Shown: positions 1 to 43,029 of the stretch, in pieces
Layout of the letters: every line of letters starts with the position of its first letter
Numbering within the stretch: position 1 is the first letter of the stretch
Assembly: GCA_011364975.1 (NCBI GenBank)
Contig: RDOE01000021.1
Span: 1-43,029, forward strand
Direction: 5' to 3'
Origin: Promethearchaeota archaeon
GTDB lineage: Archaea; Asgardarchaeota; Lokiarchaeia; Sigyniarchaeales; SOKP01
Length of the DNA: 43,029 nt
Made by a program: the position numbers and the translations under genes
The notes under the pieces: model-generated
Databases searched by the model: none
The model's input: only the letters and a program-made list of their open reading frames with translations
What the model was told of the DNA's origin: nothing

Positions 1-210
1 GGACTGTATATTACATTAGGGAAGCTTGGCGTCGCAGCTATGCCCTTAACTTATTTTGCGATTAAAAAATCAAAAATAGATAACATAAACTATTTCTCTT
101 TTTATTTAATTTTCATCAATCTTTTTTTAGATCCTGTTAAATTAAATATCCTAAAGGATTATTAGGGATTATAAATACTTATAATGTGAGAATTATTAGT
201 TCTAAATTAA

Positions 211-738
211 GTGATTGAAATGATAGAGTTAGTCGTAAAAAATTCTAAAATTGTATTAAAACAAGGAGATATTACTGATTTAAGCATTGATGTTATTGTT
301 AATGCTGCAAATGCTCAATTAATTCTAGGAGGAGGGGTAGCAGGAGCAATAAGTCGAAAAGGCGGTCCAAGTATTCAAGAGGAATGTAATAAAATTGGTG
401 GCACATTTGTGGGTGGGGCTGTTATAACTAAAGGTGGTAATTTAAAAGCAAAATATGTAATTCACGCTGTTGGACCTCGAATGGGAGAGGGTAATGAAGA
501 TCAAAAATTAGAGAATGCTACTCTAAATAGTTTAAAATTAATGGATAAACATAAATTGAAAATAATTGCATTTCCCGCTATATCTACGGGTATTTTTGGT
601 TATCCTATCGATAGATGTGCGAGAATCATGATCTCAACAACAAAAGCTTATTTAGAAGGAGATACGCAAATTAAAGAAGTAATTTTTTGTTTGTATACGA
701 AATCTGATTTTGAGGTATTTGAATCTGAATTAAGTTGA
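211..738 (+). CDS. Macrodomain protein (O-acetyl-ADP-ribose deacetylase / ADP-ribose hydrolase, Af1521/YmdB-like)
   Basis: GDIT, VIVNAAN, GGGVAGAI, VIHAVGP and FPAISTGIFGYP macrodomain motifs; the start may be the ATG at 220. Confidence 0.93.
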   Translation: MIEMIELVVKNSKIVLKQGDITDLSIDVIVNAANAQLILGGGVAGAISRKGGPSIQEECNKIGGTFVGGAVITKGGNLKAKYVIHAVGPRMGEGNEDQKLENATLNSLKLMDKHKLKIIAFPAISTGIFGYPIDRCARIMISTTKAYLEGDTQIKEVIFCLYTKSDFEVFESELS

Positions 739-992
739 AACTGAAATATTCTACTTGAATAGGGACAATTTTGTAAACATTTAATAATTCAAATTTTGAT
801 TATGTAATTGGTTCCATATTTTAATCACCTAACATCTACCTTTTTTTTTCTTTTAATATGCTCTCTCAAGCTTAGTTTACTATGAAAATAGTTCATTTAT
901 AGTTGAATTTATCTACCTTACTTGATAATTTTATTAGGAATCAATGACTACAAATGAATTAATAGTAATTCTTAGAAACTTCCGAAGTTAAA

Positions 993-3917
993 ATGAGCGA
1001 GCGCGATTATAGGTACATAAAATTTTTTGATGAGATTCGATCGGATGATGTTCCTCACGTTGGAGGGAAAAATGCGTCTTTAGGTGAATTAACGAGTTTT
1101 GGTATTCCTGTACCGTTTGGATTTGCTGTAACTGCTAAAGCCTATGACTACGTGCTAGAATCTAATGACATTCTTTATAATCAGGAATTAATATCCTTAA
1201 AAAATTACATTTCTCATCAAATAAAAGAAATATCTCAAGAGCTAAAAAATGAAGATATAAAGTCAATTCAAACCGTTGATAAGATCTGCAACAATATTAG
1301 AACCCATATTGAACAAGCAAAAATTCCAGACAGCCTAACAGAAGAAATCGTTGAAGCATATAATGAGTTATTGAAGCACATAGGTAATGAAAGCACATTT
1401 GCTATTCGTAGTTCTGCAACAGCAGAAGATCTCCCAGATGCGTCATTTGCAGGACAGCAAGATACTCACTTAAATATTTCTGGAGAAGATCAAGTATTAA
1501 GATATATTCTTAAAGATATGGCCTCAGTCTTTACAACAAGAGCAACTATGTATCGTGAACGAGCAGGATTTGATCATTTTGCGGTCAAGTTAAGCGTAGG
1601 TGTACAGGAAATAGCAGGTGGACTTAAAGGAGTTCAAGCTTCAGGAGTTATGTTTACAGAGGATCCCGACTCAGGTAATCCAAATGTTGTTGTAATTCGA
1701 GGCACATGGGGATTAGGAGAACTAATTGTTCAAGGCGTTGAAAAGGGAGATGAATTTATTGTTTTCAAACATGCTTCGAAACTCCAAATTATTAGCAAAA
1801 GTTTAGTGAAAAAAGAGCGAATGATGATTTTTGATATAGATAAGGGAGGAACTATTACAAAACAAGTAGAAAAAGAGAAGCAAAAAAAGTTTTGTTTAAC
1901 TACTGAGCAGGTTGAGATCTTAGCTCAATACGCTATTAAAATACGAGAACACTATAACATACCTATGGATATTGAATGGGCACTTGGTAAAAATGGAAAG
2001 ATATATATCGTTCAAGCACGCCCAGAGACGGTTCATTCTCAAAAAGGAGACACTGAGGAAATATTTTATTTATTAGAAGATCCTGTTCAATTAATCGAAG
2101 AAGGATATCTTATTGAGAATTCAGGTACGGCAATAGGGAGGAGAATTGGCTATGGACAATTAAAAATAATTGAATCGATCAATGATGCTCATTTGTTAGA
2201 ACAAGGGGATATCTTAATAACCGAAGAAACAAATCCCGATTGGACCTCTTACATGCAGAATCTAGGAGGTGTAATTACAGAGCGAGGAGGCCCGACTTGC
2301 CATGCGGCAATTGTGTCAAGAGAATTAAATATTGCTTCGATTGTGGGGGCAGATAATATCATTGAAACAATTAAAGAAAAGCAACGAATGGGAGGATTAA
2401 AAACATTAACAATTGATTGTAGCGAAGGGACACCTCGTATTTGGACAAAAGATATTGAATATGATTCTGACACCATTGAATTTGCCTTACTTCCAAAAAC
2501 AAAGACTCAAGTTCTGGTTAATTTGGGAATTCCCAAAGGAGCATTGTCTGCAGGAAAGTATCCTGATGGAACGGGATTAGCTCGGTTAGAATTTATTATT
2601 AACGATGAAATCAAAATTCATCCTAATGCATTAATTGATTTTGATTCTTTACTTGTAAGACATGATGTATTGATTGAACAGAGAAAAAGAATCGAGAATC
2701 TTAAAAAAAGTGATTTATACCATAAAGATCCTTTTAATGTAGAGATTAAAAAGCTTAAAGACACGATCGACAAGATAAGAGAACTCACGGCGGGATATGA
2801 TGATAAAGAGGAATTTTATATTGAGAAATTAGCGGAAGGCATAGCAACAATCGCAGCGGGAGTTTGGAAAGAATTGTCTGATGGTACTATAGCTCCATGT
2901 GTAGTACGATTATCAGATTTTAAAACAAACGAATATGAAAATCTAATTGGTGGTTGGATCTATGAAACCGATGAACATAATCCGATGTTGGGGTTTCGAG
3001 GAGCATCACGCTACGTGTCAAATGATTTTCAAAATGCATTCATTTTGGAGTTGAGAGCTATTGCAAAAGCAAGATCTTGGGGGTTAACAAATATTATTCC
3101 AATGTTACCCTTTACACGCTCTCCGGAAGAAGCACAGAAGATAATTGAGTTAATGGAAAATGAGGGATTAATAAGAGGTGAAAACGGAGGCAAGGACGAA
3201 TTAAAGTTATACATAATGGCCGAGATACCCTCAAATATTATTTGTGCAGACATTTTTAGTCAATTTGTAGATGGCTTTTCAATAGGTAGTAATGATTTAA
3301 CAATGTTAACCTATGGTGTGGATAGAGATGAAGCAAAGTTATTACCTTTAGCCAAAGAATTTAATTACACGACTAACAGTGAAGCTTTAAAGCGATCTAT
3401 TAGCCATTTAATTAAGATTGCTCATCAATATGGAAGAAAAGTAGGAATATGTGGTCAGGCTCCATCTGATGATCCTGAATTTCTTAGATTTCTGGTAAGA
3501 GAAAACATAGATTCAATCTCTCTTAATTTTGATACCTTTGCTCGAGGGAGAATCAATACATGGCGAACGGAAATCATTGAGGTTAAGTTAAAAGATGATT
3601 ATAAAACTACAGTCTATAATTTGCTTGATAAGTGCGATAACTTAATTGAAAACCTAAGAGTTCCAAGAGGAAAATTACGAAATATGGTCCGTAAGAAAGG
3701 AAAAGATACTAGCCCCCAATTAAAAGAAATAACAGATAAATTTAATCAAAGTTTCAAGGAAATTTCGGAAATGTCCTATGAATTTATCAAAGAAATTGAT
3801 CAAGAAAGCTTTAAAGATTTTCATACCCTATTTGAAAAGTATAACTTTCGCATTACAGAAATTGAAAAAATAATTCCAGTACTTACAAAAAAAGTAAGAG
3901 AATTTGGGATATTTTAG
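993..3917 (+). CDS. ppsA: Phosphoenolpyruvate synthase (pyruvate, water dikinase) with C-terminal extension
   Basis: VGGKNASLGE, RSSATAEDLPDASFAGQQDT, DIEWA, QARPETV, phospho-His motif TCHAAIVSRE, NPMLGFRGASRY, SIGSNDLT, GICGQAPS. Confidence 0.95.
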   Translation: MSERDYRYIKFFDEIRSDDVPHVGGKNASLGELTSFGIPVPFGFAVTAKAYDYVLESNDILYNQELISLKNYISHQIKEISQELKNEDIKSIQTVDKICNNIRTHIEQAKIPDSLTEEIVEAYNELLKHIGNESTFAIRSSATAEDLPDASFAGQQDTHLNISGEDQVLRYILKDMASVFTTRATMYRERAGFDHFAVKLSVGVQEIAGGLKGVQASGVMFTEDPDSGNPNVVVIRGTWGLGELIVQGVEKGDEFIVFKHASKLQIISKSLVKKERMMIFDIDKGGTITKQVEKEKQKKFCLTTEQVEILAQYAIKIREHYNIPMDIEWALGKNGKIYIVQARPETVHSQKGDTEEIFYLLEDPVQLIEEGYLIENSGTAIGRRIGYGQLKIIESINDAHLLEQGDILITEETNPDWTSYMQNLGGVITERGGPTCHAAIVSRELNIASIVGADNIIETIKEKQRMGGLKTLTIDCSEGTPRIWTKDIEYDSDTIEFALLPKTKTQVLVNLGIPKGALSAGKYPDGTGLARLEFIINDEIKIHPNALIDFDSLLVRHDVLIEQRKRIENLKKSDLYHKDPFNVEIKKLKDTIDKIRELTAGYDDKEEFYIEKLAEGIATIAAGVWKELSDGTIAPCVVRLSDFKTNEYENLIGGWIYETDEHNPMLGFRGASRYVSNDFQNAFILELRAIAKARSWGLTNIIPMLPFTRSPEEAQKIIELMENEGLIRGENGGKDELKLYIMAEIPSNIICADIFSQFVDGFSIGSNDLTMLTYGVDRDEAKLLPLAKEFNYTTNSEALKRSISHLIKIAHQYGRKVGICGQAPSDDPEFLRFLVRENIDSISLNFDTFARGRINTWRTEIIEVKLKDDYKTTVYNLLDKCDNLIENLRVPRGKLRNMVRKKGKDTSPQLKEITDKFNQSFKEISEMSYEFIKEIDQESFKDFHTLFEKYNFRITEIEKIIPVLTKKVREFGIF

Positions 3918-4064
3918 ATAAAATACTACATATAAGAAGTAATCTTGTTTAATTAAGACTTATATTAAAAATCAAAAAAATTAAATCTTATTGAAGATTG
4001 TAAAATTCAACTAGTTAGTTTTTTAGCTATAATCTCACTAAAAAATCAAATTTGGTGATCTTTT

Positions 4065-4346
4065 TTGTCAAGGGGGAAAGAATTTACTGATGAGATACTT
4101 GAAACTTTTCAAAAAGTCGAATATTTACTAAATGGCATGATGAATGATAGAGGGGTTCCAAGAAATATTAAGAGAATCGCTCAAAGATGTATCGATCAAT
4201 TGCATAGGGATGACGATTCTCCGGCAGTACTTTCTAGCAATGTAATGTATATGATTGATGATTTATCACAAGACCCAAATATACCATTTCATAGTAGAAC
4301 AACCATATATCGCATAATATCTTTGTTAGAAAAAATAAAGGATTAG
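4065..4346 (+). CDS. UPF0147 family protein (archaeal)
   Basis: DRGVPRNIKR...DDLSQDPNIPFHSRT.IY.IIS.LE pattern typical of UPF0147; TTG start preceded by GGTGA. Confidence 0.85.
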   Translation: MSRGKEFTDEILETFQKVEYLLNGMMNDRGVPRNIKRIAQRCIDQLHRDDDSPAVLSSNVMYMIDDLSQDPNIPFHSRTTIYRIISLLEKIKD

Positions 4347-4509
4347 TAGTATTGTAGTTTCACTTTTTTTGTGATTTTTTATTAAGAATGTTATAAAGCT
4401 CTCATTATTTATGGAAAGCGTTAATATTTATATGGCTGATATATATTATTAATAGGATATCAAAATTTAATAAAGCCTTAAATTAAAATATATAAAAGTT
4501 ATTTTAAGA

Positions 4510-5550
4510 ATGGAACAGAAATTAATTACTGGATTGTTATATACCCAATTAGACGATGAAGTAGGGCCTAATCCCTTAGTTTGGATTGGTGATATTCCTC
4601 AATCCAGCAGATTATATATAAGCATTAAAACAATAACTATTCTCTCAGGAGAAAGTGGACTTATACCTGAGTCTCTTGTGATTTTGCCGTTTCCCTCTTT
4701 AAATTCTAAAGGGATAATTAAATACCTTAAATGGGATGATCCTAATAGACGAGGTGGGATTGGTCAATCCGCAATAACATTGCTATTTAGAGAAATTGAT
4801 GATGTCATTTTCTATAAATATATTAGCTATTTAGATAGTTCCTTTGATGAAGCAGCGAAATTTCTTTCCAATTTAGAAGTAAATAAGGCTCATAGAGAAG
4901 CATATGTAGATGTTCTTAAAAAACTTGAATATTCATTGTCTCAATTTCTCGCAGAGTTTAAAAGAAAGGAAATTAGTGAAGCTGCTTCGAGAGCATTCCC
5001 AAGTCAAAAGATAAAGGAGGAAAACTTAGTAGATTATAAATTTAAAATCGTTATCTGTGGTGATCCAAGTGTTGGTAAAACATCTCTAATTTTAAGATTC
5101 ACCGACAACGCTTTTAGAAGGCATTATATACCAACTCTGGGAGTTCATGTTTCCGATAAGATATTTCAAGTTAAAGATTCTTATGTTCAATTAGTTTTAT
5201 GGGATATAGCTGGTCAACAAAAATTCGAAATAATGAGACAACAATTTTATTTAGGTTCTGATGCGATATTTTTAATATTTGATCTTACTAATCATAACTC
5301 ATTTGAAAGTGTTTCAAACTGGTATTTTGACATCCAAAATCAGCTTAAAGATAAAAGAAAGATGATTGGATACATTGTTGGAAACAAAAAAGATTTGGCT
5401 GATGATATAAAAATCGTGAGTGATAAAGGATTAGAATTAGCAAATTATTTAAATCTCTCTTATATTGAAACTTCAGCGCTTACGGGAGAAAATGTTGAGA
5501 AAGCGTTCACAAATATCGCTCAAATCTTATACGATTCGATCATAGGCTAA
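4510..5550 (+). CDS. Rab-like small GTPase with N-terminal longin/uDENN-like domain
   Basis: C-terminal half has G1 GDPSVGKT, G2 PTLG, G3 WDIAGQ, G4 NKKD and G5 ETSA. The N-terminal ~170 aa start GLLYTQLDDEVGP, resembling the uDENN/longin first strand + (F/L)D..xGP. No C-terminal Cys. Confidence 0.88.
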   Translation: MEQKLITGLLYTQLDDEVGPNPLVWIGDIPQSSRLYISIKTITILSGESGLIPESLVILPFPSLNSKGIIKYLKWDDPNRRGGIGQSAITLLFREIDDVIFYKYISYLDSSFDEAAKFLSNLEVNKAHREAYVDVLKKLEYSLSQFLAEFKRKEISEAASRAFPSQKIKEENLVDYKFKIVICGDPSVGKTSLILRFTDNAFRRHYIPTLGVHVSDKIFQVKDSYVQLVLWDIAGQQKFEIMRQQFYLGSDAIFLIFDLTNHNSFESVSNWYFDIQNQLKDKRKMIGYIVGNKKDLADDIKIVSDKGLELANYLNLSYIETSALTGENVEKAFTNIAQILYDSIIG

Positions 5551-5561
5551 TTCTTTTTTTA

Positions 5562-5589
5562 TGATCGTGAAAGATACATTTCGCGATCA
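5562..5589. terminator. Hairpin between convergent genes, next to a T-tract
   Basis: TGATCGTGAAA-GATACA-TTTCGCGATCA (11-bp stem, one G-U) immediately after TTCTTTTTTT at 5551-5560. Confidence 0.45.
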
Positions 5590-5654
5590 AACATATACCT
5601 TTACATAACACCAAAATATAGCCTAAGATATTATCTCAATAACATTAAAAGAAA

Positions 5655-6437
5655 TTAGTTATTTAATTGAACAAGATTCCGTAATCTTTTTTCTAGATAA
5701 GGATGACGAGAGAAAAAAGTGTATCTAAATTTATTTTGCTTTTTTGTCGGATTATTTAAAATCCAGAAACTTTTCGAAACATCAATAACATTAAATTTTG
5801 ATTCAGATTGCGATTTAAAACATTTAACCATCTTTACTAGAGCAGATGCTAATGAGAGCGGATCTTTTGTATACTTAGAACTTTTAAGATCAGCTTGAAT
5901 TTCCCTCGTGCGAGAAATATATGAATCTAGTACTACGCCGAAAGGAATCCAAAAATATCGGCTTATAATAAATGACGCTTTAATCCAAATATCCTTATTG
6001 GATATATGAAAGAGTTCATGAGAAAGAACAGCTATAAGCTCATTTTTTTCTAAATTCTCAAATAATCCCACTGACAAGACTATAATGTACTTTTTTGGAT
6101 GAATGAATAATGTAAATGCATTAGGAAGAGCTTCATCTAACATTCCAATTTCAATTCTTTTATGAATATTTAATTTTTCATTCCATTCTAAAATATAGTC
6201 ATATAGTTCGGAACATGAATTATAGGAGAGAATGGTAATTCCATTTCGTCTCACTATTGATTTTCCTCCAAGAGCGTACCAAAAAGTGCCAAGAAGGAAC
6301 AAAGATATGTGATATAAAACAATAAAAAAAACTACTTCAATGTCTGAATAAACAATTGGAAGTATAATTGTAATCAGAATATATACCAGAAAGAGAAAAT
6401 AGATGAAAAAATATCTGCTTTTAATTAGTTTCACCAT
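5655..6437 (-). CDS. Membrane zinc metalloprotease, M48/M56 (HtpX/BlaR1 protease-like)
   Basis: Two N-terminal TM helices, PNAFT, AVLSHELFH (HExxH), REIQAD, SRHP..EKRL; overlaps the upstream BlaI-like gene by 17 nt. Confidence 0.88.
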   Translation of the reverse strand: MVKLIKSRYFFIYFLFLVYILITIILPIVYSDIEVVFFIVLYHISLFLLGTFWYALGGKSIVRRNGITILSYNSCSELYDYILEWNEKLNIHKRIEIGMLDEALPNAFTLFIHPKKYIIVLSVGLFENLEKNELIAVLSHELFHISNKDIWIKASFIISRYFWIPFGVVLDSYISRTREIQADLKSSKYTKDPLSLASALVKMVKCFKSQSESKFNVIDVSKSFWILNNPTKKQNKFRYTFFSRHPYLEKRLRNLVQLNN

Positions 6438-6834
6438 TTTTTGATTTCTTAATGTGTTCTAATTCTTCAAGTAAGTTATCTAATTCCTCATTACTATAGT
6501 TTTTTGAAATTTCTTGAACTATCTTCATTGAAGCTTTATTGCCATATGATTTTATAATTTGATCTGCTAAATTTTCTGATACTTTCTTTTCAAAATGCTT
6601 TTTTGTCTCTTTTGCTTTGTAGATATAAAATAATCCTCCTTTACCGGTATCAACTTCCCGAGATAGAAAACCTTTATTGAATAATCGATTCATAGTTGTA
6701 CTTATGGTAGTAAGGGCAATCTTTCTTTCTTGAGAAAGAGATTCATATATTTCTCGTACAGTAGATGATTTAGTTGACCATATTATTTGCATAATTGCCA
6801 GTTCTAAAGGCCCTAATTCAGATTTTACCGCCAC
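6421..6834 (-). CDS. BlaI/MecI/CopY family transcriptional repressor
   Basis: LGPLELAIMQIIW...TVREIY...IALTTISTTMNRLFNKGFL.R winged-helix signature. Confidence 0.93.
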   Translation of the reverse strand: MAVKSELGPLELAIMQIIWSTKSSTVREIYESLSQERKIALTTISTTMNRLFNKGFLSREVDTGKGGLFYIYKAKETKKHFEKKVSENLADQIIKSYGNKASMKIVQEISKNYSNEELDNLLEELEHIKKSKNGETN

Positions 6835-6887
6835 TTTTTATTCCTCTATTTAAAATAAAATTAGTCCTTACTAATGGTTATTATTTT

Positions 6888-6974
6888 TCTATTATAATAA
6901 ACGTTTCTATTGCAGTAGTAACCTTTATATGGTGACAAGTATTCTATTATAATCGAAGTATCTATTCAAATAGA
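6888..6974. promoter_or_regulatory. Four palindromic operator-like sites (TCTATT-N2-AATAGA) over divergent promoters
   Basis: Sites at 6888-6901, 6906-6919, 6943-6956 and 6961-6974 (perfect), in two pairs each spaced 18 bp; TATA-like TTTATAT at 6924-6930 lies between the pairs. Confidence 0.7.
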
Positions 6975-6998
6975 ATCAAATCAAAAAGGTGAAAAAAC

Positions 6999-7205
6999 AT
7001 GTTTCTACCAATTGAGGTAATGATGTGGGTAATTCCCTTATTAATATTTCAAATTTCTTTGATAATATTGTGTCTTATTAATATTGTAAAAAGTAAAGAA
7101 AAGTCTACAGGTAACAAAATAGGTTGGTCGGTTATTATAATCTGTATTACATTAATTGGAGCAATACTATATTATTTTCTAGGATGGGAAAAAAAAGTTA
7201 AATAA
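6999..7205 (+). CDS. Small 2-TM protein, PLDc N-terminal (PLD nuclease N-terminal)-like
   Basis: TM-CL.NI.K....K..W..II..I..IG.ILYYFLG pattern; first gene of the ABC operon. Confidence 0.78.
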   Translation: MFLPIEVMMWVIPLLIFQISLIILCLINIVKSKEKSTGNKIGWSVIIICITLIGAILYYFLGWEKKVK

Positions 7206-7219
7206 TTTAGGCAAAATAA

Positions 7220-8185
7220 GTGATTAATATGGTTTACAATACCGATGAATTAATTAAATTTCAAGACGTATCTAAAACTTATAAGAATTTACTTGCGCTT
7301 GATAAAATTTCATTTAATATAAATAAAGGAGATGTTTTTGGATATATTGGCCCAAATGGAGCCGGTAAAACAACCACAATTAAGATTATTGTGGGATTGA
7401 TCAGAGATTATCTGGGAAAAGTTTATTTTAATGGAGAAGATATTGCCAAAAGGCATCATCAAATACACAAATTTGTTGGATATCATCCACAAGATGCTGG
7501 ATTTCAGGATTGGAGAACAATAAACCATGTTATGCATACTTTTGGATTATTATCTGGGTTGAAAGGAGGTGTTTTAGAAGAGAAAATCCATAAAACATTA
7601 AACTTTGTAGGTCTATTAGATGAACGTGATAAAAAGGTTAAACACTTATCGGGGGGTATGTTACAGAAATTAAGATTAGCGCAAGCCCTTCTTACTGAAC
7701 CGGAAATTTTAATACTTGATGAGCCATTATCGGGGTTAGATCCCTCAAGTAGATATCAAATTAAGAATCTTATCCGTTCTTTAAGTAAACAAGGAAAAAC
7801 TATCCTTTTTTCTTCTCATATTCTTTCAGATGTTCAAGATGTTGCAAATAAAGTTGGAATAATTAATCGAGGAAAAATATTACGAATAGGAACTCCTGAA
7901 GAATTACAAACTGAATTCAATATTGGAAATGAAATTGAAATTGAATACGCTATTAATAATCAAAAATTTATAGAAAAAGAATCGCTGGAATGCATTCAAA
8001 ATATAGATGAAATTGCTTTAAATAAGCAACTTTTGACTTTAAAGCCAGATTTGGACTTAGATAATGCAATTAATCAAATTCTGAATTATTTAGTTCAAAA
8101 TAATTTCAAAATTCGAAGTTTTAAAACTAATAAGCCTAGTTTAGAAGATGTCTATTTACGATATGTAAGAGGTGATTTTCAATGA
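7220..8185 (+). CDS. ABC transporter ATP-binding protein (drug/lantibiotic exporter type)
   Basis: Walker A GPNGAGKTT, signature LSGGM, Walker B ILILDEP, SSH switch. Confidence 0.95.
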   Translation: MINMVYNTDELIKFQDVSKTYKNLLALDKISFNINKGDVFGYIGPNGAGKTTTIKIIVGLIRDYLGKVYFNGEDIAKRHHQIHKFVGYHPQDAGFQDWRTINHVMHTFGLLSGLKGGVLEEKIHKTLNFVGLLDERDKKVKHLSGGMLQKLRLAQALLTEPEILILDEPLSGLDPSSRYQIKNLIRSLSKQGKTILFSSHILSDVQDVANKVGIINRGKILRIGTPEELQTEFNIGNEIEIEYAINNQKFIEKESLECIQNIDEIALNKQLLTLKPDLDLDNAINQILNYLVQNNFKIRSFKTNKPSLEDVYLRYVRGDFQ

Positions 8186-8844
8186 ATTTTAGGATCTTAT
8201 TTTTTGATGAATTAAAGGGATTTTATAAATCGAAAGTCATGTTAATATTATGGTTTGGAATGCCTTTTTTAACGTTGTTATTACACTTTATTAATCCTAA
8301 TTTAGAGGAATTACCTGTATCATATTTAGTTGCACTTTTAATTTCCAGTATCGGTGGAACACTTTCTGCAGCATTACTTAGTACTTCAATAGCGAATGAA
8401 AAGTCTCACCACGTGTTTGACTTGTTTTTAGTAAGACCAGTGAGTCGAACTTCCATTTTGCTCGCAAAGTTTATTGCAGTTTATTTATGTTTGATTATTG
8501 CTACGGGACTATCTCTTATAATCGGATTAATCATTGATTTTTATAATTTAGGTACATTATCAGAGTTTATCATACAAAGCACATTCGATTCCCTATCAAT
8601 AAGTTTAGCTGGTATGGCAATTTCTTGTTCGATTGGAATGTTTTTTGGCATTTTATTATCCTCAGTGCCAGTTGCAGCAATTTTATCAGTTTATCTTGGA
8701 AATCAATTATCTGCGGTCTCAATATTAGCTACAATATTCATTGATGTTATCGATCCTACTCTTTTCGCATTAATTATTGGTTCTTCAGTCTCGATAATTT
8801 TTATAGGAATATCCATATTTGCTTTCAGCAAAAAACAATTTTAA
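8182..8844 (+). CDS. ABC-2 type transporter permease
   Basis: About 6 TM helices, SIANEK...LFLVRPVSR..ILLAKF motif; ATGA overlap with the ATPase gene. Confidence 0.9.
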   Translation: MNFRILFFDELKGFYKSKVMLILWFGMPFLTLLLHFINPNLEELPVSYLVALLISSIGGTLSAALLSTSIANEKSHHVFDLFLVRPVSRTSILLAKFIAVYLCLIIATGLSLIIGLIIDFYNLGTLSEFIIQSTFDSLSISLAGMAISCSIGMFFGILLSSVPVAAILSVYLGNQLSAVSILATIFIDVIDPTLFALIIGSSVSIIFIGISIFAFSKKQF

Positions 8845-8879
8845 CCGCACTATGCTATTTTTTTTCATATTTTAGACTT

Positions 8880-9197
8880 CTATATTAAATTTAAAAAGTT
8901 CTTGAATTCTTCGCTTTCTTCATCCTCATCAACACTACGAATTCTAAAATCAATTCCGTGCGAATCTCTTATATAGGGTGCTTTTTGAGAGGCAATAAAT
9001 TTCAATCGAACATTTGCTTTCTTTCCATTCCATATCCAAATATTCTTATCATAGGGATCTACAATAATAAAGATTGAATTTGAATCTAGCATCTCCTTAA
9101 TGGTAGTATCTTCTAACTCAATTTGAACTAATTCTTCATTTGAATCATTTAGTTTGAAAAGCAACAATTGAGCTTCTAATTCAGTCATATTTGTCAA
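8880..9197 (-). CDS. Single-domain gelsolin-like protein (Asgard ProGel-type)
   Basis: LDSNSIFIIVD...IWIWNGKKAN...KFIA...I.SVDEDEESEEF matches the gelsolin repeat core; the start may be the ATG at 9188. Confidence 0.82.
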   Translation of the reverse strand: MTNMTELEAQLLLFKLNDSNEELVQIELEDTTIKEMLDSNSIFIIVDPYDKNIWIWNGKKANVRLKFIASQKAPYIRDSHGIDFRIRSVDEDEESEEFKNFLNLI

Positions 9198-9370
9198 TAT
9201 TTGGTTGTTATTGGATTTGGTTATACTCCAAATAGCACAAATGATATCTTTAGATTTAAATATTTTTATTTATTTACTTTATTGTCACGATTTTCTAATT
9301 TTGAAAATACCAAAATATGCTTGGTTTTTAAGATTATTTTCAAAAGTAGATTGAAAAGATAAAAATTTAG

Positions 9371-10486
9371 TTGCTTTTCATGTGCTATGTCCTACAAGAT
9401 GAGAAACTCATAAAAATTGAAGAAAAAACGAAAATATTCAAATATGAATTTTTGAGTTCCTATATTCCAATGTGGAATAAAATACTCTGCGGAAATAAAC
9501 GAAGAAAAAGAGCCTTAATTGATACTCATGCAGGGACAGGAAAAGTAAAATTGAACGATAAAGAAATTTATGGTTCGAGTATATTATTTTTAGAAAAGAC
9601 TGCTTTGAAACAAGAACTCCTTCAGTTTTACTTTATAGAAAAGGATTATGACAAATATCATACTTTGAGAGAAATCGTAGATAAAGTGTGTGAAAAGGGG
9701 TTTTATTTTCCTGATGTATATGGAAAAAAAACAATAGTTATAGAAAAAAGTGGTTTACCTTATGAAATTAAAGTACCACTCTATAATTCGAAAGTAAAAC
9801 GTCCTAATCCGGATCAAATACAAATTTTAAGAGGAGATTGTGTAAGCTTAATCGATAATATATTAGAGGAGATAAAAGATATTCCCGCCTTCTTTTTTAT
9901 AGATCCATGTGGTAAATTTGCATGGGAACTAATTGAAAAAATAGGAGAAAATAGATTTTTTGATCAACAGGGAAAAATGAAGCTGAATGAACAAGGTAGA
10001 AAAATTGATGGAACAGAATTATTTATCAATTTTTCCTGGGAAGCAATATTAAGAAATAAAAATAAAGATGAAAAAGACAAATTTTTTCAAGAAATGTATG
10101 GTTTGAATTGGGATGGGATGCGAGAAGCATTAAAAAGAGCAAAATCAACTAAAATAAAAAATAGAGAAAAATTTACTGAATATGATTTGTATATTGAAGT
10201 ATATAAGGAGAAGTTACAAAAATATTTTGATTTTGTCATTGAAATGTCGATAGTGGGCGTAAAATCTGAGAAAAATCCAATTTATGCTATGATTTTTTGT
10301 AGTAATAATGAAATTGCTAAAAATTTATATGAAAATAAAGAAGTTGCATTAAATAAAACAAAAAAAACATATCTCTACCTAAAGGAGAAATCTCTTAATA
10401 AAAAAGAATTTACCTATGAAAAATATAGAGCTTTCATGCAAAATCAGAAGTCTTTGGATGAGTTTTTCAATAAAGAAATAACATAA
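9371..10486 (+). CDS. Three-Cys-motif partner (TcmP / GMT-like) SAM-dependent methyltransferase-fold protein with C-terminal PIP box
   Basis: T..K...L..Y...W..IL, IDTHAGTG, GSS, FIEKD, GDC, FFFIDPCG, ELFINF motifs; ends QKSLDEFF; the start may be the ATG at 9380. Confidence 0.8.
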   Translation: MLFMCYVLQDEKLIKIEEKTKIFKYEFLSSYIPMWNKILCGNKRRKRALIDTHAGTGKVKLNDKEIYGSSILFLEKTALKQELLQFYFIEKDYDKYHTLREIVDKVCEKGFYFPDVYGKKTIVIEKSGLPYEIKVPLYNSKVKRPNPDQIQILRGDCVSLIDNILEEIKDIPAFFFIDPCGKFAWELIEKIGENRFFDQQGKMKLNEQGRKIDGTELFINFSWEAILRNKNKDEKDKFFQEMYGLNWDGMREALKRAKSTKIKNREKFTEYDLYIEVYKEKLQKYFDFVIEMSIVGVKSEKNPIYAMIFCSNNEIAKNLYENKEVALNKTKKTYLYLKEKSLNKKEFTYEKYRAFMQNQKSLDEFFNKEIT

Positions 10487-10531
10487 TCTTTTTAGAATAT
10501 AATTTTAATAAGATCAGAAAGGTACAAGATC

Positions 10532-11326
10532 ATGGTCGGACTTTTAATTAAGAAGATTACGGCTGGAACAAAAGAATGGGCTTCATCAAATATTAATATT
10601 TTTTTTGGTTGTCAGCACAATTGTCGCTATTGTTATGCAAAGAAAATAGCTATTAGATTTAATCGAAAATCAGAAGATACATGGAAAGTAATGGAATTAA
10701 ATCCTAATAAATTATTACAGAATTTCCGAAGACGTTCCGGGCGAATTATGTTTCCTACGTCTCATGATATTATTCCAGAATTCAAAAGCGAGTGTTTTCA
10801 AGTACTTGAAAAGATTCTAGAGGTGGGAAATCTTGTTCTAATAACTACTAAACCCCATTTAGAAGTAATTAAAGCTATCTGTAGAGATTTCTTCTATTAT
10901 AAAGATCTTATACAATTTCGATTTACCATCACCTCAATTGATAATAATTTACTACGATTTTGGGAAGAAGGAGCCCCAACTTTTGAAGAACGATTTGAAT
11001 CTTTGAAATTTGCTTTTAAAATGAATTATAAAACCAGTGTCTCAATTGAACCTTTTTTAGATTCTAACCCTAAGAAATTGATTGATACAATATATCCCTA
11101 TATTTCTGAAACTATATGGATTGGAAAAATGAACTATATAAGCCAAAATAAAATACCTAAAGAAGATAGAGCAAATTATAAAAAAATTAGGATGATCTAT
11201 TCTCATAAAAATCTCTTATCGATTATTCACTCTCTTGAAAGCTATAAGAAAGTACGTTATAAAGACAGCATCAGGAAATATGATTTTCAAATTCCGTCAT
11301 ATCAAGCCCCCAAGCTTTTTAATTAA
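10532..11326 (+). CDS. Radical SAM protein, DUF5131 (Gp37/Gp68)/spore-photoproduct-lyase-like
   Basis: EWA..NIN...GCQHNCRYCYA (CX3CX2C), ITTK, FTITS, EEGAP..EER, VSIEP, IWIG. Confidence 0.8.
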   Translation: MVGLLIKKITAGTKEWASSNINIFFGCQHNCRYCYAKKIAIRFNRKSEDTWKVMELNPNKLLQNFRRRSGRIMFPTSHDIIPEFKSECFQVLEKILEVGNLVLITTKPHLEVIKAICRDFFYYKDLIQFRFTITSIDNNLLRFWEEGAPTFEERFESLKFAFKMNYKTSVSIEPFLDSNPKKLIDTIYPYISETIWIGKMNYISQNKIPKEDRANYKKIRMIYSHKNLLSIIHSLESYKKVRYKDSIRKYDFQIPSYQAPKLFN

Positions 11327-11431
11327 GAAATGTTAGATTATTTTACGATAAATTGCATAACCATTCGTAAATAAATACGATTATTATTTCTGAATCTATA
11401 TACCAAGCTTTTCAAAAATCAAGGGTTCTTT

Positions 11432-12010
11432 ATGAGTATAAAAGTTAAAAAGGAAGAAAGCAACTCCAAAGCAATAATCGTTCCTATTATTAAGGGGATG
11501 GAAGTAATAAAAATTACAATCAATGGTGGACTAATCCCTCTGAAGAGAAACATTAATTTTAAAGAATTTACAGAAAAATTATTACCACTTCTAATGGACC
11601 TTGAAAATTTTTTAGAGTTATCTCAAATTACAATACATCAAACAAAAGAAAAATTGAAACCCGTAATATATGAAGAAGAAAAAGCATATCCTAATCAATG
11701 GGATATCTCTACAATAAAATCCTTTTGGTTTGATTTAGATGATAAACAACGAGAATTTGTAAAAATTGTGTACGATAATGAAGAATTAGAGCGTGAACAT
11801 TTAACTGATGACCTGGTTAGAAAAAATATCCTACCTAATGATGATACAAAAAAGTATAAATTAGCAGGAATCTCTGCGGCTTTATCTAGGAAATGGAATT
11901 CATTACAGCTACAACCATTATGGATTATTAAAAAAGGAAAATACATAATGAATTTGGAAGTTATAGATCTTCTTTCCAAATTCTTAGAAAATGGAAATCA
12001 TTCAAATTAG
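11432..12010 (+). CDS. Hypothetical protein with probable C-terminal winged-helix domain
   Basis: W....F...LDDKQREFVKIV...LEREHL...KLAGISAALSRK...LW....GKY resembles a wHTH; co-oriented with the two upstream genes. Confidence 0.55.
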   Translation: MSIKVKKEESNSKAIIVPIIKGMEVIKITINGGLIPLKRNINFKEFTEKLLPLLMDLENFLELSQITIHQTKEKLKPVIYEEEKAYPNQWDISTIKSFWFDLDDKQREFVKIVYDNEELEREHLTDDLVRKNILPNDDTKKYKLAGISAALSRKWNSLQLQPLWIIKKGKYIMNLEVIDLLSKFLENGNHSN

Positions 12011-12028
12011 ACTTTTTGAAGATTTTGT

Positions 12029-13009
12029 TTAAATTACAAGATAAACTTTATATTTATCCATGAAATATCCTATGAAATATATAATTACAACGTTAAGGCT
12101 AGCAACAAGAAAAACAAGATAAATTGGGGCATTAAAAGGGAGTATTTCGTAGACTATATAGATTAAAATTATATGAATTAAGTATAAAAAGAACGCATTT
12201 CTTCCCAAGTTTATAATTAAATTACCTCTAATCGAGATCTGAGTATAATTTCTATTTCTATCAAAAACAGTATAGATTAAATTAAATAATAATGCAGAAA
12301 TTCCTACACTCAATAGAACATATGAAACAGAAACATATTGACGACTTATTTTCCAGGAATAACTTAAAATTATTCCAGAAAATATCAATAATACCGCCCC
12401 AATTAGCATATAATTCCTTTTACTCTGACTTTTTATACTTTCATAGAAAATCGATGATAATAGAATCATTGCACCCCAAGCAAATATACTATAGATCCCT
12501 CCTTCAACAGAATCATAAATTAAATGTTCAAATCCATTCATTAAAATAAATTGATGAATTATTAAAGCAATTAATGCAAATGCTAACCGAAAATAATATT
12601 TCAATTCAATTACTAATAATAAAAACAAACCAGAACTACCAAGTATTTGAAGAGTACCCCATCTAAGTATAAGTCGGTTTGCTTCGATATCGATACTGAA
12701 AATTAAACCGATAATAATGAAAATAATAAAGCGTCGCAAGTGCCGTATAATCGCATCTTTTCTACCCAATAATACTAATCGCTTACTGTAAGAAAGATGG
12801 GTATTTATGGCTAACATAAAAACAAAGAAGGGCGCCACTAAATCTACATATGTTATCCCATACACTACAGCATGCTTACTCCATCCGGGTATATTTTCAT
12901 ATGGTCTAAGAGTATTCACAAAAACCATTAGGATTATAGATATTCCTTTAAAAATATCTATACTCAAATACCGTTTAGAATTCTTTACCTCACTCTTCGA
13001 TTCTGACAT
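12029..13009 (-). CDS. HGSNAT-like (heparan-alpha-glucosaminide N-acetyltransferase domain) membrane acyltransferase
   Basis: RYLSIDIFKG..I.LMVFVN, KHA (candidate catalytic His), G.T..DLVAPFF.F, GTLQ; about 10 TM helices. Confidence 0.8.
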   Translation of the reverse strand: MSESKSEVKNSKRYLSIDIFKGISIILMVFVNTLRPYENIPGWSKHAVVYGITYVDLVAPFFVFMLAINTHLSYSKRLVLLGRKDAIIRHLRRFIIFIIIGLIFSIDIEANRLILRWGTLQILGSSGLFLLLVIELKYYFRLAFALIALIIHQFILMNGFEHLIYDSVEGGIYSIFAWGAMILLSSIFYESIKSQSKRNYMLIGAVLLIFSGIILSYSWKISRQYVSVSYVLLSVGISALLFNLIYTVFDRNRNYTQISIRGNLIINLGRNAFFLYLIHIILIYIVYEILPFNAPIYLVFLVASLNVVIIYFIGYFMDKYKVYLVI

Positions 13010-13169
13010 TAATTTGCATTGTTTTAGTAAATATTTAATTTAGATAATAGAAAATGCGGTATAAAGTTTTATTAATCTCAAAACAAATATAGAATTTATT
13101 TAAATAAAATCATCTATAATAATAAGCTAATTATATAACAAATTAGAATCAGGGAATGAATGGTAAATC

Positions 13170-15353
13170 ATGACAGTAACTAATAATAGAATTAGACATA
13201 TTCTTAAGGCAATCGCTTTAGACACAGGTGGTACAATGACAGATAGTTTCATAATTGATGAAAATGGCTCTTTTACAATAGGCAAGGCATTAACAACTGG
13301 AAAAGAGGAATCAATAGGAATATTCAACTCAATAGCAGATTCCTTACATGAATGGGGTACAACTTTAGGAGAGTCAGGTAAAGAAGTAGAAGCTTTGGTA
13401 TATTCTGGGACTGCAATGTTAAATAGATTATTAGAGCGTGAAGGAAATAGCAATATTGGAGTTATTGTAAATGCTGGATTCGAAGATCTTCACCGATTGG
13501 GAAGAGCTTTACAGTGCTGGATGTGGCTCGATTATGGAGGTAGATTACATGCTCGTGAACATGAACACCCAAAGCCTCTAGTTCCAAGAAAAAATTTTAA
13601 AGGTGTAAGAGGAAGAATAAATTTTTGGGGCGAAGAATTAATTCCTCTTTATGAAAGGGATGTTGAAAAAGTAGTTGAAGAATTAATTGAAATGGAAGTA
13701 AATAGCATTTGTGTTTGTTTACTCTGTTCTTATATGAATGCTAACCATGAAATGGAAGTGGAACGCATTGCAAAAAAAGTTATGGAAAGTAAGGGAAAAA
13801 ATATACCAATAATTCTCTCATATGAACATAATCCTATAAGAGGCGAAACGCCTAGGCTTAATGCACTCCTAATTGAACAATATGCGGCAGAACCTTCTAG
13901 AGATCAATTAAAGGGTATTGCAAAAAGATTTGAAAGAGAGGGAATAGCAGCTCCTCTTAGAATCCTAACAAGCTATGGAGGGACTATGTCTCCTTATTCA
14001 AAATCACTAATTCCAACTATGGTATCAGGACCTATAGGTGGTATGATCGGAAGCAAATTTATAGCTGAGAGATATGGAATTAAGAACCTAGTATCTTCAG
14101 ATGTCGGAGGAACGAGTTTTGATGTAGGTTTAACCATGGAAAAATATGTACCAACAAAATGGGAAAGTTCCCTTGGAGGATTTATTCTCAATATTCCAAT
14201 GATCGCTTTAGATTCTATTGGAGCGGGTACTGGGATGTATGTTCGATATAATGATATTTCTGGAAGACTAGAGTTTGGTCCTGAAAGTGCAGGATATCTA
14301 ATTGGAGTATGTAATGAGCAATCAGGAGTTGATCAAGTTACCATGACGGATTGTAGTTTAATTCTTGGGTATTTAAATCCAGAATACTTTCTTGGAGGTA
14401 GAGTCCCTTTAAATAAAAAACGTGCTTATAAATATATTGAAGAACAGTTAGCTACACCTATTAAAGCAGATCCTTATGATACGGCAAGGGGTGCTTTAGA
14501 TTTAATTGAGATAAATATGAAGAACCATCTTAATGGAATGATTCAAGGACTTGGATTCCGGCCTGAAAACTATGTTCTTATAAGTTTTGGAGGGGGAGGT
14601 CCACTTCATGTAGCAGGATATTCGAAGGGATTAACTTTTCAAGATATCATGATCCCAGAATGGGCTCCAGCATTCTCCGCTTATGGATGCGCATGTGCAG
14701 ATCATTCATACCGACATGAAATTTCAGTAGATTTGGTTATTGATCCCGAGTGGGCAATGAGTGGATTTGTTGCATCCATGCTTAGTTCTACGTGGAGCGA
14801 CTTGAAGGATAAGATTAAAAGTGAATTTGAAAAAGAAGGGAGAGATCCTAATAAAATGGAGTTTAGACCATCGCTTAAATTACAATATTTTGGAATGTTA
14901 AAAGATTTAGAAGTAGAGTCACCTGTTGAGGTATTAGCTGCGGAATATTCGCCAGAATTAGAACGATTTGATTCCCCTGAATTAAAAGAAATCCTTCAAA
15001 GGTATGATGATCTTTTTGAAAGAATCTTCCGAAGAGGAACTAAAAGTCCAGAACTAGGGTATCATGTAACTAAAGCGGTAGGAACTGGCGTGATACCCGT
15101 ACCTAAACCTAAATTACCCAAATATGAGTTAGGTGACAAGAAACCAAATGGTGAAGCCTCAAAAGGTGTAAGAGAGACTTATTGGGGTGGGAAATGGTAT
15201 GAATCTTCGATTTGGGAAATGAAGTTGCTTAATTCAGGAAACATTATAGAAGGACCAGCTGTCATAGAAGCTCCTGCAACTACATTAGTCGTGCCCCCAA
15301 ATTATCAAGTAAATCTCGATAAACATAGAATTTTTCATATGGAGGTTAAATAA
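13170..15353 (+). CDS. acxA: Acetone carboxylase beta subunit (hydantoinase A/oxoprolinase family)
   Basis: DTGGTMTD, SGTAMLNRL, SGPIGG, DVGGTSFD, DSIGAGTG, FGGGGPLH, GPAVIE; operon with alpha and gamma subunits. Confidence 0.85.
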   Translation: MTVTNNRIRHILKAIALDTGGTMTDSFIIDENGSFTIGKALTTGKEESIGIFNSIADSLHEWGTTLGESGKEVEALVYSGTAMLNRLLEREGNSNIGVIVNAGFEDLHRLGRALQCWMWLDYGGRLHAREHEHPKPLVPRKNFKGVRGRINFWGEELIPLYERDVEKVVEELIEMEVNSICVCLLCSYMNANHEMEVERIAKKVMESKGKNIPIILSYEHNPIRGETPRLNALLIEQYAAEPSRDQLKGIAKRFEREGIAAPLRILTSYGGTMSPYSKSLIPTMVSGPIGGMIGSKFIAERYGIKNLVSSDVGGTSFDVGLTMEKYVPTKWESSLGGFILNIPMIALDSIGAGTGMYVRYNDISGRLEFGPESAGYLIGVCNEQSGVDQVTMTDCSLILGYLNPEYFLGGRVPLNKKRAYKYIEEQLATPIKADPYDTARGALDLIEINMKNHLNGMIQGLGFRPENYVLISFGGGGPLHVAGYSKGLTFQDIMIPEWAPAFSAYGCACADHSYRHEISVDLVIDPEWAMSGFVASMLSSTWSDLKDKIKSEFEKEGRDPNKMEFRPSLKLQYFGMLKDLEVESPVEVLAAEYSPELERFDSPELKEILQRYDDLFERIFRRGTKSPELGYHVTKAVGTGVIPVPKPKLPKYELGDKKPNGEASKGVRETYWGGKWYESSIWEMKLLNSGNIIEGPAVIEAPATTLVVPPNYQVNLDKHRIFHMEVK

Positions 15354-15356
15354 AAA

Positions 15357-17573
15357 ATGGAAAGAAAACCAATTGGATGGAATGGAAGGACTCTTAAAGA
15401 AATGCTTGAGGAGAGTGAGAAAAGATTAAAAGAAAAAAAAAGTTATTATGGCATCGAAAAACTTATTTTAAAAGAGCAAAATCCTTTTAGATATGAACGT
15501 GCATATGCCAGTTTAAGAGGTGCCCTTGTATCAGCAAGAGAAACGGCTCTACATGTAGCAGCATCACCAATTGTAACTGAAATTGGAGAACTTTGTTTTG
15601 GACTTTACACTCCAGAAGGGGACTCTATTGCAGTTTCAACCGGCATCTTAGTTCATGTTCATACCATGAGTGAAGGGATCAAGTTCATGATTAGGGAAGG
15701 ATATGAAGATGATCCAACAATAAACCAAGGAGATATATTCCTAAATAATGATCCTCAATGTGGAAATGTCCATACGACTGATGTACAAACGTTAATACCC
15801 ATTTTTTGGAAAGATGAGTTAATAGGTTGGGCTGGTGGAGTTACTCATCAAATTGATATAGGCGGGATTACTCCAGGTCATACATTAGTCTCATCAATTC
15901 AGAGATTTGATGATGGAGTCTATTATACTTGTCTAAAAATAGGATCTAATGATAAAATTTGGCGAGATCATATGATCACCGCTAAAAAATCAGTTAGAAG
16001 CCCCATGTATTGGGAATTAGACGAAAAATGCCGCCTTTCAGGAGATTTAATGATAAGAGATGCTGTATATGACTTCATAGAACAAGAAGGAATTGATTTT
16101 TATAAACAATTTGTCAGAGAAGCAATTGAGGAAGGAAGACAAATTGTCCAAAAACGAGTAAAGGAACGACTAATTCCAGGAAGGTACAGAGCAGCCTCTT
16201 TTATGGATTTACCGATGAAAAATCAAGCATGGGTTCCAATTGCAAGAGTTGATAAGATATCTAATCACCCTAATGAAATTATTGTAAAAGAAGATGGAAC
16301 ATTTTCATTATCGTTTGATGGAGCTAGCGCAGGAGGAGCAAATGCCTTTAATTGTGACAAAGGAGCGATGGAGGGAGGTCAGTGGGTTCTATTAACGCAG
16401 ATTCTTATCTATGGTGACAAAGTTAATGATGGAGCATATTATGCTGTTGATAAAGACTATCCATTAGGTTCATGGGCAAATCCCAACGATCCATATCTTT
16501 CATATCAAGCACCATGGGGAAATTTAATACCTGCTTATACAACGATGATGAAATGTTTATCTTATGGTTTATTTGCTAGAGGATTTAGGGAAGAGGTAGT
16601 TCCAGGTTATGGATTCACTGGAGATTCCATACAAGGAGGGGGTGTTTATAATGCAGGACCTTTAGAAGGTGAAAGATGGATGTTATCAACATTCGAGATT
16701 TCAGGTCAAGGCTTAGGAGCGAGTGCAGTTAGGGATGGGCTTAATTGGGGTTACGCCATGTGGAATCCAGAATCAGACTTAGGAGATGTTGAAACCTGGG
16801 AGTTATTTCAAGGTGGCATTCCATATTTATCCCGGAAAGTAAAACCTAATACACCTGGTTATGGTAAATACCGAGGTGGTGCTAATTATGAATCTGTAGC
16901 GTTTATAGCTAATTCAGAAAAAGTAGAATTCTTTGCAGGTAGGGAAGGCTTAGTTTTTCATGGTTCTGGAGGAATGCATGGAGGATATCCTAATTCAACG
17001 AGTTATAGATTGCTAGCTACTAATACAAATTTGCAGGAGATCTTCCAAAATAAGCAAGATTATCCCATAAGCGATCCAGATCCGAGTAATGGAGATTTTG
17101 AAAAGTTATTAAAAGGAAATATTGAGAGAAAACCGATAGGAACTATATATCCAATTTCTCTTAATAATTATGATATAATCCACTTCTCAGAAAGTGGTGG
17201 TCCGGGATATGGTGACCCTATTGAGCGCAAACTTGAAAATGTAAAACAAGATTTAGACAATGGATTTTATACTCTAGATGTAGTCAGTAAAGTGTTTGGT
17301 GTTGTTGCGATGTTTAATAATGAAACCAACGAATGGATAATTGATGAACAAGCAACTAAAAATCGTAGGAATGAAATCATTGAGGAAAGAAAACAAAAAT
17401 CTCTATCATTTGAAGAATTCTGGGAAGGGGAAAGAAAAAAAATAACTGAAGGCAAGTTATATGAGGCAGTTAAGGTCATGTATGCAGAAAGTTTAAAATT
17501 ATCAAAAAAGTGGGGTAAAGAATTTAGAGAATTTTGGAAATTTCCAGAGAGTTTTCAAATTGAGGTGAGTTAA
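15357..17573 (+). CDS. acxB: Acetone carboxylase alpha subunit (hydantoinase B family)
   Basis: ARETA..VAASPIV...GELCF.LY..EGD, STGI.VHV.TM, NND, VHTTD, GVTH, GYGKYRGG, GG.GYGDP; the metal-ligand pattern E/H-x2-D/H is present. Confidence 0.87.
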   Translation: MERKPIGWNGRTLKEMLEESEKRLKEKKSYYGIEKLILKEQNPFRYERAYASLRGALVSARETALHVAASPIVTEIGELCFGLYTPEGDSIAVSTGILVHVHTMSEGIKFMIREGYEDDPTINQGDIFLNNDPQCGNVHTTDVQTLIPIFWKDELIGWAGGVTHQIDIGGITPGHTLVSSIQRFDDGVYYTCLKIGSNDKIWRDHMITAKKSVRSPMYWELDEKCRLSGDLMIRDAVYDFIEQEGIDFYKQFVREAIEEGRQIVQKRVKERLIPGRYRAASFMDLPMKNQAWVPIARVDKISNHPNEIIVKEDGTFSLSFDGASAGGANAFNCDKGAMEGGQWVLLTQILIYGDKVNDGAYYAVDKDYPLGSWANPNDPYLSYQAPWGNLIPAYTTMMKCLSYGLFARGFREEVVPGYGFTGDSIQGGGVYNAGPLEGERWMLSTFEISGQGLGASAVRDGLNWGYAMWNPESDLGDVETWELFQGGIPYLSRKVKPNTPGYGKYRGGANYESVAFIANSEKVEFFAGREGLVFHGSGGMHGGYPNSTSYRLLATNTNLQEIFQNKQDYPISDPDPSNGDFEKLLKGNIERKPIGTIYPISLNNYDIIHFSESGGPGYGDPIERKLENVKQDLDNGFYTLDVVSKVFGVVAMFNNETNEWIIDEQATKNRRNEIIEERKQKSLSFEEFWEGERKKITEGKLYEAVKVMYAESLKLSKKWGKEFREFWKFPESFQIEVS

Positions 17574-17576
17574 ATT

Positions 17577-18068
17577 ATGAAGGAAGATAAAAAGACTTTA
17601 GAAAGGATGCTGGAAGGTAATTTACCATGGAATCAATTAAAACCAATTATTGGTGATCAAAAAGATTCCAATAGGTTCGATAAAATATTAGAGATACTTC
17701 AAGCGAAAGTAAAGTGGAATGAGAAAATTTTATTACCTCTTCATGAGCACCTTTATGTTGTTGCAAAAGATGGTAAAAGAATAGTGAAATGTGATTGTGG
17801 ATATGAGTTCGGAGATTATCAAATCAATTGGAAAACCAAATGTAGAATCAGAGTGAGAGATACAATTGAAACTATTGAGCAGCTTTATCCAAAATATATG
17901 GGGAGTGATCCAGAGTGGGAAGAATTAAGAGAATATTATTGTCCAGGCTGTTTTATTCTTTTAGATGTTGAAGCAGTACCTCCAGGATATCCAACGATTT
18001 TTAATTTCTTGCCAGATATTGATACATTCTATGAGAAATGGTTAAGTAGAAAAGCGCCAGATAAATAA
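17577..18068 (+). CDS. acxC: Acetone carboxylase gamma subunit
   Basis: KCDCGYEFGDY..NWK...EYYCPGC...VEA.PP.YP....F.PDID.FY..WL zinc-binding gamma-subunit pattern. Confidence 0.9.
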   Translation: MKEDKKTLERMLEGNLPWNQLKPIIGDQKDSNRFDKILEILQAKVKWNEKILLPLHEHLYVVAKDGKRIVKCDCGYEFGDYQINWKTKCRIRVRDTIETIEQLYPKYMGSDPEWEELREYYCPGCFILLDVEAVPPGYPTIFNFLPDIDTFYEKWLSRKAPDK

Positions 18069-18145
18069 AACTTTACAATCTTTTTATTTAATATGTTTTT
18101 CCTAAAAATTAATAATTTAATTAAAGATATCAACTAATTCTCATA

Positions 18146-19417
18146 CTAAATATATGAACTAAAAAGACTTTCTTTTTTTGGAAACAAGGTTTCAATCAAT
18201 AATTTTGATGATGGAGATACTATAGCATCTCTTATAATATAGTTTAACTCATCTATCGTACGGTCACCTAACAATAATTTAAACAAAAAAGCACCTGGGA
18301 TTCTAAGATCAGTAATTTGAGGATTGGGATATTCTGGTTTAATTTCCACATTAGTAAGTATTCCACTTTTAAAATTTAATATAAAAGTACTTTGATAATC
18401 ACTAATTCTTAAGATTTTAGTTAAACCAGAAAATTTGGAATTTTTCAATCTATTTTCAATAATGGGTTTTATTTGATAAAAAAAGCGTTGCAAGTGAGGG
18501 ATTTTTATTTGCCATCCGTAAGTTGAGGCAGGTTCTCCTCCTAAAGATAAAATATATCTATAAAAGGGTGAGACTTCGCTTGTACTAAGTGTGATTATAT
18601 CATTTTCATGATAACTTCCCATAGTTTTGATGAATTGAAGTAATGTTATCATTTCTCTATTATTTAAATTAGGGTTAATAATTTCATAATTTTGATTATC
18701 ATAACTCAAACCTAGTGAAAAATAATTAGTTTTTACACCATTAGTTTCAAAAATGTAAGTGGAACGAATTTCTGAGTTAAATTGGCTATTTAAGTATTTA
18801 AATTTAAAACATTCGGGATCGAATATGTTATAAATATAGAAATTCTCATGAAATTGATTATATTTAGATTCAATAAAAGTAATATCGTTTGTAGTAGCTT
18901 TTCTAAGAGTTATGGTGTCATACTTCTTGTTTGGGATTTTAGATACTGGAATTGATATTCGCTCATCAAGCAATGAGACATATTCATATCCAAGTGAACG
19001 ATAATAGAAGGGGATACCTCTAATTACTGAAAGATTATATCCATTTTGATGCATTATTTTTTCATATAATTCATTTAAAATTTTAATAAAGCCTCTTCCC
19101 CGATATTCTTCAAGAGTTCCAACAAATTCCATTTCACATATTGGGAGTTTATTGCCATCAATTTGCCATTCTAAAGGAGCTAAGCATATAGAAGAAGCTA
19201 GCTTATTTTCTTTTTGATCTTTAATAAATAAAAATAGAATTTTATTTCTAAGTGGATGTTCTAGGATCACCCGGCGAATAAAAGTCTCTATTACCTCTTC
19301 TTGATGAACTCTTAAATTTAGATTGATAATAGCATTTAAATCCTCTTCTGTCTCCTCAGCTATATGTATACTGAACTGCTCATCAATCTTTGCGTTGTAA
19401 CCCTTTTCAAATTTCAT
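18146..19417 (-). CDS. GNAT acetyltransferase, Eis-like (tandem GNAT + C-terminal SCP2-like)
   Basis: VGTLEEYRGRG acetyl-CoA loop, GIPFYYRSLGYE; 423 aa. Confidence 0.8.
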   Translation of the reverse strand: MKFEKGYNAKIDEQFSIHIAEETEEDLNAIINLNLRVHQEEVIETFIRRVILEHPLRNKILFLFIKDQKENKLASSICLAPLEWQIDGNKLPICEMEFVGTLEEYRGRGFIKILNELYEKIMHQNGYNLSVIRGIPFYYRSLGYEYVSLLDERISIPVSKIPNKKYDTITLRKATTNDITFIESKYNQFHENFYIYNIFDPECFKFKYLNSQFNSEIRSTYIFETNGVKTNYFSLGLSYDNQNYEIINPNLNNREMITLLQFIKTMGSYHENDIITLSTSEVSPFYRYILSLGGEPASTYGWQIKIPHLQRFFYQIKPIIENRLKNSKFSGLTKILRISDYQSTFILNFKSGILTNVEIKPEYPNPQITDLRIPGAFLFKLLLGDRTIDELNYIIRDAIVSPSSKLLIETLFPKKESLFSSYI

Positions 19418-19509
19418 ACATTTGTAAATATTTAACTTTATTTCAACTTTATTAAATTATAAGTTTCATTTATCTTAGTAGAATTTGTCAATTTTTTGTA
19501 TTAATAAAA

Positions 19510-20889
19510 ATGTCTAATTTTCATTTATCTAATGAAGAAGAACACAAAGAAGATCCATTAAGACCGAAATACCACTTTTTACCACCATCAAATTGGATGA
19601 ATGACCCAAATGGGCCCATTTTTTACAAGGAAGAATATCATTTATTTTATCAATACAACCCTACTGGAAATCAATGGGGTAACATTCATTGGGGTCATGC
19701 TAAGAGTAAAGATTTGGTATATTGGGAATATCTCCCTATAGCGCTTAGTCCATCTAAAGAAAAAGGTGAAACTCATTGTTTTTCAGGTTGTTGTGTGTTA
19801 GATAATGGTAGACCAATTATTATATATACGAGTGTTGGTCCAAATAAAAGCCCTTCTACAGGAGCGGAACAGTGGCTTGCTTTTAGTAACGTTGAAATGA
19901 TAACCTGGAAAAAATACGAGAAAAATCCCATTATGACAAACTCATTACATGAAAAATTAGAGATTCATGATTGGCGTGATCCCTTTGTTTGGAAAGAAGA
20001 AGATATTTGGTATCTTATCTTAGGTGGACATATCAAAGAACCGGTACAACCTATAGTTTTGCTATATAAATCTTATAATTTATATGATTGGAAATATGTA
20101 GGACCACTCCTTATTGAAGATAAATCTAAAGGAAAGAACTGGGAATGCCCAAACTTCTTCAAGTTAGATGAAAATTATATCCTTATAGTGTCCCCTCATA
20201 ACAGAGTAATTTATTCTATTGGATCTTATGATAATTACCAGTTTAAACCTAACATATGGAATATTTTAGATTATGGAAAGTTATTCTATGCTACTAATGT
20301 TATGAAAGATAAGAATAATAGAATCATTCTATGGGCTTGGATTAAAGCGAAAGGTTCAAAAAATTGGAACGGGTGTTTAACTTTACCAAGAATTATAAGT
20401 TTGTCTCATAATAATAATAAACTAACTTTTAAATTTCCATCAGAATTGCAGAAACTGAGGAAAAGTAAATATTGTATTGAGAATATAAAATTAGATAACC
20501 AAATTATTTATAATCCATTTGACACTAAAGATTTTTGTTTTGAAATTCAGGTAGAATTACAATTAATTAACCTTGAAATTTTTTATATTAAATTAACAAA
20601 GAATAAATCCTTAAGGAAGGAAGAATCGATTGGATTTGATCTTAAAACTAATAATTTTTGGGTGGGAAAAGATAAAGTTCACTATATTCTTCCTTCTGAT
20701 GATAAACTCCTGAAACTTCATATTTATATTGATGTATCAATTATAGAGGTAATAATTAATGATCATGCTTGTATTACTACCCAAATTATCCCAAAAGATA
20801 ATTTTGCAAATAATTTAGAGATAGGTACTGTTAACGGGAGTATAATGATCAGAAAATTATTAATCTGGAATTTAAAATCAATTTGGTAA
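19510..20889 (+). CDS. Glycoside hydrolase family 32 (beta-fructofuranosidase / sucrose-6-phosphate hydrolase)
   Basis: WMNDPNG nucleophile, WGHA.S.DL, FSG, WRDP, WECP acid/base; no signal peptide. Confidence 0.95.
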   Translation: MSNFHLSNEEEHKEDPLRPKYHFLPPSNWMNDPNGPIFYKEEYHLFYQYNPTGNQWGNIHWGHAKSKDLVYWEYLPIALSPSKEKGETHCFSGCCVLDNGRPIIIYTSVGPNKSPSTGAEQWLAFSNVEMITWKKYEKNPIMTNSLHEKLEIHDWRDPFVWKEEDIWYLILGGHIKEPVQPIVLLYKSYNLYDWKYVGPLLIEDKSKGKNWECPNFFKLDENYILIVSPHNRVIYSIGSYDNYQFKPNIWNILDYGKLFYATNVMKDKNNRIILWAWIKAKGSKNWNGCLTLPRIISLSHNNNKLTFKFPSELQKLRKSKYCIENIKLDNQIIYNPFDTKDFCFEIQVELQLINLEIFYIKLTKNKSLRKEESIGFDLKTNNFWVGKDKVHYILPSDDKLLKLHIYIDVSIIEVIINDHACITTQIIPKDNFANNLEIGTVNGSIMIRKLLIWNLKSIW

Positions 20890-20992
20890 AAATTAAGATT
20901 TTTTGAATGAAGAAAAATTGCAAAATATTACTTAAAGATTAACAAATTAATTAAAAAAAGTAAGGAATATGTAAGAAAAAGTTATAATAATC

Positions 20993-21259
20993 TTAAACCG
21001 ATTTTTGAACCTCAAGCTCTTCAAAATTTAACTCTCGCAATTTAATTCTTACTTTACGGGGAGTATATGTATGGTTTAATAATTCAATCACATTTTTATG
21101 AATCGCTTGAATATTATCTAAACCACACTTATAATAAATGTTATTTTCTAGAAAATTGATTCTAAGTATCTCCTTCAATCCATCTAGAGATTCTTTAATA
21201 TTACAATAATAATTATCAAATACATCGTTAATATTTTTTTCATGTGTAGTTTTAGTCAT
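20993..21259 (-). CDS. Hypothetical protein
   Basis: 88-aa ATG ORF with plausible helical composition in an otherwise non-coding gap. Confidence 0.6.
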   Translation of the reverse strand: MTKTTHEKNINDVFDNYYCNIKESLDGLKEILRINFLENNIYYKCGLDNIQAIHKNVIELLNHTYTPRKVRIKLRELNFEELEVQKSV

Positions 21260-21596
21260 TATTGTTTAACCATAAATTTTTTATTTCTCTATGTAAGAAA
21301 AATTCATTTTTATATTTAAATTTAGTCATTTTCCGTTTCTTCCACGACATTTTCATGAACAATCCCAAACACTTAAGTAACGAAAACGGAATTAATATAA
21401 TATTATTTCAATAATATATTTCAATTAAATTCATACAATTAATGAAATCAAATAAATTAAAATAAATGAAAAAGGCATTATTGTTCGGAATCCATCATCA
21501 AATACTATTTATTATGATCAAAATCCTGCCTTGTTAACTAATAATGTACAAAATCAGTCAAAATAATTTAACAAATAAAATGCAAACATCCTAATT

Positions 21597-22103
21597 TTAA
21601 TTATTCAATGTTTTAAAAGGATTAGGTAACCATTTAGGAACTCTTTCTTTATATCTACGATATTCATCTCCGAAATCATCTTCTAAGATTTTTTCTTCGT
21701 AATTTACCATTTTATTATAAATTACAAATATAAAAACTATAATTCCAATACTAATGAGTGAAATTGATAGAAAAATTAAGGCAATATATAACAACAAAAT
21801 TCCCAAATACATAGGATTTCTAACAAAGCGAAAAATTCCGGTTATAATTAGATGATCTGGCGGTTCATGGGAGTGGAATAAAGTTTTATGAGATATAAAG
21901 ATAAAACTAAGCGCGATAATTAGGATAATTATAAATATCAGAATCCGAATTATTAATAGGATAAAATTGTTAAAGAAAATGGATACCTGAAATATACTCG
22001 AATCGAGGAACCAAATTATGATAAAAACTATAGGGGAACCTATTAAATATAGATGAGTATGAGGCATTTCTCGTTCTTTTCCGACTTTATGATTGGATTT
22101 CAT
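21597..22103 (-). CDS. Isoprenylcysteine carboxyl methyltransferase / PEMT family membrane methyltransferase
   Basis: LIITGIFRFVRNPMYLG, EEKIL...FG.EY..Y...VP.W.P. Confidence 0.87.
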   Translation of the reverse strand: MKSNHKVGKEREMPHTHLYLIGSPIVFIIIWFLDSSIFQVSIFFNNFILLIIRILIFIIILIIALSFIFISHKTLFHSHEPPDHLIITGIFRFVRNPMYLGILLLYIALIFLSISLISIGIIVFIFVIYNKMVNYEEKILEDDFGDEYRRYKERVPKWLPNPFKTLNN

Positions 22104-22226
22104 AATAAAACCACATTAAAGATATAGACGGTTATAATAAAATGTGAATTAATCTAATTATATAATTTTTAGGACTAAACATACTATTCATAAAATTATC
22201 CGGTGGGTAATTTAAATCCTAAAAAA

Positions 22227-22290
22227 ATAGATAAAAATTTAAATACAACTTCCATACTTAATTATCCATATCTTATAAAAAGATATTTTT
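22227..22290 (+). repeat. Duplicated upstream/promoter region, copy 1
   Basis: ATAGATAAAAATTTAAATACAACTT (25 bp) and CTTAATTATCCATA (14 bp) are identical to copy 2 at 22773; contains a BRE/TATA-like GATAAAAA-TTTAAATA. Confidence 0.8.
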
Positions 22291-22326
22291 TGAAATCTTA
22301 ACAATTAAGAAAATAGAGGAATCGAA

Positions 22327-22605
22327 ATGTCAAATACTAATGGAATTATTTCGTTAATTGTTGCTTTAGTAGGATTGTTTATTAGTTGGTTTTTAGTATT
22401 TTTCTTTTTCATTGGATTTATCTTTCCAGTAGTAGCAATAATTTTTGGAGCTATCGGTATTAGCAGAGATGATTCAAAGGGTATGGCAATAGCGGGTTTG
22501 GTAATTGGTATTATTGATTTACTGTGTCTAATTTTAGTAATCTTTCTCTTAGCAGCATTTATAGCGGCCCTTTTTGGAGGTTTCGGAGGATTTCTTCCAA
22601 TGTAA
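22327..22605 (+). CDS. Small membrane protein, DUF4190-like (paralog 1)
   Basis: GIISLIVA..., AIIFGAIGI, GMAIAGLVIG; paralog of 22871-23137. Confidence 0.8.
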   Translation: MSNTNGIISLIVALVGLFISWFLVFFFFIGFIFPVVAIIFGAIGISRDDSKGMAIAGLVIGIIDLLCLILVIFLLAAFIAALFGGFGGFLPM

Positions 22606-22772
22606 TAAAGGCAGGTGATTATGCTTATATAACATTTAGAGTCCATCGATCAGTCAGGTTTTCTGATGTGATTATATTTTAATGAAATATTCTAGATTTC
22701 TACTAATAAGCTAATGATTTAAATATACTATTAATATAATTAACCGTTGAGTAAACTTAGTTCAAGAAAAAG

Positions 22773-22836
22773 ATAGATAAAAATTTAAATACAACTTACG
22801 TTCTTAATTATCCATACATTTTAAAAGATGTATTTA
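22773..22836 (+). repeat. Duplicated upstream/promoter region, copy 2
   Basis: Matches 22227-22290 at an offset of 546 bp, close to the 544-bp offset between the two gene starts. Confidence 0.8.
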
Positions 22837-22870
22837 TAAAAAATTTATTAACGTAAAAAAGTGAAATTAG

Positions 22871-23137
22871 ATGGGAAATACTTTTGGAATAATAGGATTA
22901 ATTTTAGCAATAGTCGCGTTATGTGTATCTTGGATAATACCAATTCCTTTTAGCGTTTGGATTTTTCCTATACTTGCTATAGTAATTAGTGCAATTGGAA
23001 TTGCAAAAGATGATAAAAATGGTATGGCGATTGCGGGATTAGTAATTGGTATAATAGCCTTAGTTTGCTGGGGTTTCTTGGGATTCATTATCTTAGCTTT
23101 TTTCCTCGGGTTTCTTGGACTAAGTGGATTATTTTAG
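22871..23137 (+). CDS. Small membrane protein, DUF4190-like (paralog 2)
   Basis: AIVISAIGI.KDD..GMAIAGLVIG shared with paralog 1. Confidence 0.8.
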   Translation: MGNTFGIIGLILAIVALCVSWIIPIPFSVWIFPILAIVISAIGIAKDDKNGMAIAGLVIGIIALVCWGFLGFIILAFFLGFLGLSGLF

Positions 23138-23174
23138 GTAAAAAGCACATTTCTAATAAAAATAAGTCATTCAA

Positions 23175-23187
23175 TTTTTTTTTTTTT
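23175..23187 (+). terminator. Poly-T archaeal terminator candidate
   Basis: T13 run 38 nt after the stop codon at 23137. Confidence 0.5.
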
Positions 23188-23334
23188 ATTATTTTAAATG
23201 ATTCATTAAACTAAACTCTTATAATTAATAAATTATTTTTAGGTTATTGTATCAAATAATATCATATATTCGTCAAAATGTATTTAGATATCTAATAAGT
23301 CAACTGAAGGCAAGCAGATAAAATTGGATTAATA

Positions 23335-23973
23335 TTGGATAAAATGCAACAGAAGAGAAAAAATATAAAAAAGGCAATTTTTCATTTTTTAAGTTTCTGG
23401 CCCTTAGTATTAAGTCATCATCCAGAATGTGAAAGATTTAAGGGTCATACGCTTAATTTTGGTAAATTTCATTTATGTATTGGGTGTTTTGTGGGATATC
23501 CTACCGCAATTATTGGTATTTTTCTTATATCTTCTTTTAATATTTCAAGTCTAATACCTTATCAATCATTTCTAATAATAGGACTTGGGCTATTATCAAC
23601 ATTCTTCTTAAGTATTATTAACTTAACTAAAATTAAGGTTGTCAAAATAATACAAAAGTTTTTAATGGGTATAGGGGCATCCTTCCTTTTTTGGTGGATA
23701 TGGTATGGGGAAACTTCTATAAATGTTAGATTTTATACCTTTTCTTACACCTTCAGCATTATTTTGGGCATTCTGAATTTTTATCATGTTTATGGTTTTT
23801 TTACTACATGTTATAAGTGTAATACTCCTTTTGCTTGGGGTTCTTGCTCAGGCTTTAACTTTCTTAGAGCTTATGAGGATAAGCATAACTTAAGAAATCT
23901 ATTTGTGGGAATGGATAGTTATACCCAAAAAGTATTAAGAAAAAGAGAAGAGAAAAAACTTAAAAAATCTTAA
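23335..23973 (+). CDS. Membrane protein with His/Cys motifs (DUF2085-like, putative metal-binding)
   Basis: SHHPEC...H...LCIGC before 4 TM helices and CYKC....C after them; the start may be the ATG at 23344. Confidence 0.6.
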   Translation: MDKMQQKRKNIKKAIFHFLSFWPLVLSHHPECERFKGHTLNFGKFHLCIGCFVGYPTAIIGIFLISSFNISSLIPYQSFLIIGLGLLSTFFLSIINLTKIKVVKIIQKFLMGIGASFLFWWIWYGETSINVRFYTFSYTFSIILGILNFYHVYGFFTTCYKCNTPFAWGSCSGFNFLRAYEDKHNLRNLFVGMDSYTQKVLRKREEKKLKKS

Positions 23974-23974
23974 C

Positions 23975-25039
23975 TTACTTTAAAAGAAGTTCCCAATTAA
24001 TATGTTCTTTTACAAGTTTATGAACAATTTTGACTTCTTCTTCTTGAATACCTGGTTTTAAGCGTTCCATGTTTCTTATGGTTGTATAAGTATCAGAAGG
24101 GCTAAGAATTATTGGGACACCTCGTTCGTTCGCTTCATATATCACTTTGACATCCGGTTGTATAAAACCAGTCAAAACTAAAGCCAATACATTTTCATTT
24201 AAGGAAGCAAGAATTACATCAGTTCGATCTCCTCCTGTAATAACTACCGCTTTTTTAACTGACCTCAAATATTTCAAAGCAGCTTGAACATGCATTGCGG
24301 CTATAATATAGGTTTCTACAACAGCATTCAATCCCTCTATCGCAGCTTCATTTATTAATTCTCCACCAATTGCCTCCATAATTTCGGATACACGGGGGGA
24401 TAACAATTCTATACTTTTTTCAATAAGTCCAATAATAGAAATATTATAACGCTTGATATGATTTTCATTTAATTCCTCAATTCGTGCTTTATAATCATGA
24501 TCTATTTTGTTAAAAATAACTCCTTTTATTTTCATATCTCTATACTCGAAATATTTCTTGGTGAAGAAAAGATCATCAATACATTTATCAGAAGACTTGG
24601 TTTGGATAAATACTACCTCGTTAATTCCCAGACTTTGGGCAATTGTAACATCGTCTAATCCAACTCGAATGTATTTCTTAATGCTTGGAGCACCCTCAAT
24701 AATGATGTAATCATAGTTTTTGCTAAGCTGATCAAATGCATCTTTAACAATCTTTAAATTCTGTTCCTTTTTAGAAGAATCAATTAAATCTACATAATAG
24801 CAGTCGGGTATAGACACTGGACTTATAATATCATAAGGAAGATCAGTTTTAAATACAGTACTCTGTATAAAACCAACATCTCGGTCTGCCTTATTTGAAA
24901 ATGCTCCTTTAGGAACACCTATTGGTTTGAAATACGCAACTTTCTTACCTTCTTCCTGTAATTTCAACATAATGCCTATAGAAAGAAGACTTTTTCCAAC
25001 ATGTTCATTTAAAGAACATAAATATATTCCTTTTGCCAT
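23975..25039 (-). CDS. Phosphotransacetylase N-terminal-like (BioD-like P-loop + DRTGG) protein
   Basis: GKS, YFKPIG, IIIEG, GVIFNK, VITGGDRTD, LVLTG; lacks the Pta catalytic domain. Confidence 0.88.
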   Translation of the reverse strand: MAKGIYLCSLNEHVGKSLLSIGIMLKLQEEGKKVAYFKPIGVPKGAFSNKADRDVGFIQSTVFKTDLPYDIISPVSIPDCYYVDLIDSSKKEQNLKIVKDAFDQLSKNYDYIIIEGAPSIKKYIRVGLDDVTIAQSLGINEVVFIQTKSSDKCIDDLFFTKKYFEYRDMKIKGVIFNKIDHDYKARIEELNENHIKRYNISIIGLIEKSIELLSPRVSEIMEAIGGELINEAAIEGLNAVVETYIIAAMHVQAALKYLRSVKKAVVITGGDRTDVILASLNENVLALVLTGFIQPDVKVIYEANERGVPIILSPSDTYTTIRNMERLKPGIQEEEVKIVHKLVKEHINWELLLK

Positions 25040-25108
25040 TTTTTATCTCTTTTTTTTAATCCAATTTCTGTAATATTTTATTCTTCTTTTATTTTTTCGG
25101 TTAATTTA

Positions 25109-27289
25109 TTATCGTGAAATAGTTATTTTAATATCAACAGCGGAATAACCATTAATAAAACTTAATAAAGGATTTATATCCAATTCTATAATTCCAGGAA
25201 ATTCATTTACCAACTGCGAAAGTCTTAATAAAACTTCAATTACTGAGTTAATGTCTGAAGGGCTTTCGCCCCTTACTCCCTGTAATAAATTAAAGATTTT
25301 GGTTTTTTGAAGAAGTTCTACTGCATCCTTTCTCGTGAATTTATATGATAAATCAAAAGCTACATCTTTAAGAAAATTTGCATAGATTCCACCTGATCCA
25401 ATCATAAGAAGAGGTCCAAATTGTGGATCACGCGACATTCCAATAATTAATTCATTCACTTTTTTTTCTTTGCTAAAATCTATCATTTCCTGGACTTCAA
25501 CTCCATAAATCTTGGCAGTATGAGGCCCAAATTTCTTTACATTATCTACAATTTGAATAAATGCCTCAAATGCTTGCTCAGGAGTTTCTATATTTAATAA
25601 TATACCACCCACATCAGTCTTATGTATAATTTGGGGGCTAACAATTTTCATAACTACTTTTCCAGTAGATTTTCCAATTTCTTTCTGTAATTCCATAGCT
25701 TCTCTCGGAGTTTGTGCTAATCTAGATTGTGGTGAATTTATTCCATAACATGCAAAAATCTCATTTGTTTCATGACTTAATAAAACAGTTCTTCCATCAT
25801 TTCTAGCTTCTTCAATAATCTCCTTAACTCTTTTATTGTTAACACTAAATTTAGAAGGCTCGATTTGGCTTAATGGTTTACTATTTAGAAATTGTCTGTA
25901 TATTACCATTGCTTTTAACGATTGAGCAGCCCTCTCTGGAAATGGAAAACAAGGAATACGATGATCTTCGAGATATTTAACTGCACTCTTAATTGAGATT
26001 CCTCCGATGAAAGAACATATTAATGGTTTATCTTTTAATGACTTAGATGATATTTCATAAATTAATTCAGCAACATCAAGCGGACGTGTTTGTGCTTGAG
26101 GACTCATTAAAATTAGCGCACCATAAGTAGTTATGTCGTCTTGGTTAATCTTTAGAGTTGAATTTTCATTATTTAACCCAAAAACTGTCTTAATTGTGAA
26201 TTTATATCTTTCAGGAGGTGCATCTCCTATTATATCTATTGGGTTAAAGATAGCTGCCTCAGGTGGAAGTTTTTCCCTTAAAGCATGCAATATTGGCTCT
26301 GAAAATTGAGCAAAATTCAGATTTTCTCGCTCAAAAGCATCCGTAGCGACAATCCCAGGACCACCTGCATTGGTTATAATTGCAAAAGAATTTTTATCTG
26401 GGATCGGTTGATAAAGAAAGATCTCCCCATAATCAAAAAGATCCTCCATAGTTTTAGCTCTAATGATTCCACATTTCCCAAAAGCTAACTCATAAGCAAT
26501 ATCGGCCCCTGCCAAAGCACCAGTATGACTAGATGCAGCTCTAGCACCCGCTGCACTAACTCCTGATTTTAAAATTACTATAGGCTTTTTTCTTGCGGCG
26601 CTTGGAACAACTTCCAAAAATTTCTGACCATTTTCAATACTTTCCAGATAACATAATATAACGTTAGTATTTTCATCCTCAGCAAGATAATTAATAAAGT
26701 CTACTTCATCCATGTCTGCTTTATTACCTAAACTTATATTACAAGAAAAGCCAAAAGCCTGTTCCATTGAATAATCCATCATTGCCGTTAAAAATGCTCC
26801 AGATTGAGAAATCATAGCAATATGGCCTTTTTTAGGAGTATTAGCTGCGAATGACCCATTATAATTAATACCAATGAATCCCAAACAATTTGGTCCTATG
26901 ATTCGCATCTTATATTTTTTTGCAATTTTTTTTAATTCTTCTTCCCGTTTAACCCCCTCACCACCAATTTCTTTAAAACCCGCGGTAATTATGACCAATC
27001 CTTTAACATGCTTTTCTCCACATTCTTTAACAACTTCCAACACATAATTACTGGGGATAACTACTATTGCAACTTCAATATCATAAGGAACTTGTAATAT
27101 ATTTTTATAAACCTTATGACCAAGTATTTCGGTAGCATTTGGGTTAATAGGATAAAGATTTCCGGAATAATTTGATTCAATGATGTTTTTTAAAACATTA
27201 TAACCGACTTTTCCCTCTGTTGGGCTCGCACCGATAATAGCAATACTTTTCGGATTAAAAAAGAAGGAAATGTCTGTGTTTTTACTCAT
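25109..27289 (-). CDS. acdAB: ADP-forming acetate/acyl-CoA ligase, fused alpha-beta
   Basis: IIGAS, YPINP, ITAGFKE, GPNCLG, SQSGA, SSHTGALAG (phospho-His), TNAGGPG, NPID, KIVSP.IIHKTDVGG, DPQFGP, ELDINP. Confidence 0.93.
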   Translation of the reverse strand: MSKNTDISFFFNPKSIAIIGASPTEGKVGYNVLKNIIESNYSGNLYPINPNATEILGHKVYKNILQVPYDIEVAIVVIPSNYVLEVVKECGEKHVKGLVIITAGFKEIGGEGVKREEELKKIAKKYKMRIIGPNCLGFIGINYNGSFAANTPKKGHIAMISQSGAFLTAMMDYSMEQAFGFSCNISLGNKADMDEVDFINYLAEDENTNVILCYLESIENGQKFLEVVPSAARKKPIVILKSGVSAAGARAASSHTGALAGADIAYELAFGKCGIIRAKTMEDLFDYGEIFLYQPIPDKNSFAIITNAGGPGIVATDAFERENLNFAQFSEPILHALREKLPPEAAIFNPIDIIGDAPPERYKFTIKTVFGLNNENSTLKINQDDITTYGALILMSPQAQTRPLDVAELIYEISSKSLKDKPLICSFIGGISIKSAVKYLEDHRIPCFPFPERAAQSLKAMVIYRQFLNSKPLSQIEPSKFSVNNKRVKEIIEEARNDGRTVLLSHETNEIFACYGINSPQSRLAQTPREAMELQKEIGKSTGKVVMKIVSPQIIHKTDVGGILLNIETPEQAFEAFIQIVDNVKKFGPHTAKIYGVEVQEMIDFSKEKKVNELIIGMSRDPQFGPLLMIGSGGIYANFLKDVAFDLSYKFTRKDAVELLQKTKIFNLLQGVRGESPSDINSVIEVLLRLSQLVNEFPGIIELDINPLLSFINGYSAVDIKITISR

Positions 27290-27441
27290 GTTATGACAAA
27301 ATTTGATTGATATTATGTTATTTATTAAAAGATATCATAACAAATAACTTTAAAGTTTTTAATTTTTAAGTAGCTTTAATATGATATATATCAAATTTAT
27401 TTATTGAATATTAAATTTAAAAAACAAGTGAATATAAAATT

Positions 27442-27918
27442 ATGACTAAGATAAGTATTCTTACGAATAAAGGAAATATTAACCTAAACTTATTCGATGA
27501 TGAGGCTCCTTTAACGGTGGCAAGTTTTCTCTTTTTAATCAAGAAAGGATTCTATAATGGGCTCTCTTTTCATAGGGTTATCAGTGATTTTATGATTCAA
27601 GGAGGAGATCCTTTAGGCAATGGAACTGGTGGTCCAAAATCAGTAGGCATAACTTCCTTTTCTCATCAAGGAAGAGAAATCGGTTACCCTTTCTCTGATG
27701 AATTCAAATCAGGAAAAAAATTTGGAAAGCCGGGAATTTTAGCCATGGCAAATGCTGGGCCCAATACGAATGGATCGCAATTCTTCATTACCCACGTTCC
27801 TACTCCTTGGTTAAATAATAAACATACCATTTTTGGGGAAGTAATTGGCCCTAAAGATCAAGAAGTGGTGAATTCCATCCATCAAGGAGATAAAATTCAC
27901 AAAATTGAGATAAAATAA
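27442..27918 (+). CDS. Cyclophilin-type peptidyl-prolyl cis-trans isomerase
   Basis: FHRVISDFMIQGGDP.G.GTGGP, AMANAGPNTNGSQFFITH, WL..KHTIFG. Confidence 0.95.
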   Translation: MTKISILTNKGNINLNLFDDEAPLTVASFLFLIKKGFYNGLSFHRVISDFMIQGGDPLGNGTGGPKSVGITSFSHQGREIGYPFSDEFKSGKKFGKPGILAMANAGPNTNGSQFFITHVPTPWLNNKHTIFGEVIGPKDQEVVNSIHQGDKIHKIEIK

Positions 27919-27997
27919 ATCAAAAATGGAATTTAATAAATTAAACAAACTTTTTTTATATTTTTTTGATTAACTGAGCTAAATTTGAGATATTTAT

Positions 27998-28198
27998 TTA
28001 GTAATCGTCATCATCAAAATCATCAAAGTCATCATCACCAGAATCATCATCATCGTCCCATTCACCATCGTTTAGATCATCATCTTCATCCCATTCATCA
28101 TCATAATCTTCCCAATCTTCATCATCATCAAAATCATCTTCATCATCATCGTCTTCTCTTCCACCATATCCGGGAGCATTTAGATCCTCATTATTCAT
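27998..28198 (-). CDS. Ultra-acidic low-complexity small protein (41/66 residues D/E, interspersed W/F/Y)
   Basis: ATG start, uninterrupted frame, GAT/GAA-rich with synonymous variation and regularly spaced aromatic codons. Confidence 0.72.
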   Translation of the reverse strand: MNNEDLNAPGYGGREDDDDEDDFDDDEDWEDYDDEWDEDDDLNDGEWDDDDDSGDDDFDDFDDDDY

Positions 28199-28502
28199 AG
28201 TCTTTAAACCTATTTTTTATTTAAATCATTAATTATATTATATTTGATTTTAATTAGGTATTTTTCTAATACAAATAGATAAAAATATCTTTTTTAAATA
28301 TTACGATCTTTAAAGCTAGGTATCTAGATATAGAAATTAAATATCCCATAGATATCTTTAACAATTAGTAAATTGAATAAAAAGTCTTATTTAGATATTA
28401 TTAAAATAGATTAACCCAATATTTCCTAATTGACTTATGTGAAGATTTATTAACAAATTTCTTTTTTAATAATTCATAATAAATTGAAAATGTAATAATA
28501 TA

Positions 28503-29966
28503 ATGAATAAAGATTTAAAGGACTTAATTGACTCAATAGACACATCAAATAAGACTCATTCAGATTTAGAAACGATGATTAAGTACTTGAAAGAAGAAGT
28601 TCAGAGGCTAAACTTTACTATAAATGAACAGAAACAAATTATTCAGGATCAAAATCTAAAACTTAGTAAAATAGATAATACAAATATACCAGAAGATATG
28701 GTGTTATTAAAAGAATTAGTACATACTCAACGTCAAGAAATTGTAAAGAAAGATAAGGATATTGAGATTCTCCAGCGAACCATTGAAGAAGTTTCCTTGG
28801 AATTAAATAAAATGGAAGATTATGAGGGGGAAAATGAGGAATTAATTTATGCTCAAAAAATAATTGTCCAACTGACTGACGAAAACCAAATTCTCAAAGA
28901 TAAAAATGAATTGTTAAACAATGAAATGAAAGAGCTACATAGTCAAATTAATCTAAAAAAGCAAGAAATTTTTGATGAGAATCAAGAATTGATTGATGCT
29001 AATAAATTAACATTTCAATTAAAGGAAGAAACAGAGGTTAATAAAGTTAGAATAGAATCATTAATGAAGGAAAATGAAGCGTTAAAAGCTGACTTAAATG
29101 AAACTACAAGCATTCAGAAGGATCTCAGCAAAGAATTAGAAGAATCAGAAAAATTAATCGACCAATTAACTTTTGATAACGATCAAATGCAAGAGAAAAT
29201 TAATTTTCTTCAGCAAAAATTAGAAATTACTGGAAAAGAGCAAAAGTATGAGGATAATGTCTCTACAAAAACTCAGCAAGAAGAAACTTATCAAAAACAA
29301 TTGCAAAAATATGAAGAGGAGATTTTAGAATTAAAAAATATCATCAATTCTAATATCTCAATTATGGAAAACCTTCAACAGAAAAATTTTGGGATTCAAT
29401 CAAAATTGGATCAAGAAACTGTAATCAGGGAACAAAAAAGTAATGAGTTTACAAAGTTAATAGCTGAAAAAGAACGCGAATTAGAGCATATTAATCTCAA
29501 ATTACATAAAATACAAAATTCTAATAAAAAATTGAGTGATTTAATAGTAGAATTAAAATTGAAAGAAATAACAACCCCAGAAGAACCAAAACTTAAAGTT
29601 ACTAGCAAAAATGGTTATAGTAATAAAATTCCTAATAGTATTTTCTTTAAAATGTATAATAAATTAGATGAAGAGGCAAAAAATTATATTATTGACCAGC
29701 TTATTAATGATCTACAAAGATCTGAAAGGGATTTAAAAATTAATGCAATCAAAATTCTAAGTTTTATTAAAAGTAAGAAAGTTTTCGATGCTTTAATAAA
29801 CTTAAAAAACGATAACGATTGGATTGTAAAATTATATCTAATAAAAGTTTTAAACCAATTTAAAGATTTGAGCATAGAAAATACATTAAAGTTTCTTCAA
29901 AAGGATATTGATAATGATGTTCGAGAAGCAGCCACTGAATTGCTCTTGAAGTTAAATCTTAAATAA
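28503..29966 (+). CDS. Long coiled-coil protein with C-terminal HEAT-like repeats
   Basis: About 350 aa of heptad-rich sequence with ~49-aa periodicity, then LINDL...KINAIKIL / LINLKND.DWIVK...IKVL / LKFLQKD.D.DVREAA. Confidence 0.82.
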   Translation: MNKDLKDLIDSIDTSNKTHSDLETMIKYLKEEVQRLNFTINEQKQIIQDQNLKLSKIDNTNIPEDMVLLKELVHTQRQEIVKKDKDIEILQRTIEEVSLELNKMEDYEGENEELIYAQKIIVQLTDENQILKDKNELLNNEMKELHSQINLKKQEIFDENQELIDANKLTFQLKEETEVNKVRIESLMKENEALKADLNETTSIQKDLSKELEESEKLIDQLTFDNDQMQEKINFLQQKLEITGKEQKYEDNVSTKTQQEETYQKQLQKYEEEILELKNIINSNISIMENLQQKNFGIQSKLDQETVIREQKSNEFTKLIAEKERELEHINLKLHKIQNSNKKLSDLIVELKLKEITTPEEPKLKVTSKNGYSNKIPNSIFFKMYNKLDEEAKNYIIDQLINDLQRSERDLKINAIKILSFIKSKKVFDALINLKNDNDWIVKLYLIKVLNQFKDLSIENTLKFLQKDIDNDVREAATELLLKLNLK

Positions 29967-30166
29967 AAATCTACACTTTTTAGACTTTTACCCTAGATTA
30001 TCAAATTTTTCTTTCAATTTCAAATACTTTTAACGAGTTTTATATTTAAATATACTAACCAGTTAATACTTTTTATGAAAAAAAATTAATAAATGACTAA
30101 ATTACCGAATAATTAATAACTCGGTTTCGGTATTTTTATAGTTTTAAGTTAAAAATTATAACTTAA

Positions 30167-30442
30167 TTGGTAGTTAAGATTATTATGGTTAGAGAGTTAA
30201 CTCCAAATCGATGGAATTGGTCACAAGAACATCAACAATGGGTTTATATCGAGATTGATAAAGAGGGGAGAAAAATTGATTATTTTCAGACTGAACCCCC
30301 TAAAGAGTTTAATGAATTAACTTATCAAATTAAAATTTTAAATGACAAACTTCTAGTATGTAATAATTCTGAAGAGAATGATAGAATCTTCAATAAAATG
30401 ATTAAAATTTCCAAAAGAATGCAATCTATGAGAAAAAAATAG
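30167..30442 (+). CDS. Hypothetical protein
   Basis: ORF with a W-rich N-terminal segment (WNWSQEHQQWVY); likely start is the ATG at 30185. Confidence 0.6.
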   Translation: MVVKIIMVRELTPNRWNWSQEHQQWVYIEIDKEGRKIDYFQTEPPKEFNELTYQIKILNDKLLVCNNSEENDRIFNKMIKISKRMQSMRKK

Positions 30443-30450
30443 CTCATTCC

Positions 30451-31206
30451 TCATGCTTCACTATTAGAAAATTCTTTAACTTTCTCTTTTGATAATTTGT
30501 GTGCAAGATACAAAGCATTAGGTTGTCTTTTATTCGTTGTCAACCTTAGGGCGATGTCTATCGCTAAATCAATTGCAATTTTATAACCAACACTAATAAA
30601 AACCGGTTTCCTATCATCTGCTAAACAGATACTATAGCCGATAATTTCATTTTCTATTGAATCTTCATATGGACCCCTGTTCCAAATAGGTGTTCTAATT
30701 CCCTTTTTCCGTTCTAATGTTTTATAATCATAATAGCCAATATAGGGGGTTTTTGCAACACCCATAGAAGGAATATTCAAAGCTAAACCTAAATGAACAG
30801 CCTCTCCAAAACATCTTGGGTGAATAATGCCATGACCATCACAAATTAGCAAATCTGGTTTTAATTTACTATTTTTTAAAGCAAAACTTATCACTCTGGA
30901 TTCTCGAAATCCTAAATATCCTGTTTTATAAGGAAAATTGATTTCGATCTTGGCATAAGATGATTCAATATACTTATGTTGTTGCTGATCCCAAAATACA
31001 GCACAACCAATTCCCCATTCTTTTCCATTTTTAATATAGTAGGAGACATCTGCAGCGGTTATAATATTAATATCTCCCTTACGTATTTGGTATTTAGGAT
31101 CTGAATTAATTTTAGATGTTATTTCACTATATTTTGTTTGTAATTCTTTAGCCTTCTCAAAAGTTATATAATCTTGTAATAACTCTTTTGAAATTATTCT
31201 TTTCAT
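30451..31206 (-). CDS. nfi: Endonuclease V (deoxyinosine 3' endonuclease)
   Basis: ADVSY, FPY..GYL.FRE, DGHG..HPR..G.A.HLG, GVAK, PVFISVG. Confidence 0.93.
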   Translation of the reverse strand: MKRIISKELLQDYITFEKAKELQTKYSEITSKINSDPKYQIRKGDINIITAADVSYYIKNGKEWGIGCAVFWDQQQHKYIESSYAKIEINFPYKTGYLGFRESRVISFALKNSKLKPDLLICDGHGIIHPRCFGEAVHLGLALNIPSMGVAKTPYIGYYDYKTLERKKGIRTPIWNRGPYEDSIENEIIGYSICLADDRKPVFISVGYKIAIDLAIDIALRLTTNKRQPNALYLAHKLSKEKVKEFSNSEA

Positions 31207-31380
31207 TTCAAATTAAAAGTAATATTGCAAAATTATTTTTCAAATAATATATCATAAATTATTAGTAAGATTTCTTATTAAAATTAAATAATCCAAAACA
31301 TAATTTTACTAATTCTAATCTAAACATTTAATTCTTGTTCATTAATATTAAACTAAAGATAAAATGTTTCTGTTAAAACC

Positions 31381-32184
31381 ATGAAAATAGCAGTCTCTGG
31401 TAAGGGTGGTGTGGGAAAAACTTTAGTTGCTGGAACGTTAGCACGATTATTTGCGAAAGATGGGTTCAAAGTCCTTGCAATTGATAATGATTCTGCGATG
31501 AATTTAAGTTATACATTAGGGATCGATGAAGATGTGAAATCCAAAATTGTACCCATTTCTGAAATGAAAAGTATGATTGAAGAACGTACAATTGTTCCAG
31601 GAGCAGGTTCTGGAGTATATAATATAAATCCCGAAGTAGCAGATATTCCTGATAAATATAAAGTTGCCGGACCTAATGGATTACAATTACTTGTGTTAGG
31701 AGGTATTGAAGAACCTGCAACTGGCTGTTTATGTCCTGAAAATGCGTTGATTAGAACCTTGCTTTATAATTTATTTGTTAAAAGAGATGAAGTAGTCATT
31801 GTTGACTTTGAAGCAGGATTAGAGCATTTAGGGCGAGGGACTGCAAAAGGAATTGATGTAATGTTAGTGATTACTGAGCCATCTCAAAAATCTTTAGATT
31901 TATGTTCAAAAATAATTAAATTATCTAAAAAGCTAGGAATTATTAATATCTATTTAGTTGCGAATAAAATAATTGACGATTCTCAACTTTCAATAATATA
32001 TGAGAAAATTAAATCGTGGAATGTCCCTCTCTACCATTCTATTCCTTACGATAAAGAAGTAGGAAATGCGGATCTAAGTGGAAGTTCCCCTATTGATCAC
32101 AATTCGAATTCAGAAGCAATGGTATCAATCATGTCGCTTTATGGGAAATTAAAAAAGTTGAAAAGCGAAGTATTTGATTTATAA
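31381..32184 (+). CDS. cooC: CooC/AcsF-type nickel-insertion ATPase
   Basis: MKIAVSGKGGVGKT, GCLCPEN (CxC Ni site), DFEAGLEHLGRGT. Confidence 0.9.
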   Translation: MKIAVSGKGGVGKTLVAGTLARLFAKDGFKVLAIDNDSAMNLSYTLGIDEDVKSKIVPISEMKSMIEERTIVPGAGSGVYNINPEVADIPDKYKVAGPNGLQLLVLGGIEEPATGCLCPENALIRTLLYNLFVKRDEVVIVDFEAGLEHLGRGTAKGIDVMLVITEPSQKSLDLCSKIIKLSKKLGIINIYLVANKIIDDSQLSIIYEKIKSWNVPLYHSIPYDKEVGNADLSGSSPIDHNSNSEAMVSIMSLYGKLKKLKSEVFDL

Positions 32185-32335
32185 ACTTAATTCTAATCTA
32201 TTCGATGTCTTTTTTATATCATTTATAAGCTCTATATAGTCTATATAGTTGAGTCATTAATAACTAGATTTATAGAATTAGATTGGGAAAAACCCAAATA
32301 ATATTAAATTAGAGAGAAAGAGGGATGAAAATAAT

Positions 32336-32518
32336 ATGGTTCAGAAAAAAGAAAATTTATTAGTTTTAGGAATGTATTCTCTCATTATTGCTTTTATATT
32401 AGAAATGTTTGGTGAATCCTATGTTTTTCTTGATATAATTATATTATTCTTTCTGGGAATCGCAATAATTTCGAATGCGAGATATGTAGTTTTAGCAACT
32501 GTAGATAAGAAGAAATAG
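32336..32518 (+). CDS. Small 2-TM membrane protein
   Basis: Two hydrophobic helices, ATG start, purine-rich upstream sequence. Confidence 0.6.
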   Translation: MVQKKENLLVLGMYSLIIAFILEMFGESYVFLDIIILFFLGIAIISNARYVVLATVDKKK

Positions 32519-32549
32519 GTTTTAAAACAATTATAATTATTAAAATAGT

Positions 32550-32798
32550 TTATAACATATCTGATAAATCAAGATTTTGTTCTTCTGCTAGCTCTTTCCA
32601 TTGATCTATTGCTTCTAGAGCCTCCTTTTCGTTCATTTGCTCAATTGCATATCCCGCATGAACTATAACATAATTACCAACTTCAGGATTCAATAATAAA
32701 GCAACAATTACCTCTTGCTTTAATCCATCAAAATCGACTAAAGCAGTTTTTCTATCATTTTTAATTTCTAATATTTTCCCTGGTATTGCTAGACACAT
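32550..32798 (-). CDS. hypC: Hydrogenase maturation chaperone HypC
   Basis: MCLAIPG N-terminus, VG.YVIVHAGYAI. Confidence 0.95.
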   Translation of the reverse strand: MCLAIPGKILEIKNDRKTALVDFDGLKQEVIVALLLNPEVGNYVIVHAGYAIEQMNEKEALEAIDQWKELAEEQNLDLSDML

Positions 32799-33042
32799 GC
32801 TTTTAGAGAGGTATCTTTATATGTATGAGTTTTATAATTTTCTAAAATAAAAAAAAGTATTTATTATATTTCTAAACTAAAATAATAATTCTTCTAAATT
32901 AGTTACTTAATTAATTTAACGTACTTATAAAATTCTTTGTACCATCAAAATTTAGTTTTTCTAATAAGAACTCTTAAAAGTAAGATAAGCATAGTTAATC
33001 ATGAAATTATTAATCAAAATGTTATATACTTGAGGGTAAAGA

Positions 33043-33444
33043 ATGACTAATTATATTGAAAATTTAGTGAGAGGGCTTCCTGGAGAGGCTCTTGTTATTG
33101 TTGCTTTTGCTGAGGCATTCATCAAACAAAATCTGGCAAGTATATCTAATGAACTTTTACCTGTCTATGGTATTATAGTATTGATTTCGGTGTTTATTAT
33201 GACATTTATTTTGAAATATTTTGCGACAGGTATTGTTAAATTTGATGGATTTAAGGTAAATAATTCAACATTAACAGGCTTAATTTTTACATTAATCGTC
33301 TCATTTCAAGCAGTATGTTATAGTTTAGTCGTAGTTGGTAGTTATATCATCTCAGATCCGAACATTCTTTTGTTAGTGATTTTTATAAGCATTATCATAG
33401 GGCTTATACTTAGTACTGCTGCGACAATATTTCCTAAATCCTAA
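33043..33444 (+). CDS. Hypothetical membrane protein
   Basis: About 4 hydrophobic helices; ATG preceded by GAGGG; T-tract after the stop. Confidence 0.65.
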   Translation: MTNYIENLVRGLPGEALVIVAFAEAFIKQNLASISNELLPVYGIIVLISVFIMTFILKYFATGIVKFDGFKVNNSTLTGLIFTLIVSFQAVCYSLVVVGSYIISDPNILLLVIFISIIIGLILSTAATIFPKS

Positions 33445-33555
33445 TTTTTTTTATTTTAATAATTCTAATTTTGAGAAAGTAAATTCTATCCTAAAATTAA
33501 TATATATTATTTCGCCATTATCTATTCAAAGAAGTTAAAAGGAAATGATCTTACT

Positions 33556-34500
33556 TTGGAGTATTTAGAGAAACATTCTACTGAAATGCATAAAATATTA
33601 TTTACTGGTCTTGATACTGCAGGCAAATCGAGTATTATATACGCACTTAAAAGAGAATTTTCTCAAATAATAAATATTGAACCAACTAAAGGCATATCCA
33701 GAAGGATTTATAGGTTACTTGACAATGAAATAAGTGAATGGGATTTAGGAGGTCAAGAAAAATATCGTATCTCTTATCTGAAAAACCCAAATGTATATTT
33801 TGACGGAACAGAAGTTGCAATTTATGTCATTGATGTCTTAAATAATGCCAGAATATCTGAATCCTTGAGTTACTTAAAAGATGTGCTTTATCAATTTAAT
33901 ACATTAAAAATAAAGCCACCAATTAATGTTCTTTTTCATAAATGCGATCCTAATATAATTAGGAGTAAAGCTAATGAGATCGATAATACAATTGAAGATC
34001 TAACTAAACAAATTAAGGAGATCGCTAAAAATAGTGAACTGCACTTTTTCAGAACATCAATTTTTGATTTATATTCAATAATGAGTACTATATCTGAAAT
34101 TTTATTGCAACTTTACCCTAAAGCTCAGCTCGTTCAAAAAGCAATTAAAGAATTCGCTAAAAAATTAAATTGTCAAGGATTATTGATTATTGATAATAAT
34201 TCAATTATTATAGGCTCCTTTTTTGAAAATGATTCGGCTAAATTTCTTCTTCAAGAAAGCATCCAATATTTTTTGACACTGAATGATTGCTTTCTTAAAT
34301 TAGGAAAGAGTGATGAAGATGATCAGATTCTAGCTCAAAAATTAGGCTATCACTTCCTATTTAAATCTATATTGTTGAAAGAAGGCGATTCTCCTTATCA
34401 TTTCTCAATAATAAAAGAGCATAATCCCTATGAGTTATATTTTATTAAGAATGAAATTCAAACCTTTGTTGAACGATTAATTGATATAATTAAAAGATAA
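33556..34500 (+). CDS. Rag/Arf-like small GTPase with C-terminal roadblock/longin-like domain
   Basis: GLDTAGKSS, PT.G, WDLGGQ, HKCD (Rag-type G4), RTSIFD; C-terminal helix-GLLIIDNNSIIIGS pattern; the start may be the ATG at 33586. Confidence 0.85.
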   Translation: MEYLEKHSTEMHKILFTGLDTAGKSSIIYALKREFSQIINIEPTKGISRRIYRLLDNEISEWDLGGQEKYRISYLKNPNVYFDGTEVAIYVIDVLNNARISESLSYLKDVLYQFNTLKIKPPINVLFHKCDPNIIRSKANEIDNTIEDLTKQIKEIAKNSELHFFRTSIFDLYSIMSTISEILLQLYPKAQLVQKAIKEFAKKLNCQGLLIIDNNSIIIGSFFENDSAKFLLQESIQYFLTLNDCFLKLGKSDEDDQILAQKLGYHFLFKSILLKEGDSPYHFSIIKEHNPYELYFIKNEIQTFVERLIDIIKR

Positions 34501-34725
34501 TAGCATTACTGGGAATTATTTTTTTTTATCTTGAAAAGATCATACTTTTTTCAAAATATCAATACTTTTTTGGAGAAATTCTTTTACAGGGTAAAAAATA
34601 TTTTACTTTATGTTTTTTGATCTAATTAGGAGTATTTTTTTTCTTAATTATTACGAAAGAAGTGTTTTTATATTCTTTTAAATTTTAATTAAGAAAAGAG
34701 CTCAAAAACTTAGAGAATATAAGAA

Positions 34726-35490
34726 TTGGTATCAATGGCTGTCGAACCTAGATTAGCTGCTACTGTGGTTTTATTACGTAAACGTGTCCCTGATTCCGAA
34801 TCTAATGATGATTGCGAATTTGAAGTTTTTATGGTTAAAAGACATAGCAATGCAAGATTCATGAGTGAACATCATGTATTTCCTGGTGGTGCCATTGATA
34901 AACAAGATATAATCAATGATTCAAAAGAAAGGTTAATTGGTCTTGATAATTCTATCATTGATAATCTAAAAGAAGTTCACGAAGATCCTTCTATTCTTTG
35001 GATAATCGCAATTCGCGAGCTCTTTGAAGAAACCGGGATTTTAATAGCACGTAGTGAAGAAGGAAATTCATTAGAAAAAAAAGCCAAAAAATTAATGAAA
35101 TATCAAAAAAAACTTCAGAAAAAACGAAAAACTATGACTGAGATTTTAACGAAGGAAAATCTATATTATTATGCGAACAATTTAAAGTATTTTGGAAGAT
35201 TTATCACTCCTGAGGCTTCTCCCATTCGTTTTGATACACAATTTTTTCTATGTGAGTTTCCTCATGATCAAAGTATTAATTTGTTTTACGATGAACTAAC
35301 TGAAGGAATTTGGGGTTCTCCTTCGCAATTTATAAAGAAATTTAAAAAAGGACAGATTAAATTGATTTTCCCTCAATACTTAACGCTCAAACGTCTTAGA
35401 AAATTTAAGACTATTGAAGAAGTATATGAGCACTCTAAAGAGGTTTCTAGTCATAATCGATTGAAAGATATGAAATTGCAATTTAATTAA
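34726..35490 (+). CDS. NUDIX hydrolase (NUDT19/acyl-CoA diphosphatase-like)
   Basis: AATVVLLR, VFPGG.ID, AIRELFEETG split Nudix box, ITP....RFDT.FF. Confidence 0.88.
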   Translation: MVSMAVEPRLAATVVLLRKRVPDSESNDDCEFEVFMVKRHSNARFMSEHHVFPGGAIDKQDIINDSKERLIGLDNSIIDNLKEVHEDPSILWIIAIRELFEETGILIARSEEGNSLEKKAKKLMKYQKKLQKKRKTMTEILTKENLYYYANNLKYFGRFITPEASPIRFDTQFFLCEFPHDQSINLFYDELTEGIWGSPSQFIKKFKKGQIKLIFPQYLTLKRLRKFKTIEEVYEHSKEVSSHNRLKDMKLQFN

Positions 35491-35553
35491 GGAAAGTCAC
35501 AAGTTTTTCTTTAAGATAAACTTTAATTTAATTAAATTAAAATGTGAATAAAT

Positions 35554-36114
35554 TTGATATTAAAAAAGTTAACAGAACAACCTAAAAGTTATATATTACT
35601 ATTAACTGCGATAATAGGCTTTGTTATATTTCTTTTAATCAACCAACTAATTTTTGCACCGCTAACTCAAGCTGTACCCACCTATGGAATCCTAGATTTT
35701 GAATTTGCTTGGGTTCCAGAGCAAGTTTTAATAATTTTTTCTGTTTGGGGACCTTCTGGAATGGAAGCGCAAGCTTTTGGGATTTATTGGGATTTTCTAT
35801 ATATCGTTGGCTATGGAATCTTTATCTTTTCATGCATTTTACTTGTATCTAGAGGGTTAGATGGTAGATTTCAGTCATTTGGCCTTTGGATGAGTTTAAC
35901 ACCTCTCATCAGCGGAATCTTTGATGTTATTGAGAATATCAACTTACTAATACTAATAAATACAGCACCAACCTTGCCTTCTTTTGCTCCATTTATTGCT
36001 TCCTTATCTGCTTGTATTAAATTTGGATTACTTATTCTAGGAATTATATATTTCTTTATAGGTTTAGTGCTTTTTATAACCAAGTGGTTTAAGAAAAAGA
36101 ATAAGCTAAATTAA
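35554..36114 (+). CDS. Hypothetical membrane protein
   Basis: 4-5 TM helices with DFLYI..Y and FD.IEN motifs. Confidence 0.7.
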   Translation: MILKKLTEQPKSYILLLTAIIGFVIFLLINQLIFAPLTQAVPTYGILDFEFAWVPEQVLIIFSVWGPSGMEAQAFGIYWDFLYIVGYGIFIFSCILLVSRGLDGRFQSFGLWMSLTPLISGIFDVIENINLLILINTAPTLPSFAPFIASLSACIKFGLLILGIIYFFIGLVLFITKWFKKKNKLN

Positions 36115-36133
36115 TAATAACAACTATTTTTTT

Positions 36134-36922
36134 TTATTCTTTAGCTGAATAGAAATCGATGAGATTATCAATCCAATTAAAAATCTCTTCCTTTGTCAAA
36201 TGATCAATATTAAATTTAAGTCGTTCCAATTCCCTTAATAAAGCATTCATATCTAAAGGGATTGATCTTTGGCACAACTCAAATAAGAGTTCATTCGTTT
36301 TGGATACAAGGGATTTAATGTTTGGAACAATAGGTTCTATATCTGGGAGATTCTCAAGGCGGACTAAAATATTGATCAAGGTAAAAACAAATTCCGTTTT
36401 ATTTCCCTTAAAACTAATATCAAAATGATAATGATATCCTCCATAAGCATCCATTGGAACTATTTCATTATATCGATTCGAAATCCGAATTACAGACTTT
36501 ATATTTTTGAAAAGGATAGAGGGGGACCATGCAAAAATCTGATAACTTGATTGAACATCTCCACTATGGATTGTCGGAATAAATCGATTCTCTTCTTTAA
36601 ACTGTCCGAATGGAATTATCACAAAATCCACAGAGTCTTGAGGCTTATAATCCTCTAAACTAATATATAAATTCTTTAAAGTGTGAATCACTTCCGTTCG
36701 ATGATCAATAATGTCAAACTCAAATTTATTCGCCTTCGGTTTATAAATATAGAAAATAAGACCATCAAACCCAGTAAAATCCAGGTCTAAAGAAAAATTT
36801 AAAGTGTTAATAGTTAAATCTTTGGTTTTAAATTTTATATCTAAAAACAAATGTGAAAAACTCTCTATATATTGAAAAAACCAAGGGGGATCTCGAGCAC
36901 CATCAAATGCAATCATATTCAA
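36134..36922 (-). CDS. Hypothetical protein
   Basis: 262-aa ATG ORF with GGGAG upstream; no recognised motif. Confidence 0.7.
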   Translation of the reverse strand: MNMIAFDGARDPPWFFQYIESFSHLFLDIKFKTKDLTINTLNFSLDLDFTGFDGLIFYIYKPKANKFEFDIIDHRTEVIHTLKNLYISLEDYKPQDSVDFVIIPFGQFKEENRFIPTIHSGDVQSSYQIFAWSPSILFKNIKSVIRISNRYNEIVPMDAYGGYHYHFDISFKGNKTEFVFTLINILVRLENLPDIEPIVPNIKSLVSKTNELLFELCQRSIPLDMNALLRELERLKFNIDHLTKEEIFNWIDNLIDFYSAKE

Positions 36923-37121
36923 TTAACTCCCAGAATTATTCTCTACCGATTATATATCCTTTCTGTATTTAAATGGAAAGAGACTTACTATTAAAATTTA
37001 AGCTACCCAGTATTTTAATTTTTTGAATACACGAAATATCAACAAATTATACGTTAAAAACAATAATAATAAGAAAAAATAAAAAAAATAAATTAAGAGT
37101 TGTATAATTATATGGTTATTC

Positions 37122-37979
37122 CTATAACTCTTTTTTCATGCGAGTTCTGTGAAATTTTAACCCGATCTCATCAGCAGATGTTCCCATAGCTAATGCTAAC
37201 AATTCTGTGATATATAAGACAGGAATTTCATAATCTTTTTCGTATTTTTTGGATAAATCCCTTTGTCTTGTATCGAATTGTTGAAAGCAGGCAGGACAGT
37301 TAACAACTAACACATCAGCACCTACTTTAGCAATGCTATCCATTTTGATTTTTAGGTTTGCCATACCATGCTCTTCATAAGCATTGGTAACTGCTGAGCC
37401 ACAGCATAAAACTTCCTCCTCATAATTAACTACAGTTGCACCAGTAGCAGCGACAATTTCCTTTAAGTTCTTTGGACGCATTACATCATCAGATTCCATC
37501 CATTCACCTGGGCGCATATAATGACATCCAGGATGGACCGCTACTTTTAGTCCACTTAGTGGTTTGGTAACTGATGCTTTAACCTTGTCCAAATTATCCT
37601 TTAATACATCTACAAAATGCTTTACATCAATTGAACCCTTGAATTCTTTACCAATTTTGGCTAATTCCTTGTTGATTCTATTCTTCTTAAGTGAATCATG
37701 TTTTAATTGATGCTGCACACCTCTAAGGGTGTTGGCACATCCGTTGCATAATGAGATAATATCTTTACCTTCTGCTTCTGCTAAACATAAATTGCGGGCA
37801 CCAATCGCTAACCAGGCTTCGTTATCGAAGCTTTTCATTCCCGTAGGGTCTGGACAACAACTAAATGGCGCTTGAGACGTTTCAATTCCAACCTTATCGA
37901 AAACTTTTCTTGAAGCAGCTTCTATAAACGGAATTCTGTTTCCAATAGTACATCCTTCAAACATTTTAAATTCTGTCAT
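37122..37979 (-). CDS. hdrB: Heterodisulfide reductase subunit B
   Basis: Two CCG domains: EGC, SCCP, LCNGC; HPGCH, CCG, NCPAC..QFD. Confidence 0.93.
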   Translation of the reverse strand: MTEFKMFEGCTIGNRIPFIEAASRKVFDKVGIETSQAPFSCCPDPTGMKSFDNEAWLAIGARNLCLAEAEGKDIISLCNGCANTLRGVQHQLKHDSLKKNRINKELAKIGKEFKGSIDVKHFVDVLKDNLDKVKASVTKPLSGLKVAVHPGCHYMRPGEWMESDDVMRPKNLKEIVAATGATVVNYEEEVLCCGSAVTNAYEEHGMANLKIKMDSIAKVGADVLVVNCPACFQQFDTRQRDLSKKYEKDYEIPVLYITELLALAMGTSADEIGLKFHRTRMKKEL

Positions 37980-37994
37980 TTTCTTCTTCCCTCC

Positions 37995-38501
37995 TTATTT
38001 TAGCTTTTTTTCAGCTCCAATATTTTTCATTAAGGTTTGCAATTCTCCAACATTAGGCTCTGCAACCGCAGGTAATCCTAATTGTTGTCGTCTTCGCTCA
38101 ATAGCAGGCTGTGAAGGAATCGCTTTAGAACTCTCGAAGATTGCTTTTGCTTGAGAATAAATAAATTCGGGCGCATTCCCTTGTTCCGCAGATTTATTCT
38201 TTAAAAATGTAAAAATCTCAGTCAACTCAATATGTTGAGGACATACTTCATCGCAGGTATCACATACAGTACAGCCCCAGATCGCCAATGGATCTTGAGA
38301 AAAGATCACATCTTTATACCCTAAAAGCGCAGCTAAGATATTCGCTCTTGGATCATAACCAGTTGTGGTATAAAAATCCTTGGATACAGCAGAAACTGGA
38401 CAATTATCTGTACATCTCGAACATTGATAGCAATATTTTATTAAATCAGAGCTCACATGCTTATCCATTACTTCCTTTCGGAATTCAAAATCAACCATCA
38501 T
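37995..38501 (-). CDS. hdrC: Heterodisulfide reductase subunit C
   Basis: CYQCSRCTDNCP and WGCTVCDTCDEVCP (2x[4Fe-4S]); directly upstream of hdrB. Confidence 0.92.
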   Translation of the reverse strand: MMVDFEFRKEVMDKHVSSDLIKYCYQCSRCTDNCPVSAVSKDFYTTTGYDPRANILAALLGYKDVIFSQDPLAIWGCTVCDTCDEVCPQHIELTEIFTFLKNKSAEQGNAPEFIYSQAKAIFESSKAIPSQPAIERRRQQLGLPAVAEPNVGELQTLMKNIGAEKKLK

Positions 38502-38551
38502 GTTTTATTCACATTTTCCGATTTTTCATTCATTTTTCTTTTACATATATA

Positions 38552-38621
38552 TTGGCTTTAACCCGGGCATGGGCAGTTATATCCAATCTATTATTTTTAT
38601 TGGATATTCATCCTAAGCCAA
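38552..38621 (-). promoter_or_regulatory. Candidate SECIS element (eukaryote-like kink-turn hairpin) overlapping the vhuU stop
   Basis: mRNA: GGC(UU)AG-GAU-GA-AUAUCCAAU-AAAAAUAAUAG-AUUGGAUAU-AA-CUGCC; perfect 9-bp stem, A-run loop, AUGA core; the 3' side has AA rather than the canonical GA. Confidence 0.6.
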
Positions 38622-38760
38622 CGTTCAACTTTCGAGAGTAAATCTCTTCACCGTTTTCTTTAACTACGGTTAAATGAGCCGCGCAGCTTAATCAACAATC
38701 AAAACAGCGCACGATCATTTCCAACAGATTTACTACTCCCTCAGGCACGTCTTCACTCAT
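38608..38760 (-). CDS. vhuU: Selenocysteine-containing [NiFeSe]-hydrogenase subunit VhuU (not in the ORF track)
   Basis: Manual translation MSEDVPEGVVNLLEMIVRCFDC-U-LSCAAHLTVVKENGEEIYSRKLNVGLG*; in-frame TGA at 38692-38694 sits at the first ligand of the D-x-[C/U]-x2-C-x2-H motif that VhuA lacks; alternative GTG start at 38772 after GGAG. Confidence 0.9.
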
Positions 38761-38798
38761 TTTAATATTCACGTTTTCTCCTTTAATTTTTATATTGT

Positions 38799-40103
38799 TT
38801 ATTTAATCCAAGGTTCGGGTAGTTTTAAACCATCCAAGGCCTTGTCTTCAAATACCTGCTTAGCAACATGCATTAATGTTTTCTCGATCCCTGCAATATT
38901 ATGATTTGTCGCCACAAGAAGGTTAGCTTTCTTACATAGCCCATCAGCATCTGAAAAGATATGATACAAAAGAAGACCTCTCGGGGCTTCAACTACGCCC
39001 ACACCATCAGCTTCTCTGGGTTCAACATCTAAGGTCTTGCAATCAGGATTTACTATATCTGGATCTTGAAGCAATGTGGCAATCATTTCAATGGATTCGA
39101 CCAATTCAATTAAACGCGCCCAATGATAAGCAAAAGTGAAATGGGGAGTATTCCCAATTTTTGCTCTCATTGCTTTTAATGCCTCATCTGCTAAGGGAGT
39201 AGCCATCTTATCTGCAGCATTTATCATTGCTAAAGTATTTGCCCTATATATACCATCTGGATATCCTGCGGGTTTATAATACATGTGAGTTGCATAAGAA
39301 TGCTCCGGAATATGCTCTCCCAGTGCTTCCAAATATTTTTGAGGAGGATAATCAAATTTCTGACCATCAGGACTTACAATTCGAATATCTCCTTCGTAAA
39401 TATCATGAACACCGTTTTTTGTCATACCAGCATAGTAAGTTGGCACTACACCAACATTAGCTACGACATCCCAATAATCCTCGACAACCTTTAAGCCAAT
39501 ATCAACTGTCTTTTTTGACCACTCAACTTGGTCCTCAATCTGCTTTAAGAATTTATCCCGAGCGGTTTCATCCATCGCCTTTTTCATCCCACCAACGATT
39601 GCACTTATGGGATGGACAGATTTACCACCGATCTCGGCACATAACTTCTGCCCGAAGTCCATCATCTTTAAAGCCATAGCCCCTACATCAGGCATCTTGC
39701 TAATGACATGAACAACATTCCTTAACGCGGGGTCTGCAAAAGGTCCTAATAGAAAATCTGGTGCAGCTAATGCATAAAAATGTAATGCATGAGAACTGTA
39801 TTGTTTTGCATTCATGAGCAATTGTCTTAATTTATATGCAGGTTCGGGAATTTGAACACCCCATGCATCTTCTACTGCTTTAGTTGGAGCTATATGATGA
39901 GGTATTGGACAGATTCCACAGATTCTAGGAGTAATCCTTGGGATGTGTTCACAATATCGACCCTCAAGAAACTTTTCAAAGAATCTTGTGGATGTGATAT
40001 TGAACTGCACATCCTTAACTTTGCCATCATCGCTTAGGACTAATCTTAAACCACCATGTCCCTCTAATCGAGTGACTGGTTCTACTTCTATCACTTTATC
40101 CAT
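38799..40103 (-). CDS. vhuA: Group 3c [NiFe(Se)]-hydrogenase large subunit, split type (lacks C-terminal L2 motif)
   Basis: TRLEGHG, RFFEKFL.GR, RICGICP..H (L1), EAPRG.L, LLVAT.HN; ends PEPWIK with no DPCxxC. Confidence 0.93.
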   Translation of the reverse strand: MDKVIEVEPVTRLEGHGGLRLVLSDDGKVKDVQFNITSTRFFEKFLEGRYCEHIPRITPRICGICPIPHHIAPTKAVEDAWGVQIPEPAYKLRQLLMNAKQYSSHALHFYALAAPDFLLGPFADPALRNVVHVISKMPDVGAMALKMMDFGQKLCAEIGGKSVHPISAIVGGMKKAMDETARDKFLKQIEDQVEWSKKTVDIGLKVVEDYWDVVANVGVVPTYYAGMTKNGVHDIYEGDIRIVSPDGQKFDYPPQKYLEALGEHIPEHSYATHMYYKPAGYPDGIYRANTLAMINAADKMATPLADEALKAMRAKIGNTPHFTFAYHWARLIELVESIEMIATLLQDPDIVNPDCKTLDVEPREADGVGVVEAPRGLLLYHIFSDADGLCKKANLLVATNHNIAGIEKTLMHVAKQVFEDKALDGLKLPEPWIK

Positions 40104-40114
40104 TCTTTTATCAC

Positions 40115-41431
40115 CTATCTATAATTTTTATTTGCAGCTAATGTGAACTTCTCACTAAAGCCGATCTTGTCTTTGATTTGACTTAAGAGATCTTCTTTGC
40201 TTAAAGCTACATTAAATTGTTTCGTTGCTATATCAGCAAATCGTTCGGCTTGATTAACGTTCCACTCTGTTTGACCGAAGCAACCAGAGCAGGGGGCGTT
40301 AACCCGTATACACATACCACCACAGCCAGCTCTTGTAATAGGTCCTGCACATAGATATCCTTGTTCAATAAAACAGTCCTCCATATTTGGAAGGCCTTCA
40401 TAATCACGTTTAACACGAGTCATTTGAGATTTGCTTCCAATAATTCGGGGACATGTATCACAAACATTTGATATCTCAGTGAACTCTCTATGATCTCGTA
40501 AGTATGCCATTACTTTAGAGGCTATCTCTGCAGTATCACTTGGAATATTTGCTAATGAAGTTGAAGCTTTTCCATGAATTTTAATTTGTTTTAAGATGTC
40601 TGCGGATAAGTCAAATCCTGCCATTAAGGGAACGTTTAGGAAAAGAGGTAAAAATTCATATACACTTTTTTTATTTCCTGAACTTAATCCCCCAATATTT
40701 CCAACCATTTCTTTCAATTTTGCGGTTCGAGAAGATACGGTTTTTGCAGGTCCTAAGCATCCTACACAAGGTTTACCATTATTAGTACATTTTAATTCAC
40801 AACCAGTACTAGTAATAGGACCGAAACAGAGAACACCTTTCTCCAATAAACAATTTTCATTATTTAAAGAGCAATTATTACAAAATGCCGAATCTGCCAT
40901 AGGTTGTGGCTTTTGACCTAGCAAAAATGCAACAGCACTAATAATGGCTTCAGGTTTTGGAGGACATCCGCTTATATATGCATCAATTGAAATTACTTCG
41001 TCTGTAGGAACTATTTTTGAAGCAAAACCGGGCATATGTTCTTTAGGTTCATGTGGACTTTCATTAGTTATGGATTCCGCTTGTTCGAATTTGCGCTTAA
41101 CAGAATCTTGAATATCCCACACATTAGCTAACCCATGAACATTTCCGTAGCAAGAGCAAGAGCCGAAAGCAATTATTAATTGGCATTTTGCTCGCATTAG
41201 TTTTACATTTTCTACATCTTCGTTAGTTCGTAATGAACCCTCCACGAATCCGACAAGAATATCACCATCGGGTCTAGCTTTCAAAGAGTCATGTTTAAAG
41301 TCAACAACAGCTGGCCAATATACAATATCGAGTGCTGGGAGAATTGGCAACAATCCTAAATGTGCATTTAATAAGGATTGATGACAACCCCAACAATCTG
41401 ATCCTTGCATAAAAGCTACTTTTACTGCCAT
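40115..41431 (-). CDS. vhuG: Group 3c hydrogenase small subunit with duplicated C-terminal Fe-S module
   Basis: CWGC, EGS, FGSC, GCPP proximal ligands, then two 8-Cys modules CxxC..C..C.GPIT..GC...C.....PCxGC. Confidence 0.9.
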   Translation of the reverse strand: MAVKVAFMQGSDCWGCHQSLLNAHLGLLPILPALDIVYWPAVVDFKHDSLKARPDGDILVGFVEGSLRTNEDVENVKLMRAKCQLIIAFGSCSCYGNVHGLANVWDIQDSVKRKFEQAESITNESPHEPKEHMPGFASKIVPTDEVISIDAYISGCPPKPEAIISAVAFLLGQKPQPMADSAFCNNCSLNNENCLLEKGVLCFGPITSTGCELKCTNNGKPCVGCLGPAKTVSSRTAKLKEMVGNIGGLSSGNKKSVYEFLPLFLNVPLMAGFDLSADILKQIKIHGKASTSLANIPSDTAEIASKVMAYLRDHREFTEISNVCDTCPRIIGSKSQMTRVKRDYEGLPNMEDCFIEQGYLCAGPITRAGCGGMCIRVNAPCSGCFGQTEWNVNQAERFADIATKQFNVALSKEDLLSQIKDKIGFSEKFTLAANKNYR

Positions 41432-41655
41432 TTTATATCCTTTTTTTTTGTAATTTTTATTTTAAATAGAATTGATAACTAAGCTAATTTATTTTAAAAT
41501 AATTAGTTATGTTTTTTTACTCACAATTTTATAAAAATCTTCTTAATTTATGGATTAAGTCCTATTGGATTTGTGGTTATTAGACAAATTTTTCACTTTA
41601 TATTACTGAAAACTATAACCTAAACTCTTTTAATTTGTAAATCGTTTTTTCACCT

Positions 41656-42708
41656 ATGAGTATGAAAAAAGTGAGTTCGAGCGTTATTCGGTTAGCTCAT
41701 GGTGCGGGTGGTGTGTTACAAGAAGAATTAATTAATTTCATTACACGCAATATCACTTATAAGAGAGTGAATAAAGGAATTGGAGTAGAAGAATTGGATG
41801 ATGGCGCTACTATTCCTTTAGAAGATTATGATCAAGAAATTGTGGTTACGGCAGATGGTCATACAGTATATCCTATCTTTTTTCCTGGAGGTAATTTAGG
41901 GATTTTAAGTGTATGTGGTACGGTTAATGATTTAATCATGATGGGAGCCCAACCTTTAGCAATTACTTCTATCATAATCATTGAAGAGGGCTTTTCATTT
42001 GATTCTTTAGAAAAAATCGTGAATTCATTTAATTTCAAGGCTAAGGAAGCAAATATTGCTATAATTGCAGGAGATACTAAAATAATGCCAAGAGGAACAT
42101 TAAATGAAATAATCATGGCTACAACGGGGATCGGATTAAAAGATAAAAATATAAAAGTATTAGATAGCAATTGTCAAGTTGGAGATAAAATTATTATCAC
42201 GGGGAGTATCGCCGATCATGGTACTGCATTGATAGGTAGCCGTGAAGGCTTAAATATTGCGTCCGATCTAACCTCAGATGTAAACCTATTAACGGATATT
42301 TACGAAGTGTTAAAGCCAGAATTAGCAGAAAACATTATTCATGCGATGAAAGATCCTACACGAGGTGGAATTGCTGGAGCGTTAAATAATTGGGCAAGTA
42401 AATCGAATGTAAGTATTCAATTAATCGAAGAATCAATTCCAATTAAAAGGCAAGTTAGTGCTATTTGTGAAATGCTCGGTCTTGATCCATTTATGATTGC
42501 ATCAGAAGGAAGAGCTTTAATATCAGTAAATCCAAAGAATGTAAATGATATTTTAGAGAAAATACGCTCTACCAAAATGGGTAGAGATGCAGAAATCATT
42601 GGAGAAGTAAAAAAAGATAATCCTAAAAAGGTATTTTTGAAAACACTTGTTGGAGGAACTCGCTTTGTGGACATGCCCTTAGGAGAGCCTATCCCTAGAA
42701 TTTGTTAA
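41656..42708 (+). CDS. hypE: Hydrogenase maturation carbamoyl dehydratase HypE
   Basis: LAHGAGG, DDGA, P.FFPGG, GTVND, GDTK, DPTRGG, C-terminal PRIC. Confidence 0.96.
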   Translation: MSMKKVSSSVIRLAHGAGGVLQEELINFITRNITYKRVNKGIGVEELDDGATIPLEDYDQEIVVTADGHTVYPIFFPGGNLGILSVCGTVNDLIMMGAQPLAITSIIIIEEGFSFDSLEKIVNSFNFKAKEANIAIIAGDTKIMPRGTLNEIIMATTGIGLKDKNIKVLDSNCQVGDKIIITGSIADHGTALIGSREGLNIASDLTSDVNLLTDIYEVLKPELAENIIHAMKDPTRGGIAGALNNWASKSNVSIQLIEESIPIKRQVSAICEMLGLDPFMIASEGRALISVNPKNVNDILEKIRSTKMGRDAEIIGEVKKDNPKKVFLKTLVGGTRFVDMPLGEPIPRIC

Positions 42709-42768
42709 AGTAGGATAAAATAATGATATTTTTGATAGAAAGAAAAAAGTTGGAGCTGATAAATTACC

Positions 42769-43029
42769 ATGGAAATTCTTGGAACTAAATACTTACGAAA
42801 TAAGGATTTCACAAATAAAGTAATAAAAGCTATAACTAAACTAACCCGTGAAATTAACAGAAAAATTAAATTGATGCATGTATGTGGTACTCATGAACAT
42901 ACTATATCCAAATATGGATTAAGGAGTTTATTACCAAAAGAGATCGAAATACTATCTGGTCCAGGTTGTCCTGTATGCGTATGCCCTGCTGCGGATATTG
43001 ATAAAGCAATAGAGCTAGGAAAGAGAAAG
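42769..43029 (+). CDS. hypD: Hydrogenase maturation protein HypD (5' part, runs off the window end; not in the ORF track)
   Basis: Manual translation MEILGTKYLRNK...KLMHVCGTHEHTISKYGLRSLLP..IEILSGPGCPVCVCP. Confidence 0.95.
   Translation, partial: MEILGTKYLRNKDFTNKVIKAITKLTREINRKIKLMHVCGTHEHTISKYGLRSLLPKEIEILSGPGCPVCVCPAADIDKAIELGKRK

Follow-up and report, generated by a model that had tools for sequence, protein, structure and literature searches.

A lokiSECIS at the end of vhuU in a Lokiarchaeia genome overlaps the gene's stop codon and may fold, with a conserved third hairpin, as a three-way junction

RESULTS AND DISCUSSION

A hydrogenase operon with a selenocysteine codon in vhuU

The window analyzed here is the whole 43,029-nucleotide stretch of contig RDOE01000021.1, which belongs to a genome of the Lokiarchaeia. 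On its minus strand lies an operon in five parts: a hydrogenase small subunit (41431..40115; Pfam Oxidored_q6), a large subunit without its C-terminal end (40103..38799; NiFeSe_Hases), vhuU (38760..38608; 50 residues plus the stop in translation), an HdrC-like ferredoxin (38501..37995), and an HdrB-like protein with CCG domains (37979..37122). The ATG of vhuU is at 38760-38758, the UGA assigned to selenocysteine (Sec) is codon 23 (38694-38692), and the stop, also UGA, is codon 51 (38610-38608). The translated product, MSEDVPEGVVNLLEMIVRCFDC-U-LSCAAH...NVGLG-stop, carries the motif D-C-U-x-x-C-x-x-H, in which U corresponds to the UGA at codon 23 and stands where the C-terminal metal-binding motif has its first cysteine. 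The gene encodes the small C-terminal piece of the [NiFeSe] hydrogenase large subunit. A Pfam search with the 50-amino-acid VhuU peptide alone gave no match, and a VhuU search found homologs in 269 of 400 genomes of the phylum.

Anatomy of the element at the 3' end of vhuU

The last codons of vhuU and the spacer behind them can be drawn as an RNA element in which an outer stem (P1), a 2-bp helix AG/CU (Pc), a bulge GAU, a G.A and an A.A pair, and an inner stem (P2) follow one another, with a third hairpin (P3) placed between the CU and the 3' strand of P1. The 5' strand of P1, GUUGGCUU (38615..38622, on the minus strand like every part of the element), lies within the last vhuU codons (Val-Gly-Leu) and pairs with positions 38558-38551, where the 3' strand AAGCCAAU (38551..38558) occupies the vhuU-hdrC spacer. 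Pc, a canonical helix of 2 bp directly below the kink-turn bulge that was recognized from pair counts in homologs, joins AG (38613..38614) to CU (38575..38576). The 5' side of the predicted kink-turn (38608..38612) consists of the bulge G-A-U (38612-38610) followed by G38609 and A38608. AUGA itself occupies 38611-38608 and contains the stop codon (38610-38608), which is the first in-frame stop after Sec; the original prediction that the core of the element is vhuU's own UGA stop is confirmed in this respect. P2, which would be the non-canonical helix of the kink-turn, has 9 of 9 pairs formed between AUAUCCAAU (38599..38607) and AUUGGAUAU (38579..38587). It carries an apical loop of 11 nt, AAAAAUAAUAG (38588..38598), that begins with five A residues and ends in AG, so that the perfect 9-bp stem and AAAAA-led loop were found exactly where they had been predicted. 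On the 3' side of the core stands AA (38577..38578), A38578 facing A38608 and A38577 facing G38609, and beyond Pc the third hairpin P3 (38561..38574) pairs GCCC with GGGU around the loop AUGCCC.

P3 is present in the minimum-energy fold of 38630-38540, which is a three-way junction composed of the outer stem, the 9-bp hairpin, and the small GC hairpin. The single-sequence fold is modest (-21.2 kcal/mol; z of -2.14), and 11 of 200 shuffled sequences fold equally well. The succession of elements is that of a kink-turn (the AG/CU helix, the 3-nt bulge GAU, G.A then A.A, and then P2), with a geometry that is predicted only. A canonical kink-turn has A.G at the position where the vhuU core has A.A, and most SECIS elements have GA 3' of the stem, where the vhuU element has AA.

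The base at 38578, on which the non-canonical AA depends, was checked as A versus G in sequencing runs, which were examined as assembled contigs. The A was upheld, with no variant in any of the four runs covering the position. A38578 is not an error, since it is without a variant in every covering run and since, among 62 aligned elements, 23 have AAC and 38 have GAC after the stem. In a metatranscriptome library, one contig of 208 nt runs over 38471-38678, from inside vhuU into hdrC, with zero differences; it shows presence in the library only and is compatible with a single transcript. Two metagenome runs showed a several-fold rise in summed contig depth over 38573-38656, the part of the window that holds the SECIS and the final codons of vhuU, and numerous short contigs terminate in it, which is consistent with a stretch common to several co-occurring relatives that tangles the assemblies.

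The vhuU element is a published lokiSECIS

Mariotti et al. (2016) described the lokiSECIS as AUGA before a 9-bp stem with an 11-nt loop, in which adenines are preferred at the first five positions and the final G is ultraconserved; 3' of the stem there is GA or, in their words, "AA in VhuU," and in VhuU.1 the AUGA serves as the stop codon (PMC4989117). Huang et al. (2024) reported that UGA stops often overlap the AUGA motif in Lokiarchaeia, that AUGA_AA variants occur in frhA (vhuU) genes with a GA_AA pairing still able to kink, and that UGG_CCA-type pairs make up a "lower stem" of the frhA elements (PMC11227280), a description that the outer stem P1 fits here. The published lokiSECIS, or type I eSECIS-like frhA/vhuU element, and the element at this locus are alike in the AUGA, the 9-bp stem, the 11-nt loop, the AA, the UGA stop, and the location at the 3' end of the gene. 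The position, the AUGA, the stem with its loop, the AA, and compensatory changes (below) are all found at vhuU, and Sec insertion is the predicted function. Because these two papers describe the same features, the overlap, and a minimal distance, the finding is already known: the vhuU element is the published lokiSECIS, and the stop overlap, the AA core, and the idea of a switch are already in print. The eukaryote-like SECIS elements that the original prediction gave as known from Lokiarchaeota are borne out by the same papers, and the AA in place of GA agrees with the published VhuU form. The published text describes a stem-loop with a lower stem and an internal loop; the core of the vhuU element is identical, and a third hairpin is added here. 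The text of a 2026 review holds nothing further on structure (PMC13188914).

With eukaryotic SECIS elements (the Rfam clan of RF00031, characterized by an AUGA...GA quartet and an AAR apical motif), the vhuU element shares the 5' AUGA, a 3' purine-A dinucleotide, unpaired adenines at the start of the loop, and nine pairs above the core, as well as the 3' location and, by analogy for vhuU, a presumed action on an upstream UGA from a distance (PMC4989117). It differs from them in having A.A rather than A.G, in overlapping both the coding sequence and the stop, and in the hairpin inserted on the 3' side of the "internal loop." The GA/GA quartet (UGA...GA) of the eukaryotic elements is absent, the 3' side in vhuU being AA. 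An Infernal-type check with eukaryotic SECIS models brought no match in the window: Rfam searched at gathering score returned nothing over its whole length, SECIS_1 included, and a search of 38350-38850 up to an E value of 10 returned no SECIS family.

The layout is reminiscent of a k-junction, in which a third helix is inserted in the non-bulged strand of a kink-turn (Wang, Daldrop, Huang, and Lilley 2014; PMC4005666). A k-junction is further marked by coaxial stacking of this helix on the C helix and by the standard hydrogen bonds across the strands. The likeness is topological only: P3 belongs to the non-bulged strand, at a distance of two nucleotides behind the A opposite the G of UGA, and is closed by P1. 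Where the C helix would continue at the loop, the k-junction of the TPP riboswitch has the third helix in its place; in the vhuU element, kink and junction are set apart by a C helix of 2 bp, AG/CU.

Kt-23 of Thelohania solenopsae, which was reportedly described by Schroeder et al. in 2012 as a kink-turn whose second pair is A.A, shares with the vhuU element a G.A then an A.A beside a 3-nt bulge, although its context is ribosomal RNA. C/D-box sRNAs also form a kink-turn, from a C box RUGAUGA and a D box CUGA. The GGAUGA of vhuU resembles a C box, and Rfam gave weak matches to three C/D-box snoRNA families (E values of 1.5 to 9.7), so that another kink-turn RNA of this kind had to be considered together with a hairpin in the vhuU-hdrC spacer that would serve termination or processing. 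The snoRNA matches score only 14.7 to 20.2 bits against gathering scores of 43 to 70 and were rejected as chance or kink-turn likeness. Moreover, no CUGA D box follows the stem and no T-run follows the hairpin, the element accompanies Sec-type genes only and is missing from a Cys-type homolog (L056, discussed below), and the same motif stands behind unrelated selenoprotein genes. We therefore find an origin as a C/D-box RNA, terminator, or processing hairpin scarcely credible and continue with the SECIS reading.

Methanococcus-type archaeal SECIS elements are built differently, with a GAA_A bulge between two GC-rich stems. They share with the vhuU element a place in the 3' untranslated region (UTR) near the stop, and they serve vhuU and vhuD orthologs. 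On the minus strand between 37000 and 41500, the GAA_A pattern gave 0 matches, the pattern being loose enough to give a mean of 2.8 in 30 shuffles. The VhuD elements of Methanococcales carry AUGA and GAC/AAC (PMC4989117).

Covariation places P1 below the kink-turn

The 3' regions of 56 family-f1 vhuU genes were aligned with MAFFT. Changes on both sides were seen in 7 of the 9 pairs of P2 and in 3 of the 8 pairs of P1, and the hairpin is thus conserved in these 3' regions with compensatory changes, as the original prediction would have it. In this alignment 94.9% of cells are paired versus at most 50.6% when the partners are slid, and 0 of 500 shuffles reached the observed values. Synonymous changes in the last codons are matched in the 3' UTR: at the GGC/GGU codon the pair is CG in 34 genes, UA in 17, and UG in 3, with 2 unpaired, and at the Val codon (GUU/GUA/GUC) it is UA in 51, AU in 4, and CG in 1. 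In Pc, the G-C pair is present in 56 of 56 sequences and the A-U pair in 44 of 56.

These data bear directly on a simpler, two-helix SECIS, with the lower helix first proposed, GGC-UU-AG/CUGCC, directly beneath the kink-turn and with an outer stem and a GC-rich patch that are incidental. Its five pairs are 87.1% paired in the 56 homologs, and its two bulge-adjacent pairs are the well-kept ones of Pc. However, the C of GGC covaries with its outer partner and not with the proposed inner one, with which it forms CG in 21 sequences, UG in 17, and UA in 2 and is unpaired in 16. The minimum-energy fold likewise uses the outer stem and P3, and the three-helix layout recurs with different sequences in the elements of other genes. 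A two-helix element is accordingly improbable. What stood of the proposed lower helix is the pair of base pairs AG/CU next to the bulge; the GGC/GCC part did not stand. The outer stem UUGGCUU/AAGCCAA, which had been offered as an alternative, proved to be P1, the closing helix backed by covariation, and the GC-rich patch noticed inside it turned out to be the conserved hairpin P3. Comparison of sequences thus supports an element closed by P1 rather than by the GGC/GCC lower helix and arranged as a putative three-way junction on a kink-turn.

A second alignment, of 62 elements, was fitted to the covariance model introduced below and was drawn from a larger search (66 of 73 sources, the seven left out being near-identical loci of the same genus). 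It leans to the structure of the model, and within that limit it has changes on both sides in 22 of 23 pairs (8 of 8 in P1, 2 of 2 in the 2-bp helix, 9 of 9 in P2, and 3 of 4 in P3), with 94.7% of cells paired versus at most 47.6% when slid. The G-C pair of Pc is present in 61 of the 62 elements.

Family-f1 vhuU elements that carry GA after the stem come in two forms, with an additional A behind AUGA (AUGA-A-stem) or with U.U as the first pair, and neither is seen in elements that carry AA. This suggests that a linked change at the stem base may have given rise to the AA form.

Elements of the same kind behind other genes

The 3.74-Mb genome contains 211 matches to AUGA followed by a 9-bp stem (at most 1 mismatch) and an 11-nt loop, of which 7 show the full signature: the stem is followed by a purine-A, the loop opens with an A-rich stretch, and its last base is G. 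This specificity speaks against chance much more strongly than the single-sequence fold does. All seven lie at the end of an open reading frame (ORF) with an in-frame UGA: vhuU, three VhuD-like ORFs, and three others. The six sibling elements of this genome (G000) are at C69:3793-3759(-), C145:10151-10185(+), C149:49572-49606(+), C154:20448-20482(+), C169:64337-64371(+), and C173:2704-2738(+). The VhuD-like ORFs have two in-frame UGAs each. The other three are an ORF of 80 amino acids with a hydrophobic stretch and the sequence ..GDGTUGCAS..., one of 158 amino acids with two adjacent UGAs (..VGCUUEK..), and one of 38 amino acids with CxxC..CxxC and U as its last residue.

A covariance model was built from 53 distinct f1 vhuU elements with the three-helix structure. 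It found the six sibling elements at full length (E values of 1.7e-9 to 4.4e-5), and it did the same for the element of locus L058, from family f3 of the same order (E value of 1.2e-5), and for 12 of 12 elements of family f31 (E values of 7.7e-7 to 9.3e-3). In the whole-genome search with this model, 150 of 5839 candidates were scored, with 3 matches, and the sibling elements were then searched individually with the filters off. The larger search gave one match per locus; at its threshold (E value of 0.01), three f31 loci (L063, L067, and L069) and the Cys-type L056 fell below the cut. The vhuU locus of the window (L001; 37111-40260) has exactly one match. A rival SECIS elsewhere in the transcript was also looked for, and neither the model nor the GAA_A pattern revealed a second SECIS-like element on the operon strand.

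Matches to the SECIS pattern lie two or three together, 0.4 to 2.5 kb apart, at G155:C53:11863-12821, G145:C134:6018-8573, and G177:C24:226484-227218. Their stems are near-identical, of the AUAUCUUUC/GAAAGAU type, which suggests that these clusters may be tandem arrays of small selenoprotein genes with one element each.

A tRNA-Sec-like gene with the anticodon UCA is present in the same genome (L080:1498-1619 on the minus strand, corresponding to C106, ~34342-34428) and has, as read by eye, a long variable arm, a 4-bp T stem, and a 9-bp acceptor. It scores 40.3 bits with Rfam tRNA-Sec, which is below the gathering score of 47, and it has ~35 extra nucleotides between the two D-stem strands that look like an intron in the D loop. 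ARAGORN found 10 tRNAs in the genome with no tRNA-Sec among them, and none in L080 either. The published Loki tRNA-Sec is reported to have its intron in the T arm (PMC5330540). Only two ORFs with an L7Ae domain were found in the genome, and the text of Mariotti et al. reports no SBP2 homolog (PMC4989117).

A conserved third hairpin

Within the f1 vhuU set, P3 shows no compensatory changes, although 88% of its cells are paired. The three compensatory pairs in the model-fitted alignment appear once the SECIS elements of other genes and those of family f31 are included. The stems of P3 and P1 differ in sequence among elements (examples for P3 are CCU/AGG, AACC/GGUU, and ACCC/GGGU), and the third hairpin is also present in the six sibling elements of the genome.

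A pattern that specifies the core and loop only (ATGA, N9, AAAAA, N4, AG, N9, GAC), and not P3, was searched in 61 genomes of the family and gave 131 matches in 51 genomes versus 8 for the reversed pattern. Among the matches listed, 30 loci, one per genome, supplied 31 distinct elements, and 29 of these have at least 7 of the 9 P2 pairs. In 24 of the 29, a hairpin with 4 bp or more and a loop containing GC begins no farther than 5 bases from the GAC, versus 5.3% of 2,900 shuffled downstream sequences, and P1 is formed in addition, with 5 bp or more and in the expected register, in 19 of the 29 versus 2.4% of shuffles, several of the 29 being orthologous to one another or vhuU itself in related genomes, so that the cases are not independent. 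All five elements lacking such a hairpin (L091, L093, L104, L105, and L108) have a G-containing loop there. Four of them have GU loops (UUGUGAU, CGUGA, CUCGUGAA, and GAGUA), and L104 has GC in the loop but a stem of less than 4 bp in the register used. A loose search for P3 with P1 had a high background (49 of 204 non-signature matches, and 65% in a swap control), and therefore the tighter geometry with shuffles was used instead. A second model, made from the six non-vhuU elements, was discarded, as P3 was misaligned in two of them.

The vhuU elements of family f31 (L059 to L070) keep the stop within AUGA, have GA after the stem, and begin the loop with G/C-N-AAA. Their P3 is mostly CCC-CGCAA-GGG, that is, a GCAA tetraloop closed by C-G, and there is further outer pairing of AGGAG with CUCCU.

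The third hairpin goes unmentioned in the running text of PMC4989117, PMC11227280, and PMC13188914, to which the comparison extended. A literature search for SECIS elements with a three-way junction returned no paper on an Asgard element by title or abstract. The conserved third hairpin and the three-way-junction layout are possibly the sole new point in this analysis. We propose tentatively, and with a confidence somewhat short of even, that the Loki-type SECIS in general may be a k-junction-like three-way junction, with a conserved third hairpin on the unbulged strand whose loop nearly always contains GC (YGCA-like, or GCAA-like in f31) and with an outer helix that is often formed from the last codons of the gene.

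The stop codon within the core

Seventy vhuU loci spanning families f1, f3, and f31 were examined, 30 of them taken from among the matches listed and mostly of the same genus, and 40 picked from other genera and from the GC-rich family f31. An in-frame UGA occupies the Sec position in 69 of the 70. In each of these 69 Sec-type genes the first later stop is a UGA exactly 28 codons past Sec; it lies within AUGA in 67 of them and within UUGA and CUGA in the remaining two, and the overlap of stop and core suggested for vhuU is in this sense kept throughout. The one other locus (L056; G199:C96:4964-5666), from the same family, is a Cys-type homolog (CCLSC) that has the same terminal Gly and then TAA. 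No hairpin is present there (9.3 bits and an E value of 1.2 with the covariance model, in what is one single control), and its spacer to hdrC is ~45 nt versus 107 nt. L056 is a natural Sec-to-Cys (or Cys-to-Sec) pair for the same operon.

It could be supposed that Sec is inserted at the codon-51 UGA as well, or that this codon is read through, yielding a longer VhuU, and the stops that follow in frame in the window might be taken in its favor, the next four being UGA (at codons 77, 84, 90, and 92, before a TAA at 100), just as had been pointed out in the original prediction. That run is not conserved, however. The next in-frame stop in the 69 homologs is TAA in 44, TAG in 8, and TGA in 17, at distances that vary and behind read-through peptides that are not conserved, and the Cys-type homolog stops with TAA after the same Gly. 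A second Sec or readthrough at codon 51 is, on these grounds, very improbable. Because of the same stop counts, the downstream UGA run carries no message, and the four UGAs are incidental.

Conservation, covariation, and the restriction to Sec-type genes are the observed basis for reading the element as a SECIS. With high confidence, we regard it as a SECIS of the Loki type of Asgard archaea, a kink-turn-based three-way junction that would enable Sec insertion at codon 23 of vhuU while the UGA in its own AUGA is read as stop. By analogy with eukaryotic and archaeal SECIS elements, the folded element would recruit the Sec-specific elongation machinery to a ribosome paused at the UGA of codon 23. 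That codon is 84 nt upstream of the core, and 69 nt separate it from P1. Once UGA-51 is in the A site, the 5' strand of P1 and the core would already be unwound and inside the ribosome; the element would then be gone or too close, and codon 51 would be read as stop by the release factor. The proposal, in short, is that the release factor wins because the element cannot exist with UGA-51 in the A site. This "positional switch" is the same inference as the published minimal-distance model, whose authors reason that structural constraints preclude the action of a SECIS on nearby UGAs and thereby set a minimal distance (PMC4989117); either wording describes a presumed mechanism.

The overlap might, on the other hand, have no switching role. 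The SECIS would then act only on distant upstream UGAs, and compact genes would have pushed the element against the codon of the C-terminal Gly (GGA), which is the source of the A in AUGA. Among the six sibling elements the stop lies 6 to 38 nt ahead of AUGA in five and overlaps it in one, that of the C145 VhuD-like gene, in which the core UGA is the first in-frame stop as in vhuU; since the stop precedes AUGA in those five, overlap is not required. Mariotti et al. also word the matter as a minimal-distance requirement (PMC4989117). In contrast, the overlap in 69 of 69 Sec-type vhuU genes, from distant families of very different GC content, suggests more than accident, although a fixed length of the C-terminal tail may equally explain it. 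We think an overlap without any switching role rather unlikely, and it differs in emphasis only from the explanation preferred here.

Implications for selenocysteine decoding in Asgard archaea

The lokiSECIS-type element is one piece of evidence, already published, that Asgard archaea form a bridge between the selenocysteine systems of archaea and eukaryotes, and its presence at this locus shows that a subtle published feature can be recovered from raw sequence alone. The present analysis adds a much broader count of the overlap, seen in 69 of 69 Sec-type vhuU genes from 70 loci, with one Cys-type natural control, a corrected secondary structure, and the conserved third hairpin. In the k-junction-like reading, translation of the last five vhuU codons would dismantle the junction. 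Should the third hairpin matter, it belongs in the models and search patterns used for Asgard SECIS elements. If it is required for function, it would be a candidate recognition site for an archaeal SECIS-binding factor and a feature that was lost from the SECIS elements of eukaryotes.

Follow-up and report, generated by a model that had tools for sequence, protein, structure and literature searches.

Gene organization of the locus

The window, by which we mean the whole stretch of 43,029 nucleotides analysed from contig RDOE01000021.1 of a Promethearchaeota archaeon, contains a set of hydrogenase and Hdr-like genes that are read from the minus strand. In the direction of reading, the first of them is vhuG (40115..41431), which encodes a hydrogenase small subunit of 438 amino acids with a PF01058 domain and a duplicated Cys-rich C-terminal module, and whose product contains an internal repeat detected by blastp (E 7e-12). 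It is followed by vhuA (38799..40103), encoding a [NiFeSe]-hydrogenase large subunit of 434 amino acids that has a PF00374 domain and is missing the C-terminal ligand segment, and then by the small selenoprotein gene vhuU (38608..38760), the end of which overlaps a lokiSECIS-type hairpin (38577..38611, also on the minus strand). An hdrC-like gene for a 4Fe-4S dicluster subunit (37995..38501, matching Fer4 families) starts 75 nt past this hairpin, and beyond it lies an hdrB-like gene (37122..37979) for a subunit with two CCG domains (PF02754 in two stretches, and PF22196). Divergent from the vhu genes, on the plus strand, is hypE (41656..42708), coding for a hydrogenase maturation protein that matched TIGR02124 with 368.9 bits (cut-off 251.6). 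The best matches of VhuA and of the vhuG product were the NCBIfam families VhuA (NF041785, 468.6 bits against a cut-off of 800) and VhuG (NF045875, 222.9 bits against 450), both below cut-offs which, like those missed by the VhuU, PSTK and SelB matches given further on, are curated and tuned on methanogens.

VhuA carries the N-terminal motif RICGIC at residues 60-65 and ends at ...LPEPWIK, with no C-terminal Cys/His motif. An earlier note, made from the letters of this DNA, had observed that the protein stops short of its C-terminal Ni ligands, and the alignments bear this out, the 434-aa frame ending at a point that matches residue 416 of MvhA. Specifically, residues 5-418 of VhuA aligned to residues 4-417 of 9sfi_g, a VhuA chain of 418 amino acids (E 1.1e-124), and the protein also aligned to residues 4-416 of 5odc_F, an unsplit MvhA of 473 amino acids. 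The VhuU peptide, in turn, aligned to residues 418-455 of the same MvhA chain (E 4.9e-6), right where the VhuA match ends, and further alignments of this peptide were obtained to 7t2r_D (residues 424-451), 9sw2_F (residues 418-449) and 9sfi_M, a VhuU chain of 27 amino acids (residues 2-27).

The C-terminal ligand motif of hydrogenase large subunits is D-P-C-x-x-C-x-x-H, and we take its first Cys to be the terminal Ni ligand, which is replaced by selenocysteine (Sec, U) in [NiFeSe] enzymes. Residue U23 of VhuU pairs with the first Cys of the MvhA segment ...raydpclscath and Cys26 pairs with the second, and 9sfi_M has an X at the Sec site. The claim that the UGA sits exactly at the terminal Ni-ligand position therefore holds, as does the expected pairing of Sec with Cys, of which a Cys homologue of VhuU in a more distant locus (L074) is a further case. 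The enzyme encoded here is a group-3c hydrogenase of the Mvh/Vhu type, in which VhuA holds the N-terminal Cys pair and VhuU the C-terminal ligand pair. Only one other [NiFe] large subunit was found in the genome, encoded by a complete 444-aa gene (C180), and the queries used on the 99%-complete assembly detected no large subunit of the Cys-type Mvh/Vhu kind.

The vhuU gene itself comprises 50 codons, from an ATG at 38760 to a TGA stop at 38610-38608, and codon 23 (38694-38692) is its sole internal in-frame TGA. When the minus strand is translated from 38772 to 38608 with TGA read as U, the product is VNIKMSEDVPEGVVNLLEMIVRCFDCULSCAAHLTVVKENGEEIYSRKLNVGLG, after which comes the terminal TGA. 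A C-terminal extension of 21 residues is encoded after His29, and the mature VhuU peptide is predicted to consist of residues 1-29, ending at the His. The earlier description of the peptide, its 21-aa tail, the start at 38760, the coordinates of the UGA and the neighbouring genes was correct throughout. The vhuA stop at 38799 and the vhuU ATG are 38 nt apart. A GTG at 38772, which lies 5 nt from a GGAG, was considered as the start of vhuU and rejected: it is not conserved, and several relatives have stops between the GTG and the ATG. The ATG at 38760 is the supported start, since relatives have stops upstream of it and codon 1 is ATG in 28 of 30 related loci fetched for comparison. As had been stated for standard ORF calling, the gene is missed by the table-11 list of open reading frames with its minimum of 40 amino acids. 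With C substituted for U, the sole family match of the peptide was NCBIfam VhuU (NF041786), at 48.2 bits against a cut-off of 70 that defines the NCBI methanogen equivalog and not the functional class.

A lokiSECIS-type hairpin at the vhuU stop codon

The hairpin is preceded by an AUGA at 38611-38608, the UGA of which is the stop codon of vhuU. A stem of 9 bp (38607-38599 with 38587-38579) follows directly and encloses an 11-nt loop, AAAAAUAAUAG, at 38598-38588, after which comes AA at 38578-38577. The minimum free energy fold likewise gives the 9-bp stem and the 11-nt loop, with a stability that is unremarkable (z -1.70, an equally good fold being obtained in 13 of 200 shuffles). Covariation was measured across the 30 related loci: 94.7% of the cells are paired, versus 30-39% when the partner is slid, and eight of the nine pairs change on both sides. 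None of 500 shuffles reached this level, a count that is not a probability, as the sequences are related. In a set of public loci, RNAfold gave a stem of 8-9 bp with a loop of 11-13 nt right after the stop-overlapping AUGA in 58 of 71. A genome-wide scan with the hairpin pattern returned six matches, versus 0-2 in five shuffles; one is found downstream of vhuU, three downstream of hdrA-vhuD pairs with in-frame UGAs, and two downstream of other small ORFs.

SECIS elements of this kind have been described in Lokiarchaeota by Mariotti et al. (2016, Mol Biol Evol 33:2441, PMC4989117), whose account of the selenoproteins of the group includes VhuU among five families. As set out in the passages of PMC4989117 on lokiSECIS, the AUGA lies directly 5' of a 9-bp stem, the loop has 11 nt, of which the first five bases are A-rich and the last is an ultraconserved G that usually has an A before it, the stem is followed by GA (AA in VhuU), and the element is positioned where the coding sequence ends. 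The same passages report that the AUGA of VhuU.1 doubles as the stop codon. The hairpin at 38577-38611 has every lokiSECIS feature listed in section 11 of that paper. No Rfam SECIS family matched within 38450-38850 up to E = 10, and only chance-level C/D-box snoRNA matches appeared there; the absence of a SECIS match agrees with the statement, in the part of PMC4989117 that deals with detection, that existing SECIS tools fail on lokiSECIS elements. That the hairpin directs Sec insertion at the upstream UGA is suggested by where it lies and by the fact that hairpins of this type accompany in-frame UGAs both in vhuU and in the three hdrA-vhuD pairs.

Selenocysteine machinery of the genome

The components of Sec synthesis and delivery that the earlier note had proposed to look for are present, namely tRNA-Sec, SepSecS, SelD and EFSec, together with a PSTK match that scores under its cut-off. 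The tRNA-Sec gene, with anticodon UCA, is located at C106:34338-34461, where the Rfam match (34342-34428, with the anticodon loop CUUCAAA) reached 40.3 bits against a threshold of 47. The true 5' acceptor strand lies upstream of this match, at a distance of about 30 nt, and with it the tRNA has an acceptor stem of 9 bp, an anticodon stem of 6 bp, a T stem of 4 bp and a long variable arm. Compared with intron-less orthologues of the same genus, the gene has an insertion of 30 nt in the 5' strand of the 7-bp D stem, the splice sites of which can be placed to within one or two bases. All five of the intron-less orthologues tested scored above the Rfam threshold (57.7-63.9 bits). ARAGORN reported 23 tRNAs and no tRNA-Sec across the whole genome, the gene having been missed because of its D-arm insertion. 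Within the genus, tRNA-Sec genes are found without an insertion, with one in the D arm, or with insertions in both the D arm and the T loop.

SepSecS (460.5 bits, cut-off 224.85) is encoded 83 nt downstream of tRNA-Sec. EFSec lies about 4 kb from tRNA-Sec on the opposite strand, matches Pfam aSelB_III (archaeal SelB domain III) with an E of 6.3e-13, and scores 234.4 bits on the bacterial selB model (cut-off 242.25). For the PSTK candidate (C127) the best match was TIGR03574, with 166.6 bits (E 6.5e-49, cut-off 290.5), and Pfam assigns it to KTI12. SelD (C76; 195 bits, cut-off 125) contains an in-frame TGA of its own, which places Sec in ...KIHGUSCK..., and in addition to SelD the genome holds three hdrA-vhuD pairs that are further selenoprotein genes and carry the same SECIS type. 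The estimated contamination of the assembly is 6.09%, so the link between the machinery contigs and the organism depends on the consistent picture in its relatives.

These genes bear on the possibility that the UGA of vhuU is translated as Cys or Trp and not as Sec, whether by a near-cognate or suppressor tRNA or under a genome-wide reassignment of UGA. Among 20 more distant loci, the motif has Sec in 16 and Cys in one (L074), the remaining three each having one internal TGA, and the existence of this Cys homologue of VhuU means that Cys at position 23 is functionally tolerated; TGA is, besides, rare as a stop in the window, where it ends two of 26 long frames. Against this, vhuU itself ends with TGA in the window, in all 30 of the fetched loci and in 67 of the 72 public loci that carry the motif, so TGA is still a stop codon. 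Moreover, the only tRNA with a UCA anticodon that was found is of the Sec type in its acceptor stem, T stem and variable arm, it adjoins SepSecS, and the orthologues tested score above the threshold of the tRNA-Sec model. In-frame UGAs of the genome occur in SelD, HdrA and VhuD at sites where Sec is already known, and the same hairpin type is found downstream of each. A reading of the codon as Cys or Trp is thus very unlikely.

Conservation of the in-frame UGA and of the codons around it

A match to vhuU was found in 53 of 61 related genomes, and the eight genomes with no match have a completeness of 66-95%. Codon 23 is TGA in each of the 30 fetched loci, all of which have distinct DNA. We also examined 80 public loci that encode VhuA of 83-92% identity, on contigs that are mostly titled as Promethearchaeota or Promethearchaeia MAGs with a few other labels, and 72 of these loci contain the motif with TGA. 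With the copy in the window as the reference, the 30 loci show 306 synonymous versus 93 non-synonymous differences in the codons past the UGA, and 257 versus 69 in the codons ahead of it. Third positions vary at all 27 codons downstream of the UGA, and codon 23 stays TGA.

If the UGA instead terminated translation, the region would represent what decay has left of the C-terminal end of an mvhA that was formerly full-length, the large subunit being split and pseudogenised; the hydrogenase would then either be inactive or rely on another protein for its completion. By table 11 the vhuU frame does stop at codon 23, and there are loci in which vhuA has no vhuU next to it, since six of the 80 public loci have a near-identical vhuA directly followed by hdrC (in the two others that lack the vhuU motif there is little or no downstream flank). 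However, a remnant in decay is hard to reconcile with a TGA that is kept at one codon in 30 distinct loci, with a coding pattern that continues over the 27 codons past it, with the retention of the LSCAAH ligand motif, with a covarying SECIS downstream, and with the occurrence of the same split in a solved, assembled enzyme (9sfi). We therefore regard termination at codon 23 as extremely unlikely, and translation through it into the ligand motif and tail as the reading to be preferred.

The letters of the codon were compared with contigs from other sequencing runs. One contig from a DNA run (X3) spans 38094-38790, including the Sec codon, with no differences and with TGA at that codon, and a second (X8), from a DNA run of another study and from a different strain, covers 38618-39500 and differs at 22 positions, all of which lie outside the Sec codon. 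The TGA at 38692-38694, which the earlier note had wished to see distinguished from TGT or TGC in reads, accordingly shows no other letter in DNA contigs from two studies. A contig from an RNA library (X20) covers 38471-38678, reaching from the 3' part of vhuU across the SECIS into hdrC, of which it includes the first 31 nt, and ends 14 nt before the Sec codon. The library may contain DNA, and this contig does not establish that the stretch is transcribed or that it forms a single transcript. Two metatranscriptome runs gave three short contigs over a stretch of 1.5 kb, and none of these crosses the Sec codon. There is a negligible chance that faulty sequencing or assembly has put TGA in place of TGT or TGC in what would really be the gene of a Cys-type small subunit, given that the DNA contigs of two studies agree at the codon even where the strain differs at 22 other positions, and that TGA is present in all 30 independent assemblies of the one set and all 72 of the other. 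We conclude that vhuU with its in-frame UGA is a genuine gene and an ordinary one for its lineage.

Discussion

We hold with high confidence that the locus contains a genuine vhuU of the Loki type (Promethearchaeota), which belongs to a split group-3c hydrogenase and in which UGA 23 is read as selenocysteine by way of a lokiSECIS. In the mechanism that we propose, a ribosome would arrive at the UGA of codon 23, and the archaeal EFSec would bring in Sec-tRNA(Sec) that had been formed via PSTK and SepSecS with selenophosphate from SelD. EFSec would be guided in this by the kink-turn-like lokiSECIS hairpin, which starts 80 nt downstream of the codon. The true stop of vhuU, which sits in the AUGA of the hairpin itself, would terminate translation, and it would escape recoding because it is too close to the hairpin. 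The Ni-Fe centre would then be bound by Sec23 and Cys26 of VhuU and by Cys62 and Cys65 of VhuA. Metal insertion would be carried out by Hyp proteins, for which hypE is encoded nearby, and a HycI-family endopeptidase, a candidate gene for which is present in the genome (C191), would subsequently remove the 21-residue tail after His29. The cleavage at this site, which the earlier note had mentioned for Methanococcus, is a prediction from the encoded sequence. The complete enzyme would consist of VhuA/VhuU, VhuG, VhuD (encoded beside hdrA elsewhere in the genome) and HdrABC, and would couple H2 to ferredoxin and disulfide redox chemistry. This scheme, including Sec insertion itself, the composition of the complex and the direction in which it would operate physiologically, is drawn from the genome sequence and from homology to known enzymes.

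The closest likeness is to the system of Lokiarchaeota. As far as the relevant passages of PMC4989117 describe it, VhuU.1 of that group also has about 50 amino acids and a single Sec, its AUGA serves as the stop codon, and its stem is followed by AA; the non-Sec partners there are VhuA, VhuG and HdrB/C, and EFSec and tRNA-Sec are again encoded a few kb apart on opposite strands. The insertion in tRNA-Sec is in the D arm here and in the T loop there, which is no difference in kind. A later survey (ISME J 2024, PMC11227280) reports that the FrhA/MvhA/VhuU selenoprotein family is widespread, occurring in 68.3% of Sec-using Asgard genomes, and that in Lokiarchaeia there is frequent overlap between the UGA stop and the AUGA of the SECIS. 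In a study of wetland-soil Asgard archaea (bioRxiv 10.1101/2023.11.21.568159), too, VhuU is given a length of about 50 amino acids.

The Methanococcales VhuA/VhuU pair (chains g and M of 9sfi; NF041785 and NF041786) is split at the same point as the pair in the window and has Sec first in the motif, followed by xSCAAH. It differs in reading ...raydpX... where the peptide in the window reads RCFDCU, and the NCBIfam scores of the latter are under the equivalog cut-offs. The host in the present case is not a methanogen, as judged by the names of its relatives. Methanogens have the classical archaeal SECIS and not the AUGA/kink-turn type. In the unsplit, Cys-type MvhA of MvhAGD-HdrABC (5odc_F), which shares the linkage to Hdr, VhuA and VhuU together cover residues 4-455 of 473; MvhA is a single polypeptide with Cys, whereas the subunit is split and has Sec in the window. 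Bacterial periplasmic [NiFeSe] large subunits (such as 2wpn_B and 1cc1_L) are distant relatives, homologous in the N-terminal part, where only residues 5-177 or 5-222 align, and they have Sec inside a full-length large subunit. In these bacterial hydrogenases Sec occupies the same Ni ligand position, and the bacterial SECIS lies inside the coding sequence.

The motif of this lineage, R-C-F-D-C-U-L-S-C-A-A-H, differs from the R-A-Y-D-P-C/U of solved Mvh/Vhu enzymes by two extra conserved Cys residues, one of which is next to Sec. Cys19 of VhuU is present in 30 of 30 fetched loci and in 72 of 72 public loci, and Cys22 in 29 of 30 and 71 of 72, respectively. One could speculate that Cys22 and Sec23 form a reversible selenenyl-sulfide, or that the pair supplies an extra ligand, which would provide a switch for redox or oxygen protection unlike that of all characterised hydrogenases; we consider this unlikely. 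The passages of PMC4989117 and PMC11227280 that deal with VhuU make no mention of such a switch.

The earlier note had presented vhuU as a hidden gene. This is apt in so far as the ORF list misses it, but the gene is already in print for the lineage, in passages of PMC4989117 and PMC11227280. The presence of vhuU with a SECIS in Loki-type archaea is already known, since both were published for Lokiarchaeota in 2016 (PMC4989117, in its sections on VhuU and lokiSECIS) and catalogued across Asgard archaea in 2024 (PMC11227280, in its passages on this family), and the locus adds nothing new on the system. As regards the organism, its selenium dependence as a whole, which the earlier note had suggested, is a plausible consequence of the Sec codon in its hydrogenase. 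Without Sec-aware gene calling, the only Mvh/Vhu-type hydrogenase of this organism appears truncated and catalytically dead, and vhuU will often be missed because the methanogen-tuned VhuU model of NCBI scores the peptide under its cut-off. The locus thus provides one more genome that confirms the conclusion reached in 2016 and extended in 2024, namely that the H2 metabolism of Loki-type Asgard archaea relies on selenium and on a eukaryote-like SECIS.

Cysteines beside selenocysteine in VhuU

The Ni-ligand segment of VhuU (RCFDCULSCAAH, encoded in the region of 38692-38706 on the minus strand) carries a cysteine, Cys22, immediately before selenocysteine (Sec) and a further cysteine three residues before that, at position 19. 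In solved Mvh/Vhu chains, by contrast, the residues at the positions of Cys22 and Cys19 are Pro and Ala, respectively. Position 19 was Cys in all 30 related loci (L022-L051) and in all 72 public loci compared (from L121-L200, which encode a close VhuA), and position 22 was Cys in 29 of the 30 and 71 of the 72. Among more distant relatives, the residue preceding Sec was Pro, Phe or Asn.

Stop-codon use and SECIS spacing

TGA is a rare stop codon in the window, where the 26 stop-to-stop frames with a length of 200 codons or more ended in TAA (19), TAG (5) or TGA (2). None of vhuA, vhuG, hdrB, hdrC and hypE terminates in TGA, and the stop codon of vhuU is a TGA that lies within its own SECIS. In the contigs of X8, a DNA sequencing run of a related strain from another study, one additional T was found behind 38606, between the AUGA motif and the stem of this hairpin. 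The stem also starts one base farther from AUGA in one group of public loci, and the AUGA-to-stem spacing therefore tolerates one additional nucleotide.

Organization of vhuA and vhuG

In six of the 80 public loci (L131, L175, L176, L179, L185, and L191), vhuA was followed directly by hdrC and no vhuU could be detected between the two genes. The vhuA products of these loci have the same 434-aa end (...DPWIK), and, judging from the record titles, three of the six loci belong to MAGs with another listed vhuA locus (L126, L182, and L197). Such second vhuA-hdrC operons may use a VhuU supplied in trans, or they may be inactive. A search of the Promethearchaeota genome under study (G000) found vhuA in a single copy. 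VhuG (40115-41431, minus strand) is 438 aa long versus the 286 positions of its family model. When residues 171-300 were compared with residues 301-438 by blastp, two copies of the Cys-rich C-terminal iron-sulfur module were recovered, with 35% identity across 54 residues (E 7e-12).

Two further small ORFs with in-frame TGA

Contig C169 of G000 encodes on its plus strand a 158-codon ORF (63840-64313) whose translation contains two adjacent in-frame TGAs (...DVGCUUEKVK...), and a lokiSECIS-type hairpin is located at 64337-64371 on the same strand. This ORF had no Pfam match, and it is absent from the selenoprotein families named in the available portions of the literature on Asgard selenoproteins. 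Matches were retrieved from 32 of the 41 genomes searched, G000 included, nearly all of them with exactly two internal TGAs. The tail beyond the paired TGAs is conserved, and GCUU was kept in all 12 fetched loci, one of which is that of G000 itself.

The second ORF, of 66 codons (C154:20244-20441, plus strand), is interrupted by a single in-frame TGA (...GDGTUGCAS...), and its product is predicted to include a hydrophobic helix. Seven nt 3' of the ORF, at 20448-20482 on the plus strand, lies a lokiSECIS-like hairpin with eight of nine pairs. Weak matches (E 1e-6 to 1e-2) occurred in nine of 18 same-genus genomes, and nine of the ten such matches contained one TGA. This ORF encodes either a small membrane selenopeptide or is a product of chance.

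Sec genes and tRNA-Sec insertions

The Sec genes of G000 are grouped within C106:32958-40119. SepSecS (32958-34259, minus strand) is separated by 83 nt from tRNA-Sec (34338-34461, minus strand; 1497-1620 of locus L001), while the EFSec ORF (38656-40119, plus strand) is encoded some 4 kb away on the opposite strand. The tRNA-Sec/EFSec arrangement that PMC4989117 describes for Lokiarchaeota is similar.

A 30-nt insertion splits the tRNA-Sec gene of G000, and comparison with same-genus orthologues places it within the D stem, on the 5' strand. Because of this insertion, ARAGORN misses the gene and its Rfam score falls below threshold. Some same-genus orthologues, such as L094-L101, have no insertion, and others (L092, L093, L102, and L109-L112) combine a D-arm insertion with one of about 30 nt in the T loop; the L114 sequence ends with its contig, inside the T-loop insertion. 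This latter insertion is of the type published for Lokiarchaeota tRNA-Sec. Since same-genus tRNA-Sec genes may have no insertion, a D-arm insertion, or D-arm and T-loop insertions together, intron position is variable within one genus.
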